Source of the DNA: a virus
Strand: one strand, 5' to 3'
Virus record (IMG/VR): IMGVR_UViG_3300042945_003044
DNA length: 64,000 nucleotides
Shown here: piece by piece, positions 1 through 64,000 of the stretch
Numbering within the stretch: position 1 is the first letter of the stretch
How the letters are laid out: the number at the start of each line of letters is the position of its first letter
The notes under the pieces: model-generated
The model's database searches: none
What the model saw: the letters and a program-made list of their open reading frames with translations, nothing else
What the model was told of the DNA's origin: nothing
Made by a program: the position numbers and the translations under genes

Positions 1-1017
1 CTCACAGAAGGTTCTTATGAGGTTAATGATAATTGGCTAGCTTTTAATAGTGGGGTGCGATATATAGAAGATTTTTCGATAGAGTCGTCTACTAGTGATA
101 ATTATACGACTACCGTTAGGGTTCAGGGTACAGTTAGGGGTCTAGAAACAGAAACCACTGGGATATTACGTACTGGCTTAGCTCCTGATAATAGTGGTTT
201 AATAGGATTAGACTTCGCTAAGGAAACCGCTAATGGTCCACTAACGAGCTCAGGAGGATCAACTAGTTCTCCTTCGTCAGCTACTCCGCCCGCAACAACG
301 GGAAATATAAAGGCATTCAAATACCAAAATGCCCTAGACGGATGGCTTGATGATATTAAGCCAACTCTTTACACAAGGGCCTGCTCTATAGTCAACAGCA
401 GAGAGAGAACACAGACTTATGTAAACCCTGCTGCCTCCAACCCTCCTGTGGCACCAATCAACCCCATTTTTGCTAAACAAACTTTGCTTAATGTTATTCC
501 GGTATCCACCACAGAAGGACATAGTTTATTAAATGGTACCATTTCTTACTCTTATGAGTTTAATAATAAGCAAAATGCTATCAGCGGGACTTTGTCGCAA
601 AATATCTCTATTACCGATGATGGACCAGCTGATGTAATAGCAGAGACTTTCGTTGTTGGCAGACAATTAGGTCCAATCATACAGAAGATGGGGAAATCTT
701 CTGCTAGAAAAAGCGTTAGTGTGGAAGTGGTGGTCGTACCACCTTCTAGTATAAGTGAGTTTTTACAAGTTAACTCAAGTTGTCCCTTATATACTGGTGG
801 CTATATATATCAGACTATCGATACTATTATAAGCGGTTTACAGCCTTTCGGGGCGCAGGTTACTCCCATATGGCCCCAAAGCAGAGGAGCAATACCGGGG
901 AATGTTTTTTTGAATAGCGATAATAGAACTTGGAATCCTACAGAAGGAAGATATAGCAGGAGCGTTTCCTGGACATATCAAACGTGTCAAGCCACAGATA
1001 ACTGGATGAATCATTAA
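1..1017 (+). CDS. Putative virion structural (tail/baseplate-like) protein, 5'-partial
   Basis: Frame is open from base 1 with no stop before the GTG at 55, so the gene probably starts upstream of the window. S/T/G-rich, beta-type composition. First of three tightly packed + strand giant ORFs. Confidence 0.55.
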   Translation, partial: LTEGSYEVNDNWLAFNSGVRYIEDFSIESSTSDNYTTTVRVQGTVRGLETETTGILRTGLAPDNSGLIGLDFAKETANGPLTSSGGSTSSPSSATPPATTGNIKAFKYQNALDGWLDDIKPTLYTRACSIVNSRERTQTYVNPAASNPPVAPINPIFAKQTLLNVIPVSTTEGHSLLNGTISYSYEFNNKQNAISGTLSQNISITDDGPADVIAETFVVGRQLGPIIQKMGKSSARKSVSVEVVVVPPSSISEFLQVNSSCPLYTGGYIYQTIDTIISGLQPFGAQVTPIWPQSRGAIPGNVFLNSDNRTWNPTEGRYSRSVSWTYQTCQATDNWMNH

Positions 1018-1022
1018 AAATT

Positions 1023-4000
1023 ATGCTATCAGTACCATGTTCAACAGAGGGTCCGCAGCCCAAGCCAATAGCTCAAACACTGTTTTTAGGAGCAAGTGTT
1101 AGTAGTTTTAATGCTAATATGGGTTGGGGCGGTCAGCCATCTACGGTTTCGATTACTCTAGTGGAAGACAAGGGGTGTGAAGGAATACCTCAAATAACAT
1201 CGACCACTAGTTACGAACCCAATCATTATTATACCTGCACCGGCGACAACTGCTATATTGATGAAAGAGGTAATGCTTTTAACGCTTATAGTACTCCAAA
1301 GCCAAAAGAAAAATTGATTCCTGGAAAAGTTTACTATAAATTCGACGAGCAGCATGGTTTTGCGTCGGAGTACCTTAGAACAGGAGATCCCGGTTTTTTT
1401 GGAACCGCTACCACTTTAGGGGCTGCTGGCGATCCGCCCGTACCAGTTAGTTATGATATAATAGGTACGCCTGTTTATTTTAAGATGCAGGATTTTGCAT
1501 TTGCGGGTCTGGTTCAATCATGGGAACGAGAGGTTAGTAGCGGAGGCGCGACTTATAGAGTGTCTATAGAAGGACCAGATAATATACTAAATAATAGTTG
1601 GATTATTATAGGAGATTATTCTGGTGCAGTATTTACAAAAGCTCAAAGCTCCACTGTTCTATACGGAGGACCAGTAAATTCATCAACTAATGATATGTCG
1701 GGCCTAGGTACTTTGAGCCAAGGGGCCATACCAAACGTTTTTAATGTGTACGGCTTTTTAGAATCTTGTGGAGTAGATAACTTCGGAGCTGCTAAAATTA
1801 ATGATAATGGATTGAAAGCTAAAGATATCAAAGACGCTTTGTTGGTATTAACATCATCGTATCGCAGTGATGACGGGCTCGATCAACTGGATCAATTGAA
1901 TAAAAATAGATTTTCTCCATTTGGCAGAATACTGGTGAAGTCGATACAAAAAGAATCTGATCTTTCAAGAATATCGACGATAAATAGTTACGGGGTTATA
2001 CCTCCGTTCCCGGACCGTAATGGACAATTGAGATGTCAATGTGTTTTAGATTTAGATGAACTTCCAGATGTGCCAGATGATTTTAGGATTTCTGGATCGG
2101 TAATTAGTATTATGGATTTTGTTCGACAGATTACCGATGAGGCAGGATATGATTTTTATTGGGAAATGATTCCGATAATGGCATTTGATAATAGTACACA
2201 GGTTATTAGTGTTATTAAGCTGCATACAGTATCTAGAAGATTTCAGCCGGCGACACATATGATTAAAGATACCATAGCCGCCTATGAGGCCAATGGTATA
2301 CCCATATCAACTGGTAGTCTCGGAAAAGAAAATAATCCCAGTAATATTAGAAGCTTATTATTTGGTCCACCGATACAAAGACTATATCAGACCAAGAGCT
2401 ATAGATTAGCATACACACAATCTAATTATATATTCGATAGTGTGTTAAATCAGTTCGTTAACTATCATGCTTTACCAGGTAACCTTTTAGGTAAAATAAG
2501 ATTTCCAACAGGATATTCTCAAAGAAATCCATATGTTTCTGAAACAATGAATGGCTCAGAAAATCATAGTTTATTAAATATGTCTGAGGAGATTAGGCCA
2601 ACCGGTCAAAGATTTAATAGCGACGATACTGCATACGATGACCCTTGGGGTAGTACAAATACTATTAAGCACGGTAATTATGGTCCAACAGAGAATATCA
2701 ATCCGTCGCCAGCGGGATCGCAGACCAGACCGGCTAGATTCATACCGCTATATGAAGATGTAATTTGTCCATTTTTTGGATATCAAAACGAAGAAAATAT
2801 TGAGATGTCAACGGGATCGGATAGTAATGTATTTCGTAGAATTAGGCCAGTATGGTTTGATACGTGGACCGGTCAGATTATTGTGGCTATGTATGTTTCC
2901 GAACTACCTATTACTAGTGTGCCTCTACGATCTTTGTTTACCGCAGGATCTTTTTTTTCCATAGGAGAATCAGAGATTCGCGCTGCTATGTCAGGACCCG
3001 AAGCTTATCTTATATACTGTTTAGAAAAAATCTTTAAACCAGATTTATTCTTAATGCTCTTAGCGGCGTATAAAACAGCTGGTAGTCCTATTTCGGAAAC
3101 TTTTGGATCATGGCAACAACAGGCTAATGCTGCTGGATCTACTGGCATACCCGATGAACCTCGTCCTGATCAACCGGATTTAGCGGGCTCTAGCTTTGAT
3201 GTATTTTTACATCCTAATTTTTTAAGAGATTTTGATATCTTGACTAGTTTTGTAGCTAATCTTGGACAAAAATATTATGGTAAAAAATATATGGTTAGAA
3301 TGCCGGGGGTCAGAGCTTATAAAGATCAGCAGTATTTTGATATAACTGCTCCGGCCAACTCTTCCCCATTTTTTGTATACCAAGGTAGCGGCAAGATTTT
3401 CTATAATTACGAACCGTGTTCTGAAGCATGGGAAGAGCCTCAAAATTATATAGACGATACTATTGCGGTTGGTTCATCGGATTATTTTACTTTGGCTAAT
3501 GATAATGCTTGTATTCCTCCTATTGTGGGGTATAATGCTTCTGACAATTTTGATAGAACACGATTCTTTTTGAGCACTTTACCGAATATCAATGCCTTCA
3601 TAGGTGCTTTGGGTAGAAATGCCGGAGATAAGGACGGCAAATTGCATCAGGATCTTTTGGTTCAGTGGCAGGCTGCCAAGGCAGGCGGAATAAATCGACC
3701 ATTAAGCGACTTTACGCTTCCTAGTTTAGATATTTCCAGCCTGTCTGCTTCGGAATACATAGTGAAACCAGTGGCTGCTCATCCCGACGCGTTTGGCAAT
3801 ACGTTGCCAGAAGCAGTATGTAAAAAACTCTATGTTAAAACAACCTCAGAAGAGGGTTTTGCGTTTTTATATCCTGAAACCATGAGAGGGCCGAGAGTAA
3901 TAATAGACGCTCCTGGTATTCAGTTAGCATCTAGCAGCTTATCTTATGAAACAGATCCATCGTCTACAATAATAGCAAATGTGTCAATTGAAGACCTAGG

Positions 4001-6986
4001 CATATATTACAAGGCGACACAAGAAAATGGTGGGACTATAGACGTCCCCTTTGTAAAATATATGCTAAGTTATTGTGCCCCAATATTTAACGGAGCTTTT
4101 TTAAGAGGCAATCCTCATAATATATCATCTCTTTATCCTTCCTTACAGCCAAAGGCTGCTCATCCCTTTTTTGCGGCTATACCTGTTAAATCCAAGATTT
4201 TTTCCTATGGACCATGGACGAATTATCCTTATTTGATAAGAGAAGAAATTTTTCCAACACATAATGTGTCAGCCGCGTCCAATGGGGTAGAAAACCTAAT
4301 CGGAGGAGTCAAAGTAGAATATGATCAGGATTTAGCGCCATGGAATTATGGCAATATGTCTTTGTTAGATAGGGTAGCTGTCAAAAAAATACAAGCCATG
4401 GCTAATTATCAGCCAGTAGGAGAAATGGGCAGTATACAAACTCCTGGTTTACCGATATTCGGTATTGGATCAAGGTTTATCAGCAGGACCGCTCAAACTT
4501 ATGGTAGTCTTCCAACGAGCCAGACTATTCATAATAATGTTCTATATACTAGATCGTCTAGTAGTACCGCAGTATATACTGATGAAAAAGCATCAGGATC
4601 ACCGTTACCGGAAATCGTATCTAGAATGTTTGGTGGTAATATAGTAAATCCTCCAAATCCAACAACACAAACCTCCTTAACTTATAATTTATTGACTTTG
4701 ACGGCGCCGGACGAACAATTAGCCCCCATCATCACTAGTATTAGTATTAGTTTTGGTAGAGACATCACCACAACATATGGATTTAGAACACATACTAGAA
4801 AACTGGCTCTTTTTAACAAAGCTGATACTGACAGAACCAAAGAGTTCGCTCTACAAAATATAAAAAGAAATAAACAAATAGCTAATACATATAATAGCTC
4901 ATTAAAAACCATTAATGAACAAAAAGATAATATACGTAAAGGCATAGGGTCTGGTAAAGGATATGCTAATCAAGCTAATTTGTCTCAAAAGCGCAAAAAG
5001 TTTTATGATTGGAGTCCCAGCGTATTATTTATAGGAGGCAGCGTTCCTTTTATACATAATCAGTTTATACGAGAAATACAAGAATCATCTAATGAAACAG
5101 CATCCGATGCTAGGCAGAATGATGAGAATAAACCGGGTAAACCAACGGTTCCAGAAAACGGTATCTCTTTGAGATACGGCGCTGATCCAGGTGACGATGC
5201 CACAAAAGCAGCTAAATTTAATGATGACGCAAAAACAATAGCCACTCTTTATGAAACACATAGACGTAAAACTTTTGTGGGAACATATACTCCCGCGGAC
5301 GCCAAAACAGAGTTGGGCCATGAATATGCGTCCAAATCTGTGATGAGCGTAGATGGTTTGTTTTCTCCAGTTTCTTTCTATCCTACTTGGGCCGGGTCAA
5401 CATCCCATATGTCTGTTTACAATCCGGAACAGTGTCCTTTCTGTAACGGGGATCAAAAGTTAAATGTTAACATTTATAATTATAAAACCAGAGAATCCTC
5501 ACAGGCCAATTTCAAATGCCAACATTGTGGCGTTCAGTCCGTACCCAAAGGTAGCTCAAAAACACAGCTTAAAAAATCTGCGGAGTCTTTACCTCCGTAT
5601 ATTGTTGCTAGTGGAACAGATATTTCTTCGCTATTATCTTTGAATGAGTCCTCATCAACAACACAATCGTCTAGTGATAGCGATTCATCTAGCTCGTCAG
5701 GTTCGGAAGAGGGTGTGGAAATACCTATTAATCTTTTTAGCTTACAGCCTATTGTGGTTCCATACGGTCTTTTCCGTAATCCTAATGCTTCCGTAGAATC
5801 TAGATGTAGACACAGTATTCAGGTGGTGGGTAGAGGCGCTGAACCACCCAAAAATGATATGGGTTTTAATATTAATAGTAATTTAGGAGACTATTATTTA
5901 ACTAATGGAAATAAGCAAAAGCCGAACGAGCAGGGTCAGGGACACAATATAGATTTTTATGAGTATGACATAGCTGGTAATCCCAACAGACTAATGAATC
6001 ATAGATTTTTTGGTTTACGTGGACCTATAACTTTGCATGGCTGGGGATACGATACGGAAGGCTATCCGGTACCCAATGCTGCTGATGAGCCCGTTGAATT
6101 TGATTCTAATGGACGGCCCAAGAGATTCTTGGTCACAATTACGAGAACCGCTAAAACTTATGCTCAGCTAGAAGAAGGTGATGTATTTGAGTTTCCGGTT
6201 GATAATACAGCAAATAAATATATAAAAAGATCTAAGCCTATAGTTGTTAATGATAATGGTGCTTTTAGAGAAATTACAGACGAAGATAATGTCACGCTAT
6301 ATGAAACAGAAAACGATCCCGATAATCCTGGATTATTTGAGGCCGGTGCCAATCAGACCCTGGGAGACATTATAGGCATCGGATGGTCTGTGGAAAACGG
6401 AAAATGGATCAAGAAAAAAAGCAACAAGTTTTATAAAGACTGGGCCGAAAGATCCGATCTATGGCCTGTTGGACCGATAGATTTGAGATGGGATGAAAAT
6501 CGTAGAGTTTGGAGTGTTTCTACATCCGATGTGAGTACAACTTATAAATTTGTTTATGTTACTCTAGAAGAAGATCTAATAAAAGACGATTATACCGATA
6601 CTACTTATGTGGCAAGAGCATTCTTAGACGATGTAGAATATTCCGCAGAGCCATTACAGCAAAACTATAGAAGATTAGTATTTGTTCAAGACAAAGCGGG
6701 TTATACCGCCCCAAGAGGAGCCAAGCTACTATGTCGTTATGATTCCAATACGGGATTTTATGAGCCGATTACTAAGCCGTCTTATATTGTTTACGGTATT
6801 ATTAATAGTGGAAATCAAGCCACCCTTGAAATGAGTTATGTACAAGGAAAACGCAGAGGAGAAAATAATCCTACAATGTTGACCAATTTTGACAATCCAT
6901 TTGGATTTAGAACAATTGTGGGCAATAAGGGTATGTTTAATTTTACGGCCGGAAGATGGATACTGAGCGCCACTAAGGAGTCTTAG
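1023..6986 (+). CDS. Very large (1987 aa) putative virion/tail protein
   Basis: Long uninterrupted ORF, G/P/S/T/N-rich, with a CPFC...CQHC putative Zn site and a Ser-rich linker. No enzyme motifs. Function inferred from size and context. Confidence 0.55.
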   Translation: MLSVPCSTEGPQPKPIAQTLFLGASVSSFNANMGWGGQPSTVSITLVEDKGCEGIPQITSTTSYEPNHYYTCTGDNCYIDERGNAFNAYSTPKPKEKLIPGKVYYKFDEQHGFASEYLRTGDPGFFGTATTLGAAGDPPVPVSYDIIGTPVYFKMQDFAFAGLVQSWEREVSSGGATYRVSIEGPDNILNNSWIIIGDYSGAVFTKAQSSTVLYGGPVNSSTNDMSGLGTLSQGAIPNVFNVYGFLESCGVDNFGAAKINDNGLKAKDIKDALLVLTSSYRSDDGLDQLDQLNKNRFSPFGRILVKSIQKESDLSRISTINSYGVIPPFPDRNGQLRCQCVLDLDELPDVPDDFRISGSVISIMDFVRQITDEAGYDFYWEMIPIMAFDNSTQVISVIKLHTVSRRFQPATHMIKDTIAAYEANGIPISTGSLGKENNPSNIRSLLFGPPIQRLYQTKSYRLAYTQSNYIFDSVLNQFVNYHALPGNLLGKIRFPTGYSQRNPYVSETMNGSENHSLLNMSEEIRPTGQRFNSDDTAYDDPWGSTNTIKHGNYGPTENINPSPAGSQTRPARFIPLYEDVICPFFGYQNEENIEMSTGSDSNVFRRIRPVWFDTWTGQIIVAMYVSELPITSVPLRSLFTAGSFFSIGESEIRAAMSGPEAYLIYCLEKIFKPDLFLMLLAAYKTAGSPISETFGSWQQQANAAGSTGIPDEPRPDQPDLAGSSFDVFLHPNFLRDFDILTSFVANLGQKYYGKKYMVRMPGVRAYKDQQYFDITAPANSSPFFVYQGSGKIFYNYEPCSEAWEEPQNYIDDTIAVGSSDYFTLANDNACIPPIVGYNASDNFDRTRFFLSTLPNINAFIGALGRNAGDKDGKLHQDLLVQWQAAKAGGINRPLSDFTLPSLDISSLSASEYIVKPVAAHPDAFGNTLPEAVCKKLYVKTTSEEGFAFLYPETMRGPRVIIDAPGIQLASSSLSYETDPSSTIIANVSIEDLGIYYKATQENGGTIDVPFVKYMLSYCAPIFNGAFLRGNPHNISSLYPSLQPKAAHPFFAAIPVKSKIFSYGPWTNYPYLIREEIFPTHNVSAASNGVENLIGGVKVEYDQDLAPWNYGNMSLLDRVAVKKIQAMANYQPVGEMGSIQTPGLPIFGIGSRFISRTAQTYGSLPTSQTIHNNVLYTRSSSSTAVYTDEKASGSPLPEIVSRMFGGNIVNPPNPTTQTSLTYNLLTLTAPDEQLAPIITSISISFGRDITTTYGFRTHTRKLALFNKADTDRTKEFALQNIKRNKQIANTYNSSLKTINEQKDNIRKGIGSGKGYANQANLSQKRKKFYDWSPSVLFIGGSVPFIHNQFIREIQESSNETASDARQNDENKPGKPTVPENGISLRYGADPGDDATKAAKFNDDAKTIATLYETHRRKTFVGTYTPADAKTELGHEYASKSVMSVDGLFSPVSFYPTWAGSTSHMSVYNPEQCPFCNGDQKLNVNIYNYKTRESSQANFKCQHCGVQSVPKGSSKTQLKKSAESLPPYIVASGTDISSLLSLNESSSTTQSSSDSDSSSSSGSEEGVEIPINLFSLQPIVVPYGLFRNPNASVESRCRHSIQVVGRGAEPPKNDMGFNINSNLGDYYLTNGNKQKPNEQGQGHNIDFYEYDIAGNPNRLMNHRFFGLRGPITLHGWGYDTEGYPVPNAADEPVEFDSNGRPKRFLVTITRTAKTYAQLEEGDVFEFPVDNTANKYIKRSKPIVVNDNGAFREITDEDNVTLYETENDPDNPGLFEAGANQTLGDIIGIGWSVENGKWIKKKSNKFYKDWAERSDLWPVGPIDLRWDENRRVWSVSTSDVSTTYKFVYVTLEEDLIKDDYTDTTYVARAFLDDVEYSAEPLQQNYRRLVFVQDKAGYTAPRGAKLLCRYDSNTGFYEPITKPSYIVYGIINSGNQATLEMSYVQGKRRGENNPTMLTNFDNPFGFRTIVGNKGMFNFTAGRWILSATKES

Positions 6987-6988
6987 TT

Positions 6989-9900
6989 ATGTATAAAGAC
7001 GATAAAATTAATCAGTGTACCATATATAATAGCGCCTTTATAGACGATATATTACCATACACATTAGGCTTAAATAGTGACGATCAGCTATCTTTAAAGT
7101 TTAATAATAATGTAGTATCTAATGTAGATTTCAAAATTAATCAACTAAGAGAGCTAATTACTCAGAGCAAAAACTTATTGGGGGTATCGGATCCAGAATT
7201 ATTAAAAGATGTCTGGATTCCTATTTTTATAACTAACGATAATTACGTACAAAATAAAGAAATCAAAAGATATGGCACCAATAAAAAGAAAATTTTTGGT
7301 ATAGAAGACTTTATTAGTTTTCGTGGAGAATATAAAAATTGGATCATTAATAATGCTAATACTAAATTAAGTTCTGATTGGTACACCCACTCTAACGACA
7401 TTTCATATAATATAGATTATAGTATAATGTGTTGGTATAGATTAGAGTCTAATAATATTTATTCAACACATGTTTCTATTAAAAATATACCAAATGGATA
7501 TCCTGTGGTTTGCAATCAGGCATTGTCTTATACGGATAATGGTCGCTCCGTAAACATATCCACAAATGACATCCTGATTAAAAAGAACGACTCCACCCTG
7601 CTCTTGCCGCATAAAGATAATAGTATTATTGGATCTAGTACAGAAATTAGTAGTAGTGCTAATATGACCTTTAATTCTGAACAATCTGTTTTTAATTTAT
7701 CTAAAGTTGAAGACCTCGCAACTCTTAATCCCTTATTTAAAGTACATACTGAAACAATTATGGGTTTAACGACTGACGGCCAGAGGTCCAATGATAGATT
7801 ATGGATAGCAGACGGAGAGGCTTACTCTTACTCTTTGAATAAAAGACGACAAAAAGAGGATTTTTCCTCTGGTATCTGCACCCACACTTATCTTAGCCCC
7901 TCATTGTTTTATAAGGCTAATAGCATATATCACAGATTAACAGCCGCCCAAATAAAACTAGCTAATGGAAGCTCATTACCTAAAGATAAAGCCAAGGCCT
8001 TGCGTAAATTATCTTATTTTTTGGCCACGGCACCAACAATTGATCGAGTATCACTAGATCTTTTGTATCATCCAGAAATACAGCAGCTACTATCCACTTT
8101 TTTAAATACCGATATAGCCGCTAATTTAACCATGACAACAGTGGATATAAATAAAGAAATAACGCTATTTGCTAAATTACTGTATCAAATTATGGTAAGA
8201 TATAAAAACCTTAGTAGTAACGCCACCTTTGTCGGTTCACTATCTTCTTCATTAGTTACATCAAAAAAAGATTTATTCAAACGAATCATTAACAAGTATC
8301 CTGCTCATCTTAGGATAACCTCAGATACTAATGTTTCATATAAACATCTAATGCCAGATGGCCCCAATTTTAGTTGCAGAAGATTATGGAGGTCTTTTTG
8401 CGATAAAACTTTAAGACACAATAATTTTGAAGACCTAGGCCCAGATCAAACATGGAGACTTATTTTATATAATAATGAAAAAATAGAATGTCAAGGACTA
8501 GAACTAGAAACTAATTTTACAAGAAATACCAGTGAAATCTTATTAGATAATACCGGATCTAATGCAGTAGATGCTCCGGAACAAGAACTAAATAATAAGT
8601 TATTACCTTTAGCAGATATTACCAGGTCTCCACTTGGCGCCGTATATAACGTAGGAGGACCTGGAGATTTTGGTACTTCTCCCGCACTTGACCTTGGACC
8701 CTCTATCAAAATAACATTATCAGATGATGATCTGCGTTGGGACTTTACGCAGTCGCCCCCGGCTATAGTTACTGAAAAATCATTTTTCGTAGGGGGTGTT
8801 GATCAAACACAAAATTTTACTAATTATAGAAATAGAGCTTTTTGGGAACAGGTCGAAGGTCCTGATTGTTTAAGGTTTAGTAATTGTGCTATAGACCCTA
8901 ATATTAAGGGAAAATGCGCATATACAATCAAACAAAAAACAACAACAGACGAAATGCCGAAAATTTGGATTCGCAGCACAGGAAAATATGTTGTTAGAAT
9001 GACCATGTTCTCTCCTTTCGATACGCAAACTGACACACTAACTATTTATGTTGCTAATAGTGCTGGTGAGTACGAGCCAGGAAAAATTGTTCCCAGCGAA
9101 GCCATAGATATATCTAGCCGTATTGATGAATTTCCAGCCAATCTTCCAGTAGGCGCAGATTCTGAAAACACTATTCCAAACGACATACTAAAAACAATGT
9201 GTTGTAACTTGAGTCAGTTTGCTCTTGGTAAACAAGGTTTGTTTTGGCCATTAAAATCAGATTCTTATGCTATAGTCCCATTAGCCCCTAACGTGATAGG
9301 TACCACAGGAGACTTTAGTGTGCCTGGTATGGTAAAGCTTCAAGATACTGGGCCTTATTTTGGGGTTAAAAAAAATAACTCCATAAATAATAAACCGTTA
9401 ACGTTTACTATCAAACCTAACAATACCATAATATATATAGACAATATGATATTAGAGCATATAAGAGACGGATCTGATAAATATACTAATTGTAATTCTT
9501 TGTTAATAGATCTTTTATATGCTTCTCCGACCAAATTAGGAAGTAGGCCTACAGGAACTTCCGGATACTATCGAAGACGAAGAGGGCTGGCTCGTACTTT
9601 GAATAGGTTTTTTGCTAGGCACGAAACCCCTACTGTGGCCCCATCTGGAGATATTATTGTTAATTTTGATGATCCTCGCACCTCCATGAAGTTTGCGCCC
9701 CCAGTTAAGGCATATGGGGGATATGATCAAAAGGTCGTCAATAGTCTGGGTATTACTATCCCGTATCATCCGGCTCCAAGCGGTACGATGCCGGTATTGC
9801 TAACTAAGCATAATTTTGAAACACCCGATAATATCTTATGTCATAAAAAATATTTAAATATTAACAGCTCGGGAGATATTATTTTTAGTAAAGGAACTTT

Positions 9901-12900
9901 CCATCCTCGTTTAGGATGGATACCTTCACCGAATTCTCAGGATACAGCCCTGTCGTCTTTGGCCAACGACAGTCTGTATCAGCAGCATAAAAATAAAAAT
10001 TCTGTATTAAAATGGAAGATGGATAAAAAAAATACATTCGTTTTTAAAGGCCTAGGTATATATGGTTTAAAAGCTTCTTATTATCACGACAAGCAACTTG
10101 CTCCTAGTTATAAAAGATCAGCTATCTATATTACAAACAGAAGCGGGGTTCCTTATAGCGATTATACTGGTCATGATAATAATCTTGGATATAGAAGTTC
10201 GAGCGATGCTTACGAATATATGTCTGATGAGTACCATGTAGATATTTTAAATGCTGGCTTAGCAGATATGACTTGTGATATTACTAATAACGCAGTGGTT
10301 TATGGGATCGATAGGCCGGATATAGATTCGTTAACGATTAGGGATATTGAAGTTAGAATTAATAACTTAAACTATCCAAATATTAAACATATGGTAGTTT
10401 GGCTAGAAGCTTCGAATGCCGCGTGGTCTGGAATCAATAATACCACAGATATACTTGATAATCCAAATCAGATAGATATATCCACAGTAGGATCACAATT
10501 TGCCGATTTAGCAGCGTACAGGACGGCATTGATTAATATGAACGCTAATCCTGATCCTAGTACCAGGCGACTATATTTATTAAACAGAGACTATATTGAA
10601 GACTATACTTATAATTATAGTATAACATTTTCGGATAATACTTCTTTGGATATGGGTGGTAATCCTAATAAAATCAACAGTGAAGTTTTATTTAAGAATA
10701 ATCAAACATATACTCAAAACCACAAGATTAAGCCCACGCTCACTCCTAATGGGTACGACGATGCTGCGTGTTCGATATATAGGTCTTCAATGGTTAAGAA
10801 CGGACTTATTCCCAAAGAAGCCTGCCTGCATAAATTTAATGGCTTACCACTCAAAGACACAACGTTTGCGCTTTATGTAGGAATATGGGACTATGAAGAC
10901 AATTTTATTGTAAGAGATATGAATCCATGGAATGCTACTTTGCTGGGTATGAAAGGGGTCACAGATAAAGTAAAACCAGGTATATTAAGCAATGCCTTGT
11001 GTTCTTGGGATCTCATAATACATACAGATAAGACTACTAGATCAGAGCCAACTGATCCCATTGGTCTATTTGATCGTAAAAATCAAGACCCAACTTTTAC
11101 CAACGGCAGCAGTTTTATAGCAAATTTCAAGGACCGCAAACATCTTATTCCACAAGTAAATTTAAATGCTCCATATAATTATCTTGATAATTCGAATTTT
11201 TGTGCTTATAAAGAACCAGAATTAACCACGGCTACGAGATTTAATATGGTGGAATTCCCCACCTGGGCAATATTACAGATTATAACAGCCATGACGCCAG
11301 TCTATGGTGGTGGCGGTTCGGTTTTTACTGGAGATCCTAGTACTGGGTATGGTGCTATTTATGATTTTTTTGCTCAAAATAGAGCCTCTAATCTTACAGA
11401 AATACAACAACGTAAAACACAAGTAGGAAGATATTCTAGACGACCATTTGGGGCCTCAGACAAAGCGCTCGTGGCGATTAGTAACGACGGTAATGTTTGG
11501 TATAAAACAGAACTACCTATTTTTAGATACGACAACTGCCATACTCTGCAAAATAATCAGTATTCATATATTAAGCTCAAAAAAAATAATATACCTTTTT
11601 TATCTCATTTTGATTTTCAGTTCTTCGCAGAATCTGACGCAGAGTTTTTACCTAGCGCCTCCGACTGGGCCGACAGCCTATTCAAGCACAAGTATATTGT
11701 TGATAATGCGGTGGTTGGGTTTAGTGGAGGCTTTACCTCTACAGATTTAATAGGGAATAAGTCTGTTATAAAGATCTATGGCCCAAGGGCGTATTATCTT
11801 TTTGACACTAATGATACCATTAGTATTTCTAGTCCCACGACAACAGACGCAAACAGAATGGTTAATAGAACAATAGCTTCTAAAGCTTTAATATCTATTA
11901 ACAATAAAGAATACACGGTATTTAAACTCAATACTAACATAAATGATGCATCGTATTTTACTAAACCAGAAGACAATCAAGACACCTTGATCATTTTTAA
12001 AAATGACTATACTACGATAGGGGGTGCAACTCCTATCAATATATGGGGCTTAGAGAAATCTCAGACACCAAGAAAAACACCAGATAGACACTTTAGCGCA
12101 TTTGGAGAGGGCTCATATGGTAGAGGAGTAGAGAATATTAGGGAAAATACTTTGTCTTATTTATTCGATCAGAATCATATAGAACCTATTTATGAAAATA
12201 TTAATCATAAACATAAATTTTTATTTAGATTTGATTCTATAAAAGTCAATAATTTAGATATCAATTTAGAAAATATTGCGTCTCCTACACGCAATAACAC
12301 TATAAGGGGCTTTCCTTGGTCAATAGATACTGAACAAAGAGGATTACTTAAGCAGTATGTTTTACTGGGTAAACCGTCACCACAACTACTGCAACAGATA
12401 GATAACCTGAAAAAACAGAAAGAGACCGCTAGAAAAAACATTACAGACGAAGACGCTTTAAAAGCAAGATTACACGCTATTGATGCTTCTATACCAGTGT
12501 CGCAAGTTGAAATAATGTTTATTCCAGATCTTAAAGCATATATCTCTTTTCTAGAGCCAGATTTGGAAGATTGCGACCCGTGCTTAAAAGATAGTGCGGA
12601 AAAACTTTTAAAAATTAAAGAGGAGCAAATAGCTCCATTTTACAAATTTAACACCTCTTATGCCTTTATAGATCTAAGACTAGATAGATTTAAAAGTAGT
12701 TCGGAAGTACCGGATACTGGAACCATATCTATAGCTAATGATTTTATTTTTAATCAGCCTCAAAATAAGCTAGATGCGAATACAATTAATACTATAAATA
12801 CTAGAATAGCTTTTTTAACAACTAAATCTCAAGCGTTTGAAAATAGACTCAATATAGCAAAAGAGGAGGATTCTTTTCCTACAAATATAACACTAACCGA

Positions 12901-14023
12901 ACTAAAAGCGCTATCTATTCCTGATTTGGGGTCATATCTGGCTTTATTGTCTAGTGAAGATGAGCCGACTAGTTGCTTGACCCCAAATTATGTAGAAGAA
13001 GATTGTCGTATAGGGTTTACTTCCAGACTAATACAAAAAAGACACGAAGAGCTACAAACATTGACTAGGTTGAGAGATACCAATAATCTTTATACCGAGG
13101 GAATATTACCGGTAATACAAAGGTCTGTGACGACTGGTGCCGATGGAGAATTAACCGAACAAATTTCTTATAATACAGATTATTTTTGGGTGCATATAGA
13201 CCCAGATCAAAAGTGTTCACTAGCAACAGATATGACAACTAAAATTATGAAAGAAGTAAAATATAATTGTATACCTAATAGCGCAAATATTAATGGAGTA
13301 GGTATATTAGGAAAAGAAAATCAACAAGTATGCCCGGAAACCGCTTCTATAACTGGCGGGGACGAGGATGTAAGCTCTGAAGGCCCTGGTAAAACTATAT
13401 ACTCCTTAACTGGTGGCAGAAGCAGGGATTTGGCTGCGGCACCAGGGGTATCAAGCTGGCAAGAGATACAAATTGGTAGCACGGATATTACATTTACAGA
13501 AAGATATATGTGGCTCAATGGCGGAGAGGGAGATTCCTCTCATTTAGATACATTGGTTGCTATTTTCGAGAAATACGATATACCCAGCAACGCTAGAAAA
13601 CCAAGAACAGAGGTTCGTCTTGGCGACGTTATAGACGTTAATAATGCAGATAATATTAAAATTAGATTTATACGTATTCCTAGAAAATATAAAGAATATG
13701 ATCAGCATTATGATAGATATCAGCCTAATTGGTTAGGACAATTAGGTAAAACCACGCCCGGCAGAGGATTGGGAGGAGAAACGCAGTGGGGGTTTGATTG
13801 CTGGGTATGTTTAGATAAAAATACTGGTAGATATGTTAACCCACCAGATGGATACAAAATGCAGAATGAAATGATTTATAGGGCATTTTTTGGTAGCGTA
13901 GACGGAGTAGAAAACAAGAATAGTATTATGACAGAAACCAAGGAGCCTTGGGAGTGGATTCCATATGAATATGATGCCACAGATCCTCCGCAGGCCCCGG
14001 CTTCGCCACCAGCAAATGGTTAA
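6989..14023 (+). CDS. Very large (2344 aa) putative virion protein with PKD/Ig-like and proprotein-convertase P-domain-like segments
   Basis: WEQVEGP...GKYVVRMT...DTLTIYV resembles a PKD/Ig repeat. IRDIEVRINNL..P....MVVWL...TFSD...L.KFNG...CSWDLII resembles a P-domain. Starts 2 nt after the previous stop. Confidence 0.5.
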   Translation: MYKDDKINQCTIYNSAFIDDILPYTLGLNSDDQLSLKFNNNVVSNVDFKINQLRELITQSKNLLGVSDPELLKDVWIPIFITNDNYVQNKEIKRYGTNKKKIFGIEDFISFRGEYKNWIINNANTKLSSDWYTHSNDISYNIDYSIMCWYRLESNNIYSTHVSIKNIPNGYPVVCNQALSYTDNGRSVNISTNDILIKKNDSTLLLPHKDNSIIGSSTEISSSANMTFNSEQSVFNLSKVEDLATLNPLFKVHTETIMGLTTDGQRSNDRLWIADGEAYSYSLNKRRQKEDFSSGICTHTYLSPSLFYKANSIYHRLTAAQIKLANGSSLPKDKAKALRKLSYFLATAPTIDRVSLDLLYHPEIQQLLSTFLNTDIAANLTMTTVDINKEITLFAKLLYQIMVRYKNLSSNATFVGSLSSSLVTSKKDLFKRIINKYPAHLRITSDTNVSYKHLMPDGPNFSCRRLWRSFCDKTLRHNNFEDLGPDQTWRLILYNNEKIECQGLELETNFTRNTSEILLDNTGSNAVDAPEQELNNKLLPLADITRSPLGAVYNVGGPGDFGTSPALDLGPSIKITLSDDDLRWDFTQSPPAIVTEKSFFVGGVDQTQNFTNYRNRAFWEQVEGPDCLRFSNCAIDPNIKGKCAYTIKQKTTTDEMPKIWIRSTGKYVVRMTMFSPFDTQTDTLTIYVANSAGEYEPGKIVPSEAIDISSRIDEFPANLPVGADSENTIPNDILKTMCCNLSQFALGKQGLFWPLKSDSYAIVPLAPNVIGTTGDFSVPGMVKLQDTGPYFGVKKNNSINNKPLTFTIKPNNTIIYIDNMILEHIRDGSDKYTNCNSLLIDLLYASPTKLGSRPTGTSGYYRRRRGLARTLNRFFARHETPTVAPSGDIIVNFDDPRTSMKFAPPVKAYGGYDQKVVNSLGITIPYHPAPSGTMPVLLTKHNFETPDNILCHKKYLNINSSGDIIFSKGTFHPRLGWIPSPNSQDTALSSLANDSLYQQHKNKNSVLKWKMDKKNTFVFKGLGIYGLKASYYHDKQLAPSYKRSAIYITNRSGVPYSDYTGHDNNLGYRSSSDAYEYMSDEYHVDILNAGLADMTCDITNNAVVYGIDRPDIDSLTIRDIEVRINNLNYPNIKHMVVWLEASNAAWSGINNTTDILDNPNQIDISTVGSQFADLAAYRTALINMNANPDPSTRRLYLLNRDYIEDYTYNYSITFSDNTSLDMGGNPNKINSEVLFKNNQTYTQNHKIKPTLTPNGYDDAACSIYRSSMVKNGLIPKEACLHKFNGLPLKDTTFALYVGIWDYEDNFIVRDMNPWNATLLGMKGVTDKVKPGILSNALCSWDLIIHTDKTTRSEPTDPIGLFDRKNQDPTFTNGSSFIANFKDRKHLIPQVNLNAPYNYLDNSNFCAYKEPELTTATRFNMVEFPTWAILQIITAMTPVYGGGGSVFTGDPSTGYGAIYDFFAQNRASNLTEIQQRKTQVGRYSRRPFGASDKALVAISNDGNVWYKTELPIFRYDNCHTLQNNQYSYIKLKKNNIPFLSHFDFQFFAESDAEFLPSASDWADSLFKHKYIVDNAVVGFSGGFTSTDLIGNKSVIKIYGPRAYYLFDTNDTISISSPTTTDANRMVNRTIASKALISINNKEYTVFKLNTNINDASYFTKPEDNQDTLIIFKNDYTTIGGATPINIWGLEKSQTPRKTPDRHFSAFGEGSYGRGVENIRENTLSYLFDQNHIEPIYENINHKHKFLFRFDSIKVNNLDINLENIASPTRNNTIRGFPWSIDTEQRGLLKQYVLLGKPSPQLLQQIDNLKKQKETARKNITDEDALKARLHAIDASIPVSQVEIMFIPDLKAYISFLEPDLEDCDPCLKDSAEKLLKIKEEQIAPFYKFNTSYAFIDLRLDRFKSSSEVPDTGTISIANDFIFNQPQNKLDANTINTINTRIAFLTTKSQAFENRLNIAKEEDSFPTNITLTELKALSIPDLGSYLALLSSEDEPTSCLTPNYVEEDCRIGFTSRLIQKRHEELQTLTRLRDTNNLYTEGILPVIQRSVTTGADGELTEQISYNTDYFWVHIDPDQKCSLATDMTTKIMKEVKYNCIPNSANINGVGILGKENQQVCPETASITGGDEDVSSEGPGKTIYSLTGGRSRDLAAAPGVSSWQEIQIGSTDITFTERYMWLNGGEGDSSHLDTLVAIFEKYDIPSNARKPRTEVRLGDVIDVNNADNIKIRFIRIPRKYKEYDQHYDRYQPNWLGQLGKTTPGRGLGGETQWGFDCWVCLDKNTGRYVNPPDGYKMQNEMIYRAFFGSVDGVENKNSIMTETKEPWEWIPYEYDATDPPQAPASPPANG

Positions 14024-14035
14024 ATTTCAATAAAA

Positions 14036-14374
14036 CTATTTTTTAGTTTTTTGAGACTCTTCTTTTTGGTATTTGTGCCACCCCTTATTTGGCAACCAAT
14101 TGCCGTCATCATCTTTTCTTTTGGGAAATAGGGTGCCTCCCTTTTTGTGCTGTCCGAATGCTAGAATTGCTCCACAATCAGCACATCTTAATTCATAGTA
14201 ATCGTTGCCTTCCACAGAACGTACTATGAATCTTAGGTTGGTGCTTTGACACAAGCCGCACTTCTCTTCCGAAAAGATTTCTTGTATCAGTGCTAGCTCT
14301 TTGAAGATTTCTTTTTGTCCCGCTCCCTCAAGCTCGAACTGTAGTTTATCGCTTGCTTTATATATAACTTTCAT
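14036..14374 (-). CDS. Zn-ribbon hypothetical protein
   Basis: CGLC...CADC motif. Start more likely MKVIYK (14374) than the track's 14398, which overlaps the upstream gene. Confidence 0.6.
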   Translation of the reverse strand: MKVIYKASDKLQFELEGAGQKEIFKELALIQEIFSEEKCGLCQSTNLRFIVRSVEGNDYYELRCADCGAILAFGQHKKGGTLFPKRKDDDGNWLPNKGWHKYQKEESQKTKK

Positions 14375-14375
14375 A

Positions 14376-15116
14376 TTATTCTTTCCATGTTGTAGCATAG
14401 CCGAATAGGTCTTGTGTGATCAAGGATATATCCTGCTGATACTTTGATAACATTCTAATTAATTTAACAGCATCTTCGTGAGGCATATCATAGACATTAT
14501 CGTATTTTATGCCATTTGACTCTAATACTTTTGATACGTTTATATTAAGCCTTTGGGCCATAACGTCAACAAAATTAATTTGATTATTTGTTATTTTTGA
14601 AACAGTATTACTATCGGGATGATCCTCTATTTCTTGAGCTAATTCTTCAGCTGCTACCACCTTTCTTAATCTTAGGGCTCTTCTAAGCGCCCTACCTTCT
14701 GCCCTGGTTTCGGCTACGGCCACAGGATGATTACGGTAGATCTTGTCGCAATTGCCCCAATAAACGTCTGCGGCGCCGTCTACACAGACAGTATTTAAAT
14801 CTGGCTTGTCCTGGTGGCCAGGATTTAAAACGTATGTTAGAGAGTGTACCACGGTAGCCCTTTTCTCATTGTCTGGACTCGGGGATTGTACCACCTGTGT
14901 ATTAGAAGATATTATTTTACAGCTCATCGCTTCTTCAAATACTCTACGTAATCCGTCGGTGGTAGGGTTGCCGCTTATTTTTTCATCATCAGACAAAAGG
15001 CCTAATACATATTCGGTCCATTCCAGATCTCCTATGGATGGTTTTTTGACCACATTTTCTTGGACAGCGGTTTTTTCTTCTGTATGAACAGAGTCGTTTT
15101 TTTTATTCTTACTCAT
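14376..15116 (-). CDS. Putative single-strand annealing protein (Rad52/Sak-like fold)
   Basis: DGAAD...AVAETRAEGRALRRAL motif typical of Rad52/22-like phage SSAPs, followed by a helical C-terminal domain starting KITNNQINF. Confidence 0.5.
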   Translation of the reverse strand: MSKNKKNDSVHTEEKTAVQENVVKKPSIGDLEWTEYVLGLLSDDEKISGNPTTDGLRRVFEEAMSCKIISSNTQVVQSPSPDNEKRATVVHSLTYVLNPGHQDKPDLNTVCVDGAADVYWGNCDKIYRNHPVAVAETRAEGRALRRALRLRKVVAAEELAQEIEDHPDSNTVSKITNNQINFVDVMAQRLNINVSKVLESNGIKYDNVYDMPHEDAVKLIRMLSKYQQDISLITQDLFGYATTWKE

Positions 15117-15921
15117 GAGTGTCCTTTATTGCTATAATTCTATCTTCTATACTTGGAAATTTGTTATCAATACTTTTTAAGATTTTTTCTAAAGCCTCGC
15201 ACACAAGATTGGCTCTAGTTTTTGAAAAATCTTTGGTTTGCTTTATCCTAATTAATACGTATCCTTTTCCTATTAGGAGTCCTTCTTTTTTTTGATCGTA
15301 TTTTATATTTTTAGCCAAAGTTTCTTCGCCCCAAACCGGTTGAAAATGAGAAGGGCCGTCAACCTCTATTGCTGTGTTCATAGTAGGTAGAAAAAGATCG
15401 ATCTGCAACTTTGTGTTTGACAAAACTTGTTCTTTGTGAAAATCAACACGCCAGCCTTTACCAATAAGATATTCTAAAATATGGTTTTCTAATTTGGAAC
15501 CCCTCTTACTAGACAACCTAACTGCCTCATTAGCTTTTTTAATCATATTGCTTTTTTTGTCATCAGATAAGTTTTCCCACTGGTCTTTTTTTTGTTTGAT
15601 AATTTTTTGTTTAGATATATCGTCCATTCCTTCCCAAGACTTTATTAGACCCATTCCTATTTTTGACTTAGTTGTTTCTGATCTAGATGTTCCTAGGGTT
15701 GGGTGTTTATGCTTACCTGTCTGTAATGCGTTTTGTTGAGCGGCAGATTTATCTCTAATTTTAATACCTAGTTTTTTTGCATCTCTACGCACCTTATTTG
15801 CGTATGTACCTAATTGTTCCGCAACATCAGCAAAGCTTTTTTGTTTTTTGATATATAAATCAGTTATTAGCTTTTTTTTATCGCTGTCCGATAAAGAACT
15901 ATAAGATTTTGCATAACTCAT
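15109..15921 (-). CDS. HTH + NUMOD-like + DUF559/Vsr-like PD-(D/E)xK endonuclease
   Basis: N-terminal HTH (SFADVAEQLGT), RSETTKSKIG segment, C-terminal SKLE...IDLFLP...AIEVDGPSH...YDQKKE..L...GY.LIRI. Confidence 0.7.
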   Translation of the reverse strand: MSYAKSYSSLSDSDKKKLITDLYIKKQKSFADVAEQLGTYANKVRRDAKKLGIKIRDKSAAQQNALQTGKHKHPTLGTSRSETTKSKIGMGLIKSWEGMDDISKQKIIKQKKDQWENLSDDKKSNMIKKANEAVRLSSKRGSKLENHILEYLIGKGWRVDFHKEQVLSNTKLQIDLFLPTMNTAIEVDGPSHFQPVWGEETLAKNIKYDQKKEGLLIGKGYVLIRIKQTKDFSKTRANLVCEALEKILKSIDNKFPSIEDRIIAIKDTHE

Positions 15922-16354
15922 TTGGATTAAGATCTCCTAATACTGCGGTTGGATTTTTCCATATATTACTATATATAGTAGCTATGTCCGGGGTTTGTGC
16001 TATAATTTTTACCCTATCATTTTCTAGTAGTTCAGACCAAAAACTAAATTTTGTAGAGGTATCGGTCATCCACGGAATATTTTGCGCATAATAATATATA
16101 TTTTTAGCGCAATATGAGGACACTGATATCATTAAACCTACTATGTCAAAAACAAATAAATCTCCTCGAAAAAATTTCGCTTGATTTATATGTAATACTG
16201 GAATATTTTTTGTGTCTATATTATTATAGCTATTAAATATTAGAATATTTAAATCTGGTCGCACGTTCATAAGATGACGCAATGATTCTATTATTTCCTC
16301 GGATTGACGACCATCTAAATGTAATAATACAAAACCTATTATATTTTTATTCAT
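15899..16354 (-). CDS. Hypothetical protein, glycosyltransferase-cluster member
   Basis: 151-aa ORF overlapping both neighbours. Alpha/beta pattern, weakly like a GT-B N-terminal fragment. Confidence 0.45.
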   Translation of the reverse strand: MNKNIIGFVLLHLDGRQSEEIIESLRHLMNVRPDLNILIFNSYNNIDTKNIPVLHINQAKFFRGDLFVFDIVGLMISVSSYCAKNIYYYAQNIPWMTDTSTKFSFWSELLENDRVKIIAQTPDIATIYSNIWKNPTAVLGDLNPNELCKIL

Positions 16355-17067
16355 AGTAAAAACTCTATAAATTTAGAGATATCGGCACCACCTTTATATA
16401 GATTTTTATCAATAGGTTGCATATTTTTATGGTCTAAGACCGTAATTCCACATGCAATCGCCTCATATATATAACTGTCATTTATATTAAGAAAATACTT
16501 ATAAGTTTGTAATATATTAGCTTTTTCATGTTCTGATATTATTCCAACATTATATGTATTTGCTATATCGGGGTTATCAAATAGTCTAATCATGGTTTCT
16601 TTTTTAGAGTCAGAAAGCATAAGATATTTTGTTAGATTAAACGGAATCTCTGATACTTCCCCAAGAAAACCGGCCATGATATTGCTTCTAGGAGTATTGG
16701 ATGATCTATCAAAGAATATGTGGTTATTTATATATTTTTGAATATTCACGCATCCAGGATTATCTGTCTCCTGATTCAATAGATGGGTGACCTTATTATT
16801 GATTTGCTCTACTAATACGAGGTCTGCATTATGATGGTATAGAAAAATTTTTATCTTGTCAGATTCAGCGTACTCCTCTATAAACATCATAACAGTGTCG
16901 TCTATAGTTTTTGTGTCTATAATATAGTTTGGAATACCACTATAAGGATATTTAAAAATATTGTCATTGCTTATCGCAAAATGCGATTCAATCTTACAAA
17001 GCTTAAGATTCTCTATAAATCTATACTTTAATTGCGAACTATCTATACAAAAATAACATTTTTTCAT
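16351..17067 (-). CDS. Degenerate GT-B (GT4-like) glycosyltransferase-like protein
   Basis: C-terminal ANILQTYKYFLN...YEAIACGITVL resembles the GT4 EA.ACG motif. 4-nt overlaps with neighbours. Confidence 0.45.
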   Translation of the reverse strand: MKKCYFCIDSSQLKYRFIENLKLCKIESHFAISNDNIFKYPYSGIPNYIIDTKTIDDTVMMFIEEYAESDKIKIFLYHHNADLVLVEQINNKVTHLLNQETDNPGCVNIQKYINNHIFFDRSSNTPRSNIMAGFLGEVSEIPFNLTKYLMLSDSKKETMIRLFDNPDIANTYNVGIISEHEKANILQTYKYFLNINDSYIYEAIACGITVLDHKNMQPIDKNLYKGGADISKFIEFLL

Positions 17068-17744
17068 ATTGAGGAAAATCTTTTTGCCTTAAGAATGTCT
17101 TTATGTGACCCTACTTTAAATATATTTTTTTTGTCTATTACATTAGTGGAAAACTCTATATTTTGATCTATTAGTTTGTTGATAAGTTCAAAAAGATACA
17201 GTTGCCCAAAAACATTTTTATTTAAAAGCCGCATATTGTCGATACTCTTTTCATCTAAGAATACGCATTCTGACCAAGTGTGTGGTAGGTCATAGAAGAT
17301 ATATTTGGCCGCTTGTGTACCAAGACTTCCTAAACTAAAGTTTTCTTTTTGATTATTCAGATAATATAAGGTTGATTTATCACTGGTTTTTATTTTTGGA
17401 TACTCTTTAAAAAGTATGCCGCTACCAACAATAAATAAGTTTTTAATGTCTGATAAATACTGTATTGCTGTTAATATAGCATGAGTTTGATTAGATTTAG
17501 CATAGTATGGGTCAACGATAGAAGTGACGGATTTATGTTTATTATTTAGATATTTTCTTACCTTTTCGTTTTCGAACCCTGTTAATACGCTAATTCTAGC
17601 GTGCTTAAATTGTGACTTAGCTTTGGATAGCTGATAGTCTAGCACAGACATATTGTTATTCAGTGATAGCAGACATTTTGGCCCTATAGATTTCATACCC
17701 TTAGTAATCTCAGAAGCTAAAAATAAAATATTTACATCACTCAT
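17064..17744 (-). CDS. Sugar/choline-phosphate nucleotidyltransferase-like protein (NTP_transferase fold)
   Basis: ILFLASEITKGMKSIGPKCLL...VLDYQL...VLTGF...YAKSN matches the LAAG.G.RM...PK.LL signature, but the glycine-rich loop is degenerate. Confidence 0.65.
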   Translation of the reverse strand: MSDVNILFLASEITKGMKSIGPKCLLSLNNNMSVLDYQLSKAKSQFKHARISVLTGFENEKVRKYLNNKHKSVTSIVDPYYAKSNQTHAILTAIQYLSDIKNLFIVGSGILFKEYPKIKTSDKSTLYYLNNQKENFSLGSLGTQAAKYIFYDLPHTWSECVFLDEKSIDNMRLLNKNVFGQLYLFELINKLIDQNIEFSTNVIDKKNIFKVGSHKDILKAKRFSSI

Positions 17745-18492
17745 AATATACTACTCTGGGATTTTCATACTTATTGACAGCTTTTTCTAAAGAAGCATAT
17801 CCATCTTTTATAAAAACATAGTATTCAAAAGGTAAGAATAGTCCATAAATATCTTTTATAGTCATTGAGTTATGGGTAATAAAATCGCAATCTGGTTGGT
17901 AAATATGTAGAATCTCTTTAATAGAAGATATAGACTTATTAAGATCTGGTATATTGTCTATTTTCCAAATCCAAAAATATTGGGTATTATTCCTTCTCAT
18001 ATTTGTATCTAATATCATATTGAGCACTTGGCCTATTTCGCCCTTCTCAAATATGCAGTGTATCTTATATCCATATTTTCTATTGGCATCGGATTCTATA
18101 AGGTCTATATACTTCTTAGCATCTTCATCATTATCGACAATAATAGATAGGTATCCAGGACAGCCATCTTCTGTGTTTATTTTATTAATAAGAGAGTTAT
18201 CGAAAGAGACTCCTCTAGCGTCAACAACCAGATAATATCGTAATTTAAGTCTCTCTAGTAGTTTATTTTTAAGGTCCATACCCTTGATATGTTCTTGATT
18301 GCTGTCATAAGCAGATTTAGAGAAACCATATCGACACAAATAGTTATTTATTTTGTAATACCCGTGTTCTATGCTAATGTCTTTTTCTTTTATGTTTTTT
18401 ATCTTATCCACAATACCGAATTCGCATTTTGGCTCGTGGTCTTGTGCAGCGGGCGACGAAAAAATACAGTTTTTGCAGTTGGTGTCTTTCAT
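17737..18492 (-). CDS. Hypothetical protein with Cys-rich N-terminus
   Basis: CKNC...C...C motif. Overlaps the next gene by 8 nt. Confidence 0.5.
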   Translation of the reverse strand: MKDTNCKNCIFSSPAAQDHEPKCEFGIVDKIKNIKEKDISIEHGYYKINNYLCRYGFSKSAYDSNQEHIKGMDLKNKLLERLKLRYYLVVDARGVSFDNSLINKINTEDGCPGYLSIIVDNDEDAKKYIDLIESDANRKYGYKIHCIFEKGEIGQVLNMILDTNMRRNNTQYFWIWKIDNIPDLNKSISSIKEILHIYQPDCDFITHNSMTIKDIYGLFLPFEYYVFIKDGYASLEKAVNKYENPRVVYYE

Positions 18493-18493
18493 G

Positions 18494-18907
18494 TTAAACG
18501 GCTATTCTTTCTATAGTTATGTTTAATATAAATTGTTCTTTGTTGATATTTTTAAGCGTAATATCTGTATTGCTTTTTAATACTGATATAAAATATGAGA
18601 TATCAAAGCTGAATCCTTTATTATCCTCTATGATATTAAGGAATTCTGTTTCCTCTACAGCCCCAGATAAATAGTGTTTAGCCAAATCTTTCATATCTAA
18701 TATGTTAAAAGACAGTACTCCATTTAAACAAAGCTTTTTGGATAGTTTTAGTATAGTTTCGTATACGGACTCATCGATATTCATGAGAACGCCTGGAGAT
18801 TGTATTTCTATCTCTTGAGCATAATAATTGGGTATCTGCGCGCTTTGCTCTATGGTTATGGAGTTGGTATCGTTTGGTACGTGTGATATTATAAATGATT
18901 TGATCAT
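18494..18907 (-). CDS. Hypothetical protein
   Basis: 137-aa ORF translationally coupled within the cluster. Confidence 0.45.
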   Translation of the reverse strand: MIKSFIISHVPNDTNSITIEQSAQIPNYYAQEIEIQSPGVLMNIDESVYETILKLSKKLCLNGVLSFNILDMKDLAKHYLSGAVEETEFLNIIEDNKGFSFDISYFISVLKSNTDITLKNINKEQFILNITIERIAV

Positions 18908-19677
18908 AAAATGAATGGTGTTGATACGACGTGATTAATATGAGACATTAAGCGATCCACAAACTTATCAAAATTATACAAGTTATCGAATTCATTCATG
19001 TTGTCTTCGCGAGCATGCTCTGAATAAATAAGATCATGTATTTTATTGTCTTCTATAAGTCTGAGATATTTGTTTTTAGCGAACTGATTCTTGAAGGTTA
19101 TTGGTAGGCAGCCGGCTCGATAGCCCGCTAAAAGATCTATCTTATTGGTGTTATTTAATAAGACCTTATACTGACTTAAGAAACCATATATCTCTTGTAT
19201 ATCTCTATTATAAAAGATTTTTGGGTCTATAGCATCATATTTAATATTCTGAGAATCCAAGAACCTAATTATCATTTCTGTGTGATAAGGATCCTTATCT
19301 CTGATGTATAATAATGTTTTATTTTGAATAGACAATGGCTTTATTGGTTTTGGTAGACCATAAGAGTCATCCGCTAAATTAAATTGGTATACATGCTCAC
19401 AATTTTCTGATTCGTCTTCGATTTCTGAGATACGTAGATTAACAATATTAGTATGAAAATATTTAGCGATTTCATTTTCTTTTCCACTATATGCGTTATC
19501 GTACAACAGTACGCATGAAGCCCCGCACGTAATGTCTGATTCATATAGAGTTAGAGTCATGCCCGGTATTGAGCCGAGTATGCTGTCCATTACAGAGCCA
19601 TGGGGATAGTATACTATCCTATGATTTTTTGTGCCTTTGATGGCGGTTCTTGCTATATTAGATAGTTTATAGTTCAT
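18904..19677 (-). CDS. Degenerate glycosyltransferase-like protein
   Basis: FLSQYKVLLN...LAGYRAGCLPIT...YNFDKFVDR resembles a GT-B C-terminal domain. ATGA overlaps with neighbours. Confidence 0.4.
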   Translation of the reverse strand: MNYKLSNIARTAIKGTKNHRIVYYPHGSVMDSILGSIPGMTLTLYESDITCGASCVLLYDNAYSGKENEIAKYFHTNIVNLRISEIEDESENCEHVYQFNLADDSYGLPKPIKPLSIQNKTLLYIRDKDPYHTEMIIRFLDSQNIKYDAIDPKIFYNRDIQEIYGFLSQYKVLLNNTNKIDLLAGYRAGCLPITFKNQFAKNKYLRLIEDNKIHDLIYSEHAREDNMNEFDNLYNFDKFVDRLMSHINHVVSTPFIL

Positions 19678-20654
19678 ATAATAGCACTCTTAATCAATTT
19701 AGATAAATTTATGATAGATATACTTCGTCTTTTCATTTGATATGAATATGAAGCCAATTCGGTTTTCATAGGAACCGCTATATCTGAGTAATCATCAAGA
19801 CTTATAACTGTATTTCCGCATAGTCTAGCATAAGTTTCTTGCAAGTATAGAGTATTTTTTTCATTTAGAGATAAATATATATCACAAGATTTATGTGCTG
19901 CTATTATTTCTGATTCTGTAAATTGTTTAAAAATAAAAATTTCTTTTCCATATTCTGTTGGAAGGCCAAATTCTGAACGCATATTTTTAATATTGTTTTC
20001 TAATAGCTCTATATTAGGAGCATTATAATAATCTAAAAAGAATACGCAAACAGCTCCAAACGGACGTTCAGATATGCTAGAGTATAAAGAAAAAATTATT
20101 TTTTTGATAATGCCCTCATCTTCATCAAAATTACCTATAAAATACAGTTTCTTTGTATGATGATAGTTATCGAAAACGTACTTATTATTAGTATAATTAA
20201 TCAAATTATTCTTATCTACCCCTGTGTCTAATATAGATATTTTATCGGCTAGATCGGGACAATAAGTTGTTATGGTGGAAGCCTCTTTTTTTGATTGGAC
20301 CACTATATTATCAAAGAAACGTAAAATATCTAGAGAACTGGATGATATTCCAAAATCTTCTATATTTTCTATTATTGGAAATACATGATGTTGAGAAGCT
20401 ACGTCAGGCATATATTGTATGTGTTCTAACGGCAGATGCTGTACACATATATCGTATTGATTTTGTGCTATACTTGTTTTTTCAGTAATAAATTCTATTT
20501 TTTTCGGTAAAATTCTGTGCAATGATGATAGATATACTGGTCTAGATACCACATCCTCAGTACCATATCGCTTAGCCAACTGGCTAATATACAATCTAGA
20601 TACCTGTCCCAGAGTATCGGTATTTCTATAAGGACCTATAAATAAAATACTCAT
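19674..20654 (-). CDS. GT4-like glycosyltransferase (divergent)
   Basis: N-terminal ILFIGPYR..D.LG..SR.YI..L, KLYFIG, and AHKSCDIYLSL. The canonical EGFG motif is absent. Confidence 0.55.
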   Translation of the reverse strand: MSILFIGPYRNTDTLGQVSRLYISQLAKRYGTEDVVSRPVYLSSLHRILPKKIEFITEKTSIAQNQYDICVQHLPLEHIQYMPDVASQHHVFPIIENIEDFGISSSSLDILRFFDNIVVQSKKEASTITTYCPDLADKISILDTGVDKNNLINYTNNKYVFDNYHHTKKLYFIGNFDEDEGIIKKIIFSLYSSISERPFGAVCVFFLDYYNAPNIELLENNIKNMRSEFGLPTEYGKEIFIFKQFTESEIIAAHKSCDIYLSLNEKNTLYLQETYARLCGNTVISLDDYSDIAVPMKTELASYSYQMKRRSISIINLSKLIKSAII

Positions 20655-22324
20655 GGATTATTTGCGCCTACTATAAAGTCTTCATTTATTGGTGAGTTCT
20701 GTGCTCTTGCTCGCTCAGCCATATTGTGGTTATTTATTTTGTTTTGTATAGCGGCCAGTGCATTTGTAATAGAGTATTTCTCAAGCGTAATGCCTTGCTG
20801 AGTAAAGCCATAATCAGCATAGAATAACATATCTAGGGTGTTCATATTACATAAAAACTTTAAGTCTTTTAGATATTTAGAGCACACCAGAGTTAAAGTA
20901 TTTAAGTTATGAGACTTATCAATATTTTGCTCCATAATATTCTGAGGTATTGGCTCTAAATACAGTGGTGGACTATCCCATTGTTTTTTGGCACAATTAT
21001 CTGGATTTAGTGAACTAAGATAGTGTTCCCATTTTTTGTATATATCATCCCAATCGAAATGTTTTTCTACTAACTCCCTAGTTCTCCTCCTAATTTGTAT
21101 CATCTCGTTGTCTGTATAGTTCAAATACTTATGAATAATCTGTAGCAGCTGCGCGTTGTCTGGATATACCCTAAAGGCTTTAGTCTCCAACTCTTTAAAT
21201 TTTTTACGCACTCTAATCGGGTCTGCTTCAAGCTTCTTGACAATATCCTTCATAGCACTATAGTCAACAGTAGCAATCGGCGTACCGCATGCGGCCCCTT
21301 CTACTTGAGGCATTCCAAAACCTTCGCAAATAGCATATTGTATATACAAATCAAAAAGATTATAAATTTCTGAAAGTTTCGCGCTAGTTGGTGCGTCTGT
21401 AACTGATGGCATAGACATAGAACGACTGGAGCATTTTGGACATTTAATAGTTGCCCCAGAAAATACAGAAGCCTTGACATGATGACATTGTTTACAGAAG
21501 TATGAGAATAATATCTTGGAAAAAATATTATTTTCTTTTAGCAGCGAGGGGATGTCCCACCCGGCATCAGGATAACTGGTATGTAGCCATAAAAAACACT
21601 TATCTTTTTTTGCGTGATTACTTATATTAAGTTCGTTAATCAGTTTTTTAAACGATACTATTAGTTCCGGAATAAGTTTGCGCTTTTGATTACGCATGAC
21701 TGATCCAATTAAAAACGTATCAGATAAACCGTACTCTGTTTTAAGCTGCTGTCTTTTAGTATCGTCAAAACTTTGAAATAGATTTATATCTACTCCAGGA
21801 GACACGGTATTTATATAATTGATATGATTGTTGCTTTGATAGGCGAGTACTTTGGCGCCCCAATCGGAATAGGTGAATACGGCATCAGCAGAAGCGTATG
21901 TTTCGATCCATGGCTCTTGCTGAGGATAAGAATCAACAGTTGGCATTACGACCCAATGGTAAAAATCCCTTAAAGGACTAATAGACTGATAATAATTCAT
22001 CCAATAGTCACGTACATCTATCACCACATTTGGACGAAAATCCAGAAGCACCTTTTCAAATCGCCACCTGCCGAATTGGTTTTCCGTTGTCTTATTGTAC
22101 TCTGTGTATCTAGGATCATTTGAACTAACGGCGTTTGCATAGTATTTCCATTTTATACTACCTCTTCTTGGATCATCCGTTAGTCCATAAGAAGCAAATT
22201 CTGCAATCTCAAATTTATTTGAGTCATACAGTCTTTGCAGTAGTTCTTTGGTATAGTTTGCAAACCCGGTATTTAAAAAACTCGCTTCTGAACAAACTAG
22301 GATTTTGAGTTTTGTATTAGTCAT
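20651..22324 (-). CDS. GT4 family glycosyltransferase with Zn-ribbon insertion
   Basis: KILVCSEA...TGFA, IGSVMRNQKRK, YNLFDLY...EGFGMPQVEGAACG, inserted CKQC...CPKC. Start set at MTNTK (22324), downstream of the hairpin. Confidence 0.85.
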   Translation of the reverse strand: MTNTKLKILVCSEASFLNTGFANYTKELLQRLYDSNKFEIAEFASYGLTDDPRRGSIKWKYYANAVSSNDPRYTEYNKTTENQFGRWRFEKVLLDFRPNVVIDVRDYWMNYYQSISPLRDFYHWVVMPTVDSYPQQEPWIETYASADAVFTYSDWGAKVLAYQSNNHINYINTVSPGVDINLFQSFDDTKRQQLKTEYGLSDTFLIGSVMRNQKRKLIPELIVSFKKLINELNISNHAKKDKCFLWLHTSYPDAGWDIPSLLKENNIFSKILFSYFCKQCHHVKASVFSGATIKCPKCSSRSMSMPSVTDAPTSAKLSEIYNLFDLYIQYAICEGFGMPQVEGAACGTPIATVDYSAMKDIVKKLEADPIRVRKKFKELETKAFRVYPDNAQLLQIIHKYLNYTDNEMIQIRRRTRELVEKHFDWDDIYKKWEHYLSSLNPDNCAKKQWDSPPLYLEPIPQNIMEQNIDKSHNLNTLTLVCSKYLKDLKFLCNMNTLDMLFYADYGFTQQGITLEKYSITNALAAIQNKINNHNMAERARAQNSPINEDFIVGANNP

Positions 22325-22334
22325 AATAAACTTA

Positions 22335-22352
22335 GAGGGGCTTTCGCCCCTC
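22335..22352 (-). terminator. GC-rich hairpin (GAGGGGC-GAAA-GCCCCTC) after ssb; weak terminator or stabilising stem
   Basis: Perfect 7-bp stem with a GNRA loop on the - strand, followed by only an imperfect U tract (TAAGTTTATT). Confidence 0.55.
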
Positions 22353-22387
22353 ATAGTTCTCTAGTTCCGCTAATGATTGTTCTGTCC

Positions 22388-22765
22388 TTAGAAAGCAACA
22401 ACTTCTTCTGTTGACTGATCCTTTGAAGCGGATCTAGATAGCTTTGTGATTTTTGAAAAATTATTGACTCTTACCTTCAGAGTGCTATGCTTAACGCCAT
22501 CCTTTTCCCAAGAATCATTTCTTAGAGATCCTTCGATCATTACCAGATCACCCTTCTTGAAAGAAGTTCCGATAATCTCTGCGCCAGAGTCCCAAGCTTC
22601 ACAATTGATAAAAGAAGTAATCTTGTCCTTTGTGCCGTTTGCCTTTGTGTATTCGCGTGATACCGCAACGGTAAAATTAACGACAGAAGTTTGCTTGTCG
22701 CCCGAACCAACCATGCGCACCTCTGGATCACGAGCTAGATTACCCTTAAGAATCGTAATATTCAT
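22388..22765 (-). CDS. ssb: Single-stranded DNA-binding protein
   Basis: MN..IL.GNLARDPEVR...NFTVAV...FINCEAW...KKGDLVMIEGSL...W. Short acidic tail ending EEVVAF. AAGGAG Shine-Dalgarno. Confidence 0.95.
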   Translation of the reverse strand: MNITILKGNLARDPEVRMVGSGDKQTSVVNFTVAVSREYTKANGTKDKITSFINCEAWDSGAEIIGTSFKKGDLVMIEGSLRNDSWEKDGVKHSTLKVRVNNFSKITKLSRSASKDQSTEEVVAF

Positions 22766-22818
22766 TTAAGTTCTCCTTGTTTATTTAAACCAATCGTGAG
22801 CCAACCGCTCACAACACT

Positions 22819-22846
22819 ATAGTAGGGAAGACCCCGGCGATGTCAA
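22819..22846 (-). promoter_or_regulatory. Sigma70-type promoter upstream of ssb
   Basis: - strand TTGACA-N16-TACTAT. Confidence 0.6.
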
Positions 22847-24474
22847 GACGACGGCATAAAACATTTCTCTACGATCAAGCCGTCCATCTCTTTGTTTTTA
22901 GAGCCTATAAATATTAGTATATTATTAACAAATAGATGGTGTTTGTATTCTAGATATTTTTCTGGAAAAAATATAATAGAGTCTATGGAGCCATATTGAT
23001 CCGATATGCTTATAAAAGCCATTTCTTGTCCTGGGTTCTTACCTTTTTTTGTTTTGACTATATGGATATTATCTATTTCTCCAGCAATGATAATATTTTT
23101 GGTTAAGCCTTTATTATTATGGAAATCCTTACAGTCTGTATTAGTCATAGCCATATCATATGAATCTAGTTTGGAACAGCTTATAGCCGTGCCTAGTAGT
23201 GTTTCTTCGGTGTCAGATAACCATTCTATTTTATCTATCAAAGAATATGGAGGATGGTCTAAAGTTTCCAGAATATTATTAATTACTTCTTTTCTTTTTT
23301 GTGTGAGTTTAGGCTTTTGTAGTAGTTGCAGGACGGACTTATTCAGAGACAAATTTTTCGACCCATCGACTGAGCTTATCAAAAAATCGATCTCTTTTTG
23401 TGTAAGTCTTGAGATAAGTTCATATTGTAAAATCATCTCTGTTCTGTTGATCTTAAGATAATCAAAAGCCCCTGATGATATCATATTTTTAGCTGCCAAA
23501 GAATTGATATTAGGGAGTACCTGTAATAGGATATATGCCCAGGACATAGACCCTAGATCTTTTCCGTGACATAGGGCGGTAATCTTTTCATATACCGAAT
23601 CTCCAAGGCCCTTTATATTTGTTAAACCAAAATAGATAACTTTATTCTTGAGATAGAATAGTTTAGACATATCTCTAAAGTCCGGTACTCTAATATCTAT
23701 ATTCATTTGATTGGCATTTTTTACCAATTCTTTGATTTCTTGTTTCGGATCAACTTTGTCTTTTGCATATCTGAGATAAGAAGCAAAAAATATTCTAGGA
23801 AAATGAGCCTTGGCAAAAGCCGATAAGTAAGCATTTATAGCGTAACTAACGCTATGAGACTTATTAAAAGAGTATCTTTGGCTTTTTTCGATCCATCCGA
23901 AAATTTCTTCGGCTTCTGATTCTGTCACTATTTTTTTAGTCTTACATCCTTCTATGAACTTGGTTTTCAGTTTAGCCATTTCCTCTGGCTTTTTCTTTCC
24001 AATGGCTTTTCTGAGAACGTCAGCTTCCTGCAAATCGAACCCAGCTATCTCTTGAGATATTTGCATCGCCTGTTCTTGATATATCATCTCCCCATAGGTT
24101 TCTTTGAGTATATGCTCTAAACTAGGATGAAAATAATCTATAGATTCTGATCCATTTTTCTTGTCTATATAGTGATTACTAACGCTCTTGCCATCTCTTA
24201 AGGCTTCCAGACAACCAGGGCGCAATATCGCTATCAAAGCAGATAGCTGTTCAATATTATTGGGTTTCAATTTTTTTGCCATAGATTGGCCAAGCCTAGA
24301 CTCTAACTGAAAGCATCCTTTTGTATTGCCAGAGCCTATTAATTCCCAAGTTCTATTACAAGCAAGATCTATGTTATCAATATATGGAGAAAAATTAATA
24401 CGAGGTATTGACTCCCCATCGTGTTTATCCAATGGAAATTTACATCCACAATCAAACGTATAGTATTCTGACAT
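22843..24474 (-). CDS. dnaE: DNA polymerase III alpha subunit, C-terminal part (fingers, HhH, OB fold)
   Basis: GCFQLES, LRPG, IYQEQ, LRKAIGKK, YSFNKSHS..YA, FGLTNIKGLG, OB-fold KTKKG...MAF...D..G. Confidence 0.92.
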   Translation of the reverse strand: MSEYYTFDCGCKFPLDKHDGESIPRINFSPYIDNIDLACNRTWELIGSGNTKGCFQLESRLGQSMAKKLKPNNIEQLSALIAILRPGCLEALRDGKSVSNHYIDKKNGSESIDYFHPSLEHILKETYGEMIYQEQAMQISQEIAGFDLQEADVLRKAIGKKKPEEMAKLKTKFIEGCKTKKIVTESEAEEIFGWIEKSQRYSFNKSHSVSYAINAYLSAFAKAHFPRIFFASYLRYAKDKVDPKQEIKELVKNANQMNIDIRVPDFRDMSKLFYLKNKVIYFGLTNIKGLGDSVYEKITALCHGKDLGSMSWAYILLQVLPNINSLAAKNMISSGAFDYLKINRTEMILQYELISRLTQKEIDFLISSVDGSKNLSLNKSVLQLLQKPKLTQKRKEVINNILETLDHPPYSLIDKIEWLSDTEETLLGTAISCSKLDSYDMAMTNTDCKDFHNNKGLTKNIIIAGEIDNIHIVKTKKGKNPGQEMAFISISDQYGSIDSIIFFPEKYLEYKHHLFVNNILIFIGSKNKEMDGLIVEKCFMPSS

Positions 24475-24496
24475 ATAACCTATTTATGATTAGTCC

Positions 24497-25195
24497 TTAC
24501 TCGGAGATCGCAAAAGAGTCTCTGAATTTGATTTTCCTAGCAAGATTTCTATGTAGCTTCAAAAACCTTAAAAGCAGTTCTGCTGTATCCATAACGTCTT
24601 TTAGAGCATCGTGGGCGCCTTCTTTTGGGATTCCAAAATAATCTCTTACAGAATCTAGGGTATAGTTTTTAAGATCTCCATTATTTTCAAACCATAAAAA
24701 CATCATATGCATCAAGTCTATAGTATCTCTAGGATAGAATAGGCTTGTGGTTCCTTCCTTGGTTACATTCTTATACTTTTTACTTAATCTATCTACGATC
24801 TTTAAATCGAATCTATGTATATTATATCCACATGCAATTGGAGCGCTGAAAAAAGATTTTCTTTCAGATCTGCTGTGATACATATCTAGATAGGACACAA
24901 ACATTTGCCACCCAGATTCTTGCTTTTGATAAGCATGCCATTCTTTTAAGATTTGCTCCTTAGAAGAACTCTTAACCTTAGCATGAAAATCTAAAACATC
25001 AGAATCCGCATAGGAATACGTCGGGTTCTCTTCTATTGCTTCTGGCTTTAATGTACAATTAAATTGAGAGTCTTTAATAATCTCTAACTTAATCGGATCT
25101 ATCATTACGGCTGCAATCTGAACAGGGCTGCATCGCGATGGATCAGCCCCGTCAGTTTCCATATCAAACACGCATAATTTTTGAAAATTAACCAT
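24497..25195 (-). CDS. dnaQ: DEDDh 3'-5' exonuclease (DnaQ/epsilon-like)
   Basis: ExoI VFDMETDG, ExoII GYNIHRFD, ExoIII AHDALKD. Confidence 0.88.
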   Translation of the reverse strand: MVNFQKLCVFDMETDGADPSRCSPVQIAAVMIDPIKLEIIKDSQFNCTLKPEAIEENPTYSYADSDVLDFHAKVKSSSKEQILKEWHAYQKQESGWQMFVSYLDMYHSRSERKSFFSAPIACGYNIHRFDLKIVDRLSKKYKNVTKEGTTSLFYPRDTIDLMHMMFLWFENNGDLKNYTLDSVRDYFGIPKEGAHDALKDVMDTAELLLRFLKLHRNLARKIKFRDSFAISE

Positions 25196-25379
25196 TTAAC
25201 TCTTCTACAGTGGTATTAGGTGGTACAAACTGATTTGACCCATCGGCCAAATTGACGCAGTTTACCACTCGACAGCAACTTACTCTAACGTCCTCAATTC
25301 TCCTATATTCTGTACCATTGACAGAAAATTTGACACCAACAGCAACCTCAGACAATAGCTTGGGCATATCAACCTCCAT
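25188..25379 (-). CDS. Small Cys-containing hypothetical protein between dnaE-N and dnaQ
   Basis: 63-aa ORF (possibly starting at MPKLL) overlapping both neighbours, with VSCC...NC. Confidence 0.6.
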   Translation of the reverse strand: MEVDMPKLLSEVAVGVKFSVNGTEYRRIEDVRVSCCRVVNCVNLADGSNQFVPPNTTVEELNG

Positions 25380-27237
25380 TTTTAAGAATTTGAGAGACTT
25401 CCATCATTTTATCTAACATCGCAACACCCAAAATATCAAATTTAATTATTCCCAAATATTCCAAGTCTTGCATCTCCATGCCAGCTATAGTCTGATCTGC
25501 TTTAGAATCATAAACCATAGGACACACAGAGTCAAGTGGTTCGCTGCTTATTACTACACCGGCAGCATGTTTAGACTGATTAGATTTAGTACCCTCCAGT
25601 CTTATAGCCTGCTCAAAACGCTTTGCTAAAGGACCCTCAAGCTCTCCGTGTTCGTTTAAGTAACACCATTCTTTCAGTTTGTCTCCATTGTTCTCTAAAG
25701 CCCATCTTATGATAGAAGATTCCCCCGTATCGTCTTTCATTTCTTGCAATTCATCCGCTATCTTAGCTTCGTCTGGGATATTCTTTGTGATTCTATTCAT
25801 TTCTTCAAAAGATATATTACCATAGACACGTAAAACTTCTTTTAAGGCTCCTCTGCCTTTCATAGTATTAAAAGTAATCATTTGAGAGACTTTGTTATAA
25901 CCGTATTTGTTTTTTATATAATCTACAACTTCTTCTCTCTTATTGATTGGAACGTCAACGTCTATATCTGGCATGGACACACGATCCGCGGTATTTCTGC
26001 CTGCGTTGTAAAAACGCTCGAAAATTAAATTATACCTGATAGGGTCTATAGATGTTATGCCAATTAAATAAGACACCAAGCAGCCAGCGGCAGAGCCTCT
26101 ACCTGGGCCTGGGAGCCATCCATTCTCAGACACATACTGCACAATATCTTGAACTATCAAAAAGTAACTAGATAAACCGGCCTTTTGTAGAATATCTAAT
26201 TCATATTTAATGCGGTCAACATAAACTGGATGATCTGATTCTGGTATATGATTTTTTATTTTTTTTGCCCAGCCATCACGGCATAGTTGTCTGAGATATT
26301 CATCGGGGTTTTGATTATTTGGACATTTAAAAGGAGGTAGTATCGGAGGGCTTGATATGTTATAATCTTCACATAAGGAATCTACATATATTGTATTTTC
26401 TATCTCTTCTTCTGTGTGGATCTCGATCATTTCTTTAGGAGATAAAATATGAAAGTTATCGGATCTAAAAAAACAGGCCATAGAAGTGTCTTCATTATTT
26501 AAGAGCTTTTTATTGATTTCTGCTATAGTTGTTTTAAGATTGTTGCACAATAAGATCCTTTGATCCACAGCATCTTCTTTGGAACAATAATGAGCGTCTG
26601 GCGTACATAATACCTTAGTATTAGTGGTTTTTCCTAACTCTCTAACATATTCTGTCATAGATATTTGTTCTGGACTATATTGCTGGTCCATGAGTTGGCT
26701 TTCCAAGAAAAAGTTATCAACCCCAAACATTTCTTTCATTTGTGCCACAAAATTAATACCAATATTTTTAGCGTCCTCTGGTTTTGCTTGTTGGGTAATA
26801 TCGTGTAAATAAGATCCTAGATGACCACAGTAACCTATAATATTTCCGTCTAGATATTCAGATAATTCCGCTAGGCTAATTCTAGGTTTGTGATAAAATC
26901 TACTTGGGTGATTACAAGCGGATACTATTTTAATCAAGGTTTGCCATCCCTTATAGTTTTTTGCCAACAATAAAAAATGCGTTAAGTCTCTATTTTCTTT
27001 TGTTTTTATAGTAGAATTTTGATGGCACAAATATATTTCGCAGCCAAGGATAGGCTTGATCTTATTTGTTTTCATCGTATTATGAAACTGAACAGCGCCG
27101 GCTATGGTACCATGATCCGTTATTGCGCAGCTCTTAACTCCTATATCCAAACACCTAGCGGCTATTTGACTGGGTTTGCTCAAGCCATCAAGTAGAGAGT
27201 AGTGGGAGTGTACGTGTAAAGGAACATAATTTTTCAT
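25369..27237 (-). CDS. dnaE: DNA polymerase III alpha subunit, N-terminal part (PHP + palm/thumb)
   Basis: LHVHSHYSLLDG, AITDHG, GCEIY, DAHY, GRGSAAG, catalytic PDIDVD, HAAGVVIS, KFDILG, then a stop. Confidence 0.95.
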   Translation of the reverse strand: MKNYVPLHVHSHYSLLDGLSKPSQIAARCLDIGVKSCAITDHGTIAGAVQFHNTMKTNKIKPILGCEIYLCHQNSTIKTKENRDLTHFLLLAKNYKGWQTLIKIVSACNHPSRFYHKPRISLAELSEYLDGNIIGYCGHLGSYLHDITQQAKPEDAKNIGINFVAQMKEMFGVDNFFLESQLMDQQYSPEQISMTEYVRELGKTTNTKVLCTPDAHYCSKEDAVDQRILLCNNLKTTIAEINKKLLNNEDTSMACFFRSDNFHILSPKEMIEIHTEEEIENTIYVDSLCEDYNISSPPILPPFKCPNNQNPDEYLRQLCRDGWAKKIKNHIPESDHPVYVDRIKYELDILQKAGLSSYFLIVQDIVQYVSENGWLPGPGRGSAAGCLVSYLIGITSIDPIRYNLIFERFYNAGRNTADRVSMPDIDVDVPINKREEVVDYIKNKYGYNKVSQMITFNTMKGRGALKEVLRVYGNISFEEMNRITKNIPDEAKIADELQEMKDDTGESSIIRWALENNGDKLKEWCYLNEHGELEGPLAKRFEQAIRLEGTKSNQSKHAAGVVISSEPLDSVCPMVYDSKADQTIAGMEMQDLEYLGIIKFDILGVAMLDKMMEVSQILKNGG

Positions 27238-28316
27238 GTAGATCCTGGCGCCTTATATGATCCAAAGGTATGATTGGGACTCTTATACAGATTAACAACC
27301 GTATCGATATTATATAATTCTATATCGTGTTTAACTTGTTCACATTTAGTCATGAATGACCCGTTTTGACAAGTCTGACCGTCTCTGTATTCAATTATAG
27401 GGTCGATGCCGGTATTTTCAAATGTTGTTTTTCCGAAATGACACAACTTACTACACATCCAGCTCTTGTTTAATCTAGGCTTTTTTGTTTTCTTTATATA
27501 CTCAAATTTTTGCCTAAGCATATCTTCTGTTTCTTTTAAGTGAGATTTTTCAAAACAAACAGAAAAAGGACCCCCGTCATTGATAAAATAAATAGAAAAC
27601 ATGATATGCTCTATTTCAGGATATAAATGACTGATAGCATAATGATATATTCTTAATTGTGGGTCTTTTTCTAGTTTTTCTTGAGTCTTTTCTTGTCCTG
27701 TTGCCCAGTCCAGCCTTCGTCCAGTTTTCCAGTCTACGATCTCTATGGTTTTATCGTTGACTTTTGTTATTAAGTCGATGGTGCCTTTTAGGGCCAGATT
27801 GCCTTCTAACTTTGATCCGTCCGGCAAATCGTATGAGTATTTAGCCCACGATTTTTTAATTTCAAAATCAAAATGTTGCTCTGGACACAATATTTGTCTA
27901 TTGCGTGGATCAAACATACCGTCATTAAATTCGATAGCTTTATATACCCAAGCATGACAGTCTTTATAGTCTTTTATAGACCACTTATGATGAGTACTTA
28001 TTTCGGAATAGTGCTTATATACCTTTTCTATTATGGTGTTAAGGCTATAGTCATCAACATTAACTTTCCCTACGATATCATCCGTAAAAAATGCAATATT
28101 GTCCTGTTGAGACTGTTTAATAAACGCCAAGATTTCTAGAACCTTATGTACAATAGTTCCTTTATCTGCCTTTTGTCCGGATGGTCCTCTCCAACCCAAT
28201 ACATATTCCATAAAGAACTGCTGCTCGCACATACTATGGGTATTATATGAACTGCTTCTAAAATACGTTATTATAATGATAGCACCTCTTTTAAAGCGTT
28301 TTGTATCTCCATGCAT
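27234..28316 (-). CDS. PD-(D/E)xK RecB/Cas4-like exonuclease
   Basis: SSSY....C, GTIVHKVLE, LKGTIDL...IVDWKTG, QLRIY, C-terminal C..LC...C (Fe-S staple). True start uncertain, possibly near 28274. Confidence 0.85.
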   Translation of the reverse strand: MHGDTKRFKRGAIIIITYFRSSSYNTHSMCEQQFFMEYVLGWRGPSGQKADKGTIVHKVLEILAFIKQSQQDNIAFFTDDIVGKVNVDDYSLNTIIEKVYKHYSEISTHHKWSIKDYKDCHAWVYKAIEFNDGMFDPRNRQILCPEQHFDFEIKKSWAKYSYDLPDGSKLEGNLALKGTIDLITKVNDKTIEIVDWKTGRRLDWATGQEKTQEKLEKDPQLRIYHYAISHLYPEIEHIMFSIYFINDGGPFSVCFEKSHLKETEDMLRQKFEYIKKTKKPRLNKSWMCSKLCHFGKTTFENTGIDPIIEYRDGQTCQNGSFMTKCEQVKHDIELYNIDTVVNLYKSPNHTFGSYKAPGST

Positions 28317-29005
28317 TGTTCATATATAGACATTTGATCATTATCTATAACAAAACTAAAATTATTCCAGTCGTACTGATCTTTGTCTAAAATATTTTCA
28401 CTAATATGATCAGATTCGTATGGACTACGCGTTAATCTAATAACGTGTCCACCACTATTTTTAATAATATCTACCTCGTTAGGAAATCTACAATCTGTAA
28501 TAATTGCTATTTTTGGCGCTTCTCTCTGTATCTTTCTGATAGTAGCATCTGCCCAAATATTAGGGCTTAATTTACGAAATATATCTGTGCCAATATACTG
28601 CATAACTTCTCTCGCTGTCATTGCAGCCCCGTCTAATTCTAAGCTGGTAAGACTATTTTTGGCATCTTCATTTCCATAACACTGATCACGACTCAGACCA
28701 AGAATATTGATACAAATATCTTTTTTTAAGGTATCAGCAAAATTATATATTTTGATATAAGGATTGAGCCTTTCTCTAATCTCCATTAGTATATAATCAT
28801 CAGTATCGTTAACCAGCTGCTCAGCATCATAAATGCCTTTGTAGCTTCTATTACCCAGTAAGTCCGATACGATAATTTTACCATTATTATCTATTTTAAT
28901 GTCCCCAGCCAACCCGAGCTTAGACATACATAATGATACAATAAAATTACCGGATGTTGTTTTTCCAGACTGTTTTTTACCAGAAAATCCTAGAATCAGT
29001 GTCAC
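28271..29005 (-). CDS. Deoxynucleoside monophosphate kinase
   Basis: GFSGKKQSGKTT P-loop, FAD.LK, REVMQYIGT..FR, ITDCRFPNE, H.SE. Confidence 0.9.
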   Translation of the reverse strand: MTLILGFSGKKQSGKTTSGNFIVSLCMSKLGLAGDIKIDNNGKIIVSDLLGNRSYKGIYDAEQLVNDTDDYILMEIRERLNPYIKIYNFADTLKKDICINILGLSRDQCYGNEDAKNSLTSLELDGAAMTAREVMQYIGTDIFRKLSPNIWADATIRKIQREAPKIAIITDCRFPNEVDIIKNSGGHVIRLTRSPYESDHISENILDKDQYDWNNFSFVIDNDQMSIYEQCMEIQNALKEVLSL

Positions 29006-30192
29006 AATATTTCTCCTATCTTTGGCCTAATATATTTATTAATTTCTTCCACCGTCATATCCCCAACATCTGCATAATTAACAGAATGCTCTTGGCATAT
29101 ATTTTCTAGTCTTATATGATCTATTAAATAGGTTCTTGAACACTTATTCGTTATGCTCTCTGCGGCTTTAAGGCCAGCTTCGTCATTGTCCATAATCGTA
29201 ATAATCTTCATAGCACCAGATATGTCTAATAACATTTTTTGCTTATCGCTGAGTGAAGAACCGAAAACAGCTACTGCATTATATATGCCCGCTTCTTCTA
29301 GCCTCCAGACATTGCCGGGGCTTTCTACTATGATTACTGTTTTAGTATCAGTTATATGATTTTTAGCATTCCATATATTGTACAAATTTTCTTCACTTCT
29401 AAAACCAGAACTATGTCTCCATTTAGATATTGTTTTACTGGGACATGTAGTTTCTGGACTATGAAAAGATGAACACTTAGAACACTTATCAAATATGCTT
29501 CTGCCAGTACAGGCCACCACCCACTTACCAGTTAGATCATAGATAGGCACTACTGCTCTCAAATACATCTCTTTATTAGGTTTGAGACATTCTCCGACAT
29601 CAAATTTTTTCAGAATTTCGCTAGAAAAGCCCCTAGACAAAAAGTATGGCGAAGGAATATCTAGTGATTTTTTAACCAAATTTTTATCTATTTTAATAAT
29701 ATCTCTATTGATATGTTCTTTTGATAGATACTTTATGGTATTGGAGAACTTTTGTTTTTCTATTTCTTTAGAATCTACATTTAGTTGATCAATATTCTTT
29801 TCGCCGAGAATATCGTTGATCACTGCTATTGTTTCTTGAAAAGAAACTGTTGGGTCTCCATCTTTAACCCAATTAAATTTTTTATGGGACAATACCCCAC
29901 GTATAAAACCTATCACAGATGCCTTAAAAACCTTTTCACACTGATGCGTTCTACATTTCCAATTGCCTCTATATGTATCTCCTTCGTGATATAGGTTTAA
30001 AGCAGACTCGTTGTCTCCTCCGTGTATAGGGCAGCTCATAGTCAGCATTCTAGACATAAGCCGATATTCAGAAATATCTAGTCTAGATAAAACTTCTTCT
30101 ATATTATCACAAATATTATCCGATAATACTTTTAACTGATTTTGATTATACGAAGTCGATTTGATCTTTATTTTCATCGATTGTAAAGCCAT
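29002..30192 (-). CDS. dnaG: DNA primase (Zn finger + TOPRIM)
   Basis: CPIHGGDN...WKC..H.C Zn finger, GRS, IIVESPGN, MDNDEAG, DVGDM. Start uncertain. Confidence 0.88.
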   Translation of the reverse strand: MALQSMKIKIKSTSYNQNQLKVLSDNICDNIEEVLSRLDISEYRLMSRMLTMSCPIHGGDNESALNLYHEGDTYRGNWKCRTHQCEKVFKASVIGFIRGVLSHKKFNWVKDGDPTVSFQETIAVINDILGEKNIDQLNVDSKEIEKQKFSNTIKYLSKEHINRDIIKIDKNLVKKSLDIPSPYFLSRGFSSEILKKFDVGECLKPNKEMYLRAVVPIYDLTGKWVVACTGRSIFDKCSKCSSFHSPETTCPSKTISKWRHSSGFRSEENLYNIWNAKNHITDTKTVIIVESPGNVWRLEEAGIYNAVAVFGSSLSDKQKMLLDISGAMKIITIMDNDEAGLKAAESITNKCSRTYLIDHIRLENICQEHSVNYADVGDMTVEEINKYIRPKIGEIL

Positions 30193-31624
30193 TAGTTTTT
30201 ATACCCAAATTATTTTTAAGTTCTATTCTTGTTTGACCTTCGGAAATTTTGGCGCACCAACCCTTCATGTGACAATTAATATAATCATTGTCGTCGAGCC
30301 CTCCGCCATGACGACTTATTACAGGTATAAGCTTTCTGTTCCCCGCTTCTGGTCCGTCTTCTGCTATTTCTTCATCTGACTTACGCTTAAATATAGTAAA
30401 ATTACTGCAAAGCCATATGATTCGATCCGATCCAGATGCGGTGTCTGTGCTTTCTTTGGATATGCCGTCTCTATTTAATTGTACAAACGCCACGATTGGT
30501 AGCTTATATTTGCAAGCAAAATTATGAAGAGCGGTCATCATAAACCCTAGAACCTGATATTCCTTCATGTCTTGAGATATACCAGCAGAGTCCATGAGCT
30601 TTAGATAGTCATAAAATATAACGCAATCTTTAGCGGTTCCATCGTCATTCAGTCCAACTTCTTTAATGAGCCATCTTTTCATCATAGATATTTGTTCATC
30701 AAAGGGCTTACCGGCAATGCTTTTATGAAAAATGGGCGTTTGTTTTAAATCCTCTACTGCTTTGAGTACCTTTTCTTTCATAGCTGGCGTCTCTGCGAAT
30801 TTGCCGGTTTCTATTTTTGACATTTCGACCTCGGCGCTCATAGCTATGAGTCTGTGTATATGGTCTTCTTTGGTCATTTCTGTGTCCATATTTAAGACCG
30901 GAATTTTTAGCTTATTGGCGATATGAAAACCTATATTATCAGACAATAATGTTTTACCGACTTTCGGTCTAGCTGCTATCACATTGATAGTGCTTTTTCT
31001 AAGTCCACCGCCTATAGCCATGTCGTATACAGGAAACCCAGTGGGTATACCCATCTGACTAATCGGATTATCTATTAGATTATTGATATAATCATCTAGG
31101 TTTTTACTAATCGACTCCGGTTCAGTAGCATTATCCACCAGCCCTGTAGAAAAATCAAGTATCGTGTCTTCCGCGATAGAAAGAATAGACGATATGCTTT
31201 CGGTGCCGGTAATATCTAATAGCTTCTCTTGAGTATCTCCGAGCGATTTATATAGGTCTCTTGCTATTTCTAGCTTTTTTATCTTTGCGGCAAATTTTTT
31301 AACATTAGATTTTTCAACAGGGAAATCTCTAATGGCCTGTAAATGCTGAACCTCTTCCTTTTTTTGTAATAGGTGAGATATCCCTAGTTCTTGGGCAGCT
31401 GAGTATATGGATGCTATATCTAGTTTTTTCGTACTAATAGTATCTGTATGTTCTGTTTTTCCAACAGATAATACATGAGCTAAGCATTTATATATATATT
31501 GATTACTGTCTATAGTAAATGTTGATTCTTTAAGAAGATCACATACTTCAAGATAAGAGTCATCGCCATATTGGAATATACCGCTTAGAACTGCTCTTTC
31601 TGCGGCAGGGTCGCATAGTATCAT
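30146..31624 (-). CDS. dnaB: Replicative DNA helicase
   Basis: AERAVLSG, GIPTGF, AARPKVGKT, DTEM, DYLKLM, QLNR, SRHG. Confidence 0.93.
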   Translation of the reverse strand: MILCDPAAERAVLSGIFQYGDDSYLEVCDLLKESTFTIDSNQYIYKCLAHVLSVGKTEHTDTISTKKLDIASIYSAAQELGISHLLQKKEEVQHLQAIRDFPVEKSNVKKFAAKIKKLEIARDLYKSLGDTQEKLLDITGTESISSILSIAEDTILDFSTGLVDNATEPESISKNLDDYINNLIDNPISQMGIPTGFPVYDMAIGGGLRKSTINVIAARPKVGKTLLSDNIGFHIANKLKIPVLNMDTEMTKEDHIHRLIAMSAEVEMSKIETGKFAETPAMKEKVLKAVEDLKQTPIFHKSIAGKPFDEQISMMKRWLIKEVGLNDDGTAKDCVIFYDYLKLMDSAGISQDMKEYQVLGFMMTALHNFACKYKLPIVAFVQLNRDGISKESTDTASGSDRIIWLCSNFTIFKRKSDEEIAEDGPEAGNRKLIPVISRHGGGLDDNDYINCHMKGWCAKISEGQTRIELKNNLGIKTNGFTIDENKDQIDFV

Positions 31625-31631
31625 ATATTTA

Positions 31632-32024
31632 TTAGCCTTGTGTGGTTGAGCACTTGTTACACTTATATCTCGCAGCGCCTTCTGTTATTAGCTGCGGATG
31701 TACACTTTCCGACCTGCCGCATAATCTACAAGTAACCTTGACAGGAGTATAGTTTCTATTACGAGATACGGGAGGCTGCTTACTCAATATTCTGTCTATG
31801 TCGATATCTTCTTTATGCATATGCAGCTCTGGCATACTCAAAAATTTATTGGAACTATTGCGCCCTGTAGTAGACTTAATAGGCTTATGCTGAGATGTCT
31901 TCTTCTTTGTTGTCTTTGTCTTTTTATTGGCTTTGGGTTCTTCTAGAACTTCCGGAGCATCATCCATCAGCCCTTTTTGTAAAATAGCTATAAGTTGCTG
32001 AATATCGTTTTTATCAAGAGCCAT
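31632..32024 (-). CDS. Hypothetical protein with C-terminal Zn ribbon
   Basis: CRLC...CNKC with a Lys-rich linker. Confidence 0.6.
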   Translation of the reverse strand: MALDKNDIQQLIAILQKGLMDDAPEVLEEPKANKKTKTTKKKTSQHKPIKSTTGRNSSNKFLSMPELHMHKEDIDIDRILSKQPPVSRNRNYTPVKVTCRLCGRSESVHPQLITEGAARYKCNKCSTTQG

Positions 32025-32496
32025 GTTTCACCTTTGTCTTTTGAATAGATAACATAATATCGGATAAATGTTTAATACTGTTGGCTAAATATTGCAATCT
32101 ATCGCTTCTTTGTTTTGCATATTTTTTAATTTTATTTAGAGACAAAGCCTTTTCATTATGTTTAATAGCCTGCAAAGACTTTTCAACATATCCATAGCCT
32201 TTATAATTATTAAGTTCATCCGCTATAATTTCTTTGATGGTCTCATCCGCCCAGTTTAGTCTGGATAGTTCTCTGTTTATACTGCGTTGAATGTGAAATG
32301 CAAACTGGCCTAATCTATAAGCTATCTCGCCGCATACTTCTGGTGTGGTCTTTTCGAGTTCGTCTCTACTCATTTGAAAATACGTATTGAGTTCTTCTTC
32401 GGAAAAACAATCCGGCTTATATAGCCCTATGCCAATACTTTTTTCATATTCATCAAGAACCCTATCCCACTCATTAACTTGTTCTTTAGTGTTCAT
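32014..32496 (-). CDS. Helical/coiled-coil hypothetical protein (possible recombination mediator)
   Basis: All-alpha heptad pattern. Lies between the recA-like gene and dnaB. Start set at MNTKEQ. Confidence 0.5.
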   Translation of the reverse strand: MNTKEQVNEWDRVLDEYEKSIGIGLYKPDCFSEEELNTYFQMSRDELEKTTPEVCGEIAYRLGQFAFHIQRSINRELSRLNWADETIKEIIADELNNYKGYGYVEKSLQAIKHNEKALSLNKIKKYAKQRSDRLQYLANSIKHLSDIMLSIQKTKVKHGS

Positions 32497-32893
32497 TTTT
32501 AATCCTTGATATCCAGTCATTTGTTTGGTCAAAAGGAAGCTCTACATATTCTATGCCGTTTAATTCACACCACTCTTTTTTATCCTGATCTCTTTTCTTG
32601 TGCCTAATAAATCCAAGAGTAGTGTTGTGAAAAAAACGACTAAATTTGTAATGTTGCTCACCATGAACTTCGATACATTTTTTTATTAACGGTAGGTAGA
32701 AGTCTAAGTACAGGGTCTCTGATCTCCTAGGATTAATAGGTACTTCCTCTAGTATCTGCAAGGTCGGAAAACATTCGCGGATTAGGTCTCTAGCCTGCAA
32801 GTGTAAACTAGACTTATTGGCTATAGACCCATGTGCTATATTTCCAATTAATTGCCAATTATGACTATTGCCATCGAGATCTTTTACTTGCAT
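32486..32893 (-). CDS. DUF559/Vsr-like endonuclease
   Basis: EEVP...LYLDFYLP...IEVHGEQH...RDQDKKEWC..NGI. Confidence 0.75.
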   Translation of the reverse strand: MQVKDLDGNSHNWQLIGNIAHGSIANKSSLHLQARDLIRECFPTLQILEEVPINPRRSETLYLDFYLPLIKKCIEVHGEQHYKFSRFFHNTTLGFIRHKKRDQDKKEWCELNGIEYVELPFDQTNDWISRIKNEH

Positions 32894-33906
32894 TTGATTC
32901 CCATAGTATCTTTAACTTTATTCCATAAGTCGTCATATACTTCTGGATGATCTAATAGATACTGTCTTGTTTTTTCAAGTCCTTGAAACTTTGGTTTATC
33001 TTCTACGGAACTGATAGTATACCACGCTCCGCCCTTAGATATTAAGCCAAGATCTACGGCCAGTGTTAATAGTTCCATTTGCTTATCAATACCTTGTCCG
33101 TATCTTAGGTAACTTGTGATTTTACCACCGGGAGCACCAAGAGCAGAACACACAACTTGCCAATGAACCTCTTGTCCTATTTGTGGACTATCGGCGGTTA
33201 GATTCCATGGGCTAAAATAATTAGCCTTAATTTTAATATCTGTTTGATATGCTATGGCCTGACCGCTCTTTTCTTTCCATTCGCTGTGTCCCATACCAGG
33301 ATTGCCCATTTGATGAGTAATACCAATCACAATATTTCTATTAACCGGAATAACATTTGCGACTTTTCTACAGAATTTAGCAAGTAGCTTCGCTCCGTCT
33401 GCTCTTTGCATCTTATTCATATCGCTTGTAATTTCTGTCTCGGTGCATAGTGCTGAATATGAGTCTATAACAACTACCGACCCGGGTATTTCATTAATGA
33501 TTCTTTCTGCTATCTGTAGATATTCTTCTGCATGTAATATCTTACCTTCTTGAGATCCTATGATATTAAACTTATCAAGATTGAGTCCTGGGATTCCTTC
33601 TAGATCTCTTTTTTTCAATCTACCTTCTATGTTAAGGTAGTACACTTCTCTACCCTCTTTGAATGATCCGTGAGCATATTCTTTTTTCTGTGCAGTAGCG
33701 CAAAAGTCGAGGGATGTTGTTGTCTTACCGCATTTGGGTTGACCAGTAAAAATAACGAAAGAGCCTTCTGGTATTCCTCCGTTCAAAACAACATCTAGTG
33801 CCGGACCGACCGGAATAGTTACTAGATTTTTATCAATAACAGAGTTAGCTGTTAATATTACATTATCTCCAAAATTCTTTTTTACGTCTTCTTTAAGTCC
33901 CATCAT
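32884..33906 (-). CDS. recA: RecA/UvsX-like recombinase
   Basis: LDVVLNGGIPEG, GQPKCGKTT (Walker A), VVIDS (Walker B), YGQGID, LI.KGGAWY, FQG.E. Confidence 0.88.
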   Translation of the reverse strand: MMGLKEDVKKNFGDNVILTANSVIDKNLVTIPVGPALDVVLNGGIPEGSFVIFTGQPKCGKTTTSLDFCATAQKKEYAHGSFKEGREVYYLNIEGRLKKRDLEGIPGLNLDKFNIIGSQEGKILHAEEYLQIAERIINEIPGSVVVIDSYSALCTETEITSDMNKMQRADGAKLLAKFCRKVANVIPVNRNIVIGITHQMGNPGMGHSEWKEKSGQAIAYQTDIKIKANYFSPWNLTADSPQIGQEVHWQVVCSALGAPGGKITSYLRYGQGIDKQMELLTLAVDLGLISKGGAWYTISSVEDKPKFQGLEKTRQYLLDHPEVYDDLWNKVKDTMGIKCK

Positions 33907-34342
33907 CTAGTTCCTTTAGCTTGGATAATATATTGTTTGTTTTAGAAACTCTGTTCTTATATGATGTAGAGTCGTTTCTTGTTATTTCTTTTGTCGTTTC
34001 TTTCTTTGACTCTATCTCTATGGATTTGGCGCATGAATCTATAATAGCTATGAGGTGCGGGGCTCGCAAAGAATATATTTTTGCGGCTTTGGGACTGTTG
34101 AGAGCTTTGATTATGGCGTTAGGAGAATATTGTTTAAGCAATTTATTAGCAGTGGCTATTTGATCGCGAAAAAACTTTTCCCACTCTTTATTTAACCAAA
34201 ATCTAAAATGCAGATCTCTTTTCTCTAAGACTGCTTTGTGTTCACATATTATCTCTGTGATATATTGAGCAGCAGAGACTGTCTTGCCGTTAGAGTATTT
34301 AGAAATATACATTCTTTTCAGTCGTTTGGTCTGAAAATACAA
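33893..34342 (-). CDS. Hypothetical protein
   Basis: ORF within the replication block. Likely start MYISKYS (34312). Confidence 0.5.
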   Translation of the reverse strand: MYFQTKRLKRMYISKYSNGKTVSAAQYITEIICEHKAVLEKRDLHFRFWLNKEWEKFFRDQIATANKLLKQYSPNAIIKALNSPKAAKIYSLRAPHLIAIIDSCAKSIEIESKKETTKEITRNDSTSYKNRVSKTNNILSKLKELDDGT

Positions 34343-34626
34343 TTGTTATTACGAGGAGATGTTTGACTTTGAGCTTTTCGTAATTCGTCCGAGGCTTGTG
34401 ATGCTGCCATGGTCATTATACTAACGCTTTTATTCTTTTTTCCAGCCGTTTCATTAATAGTTAGGCGCTGCTTAGTCTTTTGCTTGCTCTTGGTCCACGC
34501 AGCAATAGTGTCTATATCTATGCCTAATTTATCACTGATTTCGGCGTCATTCATTCCTGTGTGACGCAGCCATAGTGAGGCGTATTCTTGTAATTCCAGT
34601 TTACTGCTTTTTTTTGCTCTAGCCAT
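34318..34626 (-). CDS. Hypothetical HTH-like protein
   Basis: GMNDAEISDKLGIDIDTIAAW resembles an HTH. Confidence 0.5.
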   Translation of the reverse strand: MARAKKSSKLELQEYASLWLRHTGMNDAEISDKLGIDIDTIAAWTKSKQKTKQRLTINETAGKKNKSVSIMTMAASQASDELRKAQSQTSPRNNNCIFRPND

Positions 34627-34629
34627 AAA

Positions 34630-35007
34630 TCAAACCTCTCTTTCCGCTTTGTATAACCATGCTATGTTTTTTGTGGATAAAAAACGCAAATAAAAATCAA
34701 ATGCTCGACAGTTTACTTCTCTATATTCTATATTTGACCTAGTAATATTTGATAATAATTGTCCACTTTTTTCTCTGCCATAAATAGATAAAGGGTTATA
34801 TAGTTTGTGCTCAGTATTTATCCTGATTAAGAATTTATAGTCTCCATTAGTCTTCAAGATCTTTTTAGCCAAAATAAATTTAGTATTCGTTGGATTTACA
34901 ATAGGCAGATTGTGCTCATCTATATTATCGTGAGTACCAAGAATACCATAGCACACTGTTTCATCGGGTAGCTGATCGGGCGTTTGTTCAAATAAAAAAT
35001 TTTGCAT
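34630..35007 (-). CDS. Hypothetical protein, paralog A
   Basis: Shares G.HD..D...P, AK, YNP and F..YL.FL.TKN..WL....RE with 35680..36105. Confidence 0.65.
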   Translation of the reverse strand: MQNFLFEQTPDQLPDETVCYGILGTHDNIDEHNLPIVNPTNTKFILAKKILKTNGDYKFLIRINTEHKLYNPLSIYGREKSGQLLSNITRSNIEYREVNCRAFDFYLRFLSTKNIAWLYKAEREV

Positions 35008-35010
35008 TGA

Positions 35011-35352
35011 TTAAAGTCCTTTGGCTCCCTGTGTTATACATTCATATATTCTCTGAGAAAAAGTTTCTACTATTAAATCGCTATCTTCTGTAGATTTCAC
35101 AGGAATGAAGAAGTTTTTTTCTACTACTTTAGAGGGTGCTGTTGTTTCCCCTTTTTCGTTCTGTTCATATATATATGTCTTAAGATTAACAACTATTTCT
35201 TTTGGAGCATCCGTACTCTTCTTATCGGCAAACATTTCTTGCTTAGACGACTGGTTATGACGTATGTGTTCTGTCAAATCGTCATTAAAGAAATCGTTTA
35301 GTTTTTGTACCAGCTCTTGGCTTATATCTGGTAGGTTTTCTTTATTGTCCAT
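35011..35352 (-). CDS. Hypothetical protein
   Basis: 113-aa acidic ORF. Confidence 0.5.
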   Translation of the reverse strand: MDNKENLPDISQELVQKLNDFFNDDLTEHIRHNQSSKQEMFADKKSTDAPKEIVVNLKTYIYEQNEKGETTAPSKVVEKNFFIPVKSTEDSDLIVETFSQRIYECITQGAKGL

Positions 35353-35680
35353 ATTTTTTAGGCTTTTCGATTCGTGTCATTCCCGATGGTAGTTTTAAAT
35401 GAAAGTCTTCTTTATAGTTATTGTGCTTATGATATAAGTGATTTTTTTGATCTGCGCTTAATCTATCTCTATTTCTATTAGCTAGATCTCCTATAGTTTT
35501 GAGTTCCGAATCGGCCTTAATAACAGAACCACACATTCCAGCTAAATCGTCTTGATAAGACCTACAGGTTTGTTGTGATCCACAAGATTCACATTTTGGA
35601 GACTCTATATAGTTTTTGATAGTAAAAAAAAGCTCGAATTTATTTTTACATTCTTCACAGACAAAAGTATAGGTGGGCAT
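35342..35680 (-). CDS. FmdB-family zinc-ribbon regulatory protein
   Basis: MPTYTFVCEECKNKFE...CESCGS. Confidence 0.8.
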   Translation of the reverse strand: MPTYTFVCEECKNKFELFFTIKNYIESPKCESCGSQQTCRSYQDDLAGMCGSVIKADSELKTIGDLANRNRDRLSADQKNHLYHKHNNYKEDFHLKLPSGMTRIEKPKKYGQ

Positions 35681-36105
35681 TATTTAAGTTCTCTTTGCGT
35701 CTCTTTAAGCCATTTTAGATTTTTTGTTTTCAAAAACATCAGATACTTATCAAAAGCTGTTTTCGAAACCTCTATAAACGACCATCCCTCTTTACAAACA
35801 TTATTGACGAAAGATAGCTTATCTTTTTTCTCTACAGAATGAAGCTTTTTGGGGTTGTATGGTATTTTTTCTGGATTGGCTAAAATATAGTATCTGTAAG
35901 ATATCCTATTAACGCCATTATTAATTTTAAGCTCTCTTGGCTTGCGACCATATATAGCTTTAGCAAAAACTCTGTCTAACTTAGACCCGGCGACCGTGGG
36001 ATAACCCTGATCGTCTAAAGCGTCATGCTCTCCTTCGAGAGTATAAAAAAGATCTTCTACACTAGTTTTCTGTTGGAGAATAAAATCCTGTGGATTGATT
36101 TTCAT
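35680..36105 (-). CDS. Hypothetical protein, paralog B
   Basis: Paralogous to 34630..35007. Confidence 0.65.
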   Translation of the reverse strand: MKINPQDFILQQKTSVEDLFYTLEGEHDALDDQGYPTVAGSKLDRVFAKAIYGRKPRELKINNGVNRISYRYYILANPEKIPYNPKKLHSVEKKDKLSFVNNVCKEGWSFIEVSKTAFDKYLMFLKTKNLKWLKETQRELK

Positions 36106-36682
36106 TAGGTATTACCTTTCCAAGATACGGGAGCCAGTCCATTTCTATAATAGATAGATGCCTGTAGAGAGGCAAGTATTTTTCTGAAAACGTAGGTCTT
36201 GTGGGCTTAGTTAAAATTTTCATATTGGCCTCTTGCGGAGTTCTATCTCTTTTTTTAGCGTTGCAAATCACACAAGAGGTTACTATATTAGACCAGTCTG
36301 TTAATATAATATCTGTTTTATTCTTTATCCTAGAACGCGGAACAACATGATCTCTAGTTAATTGAGAAGCCGGTAATTTTAAACCACAATACTGACAAGT
36401 ATAATTGTCTCTTATAAATATATTGTCTTTAGAAAAAGTGATTCTTTTATTATACAAATTTAAAAAGGATATACATTTAGCCACTGACGGCAATTTATAT
36501 TCCTTACCACATGCGCCCAGTATTTTTTTATTTTTGTGATATTGTATAATTTCTATACCATAATCTGAGTCTTGGTCATATTTGATAGACCACACTATCG
36601 CCTTTTGCCAAGGAATTATCCTTAAAGGACGCAAATCAGCATTAAGTAAAAGACAGTTTCTCGCTTCAGATCTGTTTCTCAT
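36062..36682 (-). CDS. HNH endonuclease (McrA-like)
   Basis: LLLNAD..PL, IFIRDNYTCQYCG, T.DHVVPRS, W.NIVTSC..CNAKK.DRTP.EA.M. Confidence 0.92.
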   Translation of the reverse strand: MRNRSEARNCLLLNADLRPLRIIPWQKAIVWSIKYDQDSDYGIEIIQYHKNKKILGACGKEYKLPSVAKCISFLNLYNKRITFSKDNIFIRDNYTCQYCGLKLPASQLTRDHVVPRSRIKNKTDIILTDWSNIVTSCVICNAKKRDRTPQEANMKILTKPTRPTFSEKYLPLYRHLSIIEMDWLPYLGKVIPNENQSTGFYSPTEN

Positions 36683-37394
36683 ACGAATCTAATCTTCCAA
36701 GAATCTGTGAGATAATTGGATTTCTCACTATGTCCACGGCTTCTAGTTTGGAATAGCCTATACCATCTAATCCAGATAGGGCATTTATCATATTTATAAA
36801 CCCTCCCTGTAAGTGTCTGTTTAGATCGGATTGCGCTACGTCCCCAGTTAAAACCATCCTACTATGCTGTCCTGTTCTAGTTATAAGCATCTTGAGCTGC
36901 TCATAAGAAGCATTTTGACACTCATCAGCAACGATAAAAGAATTATGGAAATTACGTCCTCTCATTAGACCTAAAGGTACTACCTCTATTTTATTGTTAA
37001 GTCTTAAAGAGGCATATTGAGCTGGTGAAATGAAATGGTCTATTTCGTCGAGTATGGGTAATAAATATGGATGTAATTTCTCTTCTGCTGATCCTGGTAG
37101 ATAACCTATCTTTTCACCAGCCTCTAGAATGGGTCTAGTGATAATAATTTTTTTAACTTTCTCGTCAAGCAAATACTCCAACGCCATACCTATGGCGATA
37201 TGCGTCTTTCCGCTACCTGCAAGTCCTTGACAAAAGGTTATCGTGTTTTCTGCTACGGTTCTAATATACTCTTTTTGATTTTCTGTTCTGGGTTTTAATC
37301 TATTTCTGTATGCGTAACCATTAGGATTGATTTCGTTGGTTAAATCAATGACCTTGCTCTTTTTTTTATTAGAGCTGCGATTATTTTTTTTCAA
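36666..37394 (-). CDS. phoH: PhoH-like ATPase
   Basis: PRTENQ, GLAGSGKT, TRP..EAGE.IGYLPG, MRGR, DECQN, TGD..QSD, DIVR. Confidence 0.95.
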   Translation of the reverse strand: MKKNNRSSNKKKSKVIDLTNEINPNGYAYRNRLKPRTENQKEYIRTVAENTITFCQGLAGSGKTHIAIGMALEYLLDEKVKKIIITRPILEAGEKIGYLPGSAEEKLHPYLLPILDEIDHFISPAQYASLRLNNKIEVVPLGLMRGRNFHNSFIVADECQNASYEQLKMLITRTGQHSRMVLTGDVAQSDLNRHLQGGFINMINALSGLDGIGYSKLEAVDIVRNPIISQILGRLDSYEKQI

Positions 37395-37443
37395 GTTGAG
37401 TTCCTTGTCAGGAGTATTTCAAACCACTTACGCAACTATATAA

Positions 37444-37449
37444 TACACC
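37444..37449 (-). promoter_or_regulatory. GGTGTA upstream motif (putative phage-specific promoter)
   Basis: - strand TGGTGTATTATATAG in the intergenic gap before phoH. Recurs before other genes. Confidence 0.5.
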
Positions 37450-37454
37450 ATAGT

Positions 37455-37832
37455 TTATATTACAAAACTATCTAATTTCGGAGGAAGCCAATTTTCTGGC
37501 TTTAGTACTTTACCGTCGGATCTCTTTTTTACCTTACCAGTTGAGGTATCTATTTTAGCAAAATTGGTCCGCATAACCTCATCCCAAGCTCCTTCTCCAT
37601 GAGCCCCCATGCTATTAATAGCTCCAACTGTAACAACTATTATATCAATAAGAGCATCCAGTATTTCTACCTTGTCACTATTGTCAAATGCTTCTTGTAG
37701 TTCCTTGGTCTCTTCTTTTATAAGAGCATGATACATATCTAGTTGGGACTTATTCCATTCGCATACTGTTTGATCACACGCCACCATAAAATCTGTTTGG
37801 TCCTTAAAAACATTTCCCATATCCTTTTTCAC
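37455..37832 (-). CDS. MazG-like/PRA-PH NTP pyrophosphohydrolase
   Basis: LIKEETKEL..A...VEILDALID, WDEV..TN.AK...R.DGKVLKP..W.PP. Confidence 0.88.
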   Translation of the reverse strand: MKKDMGNVFKDQTDFMVACDQTVCEWNKSQLDMYHALIKEETKELQEAFDNSDKVEILDALIDIIVVTVGAINSMGAHGEGAWDEVMRTNFAKIDTSTGKVKKRSDGKVLKPENWLPPKLDSFVI

Positions 37833-37849
37833 TCCTTCATTTAAATAGA

Positions 37850-39502
37850 CTATGCTTCACAACTACTACACGTTAGAATGCTACGAGCTAACTCTTGTGC
37901 AGGATTTGACGACCTTTGATAATAAAAAGTCTTAATGCCGTTTTCCCATCCATATATCAGTAGTTCGCTAACTTCTTTAGCTGGGCAGTTTGGCGGTATC
38001 ATTAGATTAAGAGAAATTGCTTGATCTATATATTTTTGTCGTTGAATATTTTGAATCACTATTTCTTTTTGACTAATTTCTCCAAATGTTTTAAATACAT
38101 CTTTTTCTTCTTTGGTCAAGAAAGTAAGATGTTGTACAGACCCGCCTCTGACTAGTATATCTTTCCATATTTCTTCTTTATCCATATCTCTATCCTTTAA
38201 TAATTTCTTAAGATACGGATTTTTATATGTAAAGCTACCCTTTGCTAGTTTTTTAACAAAATAATTCGAATTAAGAGGCTCTACAGATGGACTAACCTGA
38301 CCCAATATAAAAGAACTCGAAGTGGTTGGTGCAACAGCGAGGGTTGTCACATTTCTTCTGTTGTATCCTTTTAGAAGTTCCGGTTCTCCAAAAATTCCCG
38401 CTAGTTCAGTAGAGGCCTTGTCTGCTCTTTGCCTTATAGTTTTCCATATCTCTGTATTTAGAGACTTGGCCTGCATAGATTCAAAGCCTATCATTTTAGA
38501 CTGTAACAAAGAATGCCATCCAAGAACACCCATACCCAAAGCCCTTTGAGATTTAGCAAAGTTATGTGCGGCTTGTAAAAATCGTGTGTTACCAGTTTTT
38601 CTTATAAACTCTTCGTTAACGGCATCCAAAAAATATACCATTGTTTCGATAGCGTCTGTATTCTTTATTTCTTCCCAATGCAGAAGATTTAATGATGATA
38701 GCACACAAACAAAAGAATTTGCCTCATCAGAGTACAGGGCTATTTCTGAGCAAAGATTTGAACTCTTTATTTTAAGCCTTTTGTCTTTATATGCTTGTGG
38801 GGCGTTATTATTTATATTATCTGAAAATAGAATATATGGATATCCAGTTTCGAATCTTTTTTGAATTATTTTTGCCCAGATTTTTCTCTTGTCTTTATCC
38901 CCATCAACCATATCCTTCATCCAGTCGTCTGTAATGGTTACAGCTATACTCATATTCTGAATATTATGTCCCTCGGATCTTATCTGCAAATACTCCTCTA
39001 TATCCGGATGTTCAACAGGTAGATACGCGGCAAACGACCCTCTTCTAGCCGAGCCTTGCGAAACTACTTCCGCTACCTTGTCAAATAGCTCCATAAAGTG
39101 AACAGGGCCGCTAGATTCTCCGCCTACGCTAATCTTGACGCCTCTGGCTCTTAGATCTCCAAAATATCCGGATGTACCACCTCCTAATTTACTCATCATT
39201 CCAACCTCTGCTACCTTATACAATATACCGTCCATTGTATCCGGAATATAGGAGTTGAAGCACGACACGGGCAGTCCTCTGTCATTACCAAAATTAGTCC
39301 AAACCGGCGTGGCCAACGAGTAGAACCCCCTAGACATATAGTCCTCAAACTTATCCGCAAAACCATTGATATTCAGTATAGTTTCTGCGGTTTCGGCTAT
39401 TTGTCTAATCCTCACTTCTGGTGTAACACCTTCTTTTAGATAACCACGTTCTAAGAAAATTCTACTATGCGAATTAAGCCAATAATACTTCTTATTGTTC
39501 AT
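37850..39502 (-). CDS. nrdA: Ribonucleotide reductase alpha subunit (short, no ATP cone)
   Basis: ATPVW.N, PVSCF, GGGT, QG..RRG, SNLCSEI, VCVLSS, APT.SSS, DQAIS.N, KTFYY, C-terminal CSSCEA. Confidence 0.95.
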   Translation of the reverse strand: MNNKKYYWLNSHSRIFLERGYLKEGVTPEVRIRQIAETAETILNINGFADKFEDYMSRGFYSLATPVWTNFGNDRGLPVSCFNSYIPDTMDGILYKVAEVGMMSKLGGGTSGYFGDLRARGVKISVGGESSGPVHFMELFDKVAEVVSQGSARRGSFAAYLPVEHPDIEEYLQIRSEGHNIQNMSIAVTITDDWMKDMVDGDKDKRKIWAKIIQKRFETGYPYILFSDNINNNAPQAYKDKRLKIKSSNLCSEIALYSDEANSFVCVLSSLNLLHWEEIKNTDAIETMVYFLDAVNEEFIRKTGNTRFLQAAHNFAKSQRALGMGVLGWHSLLQSKMIGFESMQAKSLNTEIWKTIRQRADKASTELAGIFGEPELLKGYNRRNVTTLAVAPTTSSSFILGQVSPSVEPLNSNYFVKKLAKGSFTYKNPYLKKLLKDRDMDKEEIWKDILVRGGSVQHLTFLTKEEKDVFKTFGEISQKEIVIQNIQRQKYIDQAISLNLMIPPNCPAKEVSELLIYGWENGIKTFYYQRSSNPAQELARSILTCSSCEA

Positions 39503-39540
39503 CTTGATTTTTCCTTAGCTAAATCTTTAAAAGTTTATAT

Positions 39541-40512
39541 CTAAAATAAGTCTTCTACATCAAAACTCTGAGAGTTTTTCGCGTATTCCACCGGCCTGCT
39601 ATGGAAAAAATCTGTCATATTATTTCCTAGAACTTGTTCATCGAACCATGTGGTCTTAGCTATTTCTGTGTTATCTATTTCAAAAATATGGTCATAACCT
39701 ATTTGTTTTAAAGACTCATTCATTCTATTCTTGATGAACTCCTTCAGCAAGTTGGAGTTTAGTTTTTCGTGATCATATCCATTAACTATCCATTCTATAA
39801 TTTGACATTCATACTTAATAGCGTCCTTAGCTTCATGTTCTATTTTTGCTTTTAGCTCATCATCGAATAGTTCTGGATATTCTTCTTTAATAGTATTAAT
39901 GATTTTAATACCTATCATAGCATGAAGATTTTCTTCTCTTGACGTGTATTCTACTTGCTTGTTGGTGTCCTTCAATGCGTTTTTATATCTTCCAAAAAAG
40001 CTGATGGTGTAGAATTGTGAGAATAAAGCAATATTTTCAACAAACAAGGTAAAAAGTATTAAAGAATATACGAACTGTTTTTTGTTATTATCATGAAATT
40101 TGTGAAGGTGCTTGCGTAGATAATTTACGCGACCCTTAATAATATCTAATTGTAGAATATCATCAAAAGCATGATCTATACCTAGCACTTCCAATAGTCT
40201 CTCGTAAGCATCTCCATGAATAACCTCAACGTTGGCCATAACATATCCCATATCATTAATACTAGGGTGAGGCAAATTATCTCCTAGTTTGGCCCAAAAC
40301 TTTTTAACACTAATTTCTAATTGACCTATAGTTGATAAGGCTCGGGTTACTATCTGACGTTCTTGTTCGGTTAGGTTAACTTTAAAATCTTGAACATCAC
40401 TACTAAAATTAAATTCCTTATGAGTCCAAAAACCATTATGCATCGCTGCCATAAAGTCCTGGGTCCAAGGGTAATGATCAGGTTTTCTAGAAATTTGTTC
40501 ATCAAAAATCAT
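39541..40512 (-). CDS. nrdB: Ribonucleotide reductase beta subunit (class Id-like)
   Basis: QLEISVK, E.IH..AY, FVENIALFSQF, EENLH, DFF..RP.EY. Confidence 0.93.
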   Translation of the reverse strand: MIFDEQISRKPDHYPWTQDFMAAMHNGFWTHKEFNFSSDVQDFKVNLTEQERQIVTRALSTIGQLEISVKKFWAKLGDNLPHPSINDMGYVMANVEVIHGDAYERLLEVLGIDHAFDDILQLDIIKGRVNYLRKHLHKFHDNNKKQFVYSLILFTLFVENIALFSQFYTISFFGRYKNALKDTNKQVEYTSREENLHAMIGIKIINTIKEEYPELFDDELKAKIEHEAKDAIKYECQIIEWIVNGYDHEKLNSNLLKEFIKNRMNESLKQIGYDHIFEIDNTEIAKTTWFDEQVLGNNMTDFFHSRPVEYAKNSQSFDVEDLF

Positions 40513-40660
40513 AAATTGATCTTTCTGTTTTGATATATATATTAGCTAATAACCCTAGTATTACCACTGACTTAAAAGATTGCTCAATCATAATAGAGTC
40601 ACCAGAATAGGCGTTATAAAAAAATACTAGGAGAGAAATATAAAAACAAGGTAAGATCAT
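40502..40660 (-). CDS. Small (52 aa) hydrophobic membrane protein not in the ORF track
   Basis: Hand translation MILPCFYISLLVFFYNAYSGDSIMIEQSFKSVVILGLLANIYIKTERSIYDF. ATGA overlap with the upstream deaminase and overlap with the nrdB start. Confidence 0.5.
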   Translation of the reverse strand: MILPCFYISLLVFFYNAYSGDSIMIEQSFKSVVILGLLANIYIKTERSIYDF

Positions 40661-41133
40661 AATACACCGGGTATTTGTCTCAGCCAGTTCAAATCTGGAT
40701 CAATATAAAAAATTTTCATACCACTCATTGCTATAAAAGTGTCAAATCTTTTTCGCGCATCTTCATCAAATAAATGGGTTCCGTGACTATTTATCATATA
40801 TACAGTTTCAATGCCTTCTTGCCACAATGAGATGATACAGTTGTTGCAGCATTGCCCCGTCACGTAGGCTATTCCCTTATCTGGCCTAACAACACAATTG
40901 GCCAAAGCATTGATTTCCGAATGGACCATCCATGAATATTTCTCTGGTCTAGTTGTTGGTAGCTTTTCGTCGTCCAAACCTCTAGGAAACCCATTATAAC
41001 CCACACCTAAAATCCTATGATTGTTGTCCGTAATTACGCATCCGTGTTGGGTGTGTGGGTCGTGACTACGTTGCGAAACAACCTTAGCCATTCCTAAAAA
41101 ATAGTCCGTCCATGTGGGTCGTTGATGCTTCAT
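40657..41133 (-). CDS. dCMP deaminase (ComEB-like)
   Basis: W..YF..A....RS.D, GYNG.PRG, HSEINAL, CCNNC Zn ligands. Confidence 0.9.
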   Translation of the reverse strand: MKHQRPTWTDYFLGMAKVVSQRSHDPHTQHGCVITDNNHRILGVGYNGFPRGLDDEKLPTTRPEKYSWMVHSEINALANCVVRPDKGIAYVTGQCCNNCIISLWQEGIETVYMINSHGTHLFDEDARKRFDTFIAMSGMKIFYIDPDLNWLRQIPGVL

Positions 41134-41141
41134 GATCCACT

Positions 41142-41169
41142 ATTATACCATGAGCATCTCAAGAGGCAA
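41142..41169 (-). promoter_or_regulatory. Sigma70-type promoter (extended -10) for a near-leaderless dCMP deaminase/nrd transcript
   Basis: - strand TTGCCT-N16-TATAAT with TG.TATAAT. The ATG follows 8 nt later with no Shine-Dalgarno. Confidence 0.6.
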
Positions 41170-41176
41170 GCCGGTT

Positions 41177-41434
41177 TTATTTGCTTTGAATCAGCTTATT
41201 GTATACGACCAAACTAACCACAGATCCAGCCACGCCCATAAAAATTCCAGCAGGGCTTAAAGTATCATACTTGCCTAGTAAATACAGTATAGCTCCACCA
41301 GTATATGATCCTGCTACTCCGAGAGCGACAGTTTTGGTAAAGTTAAAATTTTCGTCTCCAGGGACTAGGCTTTTGGCTATTGATCCTACAAACAATCCAT
41401 AAACACACCATACTAATATATTAAACATTTGCAT
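41177..41434 (-). CDS. GlsB/YeaQ/YmgE (transglycosylase-associated) membrane protein
   Basis: W...GL.VG.IAK.LVPG...T.ALGVAGSY.GG...G.FMGV.GS; three TM segments. Confidence 0.8.
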   Translation of the reverse strand: MQMFNILVWCVYGLFVGSIAKSLVPGDENFNFTKTVALGVAGSYTGGAILYLLGKYDTLSPAGIFMGVAGSVVSLVVYNKLIQSK

Positions 41435-41819
41435 TCTCCACTAAGGTTTTAATATCTTCATCCGTGAGAACAGCTCCTGTATCTAATAAAGAATTAACGA
41501 TAGATAAAGAATACTTTGCGTAATCATCTGGCTTCATTTCTTTTCGCAAAACCTTCTTAATTCTCATTTTGGTAAACCAGCCCCTGCGTAAACTATATTC
41601 TTTAATTTGTTCGCCGTACAGCTGATATTTGTCTGCTGCTGAACATTCTTTGCTTAGTTTGTTTTTATTGCATTCTTGTAATATTCTAATAACGGTTAGT
41701 GTTATACTAATTATCATTAAAATAGTTAATGGATCAAAACTATGATTATCTGTTTTGGGCAAATTGGTGTTATTTAATATTTTTATAGCAATATTTTTAA
41801 GTTTAACTTTACTATCCAT
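41421..41819 (-). CDS. Hypothetical membrane protein
   Basis: One TM segment (LTILMIISITLTVIRIL). Confidence 0.55.
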   Translation of the reverse strand: MDSKVKLKNIAIKILNNTNLPKTDNHSFDPLTILMIISITLTVIRILQECNKNKLSKECSAADKYQLYGEQIKEYSLRRGWFTKMRIKKVLRKEMKPDDYAKYSLSIVNSLLDTGAVLTDEDIKTLVENANV

Positions 41820-41821
41820 AA

Positions 41822-42136
41822 TTATTTACTCTTTGGTTTATTGATAGGACATATACCATTTGGGCAATTAGAGGCAGTTGGAGCTTGGGCCATCTGGCCT
41901 TTTTCTGATTCACAATAGCCACAATCTACTCTTTTAATACCGTCACCACTTATATACCATCCTTTACCCTTGCAAACCGGACAATCTTTTCTTTTATATT
42001 TTTTTTGAGACTCATCCGCATGTTTACTTTTAATAATGCCCCCTGCGAGTACAACAGGGGCGGTTGTAGACCCGTAATAGCTTGTAGAAGAAAAGAATAT
42101 GCCAGCCAATAAAATTGAACAAATTAGTTTATTCAT
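41822..42136 (-). CDS. Exported protein with DnaJ-type Zn finger
   Basis: Signal-peptide-like N-terminus, CPVCKGKG...CGYC, terminal CPNGICP. Confidence 0.6.
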   Translation of the reverse strand: MNKLICSILLAGIFFSSTSYYGSTTAPVVLAGGIIKSKHADESQKKYKRKDCPVCKGKGWYISGDGIKRVDCGYCESEKGQMAQAPTASNCPNGICPINKPKSK

Positions 42137-42341
42137 CTTTTTTTCTCCAAGGTAACGGAACTATATTATCTATAGTGTCAACTACTTTTTTAAGAGGTTT
42201 AGGACGATGAGGCTTATTTACAGGAAGATTATCAATTTTAGGTTTTGGAGATAGCTTGATTATTAAATTAACCAAACGCTCAAGAACACTAATGATTAGA
42301 TTAACTAAACCGCGTATTTGTAAACGCTCTCTAAGATTCAT
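42129..42341 (-). CDS. Small basic hypothetical protein
   Basis: AGGAG SD, amphipathic helix, preceded by a GGTGTAT motif. Confidence 0.55.
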   Translation of the reverse strand: MNLRERLQIRGLVNLIISVLERLVNLIIKLSPKPKIDNLPVNKPHRPKPLKKVVDTIDNIVPLPWRKKDE

Positions 42342-42371
42342 AAAAATACTCCTAATGGGTATAATATTATA

Positions 42372-42377
42372 TACACC
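42372..42377 (-). promoter_or_regulatory. GGTGTA upstream motif
   Basis: - strand TGGTGTATATAATATTAT, then AGGAG and the ATG. Confidence 0.5.
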
Positions 42378-42395
42378 ATTAACATAATTTAAGAA

Positions 42396-43322
42396 TTATA
42401 GATAAGAGTCAAATCCGTAATCTGGTAGTTTTTGCACAGGAAAGCCGTCGAAGTTGCTAAAAGCGTAAGCCCCGTTTTGAGATAACATACCCTTGGCAAC
42501 ATCTGCTTTGATTAAAAAAGACCCTTCTGGAATAGGACCCCAATCAGGATGTCCTCCATCGTTCCATTTACCCCAGCTGTTTTGAATTAAAAACACCGGC
42601 TCACTACCAGTATCATCACAAGCTATCCATGCCATAGCATGAGCCCAGCTACCGCTTACTTTCGCGAATCCCTTCTTGTCTCTGGTGCCACTAAAGCCAT
42701 AACTGGAGCATACGCTAATACCATAACCATTGGTTAATGCGTCTCTAGCTTCTTCTACGGTTCTAACGAGAGATACTGTTTTAATTTGATGGTCATTAGC
42801 AAGATCTAGTACAGGATCGGGTAGGCCTCTACCTCCCCAATTGGCTCCTAACATACCTTGGTACTTAGATAGGTCTACAACCCCTTTATAGTTTTGACGG
42901 ACTAATATGCCTCCGTATTTACTCACAAATTCTGCAGCTCTAGCGCAGCTCATTCCTTGGCCACCGTGTCCTCTGGCTCCATAAATACCTTCTGTAGCAC
43001 CTCTAGCTATCCAGCTCTCTCTGTCTGAATGAACGTCTATTTCTACCGCTCTGCTAACATCACAAGCGTTTCGTGTTGCATGTGATACGCAATCTCCTGT
43101 AACTTGTCTTTCGTTATAAGGGTTTTTATCAAACTTTAACACGCTTTTATAAGGTGTTGACAATTGTCCTTTACCAGAGTTTTTAATTTTTTTACTAGCA
43201 TCTCCAAACAATGGATATTTGGAGTTTTCCATCAGGTGATCAAAAATATGAGGCTCCCAAAGGCAACCGCTGTAGCCTTGTCTATAATTATCATATAGTT
43301 CTTTAGGAGTAAAGCGTGGCAT
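42396..43322 (-). CDS. Papain-family (C1) cysteine peptidase
   Basis: Oxyanion Gln and catalytic Cys in QVTGDCVSHA, His in HAMAWIA, Asn in IQNSWG.W. Confidence 0.88.
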   Translation of the reverse strand: MPRFTPKELYDNYRQGYSGCLWEPHIFDHLMENSKYPLFGDASKKIKNSGKGQLSTPYKSVLKFDKNPYNERQVTGDCVSHATRNACDVSRAVEIDVHSDRESWIARGATEGIYGARGHGGQGMSCARAAEFVSKYGGILVRQNYKGVVDLSKYQGMLGANWGGRGLPDPVLDLANDHQIKTVSLVRTVEEARDALTNGYGISVCSSYGFSGTRDKKGFAKVSGSWAHAMAWIACDDTGSEPVFLIQNSWGKWNDGGHPDWGPIPEGSFLIKADVAKGMLSQNGAYAFSNFDGFPVQKLPDYGFDSYL

Positions 43323-43813
43323 TATTTACTTCCCTCATTATATGCCCAAGCCAAAGCATTAAAACCTTCGACAGCCTTGGGTCTTAATTCTTTAGACAAA
43401 GCTATATTATCATCGCCAATAGCTGCTATAACAACATCTTGACTTTCTTTGCTGAGACCCTTATACTTATTTTTCATATCTAGTCTTAGCATAGGACCAG
43501 CAATACTATTAGCTTGACGAATTTCATCGGTATTTTTGACCACTTCATTTTCGCCATCTAATTCTACTAAACGCCCCAAATCAAGCATTAAGTCTCGTAA
43601 TCTCTTAAAATCGTTTTTAGATCCAGAATAAGACTTTACTAATGCTACAACTTCTTCTGCTTCTTTTTTAACATTAGGATCAACAGGCTCTGACAACTCC
43701 ATTACGTCTACTGTTTGAGGAACACTTGGAAGTATATTTGTCAGATTGGCTCTGGTTAGACCTACCAAAATCAATAAGGCTCCCACAACTAATACTAATG
43801 TTTTATTATTCAT
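43322..43813 (-). CDS. Membrane-anchored helical protein
   Basis: N-terminal TM segment (TLVLVVGALLILVGL). Start set at MNNKT (ATGA overlap). Confidence 0.6.
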   Translation of the reverse strand: MNNKTLVLVVGALLILVGLTRANLTNILPSVPQTVDVMELSEPVDPNVKKEAEEVVALVKSYSGSKNDFKRLRDLMLDLGRLVELDGENEVVKNTDEIRQANSIAGPMLRLDMKNKYKGLSKESQDVVIAAIGDDNIALSKELRPKAVEGFNALAWAYNEGSK

Positions 43814-44214
43814 AGTACAATATCCTTTTTGTCGGCGCATACTGTTGGACTAAGATAAGGAAACATTTGATCAGCAACTTTAACAGCTTCCGCACACCCG
43901 CTTTGTACAGCCAGATCTCTTGTTTGTTTCCAGCTTACCACAAGTCTAAAGAATAAATCTTCAGTATCTTGTGTAGTTGTTGAGTTTACTGCTGGTTTTG
44001 ATACGACCGGCAATACTGGAACATCAACCACGTTTTTCTTACTGCTACCAAGAAGAGTTTTAACTTTTTCCATCAGACTCAAAACTAGAGTTTGTACTGG
44101 ACTAAGCTTATCTTTGAATAAAACCCATAATACTAATCCAACTCCAGCATATAGGGCCAAGTCTGTAGTAGTTAATTTACTAGCAAATTGATCAAAGCTT
44201 TCTGTAAAATTCAT
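43810..44214 (-). CDS. Membrane protein
   Basis: TM segment LALYAGVGLVLWVLF; GAGG SD. Confidence 0.6.
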   Translation of the reverse strand: MNFTESFDQFASKLTTTDLALYAGVGLVLWVLFKDKLSPVQTLVLSLMEKVKTLLGSSKKNVVDVPVLPVVSKPAVNSTTTQDTEDLFFRLVVSWKQTRDLAVQSGCAEAVKVADQMFPYLSPTVCADKKDIVL

Positions 44215-44233
44215 TTTATTTTCCTCTTATTTA

Positions 44234-44671
44234 TTATCTATCTGAAACTTTGGGCTTAGCGTCCATAAAAGTATTGACTTTTACACTGGGGTCAACAAAT
44301 ACGCCGGTATTTCTAAAAGTAGTTACCATAGCATCAATTGTTGAACTAACAAGTATCATCAAGAAACTTTTCACGTACTTATGTATAATAGGCTCAACTA
44401 GATTAGGAACAAAGGGAATATCTACAATTATGAAAACACTATCATAAAACTTACTTAACAATTCCATAGCAATAACTTTTTTATCTTTTCCAGCTAAATC
44501 TGTTGCTGTATTTTCTATTACCTGAATAGTACTGGCTACTGCTAATTGTAGTATTTTCCAGGCCTGAGCTATTGCTACTGTTTTAACTTCGTTAAGAGAT
44601 AATTTAGCCTGAATTATTAATTTATCAATTTCTGGAGCTATTAGATTTTTGATACTAGATGTTTCTGACAT
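44234..44671 (-). CDS. Hypothetical helical (holin-like) protein
   Basis: L.GKDKK..A...L motif and hydrophobic helices; AAGGAG SD. Confidence 0.5.
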   Translation of the reverse strand: MSETSSIKNLIAPEIDKLIIQAKLSLNEVKTVAIAQAWKILQLAVASTIQVIENTATDLAGKDKKVIAMELLSKFYDSVFIIVDIPFVPNLVEPIIHKYVKSFLMILVSSTIDAMVTTFRNTGVFVDPSVKVNTFMDAKPKVSDR

Positions 44672-44694
44672 AGTTTTTCTCCTTTATATAAGAA

Positions 44695-44700
44695 TACACC
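44695..44700 (-). promoter_or_regulatory. GGTGTA upstream motif
   Basis: - strand TGGTGTATTCTTATATAAAGGAG in the short intergenic gap. Confidence 0.5.
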
Positions 44701-44708
44701 AAAATGGC

Positions 44709-45029
44709 CTATTGTGCTTTGGGGGTTCTTCTTTTTGTTGATCTGGTTTTCTTTTTACGGGCGTTAGCCTTATTGGCTTCTTTTCTTTCGTTCTCGGTGG
44801 CTGTGCTCCACCAAGTTTGTTTAAGATTTGTTCTACCATTGATATATTTAAATAATACTGTTAGCTGTCCGATAATTAGTATCGTAGCTTCTAAACCACG
44901 ACTGGTTTCTGCTATTAAGTCTTCTTTTTGACTATGGTCGTCTAATATTCCTATTAGATATAATCCACTAAATAAAAAACTCACTAGAGTAAACCAAAAT
45001 TCACTAGTTCTATATCCAGGTTTTATCAT
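44709..45029 (-). CDS. Putative holin-like membrane protein
   Basis: KPGYRTSEFW, two TM segments, highly basic C-terminal tail. Confidence 0.55.
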   Translation of the reverse strand: MIKPGYRTSEFWFTLVSFLFSGLYLIGILDDHSQKEDLIAETSRGLEATILIIGQLTVLFKYINGRTNLKQTWWSTATENERKEANKANARKKKTRSTKRRTPKAQ

Positions 45030-45084
45030 AAGAGAAACCCTTTAATAAATGTTATATTGTGTTTGAGATAGATTGGCATAGCAT

Positions 45085-46053
45085 TTATACTATTCCAAGG
45101 ATAGACGAGCCGTTGATGCCTTTGTCGTAGGCGGTAATCACATTGCCGGTGATCCCGCGTCGGTTGTAAGACGCGCCGCGAAACGTCGCATCGCCATCGA
45201 CGGTGCCGCCGTCGTTGACGTACGAACTGTCGTTGAATGTCGCATTGCCATGAACGCGACCGTAGATACTGTCTGACGGCGTGTAGGCGCCGTTGTACGC
45301 AGAATCATTAAACGTCGCATCGCCGTAGACATCGCCGCCGTTGCGCGAACTGTCGTTGAATGTCGCACCGCCGCTGACGAGGTTAAAATTCTGTGAGCTG
45401 TCGTTAAACGTCGCGTTGCCGTTGACGGTGCCTGCGTTGATCGAACTGACATTAAACGTCGCGTCTCCGGTGACGCCGCCAAAATTGAGCGAACCGCCAT
45501 TGAACGTCGCATCGCCGGTGACTGTGCCGCCGTAGGTGTTCCACGAACTCTCGCTAAACGTCGCATCGCCGCTGACGTGGCCGTAATTGAACGAAACGTC
45601 GTTAAACGTCGCATAGCCGGTGACGGTGGCGTAATTATACGAAGCGTTGAACGTCGCGTTGCCGTTGACGGTGCCGGAGAATTCGTTGAGCGAACCGCCA
45701 TTAAACGTCGCATCGCCGTTGACGGTGCCGTGATTGGACGAAACGTCGTTAAACATCGCATCGCCGGTGATGGTGCCGGTGCTGCCGTTTTCCGTACCCA
45801 TACTGATCACCGCTTGGCCGGTGACGGTGATTGCGACCAAGAGAGACACAACCACACCGCCGGGCCGGACGAGCGTCAGGTTCACCACAGTTGGCGCACT
45901 GCCGCTGTTGCTCCCCACGCTGGCACTCAAAACGACACTATCGCTGCTCGTCGGCAGAGCAGACGCCTGCGTGGTGAACGTATCGTCAGTCCACCAGTTG
46001 CCGAGCGTAGCCCAGTTGCCATTGACAGCCGCGTTGAAATAGAGCGTTGCCAT
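45085..46053 (-). CDS. High-GC beta-helix repeat protein, putative receptor-binding/tail-fibre protein
   Basis: About 12 copies of G.V.G(D/N)ATFN..S.N. N-terminal W.T.GNW...LP...D.V cap. GC far above the flanks. Confidence 0.7.
   Translation of the reverse strand: MATLYFNAAVNGNWATLGNWWTDDTFTTQASALPTSSDSVVLSASVGSNSGSAPTVVNLTLVRPGGVVVSLLVAITVTGQAVISMGTENGSTGTITGDAMFNDVSSNHGTVNGDATFNGGSLNEFSGTVNGNATFNASYNYATVTGYATFNDVSFNYGHVSGDATFSESSWNTYGGTVTGDATFNGGSLNFGGVTGDATFNVSSINAGTVNGNATFNDSSQNFNLVSGGATFNDSSRNGGDVYGDATFNDSAYNGAYTPSDSIYGRVHGNATFNDSSYVNDGGTVDGDATFRGASYNRRGITGNVITAYDKGINGSSILGIV
45140..45777 (-). repeat. Degenerate in-frame tandem repeat, about 48-nt unit, about 12-13 copies
   Basis: Coding-strand consensus GGC ACC GTC ANC GGC RAY GCG ACG TTY AAY GAC NNT TCG NNC AAY NNN. 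Confidence 0.9.
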
Positions 46054-46082
46054 TTATTTTCTCCTAAATTTTGTAGTAAGAA

Positions 46083-46394
46083 TTACTTTGTTGGTGGAAC
46101 CGGTGGTAAAAATAAGCCTTCAAGACTAGCCTTAACATCAGAGCCAAGTAACTCAAGAACTCTTGCTTCAACTTGGGCCTGAGTATAATCGCCAGCGGCC
46201 GTATAAGCATCACCTTGCCAAAGAACTAGTGGCCTTGGACAAGGACGAATTTGAGCCACAACACTCTTTCTAGTAGCATTATCAATAATCGTAACATCTA
46301 ATGATGAGAGAGTAATGGGTTTTTGAACTCTTACTTCACCATTAGCTCTGGTAATAGTAGGTGGTTGAATAGTAACGGGATTGGGTAAATTCAT
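46083..46394 (-). CDS. Hypothetical tail-associated protein
   Basis: AAGGAG SD before MNLPNP; LW.GDAY.AAGDYTQAQVEARV.ELLG. Confidence 0.55.
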   Translation of the reverse strand: MNLPNPVTIQPPTITRANGEVRVQKPITLSSLDVTIIDNATRKSVVAQIRPCPRPLVLWQGDAYTAAGDYTQAQVEARVLELLGSDVKASLEGLFLPPVPPTK

Positions 46395-46425
46395 AATTTT
46401 CTCCTTTTTAAAATTGATCGTAATG

Positions 46426-47235
46426 TTAGTAACCGGGAACAAAAGCAATTACATCCCACTTGTCTCGCCCAGCATGATATGTGGCAGCTAAAATGTCCAT
46501 CTTATTGGGGCTTGTACTCCAAGGTAGTGGTGATGATGCTGAACTAGGAATGTTAAATTTGTTGCCCAGAGTGATGGTTCTGCCGCCAGTAGAGTCTTGG
46601 GAGATTCTCCAGCGGAGTGTTTTGCCGTTAACGGGATTGGTGGGATTAGCTAGAGTTGCATTACCAGTTAGGGTTATGTCGAACATGTCTCCATATTTAG
46701 CGTCTACATTTATAGTAGAGTTATAAGCCATCTCCACAGTAACGGGACTTACGCTCATTGGCGAATCAACATAAATCGGGGATGCTGTAACACCATTATC
46801 ATACGTACTCTTTAGTCTACCGCCCTGCCAATTTAATTCATAACCAACAGCACAATTAAGACTAATACCGTTTTGTCCACCAGTATTATTATCAAAAGTA
46901 CCCTTGGCTAAACTAGTACCATTGTTTAGTAAAATATTACCGGGAATTTGTAGATTGCTATCAGTATTAAAACCCCATTGATTACCGCTTGCGCTAATTG
47001 TAACACTGCCATTTTCATTCGATGAACTAATAGTAGACCCATTAAATACAATATCCCCAGTATTGACTGCGACACCACTACCGCCCCCGTTTCCAAGAAA
47101 AGACGATAATGTAGCTAGTGAAACTTTCTTAGTCGCCGCAGAGCCGCTAGGATCATCCATCATTAGAAAAATATCGTCGGGAGTTAGGTTAACGCCGCTA
47201 GCAACAGGAAATTCATTTATTCTTTTAATACTCAT
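46426..47235 (-). CDS. Tail fibre-associated structural protein
   Basis: N-terminal I.E.P.A...L..DD........T.KVSL..L attachment-type motif. C-terminal ITLTGNATLANPTN...G....RI.QD.TGGRT domain. Confidence 0.65.
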   Translation of the reverse strand: MSIKRINEFPVASGVNLTPDDIFLMMDDPSGSAATKKVSLATLSSFLGNGGGSGVAVNTGDIVFNGSTISSSNENGSVTISASGNQWGFNTDSNLQIPGNILLNNGTSLAKGTFDNNTGGQNGISLNCAVGYELNWQGGRLKSTYDNGVTASPIYVDSPMSVSPVTVEMAYNSTINVDAKYGDMFDITLTGNATLANPTNPVNGKTLRWRISQDSTGGRTITLGNKFNIPSSASSPLPWSTSPNKMDILAATYHAGRDKWDVIAFVPGY

Positions 47236-47463
47236 TTAACCACCTATTATTGTTTGGCCACCAGCTAATTGTACAAATATGCCGTTGTAGAATCTATTAC
47301 CAAATTTTTGTTGAACGTTTTCGATAGTTAAATCACCAGGAAAATTAGGTCTAATAACCCTAGTGGATGATTTGCCTGTTGGCAAAGTGGAACATACTGC
47401 AGTCTTATTATTTATGCCTTTAGTATTATCTATTCTTACTATGTCTGTGTATGGTCTTGACAT
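47236..47463 (-). CDS. Hypothetical protein
   Basis: 75-aa ORF abutting the next gene. Confidence 0.5.
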   Translation of the reverse strand: MSRPYTDIVRIDNTKGINNKTAVCSTLPTGKSSTRVIRPNFPGDLTIENVQQKFGNRFYNGIFVQLAGGQTIIGG

Positions 47464-47492
47464 GTTTAGCCTTTCTATATATAGTATATGTT

Positions 47493-47813
47493 TTAATTTC
47501 TTTCTATTCTATCTTCTAGAGCTTCTAGAGTCTTGCCCAGTGTTGCTATTTGTATTTTAAGCTCATTCATAACTTCTGTGTTGCGCTGTAAGGCCATAGC
47601 AAAAGCTGCTTGGCTTTCTTTATTATTGGCTAATCTTTCCATAATAAATTGTCTATCATGAGCATACGGACTTTGAGTTTCTATCATATGCGCCACATCC
47701 GCTTTGGTCGCCATATTTCTGCCTATCGTCACCCAAAATCCCAACATAGTTACTATTATGCCTATTGCTGTTGTGGCTAGATTTTCCCAGAAATGAATAA
47801 TAGTTTCGCTCAT
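47493..47813 (-). CDS. Membrane protein with coiled coil (holin/hemolysin-like)
   Basis: TM segment (ATTAIGIIVTMLGFWV) and a C-terminal heptad repeat. Confidence 0.55.
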   Translation of the reverse strand: MSETIIHFWENLATTAIGIIVTMLGFWVTIGRNMATKADVAHMIETQSPYAHDRQFIMERLANNKESQAAFAMALQRNTEVMNELKIQIATLGKTLEALEDRIERN

Positions 47814-47870
47814 AATGCGTCCTATTTAATAAAAGAAATAAAATATAAAAGAAATCAAAAGTATATACAC

Positions 47871-47910
47871 TAAAAACAAAGAGCTAACAGCATTTACGCT
47901 ATTAGCTCTT
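47871..47910 (-). terminator. Rho-independent terminator
   Basis: - strand AAGAGCTAATAGC-GTAAAT-GCTGTTAGCTCTT-TGTTTTT: 13-bp stem with one G-U pair plus a U tract, downstream of 47938..48468. Confidence 0.8.
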
Positions 47911-47937
47911 CGTATTATGAAATTATTAATATTTTAC

Positions 47938-48468
47938 TTAGCCGTTTTTCTGCTTGTAGTCGGCCATGACCGGAACCTTGGCGCCAGTTCTGTATACTAG
48001 CTCACCAGGAACCTGTCTGGTTGGATTAGCTGCTTGGTCCTTGTAGACACCGCCAGCCACAACCATAGCATCATCAACTGAAACTTGTGGATAACCAGCT
48101 TCGAACTTACCGGTATAAACATTATACTTACCGGCTCTATAAGCTGTGGAAGTAAGAGTTGTTCTTACGGCTTCCATTCTAGCTATGCTTCTTCTACGAG
48201 CAGGATCAGCAGCACCACTAATAAGCGAGGTGTTTGAAACAGCAGCTAATGTAGAAGTTACTCTTTTCGCTACTGGTCTTTTATTGTTATACGCAAAAAC
48301 ACCACCAACTAAAGCAGCATCTGTTTCTGTTCCGTCTACAACCGTTGAGCCATATACGGTCAAAGAAGAGCCGAGACCAACAGAAGATAGTACTCCATTA
48401 GACACATTGATAGACGATCCGCCGTTATTTTTGACAGGTAAAGAGTTTTTGGACTTTGTTGTTGACAT
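47938..48468 (-). CDS. Putative abundant virion structural protein
   Basis: G/A/S/V-rich, GGAG SD, own upstream GGTGTAT motif and own downstream terminator. Confidence 0.5.
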   Translation of the reverse strand: MSTTKSKNSLPVKNNGGSSINVSNGVLSSVGLGSSLTVYGSTVVDGTETDAALVGGVFAYNNKRPVAKRVTSTLAAVSNTSLISGAADPARRRSIARMEAVRTTLTSTAYRAGKYNVYTGKFEAGYPQVSVDDAMVVAGGVYKDQAANPTRQVPGELVYRTGAKVPVMADYKQKNG

Positions 48469-48516
48469 CTTATTTCTCCGTTTATTTTTATTGATAGCGC
48501 TACCTATAAGGGTAAA

Positions 48517-48522
48517 TACACC
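48517..48522 (-). promoter_or_regulatory. GGTGTA upstream motif
   Basis: - strand GGGTGTATTTACCCTTATAG, intergenic. Confidence 0.5.
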
Positions 48523-48559
48523 CTATGGCCTAAATTACTAGTATTTTTTTTGATAACTA

Positions 48560-49222
48560 TTATTCTGTATATTTATTTTCATTCAATATACCAATACTAT
48601 TAAGATAGTGCAGCCTAAGGCCATATAAGCCGGAGTTTCTAACTAAATTAGCGTGTTTACTACTATATATATTCCCGTTGCATATAGTACGTATACCTGT
48701 CTTTGTATGTAAATAGTTACAAGCTATTAAATTATCATTTATGTCATCTATCATAAAACCGGACGCAGGAATAATAGTATTTATGCCTAAATCTACAAAA
48801 ATAGCGCATACTTTAGCTAAAATCTCATGACTAAACACCCTATATTCTAAAATATACCTAAGATTGATATTATTCTCTTTGCAAATTTCTAAATTAGACC
48901 TAATATCTTCTCTAAGTTTATCATATTTTCTATTACTTAAAATTTTTGTTGGAATAAAAAGATCAATTGTATTTATTTTAGATTTACAAGCTTGCGATAC
49001 CATAAAATTTCTGGTTTTTGTATCAGATAGACCGTATGGTAGGTCTAATGGAACAGAAATATTTATTAGTTCTGGATTAGATACAGCGCTTTTAGCAGTA
49101 TTAACACTGTATGGTAAAACGCCGATATTGGTGACGCCCATTTTGTAGGCGACTGCTATATTTTTTTGAGTCTCTATTTCGTTTAACGAATAATCATAGC
49201 AGACATATTCTATGTGTGTCAT
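48560..49222 (-). CDS. DeoC (deoxyribose-phosphate aldolase)-like TIM barrel, apparently lacking catalytic lysines
   Basis: DLPYG...T, IDLFI, LRYILE, IIPASGF (compare FIKTSTGF), ICNGNI (compare KASGGI). Confidence 0.6.
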   Translation of the reverse strand: MTHIEYVCYDYSLNEIETQKNIAVAYKMGVTNIGVLPYSVNTAKSAVSNPELINISVPLDLPYGLSDTKTRNFMVSQACKSKINTIDLFIPTKILSNRKYDKLREDIRSNLEICKENNINLRYILEYRVFSHEILAKVCAIFVDLGINTIIPASGFMIDDINDNLIACNYLHTKTGIRTICNGNIYSSKHANLVRNSGLYGLRLHYLNSIGILNENKYTE

Positions 49223-49902
49223 TTCTTGGTAGATGATTTAAGATGATTGATACTAGGATATTTTTTACTACCGAGTATTCCATCAGCGAAACCATAATAA
49301 ACGGCTTCTTCTGCTGTTAGAATCCAATCACATTTGTTAGCAATTTGAGAAGTGATGTGTTTTCTAGCCATCATTCTTTTCCAATTCTTTTCTTTTGCAA
49401 TCATACCATTCATACACCGGTCGGTAAATATATCTATCATCTTATCGCATTCTTCTTCGTTCCACTTAATGGAACTAGCGGCCGCTTTGCTGTGTTCTCC
49501 GTCAATACTTAAAAATCCATAATGAATCATTAGATTAGTATTCGGCATCAAAATTCTAAGATGCGCCGATTGCAGCAACACACTACTTGAGGATTCGGCT
49601 TTAGCATAGGCCAGTATAGTAACTTTAGCTGTAGAACTCTTAATAGCATCAAACATTCCTAGACAGTCTTGCCATTCTCCGCCAGGCATATGCATATGTA
49701 CTAAAATTGGGTCATTAGAAATCAAATTTAGATATCTCAGATTTTTTTCAAACACAACAGCTGACTTAAAATCTATACCCGGTTCTTCATCCGAATCTGA
49801 TAAATAAGAGTGTAAATATATTTCTCTATTTGGTACATCTATACCAAAATTATGGATGCTAGTTAAATCATCTGTCTCTAATGAGTTGTCTTTTTTAATC
49901 AT
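49219..49902 (-). CDS. clpP: ClpP-like serine protease subunit
   Basis: REIYL, PI.VHMHMPGG, AES (Ser), R.LMPN..LMIH (His), DWILTAEEAVYYGFAD.I (Asp). Confidence 0.82.
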   Translation of the reverse strand: MIKKDNSLETDDLTSIHNFGIDVPNREIYLHSYLSDSDEEPGIDFKSAVVFEKNLRYLNLISNDPILVHMHMPGGEWQDCLGMFDAIKSSTAKVTILAYAKAESSSSVLLQSAHLRILMPNTNLMIHYGFLSIDGEHSKAAASSIKWNEEECDKMIDIFTDRCMNGMIAKEKNWKRMMARKHITSQIANKCDWILTAEEAVYYGFADGILGSKKYPSINHLKSSTKK

Positions 49903-50347
49903 ATATGTCTAAATGCTCATAAACCCTATCATTAATATCTCTCATAATCTGAGAATCATCAAAAGCTTTTCCTACCGAAATACGAAATCTGTATCTGGTA
50001 AAAATATCTAAAGATTCTACTCCGCTAGTTTCTTCTATTGTATCTACAATATCTTTAGTGATATCAAAATTGGTATGGCCCATCCAAAAGTTAAAAATTT
50101 TATTACTAGCGGTATTTTCATTAATAGGTATAACGCCCATCGGAGTCGCTATAACTTTAACATATTTAGGATTATAAATTCCAGAGTAGGATTCTAAGTT
50201 CTTTCCATTGTTATTTTGTTCTTCATTCTCATAATCTTCATAGTAGTCTTGATCTGGCCCGGCCTCTTCTGCCTCATCGATATCATCATATCCAAATGGA
50301 TCAACCCATTTTTGCCATATGATTTTAAATTTATTCTTGGATGACAT
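49895..50347 (-). CDS. Hypothetical protein
   Basis: WQKW.DP, FW.GHTNFDIT, GVE.L....RYRFRI..GK.F. Confidence 0.55.
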   Translation of the reverse strand: MSSKNKFKIIWQKWVDPFGYDDIDEAEEAGPDQDYYEDYENEEQNNNGKNLESYSGIYNPKYVKVIATPMGVIPINENTASNKIFNFWMGHTNFDITKDIVDTIEETSGVESLDIFTRYRFRISVGKAFDDSQIMRDINDRVYEHLDIYD

Positions 50348-50437
50348 TTAAGAATATAGCCTATTTATTAGGGAAAACTAAGCACTAAGACGCTATTATA
50401 GTAAGTATAAACACCAGAAAGTCACGAAAATAGCATT

Positions 50438-50902
50438 TTAATGTTTTATTTGATTAAAAACCGCTGTTGGTCTAATTACAGGATGATTTTTGCTACTATT
50501 CTTTTTCTTATCTGTTCTATTTATGTGGGACATGGCCCAAAAAAATAATATGTTGTCAATAAATAATTGATCATTTGGATCGGAACTTTTTTTCTTGTTT
50601 TTCTCTAACAGAGATACTATCGAGTCAACTACTAGTCCGTCGGTTATAGAACTAATAAACTTACCAAAATCTTCCGATTCCCTAGTTATTTCATCAGAAG
50701 ACATTTTGTCAGTTTCTGGTAAAAAACATAAAATATCTATATCGTTATTTTCGTATAGGCTAAACGTGATAGCTCCTTTTATTTTATCCTTTAAACCAAA
50801 TTTACTGCTTGTGCTATATTTTTGGTCTTCTTCTTTTTTTTCGATTTTGCTACTACTAAATAATGTTTTTAATTTTAAGTAAAGTTTTTGTATTATATTC
50901 AT
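50438..50902 (-). CDS. Hypothetical protein
   Basis: 154-aa ORF ending PVIRPTAVF. Confidence 0.5.
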   Translation of the reverse strand: MNIIQKLYLKLKTLFSSSKIEKKEEDQKYSTSSKFGLKDKIKGAITFSLYENNDIDILCFLPETDKMSSDEITRESEDFGKFISSITDGLVVDSIVSLLEKNKKKSSDPNDQLFIDNILFFWAMSHINRTDKKKNSSKNHPVIRPTAVFNQIKH

Positions 50903-51197
50903 TAGTTATACTCTCCAATAAATAAAATCCACCATGTTTAGGAACCAAGGTATTATATATTAGAACCATATAAGGTATATATAGTATTTTATTGACTATA
51001 AATATATCTAGAGGTCTAAAATTTAAATACCCATCATCAATAGAAAGATATTGCTTAGACAATACTCCAAGCTGATAAGCGATGTCGGAATTTTCATTTA
51101 AGTTTAGATTAGGCAATTCTTTGTTATCGTCCAACAAAACTTCTAGCTTGTTGTCTTGCATTCGCAATACATAAAGATCAAGTTGTGCATTTATCAT
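50856..51197 (-). CDS. Hypothetical protein
   Basis: 113-aa ORF overlapping both neighbours. Confidence 0.45.
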   Translation of the reverse strand: MINAQLDLYVLRMQDNKLEVLLDDNKELPNLNLNENSDIAYQLGVLSKQYLSIDDGYLNFRPLDIFIVNKILYIPYMVLIYNTLVPKHGGFYLLESITNEYNTKTLLKIKNII

Positions 51198-51774
51198 ATT
51201 GTCTTATAGTCTCTAAGCTTCTTTTGATATTTTGCCTAATAGCTTCTCTCGACACTCCATAAACTTTACCAATCTCTGTTAGAGTTTTATCTTCGAGATA
51301 ATATAGTTTGAGTTGGTGTTTTTGTTTTTCAGAAAGGGCTGAGTGATTCCACAAAGCGGACATAGCATCTGAGAGTATGGTTTCGTTTTCTTCTTCTATC
51401 AGAACATCAATAGGCTGCTTAGTTTTTTTGTCTGGGATGGTGTTGTGTAGTTCTGACTCTGAGTCTTCGCTAAACACATGATTGATACTTATGTTTTTAG
51501 GCTTCTTGTATTTATTTGTTATATACGTCTTGATAGCCCAAATAGCGCATTGGTTCCGATAAGAATATAGGGTTTTCTTTAGTCCCGTCTTCCCAGGTCT
51601 ATCTGGATCAAATCTCCAGTCAGCATACATAATGGCTGTGGCAACATCCGAAACGGCTTCCTCATTGCTAAGCATTTCCTTGGATAGTCCGTTATAAAAC
51701 TTCGGGGCAAATTTAGAGATAGTTTTTTTTGCTAAAGCAATATACGTAGATAGAGAATCAAATGTCTTTTCCAT
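51178..51774 (-). CDS. Phage-encoded sigma70-family RNA polymerase sigma factor
   Basis: Region 2-like A...FDPDR...YSY...WAI; region 4 LSEKQK..L.LYY....TLTEIG...GVSREAIRQ. Confidence 0.85.
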   Translation of the reverse strand: MEKTFDSLSTYIALAKKTISKFAPKFYNGLSKEMLSNEEAVSDVATAIMYADWRFDPDRPGKTGLKKTLYSYRNQCAIWAIKTYITNKYKKPKNISINHVFSEDSESELHNTIPDKKTKQPIDVLIEEENETILSDAMSALWNHSALSEKQKHQLKLYYLEDKTLTEIGKVYGVSREAIRQNIKRSLETIRQYDKCTT

Positions 51775-51818
51775 ATTCGGTCCTTATAATTATTGACCCC
51801 AAACCGCCCAAATAAACA

Positions 51819-52292
51819 CTATTCAGACTTTTTGTTGTCCTTAGTTAGCTTTTTCCACATGTCAGGATCTGGCCTGTCTTTATCTCCTGGCTTAGCTGGT
51901 CTATAGTCATCACCCATTCGCTGTCTTTTTTTACGAATGTTTTCCCATAGCCCAGTCTTAGCTCCTGCTCCAGTATTATCGGCAGCCTCCGAGACATACA
52001 TGACAAAATCATGGATACCTCGCATTTGATCCTCAACTACAGCGATCATACCCTGTAGATGGGCCGCTGTCAAATTCTCGCTTACGTTTGGGTTTTCGAG
52101 ACTGTTTAATATACTATTAGCGTGTTCCATGATAGCTCTTAAAGAGCCAACGCTCATATTATAGAAATCTTTTTTATATTCCATGAGTTCAATTTCTGGT
52201 GATTCTGTTTCTTGTTTTTCTACATTTAGAAAATTACTATCTTCTGATAGTGCTTTATTAACAGAATTTAAAATATCATTTATGCGATCCAT
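51819..52292 (-). CDS. Hypothetical protein
   Basis: Helical core plus C-terminal GLWENIRKKR...PAKPG..DRP module. Confidence 0.55.
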   Translation of the reverse strand: MDRINDILNSVNKALSEDSNFLNVEKQETESPEIELMEYKKDFYNMSVGSLRAIMEHANSILNSLENPNVSENLTAAHLQGMIAVVEDQMRGIHDFVMYVSEAADNTGAGAKTGLWENIRKKRQRMGDDYRPAKPGDKDRPDPDMWKKLTKDNKKSE

Positions 52293-52370
52293 AATGAAGC
52301 CTCATGTATTATAACGACTAGTCTGAACCTATTTATAAAATTATACTTGTATGCTTAAGAAATTGTCTAA

Positions 52371-52883
52371 TCACCAACTCTTACACGCCCAATATCGACT
52401 TTTCCACTTAGGCCCAGGATTATCACAATTGTGTCTAGCTCTAAAGCTTTTTCTGCGCTCTGGAATATTTTTCTTAATCTTCATGTTGGGGTCGCCAAAA
52501 TTTACTTTGACAATATTTCCTTTGTCGTTTTTTACGTAAACGCTAAACTTTTTGGGGCCGTCAGGAGTTCTAAAGGGCTTATTTAAAGTTACTTTACGCC
52601 CCTGATATTCAGCAGCAACTGTTTTACCGTCTTCTTCGTAGATTGTATTAGCTTCTACTTCCCACGTAAATTCATCCCATTCATCGTCCCATGAACAATT
52701 ACTAGCCAAAAGATTATCGCAAACTTCTTCGATCAATAAAGATCCTGCTTTTTTTGTTTGACCCAGACACACCGCTACTCTTTGTTTGGAGTCTTGGTAA
52801 TCTTTTTTCATTACCTCGCTGCTCATGCAGCGGGATATAAACTTTTGTTTATCTTCATTATTTTCTGGCTGAGGTATGGGCAT
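52371..52883 (-). CDS. Conserved phage protein (DUF6321-like C-terminal domain)
   Basis: MPIPQP...E....FISRCM module plus AEYQGRKV.LNKP.R...KKF.VYVK...V.FGDP...RRKSFRARH.C...RYW.C..W. Confidence 0.6.
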   Translation of the reverse strand: MPIPQPENNEDKQKFISRCMSSEVMKKDYQDSKQRVAVCLGQTKKAGSLLIEEVCDNLLASNCSWDDEWDEFTWEVEANTIYEEDGKTVAAEYQGRKVTLNKPFRTPDGPKKFSVYVKNDKGNIVKVNFGDPNMKIKKNIPERRKSFRARHNCDNPGPKWKSRYWACKSW

Positions 52884-52897
52884 ATAGTATCTCCTGT

Positions 52898-53959
52898 CTA
52901 TTTAGACATACACCCTTCTATTATATTGGCTGTATTATTCCATGATAGCTTTTGGGCCGTTTTTAGGCCACCAGAATTATTAGTGATTCTATTTTTATAA
53001 ACAAATCTCATATAGTCTACGCACTCATCTATTTGAGATTGGCCTATTTTGGCCCAATTCCCCTGTCCAACAAATGCCTTGCCATCATATGCTCGTTCTG
53101 TTTCTGTAATATTTACCAGATAAGAATTATCTTTATCACAAAATTCGGTGTGGGCAGAGTAGTCGGTTGCTATTACTGGTTTATTCATAGCCATGCATTC
53201 TAAAAGTTCGAGATTCCATCCTTCTGCTCTTGACATAAACACACCACAAGAAGCCTGAGATATAATCTGAGCTATATCCTGCTGGGAATCGACACCGGGA
53301 GAAAGTTTTACCCTACTGTCAATCAAATATTTATTTTTCCATTCTTTAAGTTGTTCTTCACTAGAATAGTTATTTGTGTGTTCTGACGCTACTATCCATA
53401 GTTCAACATCTTCTTCCGATGGAAAAGCTTTTCTAAATATATCTATAAGTACATCGTGACCTTTTCTAATTTCCCATTTACCAATATTTAAAAAGACATA
53501 TTTGTTTTGATCTATCATAGAATACTGCTCATGATTAAAAGTAGCAACGTCTACTCCTAAAGGAGCCACATTCACTATCGAACAGATACCATTGTTTAGT
53601 ATTATGTCTTTAGCCCAATTACTAGATACAAAGAGTTCGTCTGGTACGGATAGGTGTTTTTTTTCTCTTTGATTAAAAGAGTCTAGCTCAAAAAATGGAT
53701 ACGCAAAATATCTTCCTTTACCAACTCTTTCTGCTAGATCAAACTGATGCCAAATTTTAATAAACGGAGCATGGATGTCGAAATCGTCTTGGTTATTAAG
53801 CAGATCTACTACGAAATCATAATCTTGCTGTGTATTAACGCTTGGTTGTCCTTTTGGAAAATAATATATTTTATTTTTTCCGGATAGTGCTTTTAGGATA
53901 TTGAAGGAAGCAAGTCCATATCCGGTATTATTAATGGGGCCACAAAAATTAATATTCAT
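52898..53959 (-). CDS. GT4 family glycosyltransferase
   Basis: TGYG, PLGVD, FLNIGKWEIRKG.D, SRAEGWNL.LLE.MA..KPVIAT.YSAH. Confidence 0.9.
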   Translation of the reverse strand: MNINFCGPINNTGYGLASFNILKALSGKNKIYYFPKGQPSVNTQQDYDFVVDLLNNQDDFDIHAPFIKIWHQFDLAERVGKGRYFAYPFFELDSFNQREKKHLSVPDELFVSSNWAKDIILNNGICSIVNVAPLGVDVATFNHEQYSMIDQNKYVFLNIGKWEIRKGHDVLIDIFRKAFPSEEDVELWIVASEHTNNYSSEEQLKEWKNKYLIDSRVKLSPGVDSQQDIAQIISQASCGVFMSRAEGWNLELLECMAMNKPVIATDYSAHTEFCDKDNSYLVNITETERAYDGKAFVGQGNWAKIGQSQIDECVDYMRFVYKNRITNNSGGLKTAQKLSWNNTANIIEGCMSK

Positions 53960-55089
53960 TAAACACCTAGACGCGGGTTGTTGTTATTATGTATTTGGCT
54001 CACTTTACAAAACTGACTACATTTAGCCATATGTTTAACGTGAGCCGCTCCTATATAACAGCAACAGGAACGGATGCCCCCCAATAATTCTTGGATAATT
54101 TTATCCATAGGCCCCTTGTAAGGTACGGTGATTTTAGTTCCTTCACTAGCTCTATATTCTTTGATATTATCTTCATATTTTTCTTGAGCATGGTGGGTGC
54201 TCATTCCGTAGTATGTGAATTCGGTTTTTCTTTTTGTGGTCGAATATCCAGGATCATATGGCTGCCACCACTCCGAATTATGAGATTGGCACAAATACTC
54301 AGTTTTCCACTCCCCATCACAAGGCTCGGATCCTGCGAAATATCCGCCGAGCATTACAAAATCACTTCCTGCACACAGGGCTTTGCAAACGTCTCCAACC
54401 GTTTTGTGTCCACCATCAGAGCAGATTAGGCCTAGTTTTTTATGTCCATTTTGAAGGCCGTGTGCTACATAGGCATTGTCTAAACAACAGCTCAACTGAG
54501 GCACCCCACAACCTGTAAGAAAGCGAGTAGTACACGCGCTTCCTCCACCAATACCACACTTTACAATATCGACGCCTCCATAAATTAATAGTTCTTGAGT
54601 AGACGAGGTATTAGTAACATTCCCAGCAATAATAATGGATTCTGGGAAATGATCTCTAACTCTCCTACAGTATTTAACAAAAACATCCATATGTCCATTT
54701 GGAACGTCTATACAAATATTTGGCTGCTTTCCTAGTTTTTCTTTAAGCTCTAGCAAATGATTTAAGTCGCTTTTTTTATAGCCTATTGATACGAATGTAT
54801 AGTCTATATTTTCTGGGTGTTTTTGAAAATAATCCGAAAGCTGTTCAACAGTATGGTATTTGTGTAAACATGCTATCATTTTATGCTTAGCTAGTGCTGT
54901 CGCCATCTCAAAACTACAAAAGCTCATATTGGCGCACATAATTGGGATACCGGTCCAACTTCTTGGAGAATGATAAAAACTAAACGTGCGTTCTAGCTCT
55001 ATATCTGATCTACTAGTAAGAGTGGAGCGTTGAGGAACTATTAATACGTCATTAAAGTCTAATTTTGATTCATTGATAATTTTTTGCAT
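53959..55089 (-). CDS. guaC: GMP reductase
   Basis: LDF.DVLI.P.RS.L.SR, ANM, ICIDVPNG, AGNV, K.GIG.GS.CTTR..TG.G.PQLS, SDGG, VMLGG, YGMS, YRASEG, GGIRS. No CBS domains. Confidence 0.88.
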   Translation of the reverse strand: MQKIINESKLDFNDVLIVPQRSTLTSRSDIELERTFSFYHSPRSWTGIPIMCANMSFCSFEMATALAKHKMIACLHKYHTVEQLSDYFQKHPENIDYTFVSIGYKKSDLNHLLELKEKLGKQPNICIDVPNGHMDVFVKYCRRVRDHFPESIIIAGNVTNTSSTQELLIYGGVDIVKCGIGGGSACTTRFLTGCGVPQLSCCLDNAYVAHGLQNGHKKLGLICSDGGHKTVGDVCKALCAGSDFVMLGGYFAGSEPCDGEWKTEYLCQSHNSEWWQPYDPGYSTTKRKTEFTYYGMSTHHAQEKYEDNIKEYRASEGTKITVPYKGPMDKIIQELLGGIRSCCCYIGAAHVKHMAKCSQFCKVSQIHNNNNPRLGV

Positions 55090-55092
55090 AAG

Positions 55093-55296
55093 CTACGCTT
55101 TCCTCATATATTCATCTGTATCATAACATGTCCATTTTTTAAAATCTTCGAATCCCTGTTCGCTTACGCAGATTTTTGCGCCTGTCATTATACCCCTGCC
55201 CTTGTAGTGCTTTAAAGCCGCCAGAATAGCGGCTGTATGATCAGGAGAATCTATAATAAATTTTATTTGTCCAGACTTAACATAGTATTTAGGCAT
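55093..55296 (-). CDS. Small hypothetical protein
   Basis: MPKYYVKSG...VSEQGF. Start reset to the internal Met. Confidence 0.5.
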   Translation of the reverse strand: MPKYYVKSGQIKFIIDSPDHTAAILAALKHYKGRGIMTGAKICVSEQGFEDFKKWTCYDTDEYMRKA

Positions 55297-55378
55297 TTTG
55301 GTTTTACAGAAAAATGTTTTCATTATACAAATCTTCAACCCCTATGGGCAAAAGATAACATTAAAAAATCAAATAATA

Positions 55379-55912
55379 TTATATATTAAAAAATTGCCAT
55401 CTTCTATAAGATTCAATGTTTTCATCAGTATCAATATGCTTAAGATAGTTTTTAAGATCGTCCCATGAAGAAAAAATCATTTGATGAGGAATAGTTCCGA
55501 ATATCCAGTCAGGGGCATTTATTTTTCCTTGTTCTACATGAATAATAATGGGCTTCTTACATCTGTTAGCACTAAAAATTTCCTCATACGTTCCGCATGG
55601 ATGTATATCTAAATTCAGGTTGACTATCAAAAAATCGCTAATATCTACGAGACGTAGGTCAACTCTCCTGATAACTTTCATCATTTCTGATAATTCATCA
55701 TATCGTTCTTTTTGTTTTAGCTTAGTTTTTACAATATGAGAATCATGATCTTCCATACCTGTTGTGGTTGGCTTAGTGATAGGATTAAAAACCACAACGC
55801 CCATGTCTTCTAAGAAAGGCGTAATATTATCTCTCCATGTAGTACCTCTGTCTGGCACTCTGTCCATAGCTCCGGCTAAATATACTCTTTGATTTTCTAG
55901 TCTATTATGCAT
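55379..55912 (-). CDS. Nucleoside 2-deoxyribosyltransferase / nucleotide N-glycosidase-like protein
   Basis: VYLAGAM, WR, FNP, DL..VD.SD..IV, GT.EE. Confidence 0.75.
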   Translation of the reverse strand: MHNRLENQRVYLAGAMDRVPDRGTTWRDNITPFLEDMGVVVFNPITKPTTTGMEDHDSHIVKTKLKQKERYDELSEMMKVIRRVDLRLVDISDFLIVNLNLDIHPCGTYEEIFSANRCKKPIIIHVEQGKINAPDWIFGTIPHQMIFSSWDDLKNYLKHIDTDENIESYRRWQFFNI

Positions 55913-55925
55913 TTCGTGTCCTTTG

Positions 55926-56549
55926 TCAAACTGATAGATGTTTGAATTTTTTCAGTATGCTTATCCCGTGTCTAAATGGTAAACTATTATTATGGTTTGA
56001 TGGCTGAGTATGAAAATTAATACAATTATACCCAAAGTCATCAACTAAAGTATTTACCATGTTTCTTTCTACTGGCTGATGAATCCATCCATCATTTGTT
56101 TGATATGACCATGAACAAACCTGTAACGGATGAGTATTGGTATCGTGTAACGCTATAATAGTATTATCGTCTATTAAATTACTAGATATAAGATTATTTA
56201 ATAATTGCATTTGCTCATCATATGCATGAGCATCAAAAAAAACCAAACCTATATAAGAACTATCTATGTCCTGTGTATTTACATCTTGTGCATTTTTTGT
56301 TATGACAATATGATTATCTTTAATTTTATTAACTGACGAAATATCTACGGTATAGACCTTTCCTTGGTCTGTTACTGCATGTAGAAAATTATTGGCTGAA
56401 TAACCATTTAGTCCACCAACTTCAAGTATTGTTTTAATGTTACATGTTCTAATTATAGAGTACAATAATAAAGCTTCGTCATCTTGTATTGGTCCGAATA
56501 CAAACTGATCGCTATTTTGTGTTAGATGATCTAAAAAATACTTTACCAT
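55926..56549 (-). CDS. Class I SAM-dependent methyltransferase (Methyltransf_24-like)
   Basis: ILEVGGLNGYS, YTVDI, VFFDAH.Y, IALHDT. Confidence 0.8.
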   Translation of the reverse strand: MVKYFLDHLTQNSDQFVFGPIQDDEALLLYSIIRTCNIKTILEVGGLNGYSANNFLHAVTDQGKVYTVDISSVNKIKDNHIVITKNAQDVNTQDIDSSYIGLVFFDAHAYDEQMQLLNNLISSNLIDDNTIIALHDTNTHPLQVCSWSYQTNDGWIHQPVERNMVNTLVDDFGYNCINFHTQPSNHNNSLPFRHGISILKKFKHLSV

Positions 56550-56566
56550 AATAATTATTATATTTA

Positions 56567-56716
56567 TTAGTACTTGTCAAAAAATAAGAACGTAAAAATA
56601 TTATTGGATGGCTTAACGCCAATACCTAGTGTTCGTGCTCTATCCATAGCTTTTATACCATTCAAAAAACCTATAAAACACGCAACGATAAACGAGAACA
56701 ATATGACAATATTCAT
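56567..56716 (-). CDS. Small (49 aa) membrane protein not in the ORF track
   Basis: Hand translation MNIVILFSFIVACFIGFLNGIKAMDRARTLGIGVKPSNNIFTFLFFDKY. Fills the gap on the coding strand. Confidence 0.4.
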   Translation of the reverse strand: MNIVILFSFIVACFIGFLNGIKAMDRARTLGIGVKPSNNIFTFLFFDKY

Positions 56717-56825
56717 TGATAGGATATTTATTGTGTTAAAAGGAAAACCGCTCTCTTCGTTATGATAACATACAGACGTATCCTTTTCAAGGACTCTCCT
56801 GATAGCAAATGCTCTTTAATGACTA

Positions 56826-57464
56826 TTAATTAGAGTATTTTTCAACCAGTTTTAAAATTTTTGGAGATAACTTGTAGTTCGTATCAAATATATATGGCCA
56901 CAACCTTTCAAGAATATAAGCTTCTATAGGAATATTTTCTGTGCTAAGTAGATCTAATACTAGTTTATAAAAACCAATTGGCCTATGAACGATATTCTTT
57001 TTCGTAGTAATAAACTGAGCCCCGTAAACTGTTCTATAAACATCTTTAGGTTGCATATTAATACCAAATAACAAATTTAAAAAATAAAACATAGGTAGGC
57101 CCATCTCGTGTCTAGGGTCAAAGTTTGCGTATGGCCCCTCCGAAACTTGTGGGCCTAAACCAAAAAAGCCAGATGAATCATAAATAGATTCTAATAAAGT
57201 TTGATCAGATAACTTTTGTAAAATAGAAGGATAATGATCAAAAGGGTTACCCTGACAAAAAACCATTATATCTGATAAATTATGATAATTATTTACTATA
57301 TGGTAAAGATATGTGTGGGCTTCCCTACCGATATTGGGTAAAAAATTCATTGATAAATGATTATGTTTATCATAGATGACCATATGATAAAAGGATGGCA
57401 GATTTTCTGTCCACCGAGTATCTTCTTGGTATTTAGCTATAATTATATGAGCTGATTGATCCAT
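56826..57464 (-). CDS. DUF3431-family protein (putative glycosyltransferase-like)
   Basis: IAKY.ED..W, IYDK, LPNIGREAHTYLYHIV.NY..L, F.QG.PFDH, GAQF, LERLW..IF. Confidence 0.8.
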   Translation of the reverse strand: MDQSAHIIIAKYQEDTRWTENLPSFYHMVIYDKHNHLSMNFLPNIGREAHTYLYHIVNNYHNLSDIMVFCQGNPFDHYPSILQKLSDQTLLESIYDSSGFFGLGPQVSEGPYANFDPRHEMGLPMFYFLNLLFGINMQPKDVYRTVYGAQFITTKKNIVHRPIGFYKLVLDLLSTENIPIEAYILERLWPYIFDTNYKLSPKILKLVEKYSN

Positions 57465-58195
57465 AAATTTTTATTAACTAGAGACAATTTGTGATTAAAT
57501 AAATCTTTTTTTAGTATAATATTGCTTAGCACATGACATTTTTCGATAATGTTAGTCGCAGAAGTAGCATGAAACACCTTAACGGTTGATATCAGACTAT
57601 TAAGCATATATAACGGATTGTTGTTAGTGCAAAACTCTGTTTTGTTTAATAGTGCGTGTGTCGTGTTAAACTTATTTTCTCTCTGAAAATACGACTGAAT
57701 AACTGGTTGGTCATTAGGTTTTTTTTGTTTTTTTGCTAAACACTGAATATGATCAAAAAACCGTAGAATATGTTCTGAGCATTTAAATGCAAAAAAGCCC
57801 CCATTGATCATATGGTGCGGACAATGCAGGTTCTCTGCCATGTATGCTATATCTATAGCATTAGTTGTTGGTATAGGATCTTTTGGCTCCATACTTTTTT
57901 GAATAGTTGTATATATATCGTCAAAAAATACTATGTCTATATCGCTAAATATAGCTATTTTTTCAGACCATAGATTTTTCGATACATACTCTTTTAAGAT
58001 ATCGAATCTATTGATCAATATTTCTGACCAGTGTTCAGATTCAAAGGAACCGTCGGCGGAAGAACTATTATTGTCGACATGACTTATAAGATTAAAATTT
58101 TGTGATAGGTGTTGCTGAAAAGACGGGCAGAAATAAATATCGAATAATGGTTGATGTAAACGATCATGATAAGTAAGTATGTCTATTTTGTTCAT
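57443..58195 (-). CDS. Nucleotide-diphospho-sugar transferase (GT77-like, GT-A)
   Basis: FSDIDIVFF (DxD), INGGFF, NDQ, FHA. Confidence 0.75.
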   Translation of the reverse strand: MNKIDILTYHDRLHQPLFDIYFCPSFQQHLSQNFNLISHVDNNSSSADGSFESEHWSEILINRFDILKEYVSKNLWSEKIAIFSDIDIVFFDDIYTTIQKSMEPKDPIPTTNAIDIAYMAENLHCPHHMINGGFFAFKCSEHILRFFDHIQCLAKKQKKPNDQPVIQSYFQRENKFNTTHALLNKTEFCTNNNPLYMLNSLISTVKVFHATSATNIIEKCHVLSNIILKKDLFNHKLSLVNKNLWINQLI

Positions 58196-58206
58196 AAAGT
58201 TAATCT

Positions 58207-59289
58207 CTATATATCTATATTAAGAGCTGCTCCTATTACCTGATGCATGTCATAATACCTGTACTCTGCCAGTCTGCCTCCAAAAATATATTTCATTTGT
58301 GTCTTGGAAAGATTTTTGTACTTATTACAAGTAATATTATTGATCTCGTCATTGATTGGATAATACGGTTCATTGGAGTGATCATATTGTTGAGAATATT
58401 CTTTTGTAACAACTGTATTGCCCGATCCATTATTTGGTATAAAGTGTTTATGTTCTATGATTCTAGTATACGGTGTTGCGCTATCTGTAAAATTAACTTG
58501 TGCCAACCCTTGAAAATTTGAACAGTCTAATAATGATTCTTCGAAACGAAGACTGCGATAGTCTAATTTACCAAATTCATAATCGTAAAATCTGTCAATT
58601 GGGCCAGTATAAATAATTCTAGAGGCTATAGACTCCCAATAATCTCGTTTATCAAAAAAATCCGTTTCTAGCTCTACCACAGAACCATCAATCATTCTAG
58701 ATATCATTTTAGTATAGCCATCAATAGGTATACCTTGATAGATATCGTTAAAATAATTGTCATCATATGTAAATCGAACAGGCAGTCTTTTAATAATAGA
58801 GGCTGGCAGCTCTTTTGGGTCTTTTTGCCATTGCTTAATAGTATAGTTCTTAATCAATTTATGATATATATCATATCCTACTAAAGACAGAGCTTGTTCT
58901 TCAAGATTGCTTGGTTTATCTCGAAACTTTTGTTTATTAATAATACTTAAGGCTTCTTCTGGTGTTCTAACGCCCCAAAATTGATAAAAAGTCCACATAT
59001 TAAAAGGTAAGGAATATAAATTATTATTATAATTAGCAATAACTTTGTGTCTATAATTATTAAATTCTGTAAATTGATTAACAAATTTCCATATTTTTTC
59101 GCTTGAGGTATGAAAGATGTGAGGCCCATATTTATGGATATCTATACCATCTTTTTTTTCCGTATAAACATTTCCACCGATATGTTTTCTTTTATCTATT
59201 ATTAGAACGCTTTTTCCATGATCAAGACATTTTCTGGCTATAGTAGCCCCATATAATCCGCATCCAACTATTAAATAATCGTATTTCAT
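58207..59289 (-). CDS. glf: UDP-galactopyranose mutase
   Basis: IVGCGLYG, HIGGN.Y, HKYGPHIFHT, YT.KQW, RLPVR...D.NYF.D.YQG.P, YRSL.F, EPYYP, GRLAEYRYYDM. Confidence 0.95.
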   Translation of the reverse strand: MKYDYLIVGCGLYGATIARKCLDHGKSVLIIDKRKHIGGNVYTEKKDGIDIHKYGPHIFHTSSEKIWKFVNQFTEFNNYRHKVIANYNNNLYSLPFNMWTFYQFWGVRTPEEALSIINKQKFRDKPSNLEEQALSLVGYDIYHKLIKNYTIKQWQKDPKELPASIIKRLPVRFTYDDNYFNDIYQGIPIDGYTKMISRMIDGSVVELETDFFDKRDYWESIASRIIYTGPIDRFYDYEFGKLDYRSLRFEESLLDCSNFQGLAQVNFTDSATPYTRIIEHKHFIPNNGSGNTVVTKEYSQQYDHSNEPYYPINDEINNITCNKYKNLSKTQMKYIFGGRLAEYRYYDMHQVIGAALNIDI

Positions 59290-59298
59290 TGCTTATGT

Positions 59299-59940
59299 TT
59301 AGTATCCTAGTTGACTAGCTATCTTTTTCATAGCCGCTAGTCTATCTGTAAACATTGTAAAATGCAAGAATCTTAAGTCTTGTGGTAGTCCTCTACGGTC
59401 ATGAACATGAGGATTCCATAAATAGTCTAGTTCTTTAAATGGTATATTAAAGTGCTTAGGTAAAGAAACCACAGTTTCGTCTGGATCAAAACCTAATTCA
59501 TGCATGACTGCCGCTTGTTCCCACCATCCGCTACTACGACTAAATCTATTGTGTTGCCATAGATTATCTAACCAATTTAAACTTTGTTGTGTTAACACCC
59601 ATACGCCACAGTTCGGTATTTTACCTATTGGCACATCGTGTATTACTAATCCCATATGGTCCTGCGGCATCAGAGAATCCGAAATATCTAGTGAATCATC
59701 ACATATAAGCACATCGGAATCTATCCACAAAACTAAGTCGTAATCATGTAGTAGTTTTGATAGTAATTCTACCTTCCACCAAGAATAAGGATACGTTTTA
59801 GTTTTATCCGAAAAAAAACCTTGCGATGGAAAAAAACAGTCGTAAGAATGTTTTGATGAGTATCTATAAAATGATGGGGCTGCAATTTCTAGTAGCTTAT
59901 CGTGTCCATCAAATCCGAAAGAAGTTAGTATCTTTTTCAT
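59299..59940 (-). CDS. GT34 (GMA12/MNN10-like) galactosyl/glycosyltransferase
   Basis: Y..KH.Y, SW.K, LWIDSD, N.GV, WEQAA, WN, F.H. Confidence 0.78.
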   Translation of the reverse strand: MKKILTSFGFDGHDKLLEIAAPSFYRYSSKHSYDCFFPSQGFFSDKTKTYPYSWWKVELLSKLLHDYDLVLWIDSDVLICDDSLDISDSLMPQDHMGLVIHDVPIGKIPNCGVWVLTQQSLNWLDNLWQHNRFSRSSGWWEQAAVMHELGFDPDETVVSLPKHFNIPFKELDYLWNPHVHDRRGLPQDLRFLHFTMFTDRLAAMKKIASQLGY

Positions 59941-59941
59941 C

Positions 59942-60229
59942 TTATTCTGCGTCTATATGCTTTTGAATAACGCTAACTATCATTCTTCTCATATGCTGTC
60001 TTTCATTTTCGGAATATCCAAATGTGAATTCTGGAGATCTGTCTAGATCGAAATCAGGATAAAATAACTTACACTGTTTATCGATTGTGTCTAGAGATAG
60101 TTCTTTTGGCAACATAACATTATTACTTAGAAGATTAGATAATTGTTTAATAACTTCTGGATCTTCTTTGTGTTTATTTTTCAATCTTTTTATAAACCAA
60201 AGCAAAAAACTTTTATCTTTTTTTGTCAT
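59942..60229 (-). CDS. Hypothetical protein
   Basis: Start likely MTKKDK. Confidence 0.5.
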   Translation of the reverse strand: MTKKDKSFLLWFIKRLKNKHKEDPEVIKQLSNLLSNNVMLPKELSLDTIDKQCKLFYPDFDLDRSPEFTFGYSENERQHMRRMIVSVIQKHIDAE

Positions 60230-60788
60230 TTTTATTCGCGTAAACAAAAACCTTTTGTTTCCCCCAAATATCTTCGATTAGGTCACTAATAAAATCCCAA
60301 TTGCCTCCGGCTAGTCCGCTACCGAATTTGGGACAATGAATCTCTACATTTTCTGTTTTATTAAAAAAACCAGTATTGTTAGCTATATATTGAGCTACAG
60401 AACTCATGGCCTTCACTAAACCAAAATAATTAAGAGGTCTAGCGTTGTTGGGTCCTATTACTCCATTCTGAGCTATCATGTTAACTATATATAATTTATG
60501 TTTATATTTGGCTTCTTCGAAGACCTTAATCACTTGAGCATATCCCATATTCTTTTGCAGGAAGCCCTTGCCTAGCAAGTGATAGTCTGTCTTAACAGAC
60601 GGATACCTATCCGCTATTTGGGCAGCAAACCCAGCGCCAAATAGGTCTATATTGTTACAAACATGAGGTACGAATACCGTGGCACCAGAGTGGTCCCCTC
60701 TTACTCTTTTTTCTATTACGTCAAAAATAGAGGAATTAGAAATTGAATAAGACTTATAGTTTTTTTTATTAGTAGTAATATTATTCAT
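60213..60788 (-). CDS. Macrodomain (ADP-ribose processing, Poa1p/DarG-like)
   Basis: PHVCNN...FGAGFA, VNMIAQ, PKFGSGLAGGNW..I..LI. Start uncertain. Confidence 0.85.
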   Translation of the reverse strand: MNNITTNKKNYKSYSISNSSIFDVIEKRVRGDHSGATVFVPHVCNNIDLFGAGFAAQIADRYPSVKTDYHLLGKGFLQKNMGYAQVIKVFEEAKYKHKLYIVNMIAQNGVIGPNNARPLNYFGLVKAMSSVAQYIANNTGFFNKTENVEIHCPKFGSGLAGGNWDFISDLIEDIWGKQKVFVYANKNDKKR

Positions 60789-60793
60789 AATTG

Positions 60794-61045
60794 TTACCTT
60801 ATAATTTTGCTCCATTTACCGGCGGGACATTCCTGATCTGCCCATGCTAGCTTATTTAAGAATTTACTTTTCTTGCTAATCGCACAGCCGCACAAATTAC
60901 ACTCCTGTTTGGTCTTATTAAAGTCAGAACATTCGGCGCATATGGAATACCTCTGGTCTATTTCTGCTTGTGTGGACTTTGGTGATCCGGCCCAAATATG
61001 AAAGACCAGGGACTTTATAAAAGTTTTAAGTTTAAGAAGGAACAT
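60794..61045 (-). CDS. Cys-rich small protein (DUF6171-like)
   Basis: R..IC..C......C..CGC....K......CP.GKW. Confidence 0.7.
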   Translation of the reverse strand: MFLLKLKTFIKSLVFHIWAGSPKSTQAEIDQRYSICAECSDFNKTKQECNLCGCAISKKSKFLNKLAWADQECPAGKWSKIIR

Positions 61046-61265
61046 CTTTCTTTCTTTCCTTGATAGCTATAATGGCATTCTCTTTATCTATAGTAAAAAT
61101 ATCTATTGAGTCAACGACTTCTTCTGGCTTTATCCATCTAGAAGATCCTGTTTTTAGTGATACGCACAACCTGTAGCCATTTGACTTAAAGTCGGAGGTT
61201 AAGATAAAGTAATCACCAGACAAGCCAAAGCAGTCTCCGTGAAGAAGTTCTTCTATGTATTTCAT
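61032..61265 (-). CDS. Hypothetical protein
   Basis: 77-aa ORF, small beta-type domain. Confidence 0.5.
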   Translation of the reverse strand: MKYIEELLHGDCFGLSGDYFILTSDFKSNGYRLCVSLKTGSSRWIKPEEVVDSIDIFTIDKENAIIAIKERKKDVPS

Positions 61266-61285
61266 TTGTGGTTATAGATTGTTTT

Positions 61286-61477
61286 TTAATGATTATAGTA
61301 TCTGTCCCAATCTCTCCACTCTTCTTCTTCGAATTCTTCCTGAATCTTTTTCTTTTCTCTTTTTATTTCACTATTTCTAGGGAAATCGTCTTCCGGAAAA
61401 CCTCTTTTTGTTTTCTTCTTTTGTAAATTAGCCCGACGTTCTTCCTTTTTGTTGGGCTGTTCGTCTCTTTGCTTCAT
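61286..61477 (-). CDS. Small highly charged protein
   Basis: K/R-rich N-terminus and acidic EEEEW..W C-terminus. First gene of the - strand block. Confidence 0.5.
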   Translation of the reverse strand: MKQRDEQPNKKEERRANLQKKKTKRGFPEDDFPRNSEIKREKKKIQEEFEEEEWRDWDRYYNH

Positions 61478-61526
61478 CTTTTTCTAAATTATACGAGTCA
61501 AGTAACAAACTTAAACACACAAAGTC

Positions 61527-61554
61527 ATAATACACCCCTAGACCAAAAAGTCAA
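61527..61554 (-). promoter_or_regulatory. Sigma70-type promoter overlapping a GGTGTAT motif
   Basis: - strand TTGACT-N16-TATTAT; the spacer ends ...GGGGTG, giving GGTGTATTAT. Confidence 0.55.
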
Positions 61555-61653
61555 CCCTCAAATAAAAATTTCGTCCCTTGCTCTACCCACGATAAAAGAT
61601 TATATATTATGCAGCTCCGGTGGATATTATTATTACTTACAGAGTTATAACCT

Positions 61654-63327
61654 ATGAGTTCAGATAAGACAACTATTGTTACTGGTATATGGGATCTTGG
61701 TAGAGGAGATATAAGCGATGGTGGATTAGGGGACGGGGTTTGGAGAAGAGGTTTTGATCACTATATAACACAATTTAAGAACCTACTTTCTGCTACAAAA
61801 AACACAAATCTAATTATTTTCATAGACCCATCAATAGAACATATAGTATGGGAAATAAGAGAAAAGTCTAATACTGCCGTATATTATCATACAAAGGATG
61901 ACTTTAAGGGGAATTTTTTCCCTTTTTTCGATCAAGTGCAAGATATTAGAACAAATGAGAGATGGTTATCTCAAAACGGATGGATAAGAGATAGTACTCA
62001 AGCTCAAATGCCTTATTATAATCCTATGGTTATGAGCAAGATGTTCTTATTGAATAATGCTAGAATATACAATCCTTTTAATTCAGAATATATGTTTTGG
62101 TTAGATGGGGGCATTACCAATACAGTACATCCTGGTTATTTTAGTCATGACAATGTTATAGAAAAAATAGAAAAAATAGTCTCTAAATTCCTTTTTGTCT
62201 GTTTTCCATATGATAGTACTACAGATATTCATGGTTTTTATTTAGACGATATGAAAAAATTCGCTCATAGCGAAGAAGTTAATCGGGTTGCTCGCGGAGG
62301 TTTTTTTGGAGGAAAAGTAGATTACATAGGCAAAGCTAACGAAGTTTATTATGGCCTATTAGATTCATCTTTAAGATCAGGATGTATGGGTACAGAAGAA
62401 AGCATTTTTACCTTAATGACATATCTTGACAATGATTTCGAGTTTGAATCAATCAATAATGATGGGCTTGTGTCTACTTTTTTTGAGAATGTTAAAAACG
62501 GAAATACAAAGCTTCAACCATTAACCAAAATAAAACAGTATACCAAAGACAATATACAGTTATATATTAATGCTTTTAATTCTCCTGATCAATTACAAAT
62601 GGTGCTAGACTCTTTTGAAAAATATGACAAAAACTTTTTAGACAAAACAGAAAAAATATTAATTAATAATAGTACTAAAGATAGCTTATTTGAAAAATAT
62701 GATGAGATTAGAGCGAGATATGGCTTTTCTGAAATTAGAGAAGGCAATCTAGGAGTTTGCGGAGCGAGACAAAGAGCCGCTGGCCTGTTTAAAGAATCCG
62801 GATCAAAATATATGTTCTTTTTTGAGGACGATATGTTGTTGGATTTAGCTGCCGGGGCCAGGTGTCCTTTTGGATTTAATAAACAAATACCAGATTTTTT
62901 TAATTGGATTGTTAAGCTTATGGACAAAGAATCTTATGATTTTATTAAGTTTAGCTTTAGTGAATTTTATGGACACAACGGAGACCAATGGAGCTGGCAT
63001 AACGTTCCTGAACCAAGAAAAACAGAATTTTTTGGCAAAGTACACAATAGACCACCTACAAAATTTAAAAATATAAAATCTTTAGACGGTAATCCATATG
63101 CTGACGGTGAGGTTTACTACTCTAATTGGCCTCATATTATAGGTCAAGAAGGCAATCAAAAACTATTTTTAGATACAACATGGAATCATCCGTTTGAGCA
63201 AACATGGATGAGTCATATATATAGTCTTACAAGAGAAGATAAAGTTAATCCAGCTATTCTATTAGCTAGTCCAATCACACATAACAGAGTACATTTTTAT
63301 GAAGGCCAAGAAAGAAAAGAAAATTAA
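61654..63327 (+). CDS. HtrL/YibB (WlaTC)-family domain fused to a GT-A glycosyltransferase-like domain
   Basis: TIVT...D.GR, R....Y...F, Y......K, FW.D.G, GGFFGG, EE; second domain N.G....R...FFEDD. Confidence 0.7.
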   Translation: MSSDKTTIVTGIWDLGRGDISDGGLGDGVWRRGFDHYITQFKNLLSATKNTNLIIFIDPSIEHIVWEIREKSNTAVYYHTKDDFKGNFFPFFDQVQDIRTNERWLSQNGWIRDSTQAQMPYYNPMVMSKMFLLNNARIYNPFNSEYMFWLDGGITNTVHPGYFSHDNVIEKIEKIVSKFLFVCFPYDSTTDIHGFYLDDMKKFAHSEEVNRVARGGFFGGKVDYIGKANEVYYGLLDSSLRSGCMGTEESIFTLMTYLDNDFEFESINNDGLVSTFFENVKNGNTKLQPLTKIKQYTKDNIQLYINAFNSPDQLQMVLDSFEKYDKNFLDKTEKILINNSTKDSLFEKYDEIRARYGFSEIREGNLGVCGARQRAAGLFKESGSKYMFFFEDDMLLDLAAGARCPFGFNKQIPDFFNWIVKLMDKESYDFIKFSFSEFYGHNGDQWSWHNVPEPRKTEFFGKVHNRPPTKFKNIKSLDGNPYADGEVYYSNWPHIIGQEGNQKLFLDTTWNHPFEQTWMSHIYSLTREDKVNPAILLASPITHNRVHFYEGQERKEN

Positions 63328-64000
63328 AACCTCCTCAACTAAGCCGGAAACCATATTTGTTCAAATAGCTGCCTATAGAGATCCACAGCTAGTGCCAACT
63401 CTGAAAGACATGTTGTCTAAAGCTAAGTATCCAGACAATATCAGGATAGGAATAGCTTGGCAGCATTCTTCTGATGATGCTTGGGACTCTTTGGATGAGT
63501 TTAAGGACGATCCAAGATTTAGGATAAAGGATATTAATTATCTTGAATCTAAGGGAGTTTGCTGGGCAAGAAACTTAGTACAGTCTCTATACGATGGAGA
63601 AACTTACACCCTGCAACTAGACTCTCATCATAGATTTGTGGAAAACTGGGATGCTATCCTAATAGATATGCTAAAAGGACTACAGCAGTCCGGGCATCCA
63701 AAACCCCTAATAACCAGTTATATACCAAGTTTTGATCCCGACAACGATCCAGCCGGAAGGGTTAACGAGCCATGGAAAATGAATTTTGATAGATTTATTC
63801 CAGAGGGCGCCGTCTTCTTTCTTCCTGCATCATTCGATTCCTGGGATGATAAAAGCAGGCCGTTACCAGCTAGATTTTATAGCGCTCACTTTGCTTTTAG
63901 CTTAGGTTCTTTTGCCACAGAAGTAAAACACGATCCTAACTATTATTTTCATGGAGAAGAAATAAGCATAGCTGTTAGAGCATATACTCATGGTTATGAC
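63299..64000 (+). CDS. GT60-like (GlcNAc / Skp1-hydroxyproline GlcNAc-transferase family) glycosyltransferase, 3'-partial
   Basis: Not in the ORF track because it runs off the end. Hand translation from ATG 63299: MKAKKEKK...TIFVQIAAYRDP.L..T...A..P...GI..Q...SKG.CWAR...LY.GE.Y.LQLDSH.RF...WD...F.GEEI....R.YT.GYD. Confidence 0.82.
   Translation, partial: MKAKKEKKIKTSSTKPETIFVQIAAYRDPQLVPTLKDMLSKAKYPDNIRIGIAWQHSSDDAWDSLDEFKDDPRFRIKDINYLESKGVCWARNLVQSLYDGETYTLQLDSHHRFVENWDAILIDMLKGLQQSGHPKPLITSYIPSFDPDNDPAGRVNEPWKMNFDRFIPEGAVFFLPASFDSWDDKSRPLPARFYSAHFAFSLGSFATEVKHDPNYYFHGEEISIAVRAYTHGYD

Follow-up and report, generated by a model that had tools for sequence, protein, structure and literature searches.

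The window, i.e. the whole stretch of 64,000 nucleotides of viral DNA analyzed here (IMG/VR record IMGVR_UViG_3300042945_003044), carries on its minus strand four tightly packed, intact ORFs, corresponding to an N-terminal part of dnaE, a mini-ORF, an exonuclease and a C-terminal part of dnaE. The genes, and the features associated with them, are the following:

25369..27237, minus strand: dnaE N-part, 622 aa, with PHP domain, palm, thumb and second palm segment
25188..25367, minus strand: mini-ORF; 59 aa when counted from Met5, 63 aa (25188..25379) with ATG 25379 as start
24497..25195, minus strand: DEDDh 3'-5' exonuclease, 232 aa, presumed proofreading subunit
22843..24474, minus strand: dnaE C-part, 543 aa, with fingers, HhH (beta-binding) domain and OB fold
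25373..25377, minus strand: GGAGG, putative Shine-Dalgarno sequence of the mini-ORF as read from the sequence, within the last N-part codons, 5 nt 5' of ATG 25367
24382..24474, minus strand: N-terminal leader of the C-part, residues 1-31, with a CGC hairpin; about 25 residues have no counterpart in continuous DnaE
22335..22352, minus strand: GC-rich, terminator-like hairpin behind ssb; downstream of the four genes, no convincing one comes earlier

A preliminary description of this DNA had reported dnaE as two intact ORFs, with the C-part beginning 22 nt after the preceding gene; both the ORFs and the distance between the exonuclease stop and the C-part start were confirmed. The N-part ends at a stop codon after residue 622, and two genes in other frames intervene before the C-part, so that the halves lie 894 nt apart, separated by an interval carrying two conserved genes. 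The first three genes had been described as overlapping. This holds for the mini-ORF and the exonuclease, which share 8 nt (ATGGTTAA), but the likeliest start of the mini-ORF is Met5 (ATG 25367-25365, 59 aa), which lies 1 nt after the N-part stop; its relatives are mostly 59 aa long, and the ESM Atlas sequence begins at residue 5. Since the hairpin after ssb is the first convincing terminator downstream, it likely marks the end of the transcription unit. No comparable terminator-like site was found between N-part and C-part, and the counts of internal promoters and terminators were not above those of shuffles.

The N-part shows Pfam matches to PHP (residues 7-181, uninterrupted) and DNA_pol3_alpha (313-604). 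Its PDIDVD (at 423) and KFDILG (at 599) motifs contain the catalytic aspartates D424, D426 and D601, which align to the catalytic motifs of Taq Pol III alpha. All nine PHP metal-ligand positions (H8, H10, D17, H42, E67, H87, H139, D214, H216) are filled, as judged from the sequence and the Taq alignment, and H42, H87, H139 and H216 are invariant across the clade; with all its metal ligands kept, the PHP domain might itself be a proofreader. On the C-part, DNA_pol3_finger (32-180) and HHH_6 (259-346) match above cut-off, while the OB match (462-528) is weak, at 18.9 vs the cut-off of 27 bits. The nucleotide-binding motifs YQEQ (at 132), LRKAIGKKK (at 154) and FNKSHS (at 203) are conserved, and the tau-binding C-terminal domain is absent. 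The AF2 model of the C-part (pLDDT 86) resembles Pol III alpha of Taq, M. tuberculosis and E. coli (E = 4e-20, about 523 columns). The locus thus encodes the PHP domain, the three-Asp palm and the fingers/HhH/OB portion of a C-family, DnaE-type Pol III alpha, in two polypeptides rather than a single continuous one.

In the alignment to Taq Pol III alpha, the N-part extends up to positions 637-639 and the C-part starts from 646, leaving 2 extra residues on the former and about 25 on the latter. The corresponding spans are 5-575 and 584-1052 on NCBIfam PRK05673, and 41-614 and 622-1053 on phrog_405. All three alignments agree that the halves are complementary, with no segment duplicated or missing, in keeping with the earlier claim that the C-part resumes where the N-part stops. 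The N-part ends 18 residues past KFDILG, and the cut falls in the loop between the last helix of the palm and the fingers, at about 575-588 in E. coli.

The exonuclease encoded between the halves matches RNase_T in Pfam and phrog_192, DNA polymerase exonuclease subunit, among the PHROGs. It carries the DxE, NxxxFD and Hx4D motifs of the DnaQ/epsilon type, as Exo I DMETDG at 11, Exo II YNIHRFD at 124 and Exo III HDALKD at 195, with H195 invariant; matches to the DnaQ family are weak, and the protein is only distantly DnaQ-like. It is presumed to be the proofreading subunit, its binding to the polymerase being assumed from gene position and the phrog_192 match. No longer proteins containing the exonuclease or the mini-protein in fused form were found, which is weak evidence.

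The order PD-(D/E)XK nuclease, N-part, mini-ORF, exonuclease, C-part, ssb is kept by every long-enough locus among 80 close IMG/VR loci; since the four genes have the same order in all of these, chance is excluded. Relatives at about 40-50% identity likewise have N-part, exonuclease and C-part in this order, which constitutes the conserved core. The N-part has the same end point in about 139 of the 150 best representatives at 50% identity, so that, as had been proposed as a check, relatives share both break point and gene order. The catalytic aspartates and fingers motifs are conserved throughout a clade in which identity falls to 39%. The dN/dS ratios (N-part 0.045, mini-ORF 0.10, exonuclease 0.058, C-part 0.048) show that all four genes are under purifying selection, and the trees of N-part and C-part are congruent. 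Scans of IMG/VR with P0034 and P0112 yielded no useful split loci. Among GenBank phages the best match reaches only about 34% identity, and no close isolate was found; in Bacillus phages Jayan and WH1 dnaE is split elsewhere, near N-part residues 420-433.

Some relatives, namely P0008, P0046 and P0080, have a continuous dnaE, and in two more, P0013 and P0024, the protein terminates in an intein fragment shortly past C-part residues 205-210. The continuous forms are nested in the split clade, a hint of gene re-fusion. A tree constrained to a single split origin without reversal, in which the group was named after the tree had been seen, was 76.6 lnL units worse (AU p = 0.051), and this scenario is therefore not firmly rejected. 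A wider reading, advanced here only tentatively, would regard the split as original to a very large phage lineage and maintained by selection, rather than as damage that is merely tolerated: palm, fingers and exonuclease would form an obligate three-chain core, with the proofreader at the palm/fingers junction; on the N-part, the CGC hairpin would build a new site between subunits, possibly a metal site, and at least two re-fusions of the gene would have occurred. If true, this would amount to a natural fission of a replicase that can be reversed.

A beta-hairpin is predicted for residues 4-15 of the C-part leader (AF2, pLDDT about 80), and its turn holds Cys9-Gly-Cys11. The pattern F.CGC.F is conserved across the split clade, and the leader is absent from the relatives P0003, P0008, P0046, P0080, P0013 and P0024, in which dnaE is continuous at this point. 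The mini-protein is predicted to fold as an SH3-like five-strand barrel (AF2 pLDDT 87); F18, C35, C36 and V58 are invariant, the Cys-Cys pair lying at the predicted tip of the beta3-beta4 hairpin, and the third cysteine is C or A among relatives. It has no family in Pfam, PHROG or NCBIfam, its ESM Atlas neighbours are viral clusters without names, and its structure matches are generic only (SH3, KOW, Tudor, EF-P domain I; Z up to 5.5).

The preliminary description had suggested a metal bridge between the FDCGCKF leader and the SCC...NC of the mini-protein, which would make the latter an essential bridging subunit, its Cys-Cys clamping the halves together with the leader Cys-Gly-Cys. Both motifs are indeed conserved in the subclade of the window and placed at predicted hairpin tips, but the bridge is unsupported, because each motif occurs without the other: the mini-protein is present without CGC leader in L069, L070, L077 and L078, and the leader without mini-protein in L097-L101, L094 and L104. 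Moreover, an unrelated ORF of about 80 aa occupies the mini-ORF slot in L091-L095, the third cysteine of the mini-protein is not conserved, and only C255 and H274 of the N-part covary, among Cys/His residues, with the presence of CGC, an observation resting on two independent losses. A bridging role is regarded as very improbable; the mini-protein is an optional accessory, confined to one subclade, and not a core subunit. C255 and H274 are retained as a lead only for a possible partner of the CGC leader.

In the five CheckV-complete relatives (153-244 kb) there is one DNA_pol3_alpha match, and no PolA or PolB; the split DnaE is the only recognizable DNA polymerase of these genomes, and the exonuclease is their only RNase_T gene. 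No sliding clamp (PF00712) was found in them, and no clamp loader was recognized. This, together with the intact PHP ligands, is what could be expected if the halves were no longer a polymerase, and had taken up separate jobs, such as PHP nuclease or pyrophosphatase and DNA binding, leaving phage replication to the host Pol III. Such a loss of function looks very improbable, given that catalytic aspartates and fingers motifs are conserved down to 39% identity, that dN/dS is about 0.05 for both halves, that these remain adjacent and co-diverge, and that DnaB, primase, SSB, RNR and dNMP kinase are encoded by the phages themselves.

The absence of an intein, an intron and a homing endonuclease, as asserted in the preliminary description, was upheld by all searches. 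None of the four proteins has a Hint or Intein match in Pfam, although the same search detects inteins at other sites of homologues. No Rfam match was obtained between positions 20000 and 30000 with E up to 1, hence no group I or group II ribozyme; the interval between the halves is fully coding, with intergenic gaps of at most 22 nt, and no homing endonuclease is present in the window. Excision or rearrangement was considered, and rejected, as no direct repeats flank the insert, only short chance pairs being found at the two junctions. Among relatives, only L103 has a putative endonuclease at the break site (a DUF4379 plus nuclease-like ORF); an ORF between exonuclease and C-part in L101 resembles staphylococcal nuclease by eye, but has no Pfam match. 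Covalent joining of the halves, by an unrecognized protein ligation, RNA trans-splicing, ribosomal bypassing or DNA rearrangement, has nothing positive in its favour, and is scarcely credible in view of tails (2 and about 25 residues) too short for known split-intein pairs, of the missing Hint domain, ribozyme and flanking repeats, of the two conserved genes in the 894 nt between the halves, and of spacing and relative frames that differ among relatives.

Encoded by two separate genes with no splicing element, the enzyme most probably comes together from unlinked parts. We consider it quite probable that the products of the four genes belong to a single replicative C-family polymerase, non-covalently assembled without splicing; assembly and activity are inferred, indirectly though on strong grounds, from conserved order, purifying selection, congruent trees and the lack of any other recognizable polymerase in the five complete relatives. 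The multi-subunit replicase originally proposed is thus retained, except for the mini-protein as a core subunit. In such an enzyme, the N-part would bring the PHP domain, the palm with its three catalytic aspartates and the thumb, and the C-part would contribute the fingers, binding the incoming nucleotide, the HhH DNA- and clamp-binding domain and the OB fold. In bacterial enzymes the pieces corresponding to the two halves share a large domain interface, and this palm/fingers interface would hold the halves together. The CGC hairpin leader, about 25 residues found in split forms only, would most likely be a tail for docking, comparable to those of split NrdA in phage Aeh1. The DEDDh exonuclease, whose gene lies between the halves, would act as proofreading subunit, and the mini-protein (59 aa, SH3-like) might perhaps help in assembly or stabilization. 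All parts would be translated from one translationally coupled message, and would therefore appear together, in matched amounts.

If this is true, a polymerase working with palm and fingers on separate chains, without trans-splicing, would be a first among known C-family replicative polymerases. Far from exceptional, the split is the norm in a deep, abundant clade of uncultured phages from aquatic environments (about 150-245 kb), where gene callers and curators will label the halves as fragments or pseudogenes. A natural split point of Pol III alpha, with a candidate docking tail, may be useful for split-enzyme design, as well as for structural work on palm-fingers communication, and with this locus one can ask why the gene of a proofreader lies within that of its own polymerase. 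The re-fusion hinted at by the nested continuous forms would be a rarely documented direction of evolution.

Several known systems may be compared with this locus. Wu, Hu and Liu reportedly described, in 1998, the cyanobacterial split DnaE, with its split intein. There, as here, two genes provide the halves needed for one polymerase; the cyanobacterial halves, however, carry intein fragments, are ligated by trans-splicing and are encoded far apart, none of which applies here. The cyanobacterial break lies at FNKSH, about C-part residue 203, where PRK09532 and PRK07373 meet, i.e. some 190 residues downstream of the break described here; the intein fragments of P0013 and P0024 are near the cyanobacterial site, and not at this break. 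The split dnaE of the window has neither Hint fragments at the break nor the cyanobacterial insertion point. PolC of Firmicutes is one polypeptide, whose PHP domain contains the exonuclease as an in-frame domain. Both arrangements have a C-family polymerase with a DEDDh proofreader inside its coding region, but here a gene of its own, placed at the palm/fingers border, encodes the exonuclease, and the PHP domain is uninterrupted.

T4-like jumbo phages encode a minimal Pol III alpha as two proteins, from distant genes, without PHP and accessory domains and beside a PolB replicase (Iyer et al. 2021, PMC7824862). The catalytic module is in both cases encoded as two proteins; here, by contrast, it belongs to a full-length DnaE, cut once, which is the only polymerase. 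Dassa et al. (2009, PMC2677866) described fractured dnaE loci from marine and freshwater metagenomes, which contain split inteins and a homing endonuclease, while an SbcD-like fractured gene from the same study has extra residues at the break and no intein. These loci share with ours a broken replication gene, dnaE included, and a free-standing gene between halves kept in one locus; the window differs from the fractured dnaE in having neither split intein nor homing endonuclease, the intervening genes being the mini-ORF and the DEDDh exonuclease.

The closest parallels are genes in pieces of T4-like phages. The PolB gp43 is split (43A/43B) in Aeromonas phages 25 and 44RR (PMC2988022), and the pieces from phage 25 are reported to co-purify and to be active, without intein, in the statement of that paper citing Petrov 2010. 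In phage Aeh1, NrdA is split by mobE, and the tails at the break are essential (PMC3045599). As in these systems, an essential replication enzyme is encoded in two adjacent cistrons, separated by foreign DNA, without RNA or protein splicing, and the gene is continuous in relatives; the NrdA tails find a parallel in the CGC leader. Function is restored in gp43 and NrdA by non-covalent assembly, and would be here as well. On the other hand, the polymerase is here of the C family (DnaE), the inserted gene is its own proofreader and not a homing endonuclease, and the split, confined to few phages for gp43 and NrdA, is ancient and dominant over at least about 139 clusters at 50% identity. With continuous relatives, intact halves under selection and a CGC leader restricted to split forms, the split DnaE is best read as another case of phage genes in pieces, beside split gp43 and split NrdA.

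Within 22843-27237, on the minus strand, dnaE (the gene for Pol III alpha) is contained in two of four uninterrupted ORFs, as had been stated in the preliminary description and is now confirmed by ORF coordinates and Pfam domains:

25369..27237, minus strand: dnaE N-part, intact ORF, 622 aa
25188..25379, minus strand: mini-ORF, intact, 63 aa from its first ATG
24497..25195, minus strand: exonuclease, intact ORF, 232 aa
22843..24474, minus strand: dnaE C-part, intact ORF, 543 aa
25377-25373, minus strand: GGAGG before the mini-ORF, 5 nt ahead of the ATG at 25367

The N-part stop codon is TGA (25371-25369). Because of the position of GGAGG, the mini-ORF most likely starts at Met5, which would give 59 aa, the length found in most of its relatives. 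It overlaps the exonuclease gene in ATGGTTAA, and 22 nt separate the exonuclease stop from the C-part start. The split dnaE is part of a tightly coupled replication operon (further genes at 27234-28316 and 28271-31624), in the order DnaB, Toprim primase, dNMP kinase, PD-(D/E)XK nuclease, dnaE-N, mini, exonuclease, dnaE-C, ssb; the end of the nuclease gene shares 4 nt with the start of dnaE-N, and the sole convincing terminator-like hairpin follows ssb.

Pfam assigns PHP (7-181) and DNA_pol3_alpha (313-604) to the N-part, DNA_pol3_finger (32-180), HHH_6 (259-346) and a sub-threshold OB match to the C-part, and RNase_T, with complete DEDDh motifs, to the exonuclease. The two pieces cover positions 41-614 and 622-1053 of phrog_405, and 5-575 and 584-1052 of the 1146 positions of NCBIfam PRK05673; PHROGs has no family for the half-gene. 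When aligned to Taq Pol III alpha, the N-part extends up to 637-639 and the C-part begins at 646 (589 in E. coli), so that, by alignment, the halves are exactly complementary, with the break where it had been placed. The catalytic Asp residues (D424, D426, D601) are kept on the N-part, and the fingers motifs YQEQ, LRKAIGKKK and FNKSHS on the C-part. Each of the nine PHP metal-ligand positions is occupied (H8, H10, D17, H42, E67, H87, H139, D214, H216; N-part 8-216, window 26590-27216), so the PHP domain may be an active nuclease beside the DEDDh enzyme.

None of the four proteins matched Hint or intein families in Pfam, a library which does pick up Intein_splicing, Hint and LAGLIDADG at other sites of homologues. 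Rfam gave no match, the interval between the DnaE pieces is entirely coding, and no direct repeats were found flanking it. The tails past the Taq alignment (2 residues on the N-part, about 25 on the C-part) are too short for a split-intein pair. The absence of an intein or intron at the break, originally noted by eye, is thus borne out.

A search of IMG/VR with the N-part matched 146 stretches, from which 80 loci were retained; the order PD-(D/E)XK, N, mini, exonuclease, C, ssb is found in all those long enough. Close loci show 56-85% identity over the six genes (tblastn), unbroken ORFs and tight spacing. In three of them (L035-L037, around 10048-10731) the exonuclease is contiguous by tblastn and the first ATG/GTG/TTG yields only a 147-aa ORF, indicating either a non-canonical start codon or a sequence error. 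A full HMMER search was run on 1.84 billion 50%-identity representatives, and the best 150 (39-67% identity) were taken: about 139 stop at the same alignment position as the N-part. Among these, 119 are plain, 13-15 have 120-790 aa inserted at other places in the N-part, and the rest are N-terminally truncated. Inserts of 330-790 aa lie at two other sites, one around residue 60 in PHP and one around 380-395 near GPGRGSAAG (P0007, P0012, P0016, P0018, P0021, P0022, P0041, P0043-45, P0048, P0051, P0076, P0105), and every one of these carriers still terminates at the intein-less break; the two scanned, P0018 and P0043, contain intein domains (two inteins in P0043, one with LAGLIDADG). One further representative (P0134, 762 aa) ends at the break fused to a circularly permuted YpsA (cpYpsA, SLOG) domain.

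The only match in the species-genome collection is L138:1-8216 (RFNS01000104.1, a Lake Lanier MAG labelled Alphaproteobacteria), which may be a phage contig binned into the MAG, making the host hint weak. Its order is N-mini-exo-C-ssb, and the frames stay separate at the break; two in-frame inserts, one of about 1.1 kb at N-part residues 419-427 and one of about 0.9 kb in the neighbouring PD-(D/E)XK nuclease gene, are possible inteins. GenBank phages include no close relative (best about 34% identity). The cultured Bacillus phages vB_BceM_WH1 (L081) and Jayan (L082) also have dnaE in pieces, but neither is broken at this point: WH1 has three annotated CDSs separated by 725 and 404 nt, the first break being near N-part residue 433, and in Jayan a 76-aa ORF sits at a break near residue 420, between the pieces.

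In more distant IMG/VR relatives, N-exo-C is a constant core with varying surroundings, including variable DNA-metabolism cargo at the break region.

Gene content at the break region of distant split relatives
L087-L090: mini-protein present
L091-L095: ORF of about 80 aa in the mini slot, unrelated to mini (hhalign probability 0.4)
L097-L100: no gene between N and exonuclease
L101: additional genes between exonuclease and C
L104, L105: a second RNase_T gene in a stretch of about 1.8 kb
L084:5832-6386, L095:9709-10293: UDG (uracil-DNA glycosylase) family genes after the N-part
L103:8889-9755: 289-aa ORF that follows the N-part stop directly, with two DUF4379 treble-clef zinc fingers and a weak PvuRts1I-like nuclease match

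The C-part was not found in the 4 kb past the L103 ORF, whose product may be a free-standing endonuclease located at this same break.

Continuous relatives, considered in the preliminary description together with relaxed selection on the halves, do exist (4 of the best 150 representatives). All four genes are under purifying selection: median dN/dS (NG86) is 0.045 for N, 0.10 for mini, 0.058 for the exonuclease and 0.048 for C. Two others, P0013 (891 aa) and P0024 (881 aa), run uninterrupted through this break and finish with an Intein_splicing fragment shortly past the equivalent of C-part residues 205-210, near the cyanobacterial-type split-intein site. In the N-part trees (FastTree; outgroup-rooted IQ-TREE) the run-on forms make two small clades inside the split clade (local support 99), and the C-part tree agrees with this nesting. 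One old split with two re-fusions would be the most economical reading; monophyly of all split forms (delta lnL 76.6, AU p = 0.051) is not firmly rejected. A continuous relative, L086, has a syntenic neighbourhood with the homologous exonuclease about 4 kb downstream. The exonuclease could have been inserted into dnaE at a site attracting other genes too, one putative endonuclease among them. Fission of an ancestor in which dnaE and exonuclease were fused is the other option; a search for fused forms found none, which is weak evidence.

Five CheckV-complete relatives (153-244 kb, terminal repeats in two) have one DNA_pol3_alpha match and one RNase_T gene, and no match to DNA_pol_A, DNA_pol_B or DNA_pol3_beta; therefore, no replicase other than the split DnaE is recognisable in these phages. 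DnaB, Toprim primase, SSB, a RecA/UvsX-like protein, RNR and dNMP kinase also occur in the window and relatives. Together with the conserved order, the low dN/dS and the congruence of N-part and C-part trees from the same loci, the lack of a second replicase argues that the pieces quite probably form the multi-subunit replicase initially proposed, intein-less, assembled non-covalently and having its proofreader gene nested between the dnaE halves.

The C-part begins with a leader of about 25 residues containing F.CGC.F, predicted by AF2 to form a beta-hairpin whose strands span 4-6 and 12-15, with CGC in the turn (pLDDT ~80). It is conserved over the split clade, mini-less lineages included, is lost in two sublineages (L069/070/077/078 and L091/093) and is absent from all six relatives running past the break. 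The mini-protein is modelled as a confident SH3-like barrel (pLDDT 87) with an invariant Cys-Cys at a hairpin tip; its structural neighbours are generic folds only, and no longer or fused relatives were found. A metal site shared by leader and mini-protein had been suggested and is not supported, because each occurs without the other across lineages. The only N-part Cys/His columns tracking the leader are C255 and H274, with two independent losses, a possible tie to be taken as a lead only. The closest precedent for the leader comes from split NrdA, where both tails at the break point are essential (PMC3045599).

Full-text literature searches on split dnaE gave intein-related work only. In cyanobacteria, DnaE is rejoined by a split intein from two genes lying far apart; the window break is about 190 residues before that one, lacks a split intein and lies between genes that are close together. 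PolC carries its exonuclease as an in-frame domain within PHP, whereas here it is a separate gene. Nor does the arrangement match the fractured dnaE loci that Dassa et al. described, with split inteins and a homing endonuclease (PMC2677866), or the minimal split Pol III found in T4-like jumbo phages (PMC7824862). It would work in the manner of the genes in pieces known from T4-like phages, which also lack inteins: NrdA-a/b (PMC3045599) and gp43A/B, the latter being reported to co-purify and to be active (PMC2988022).
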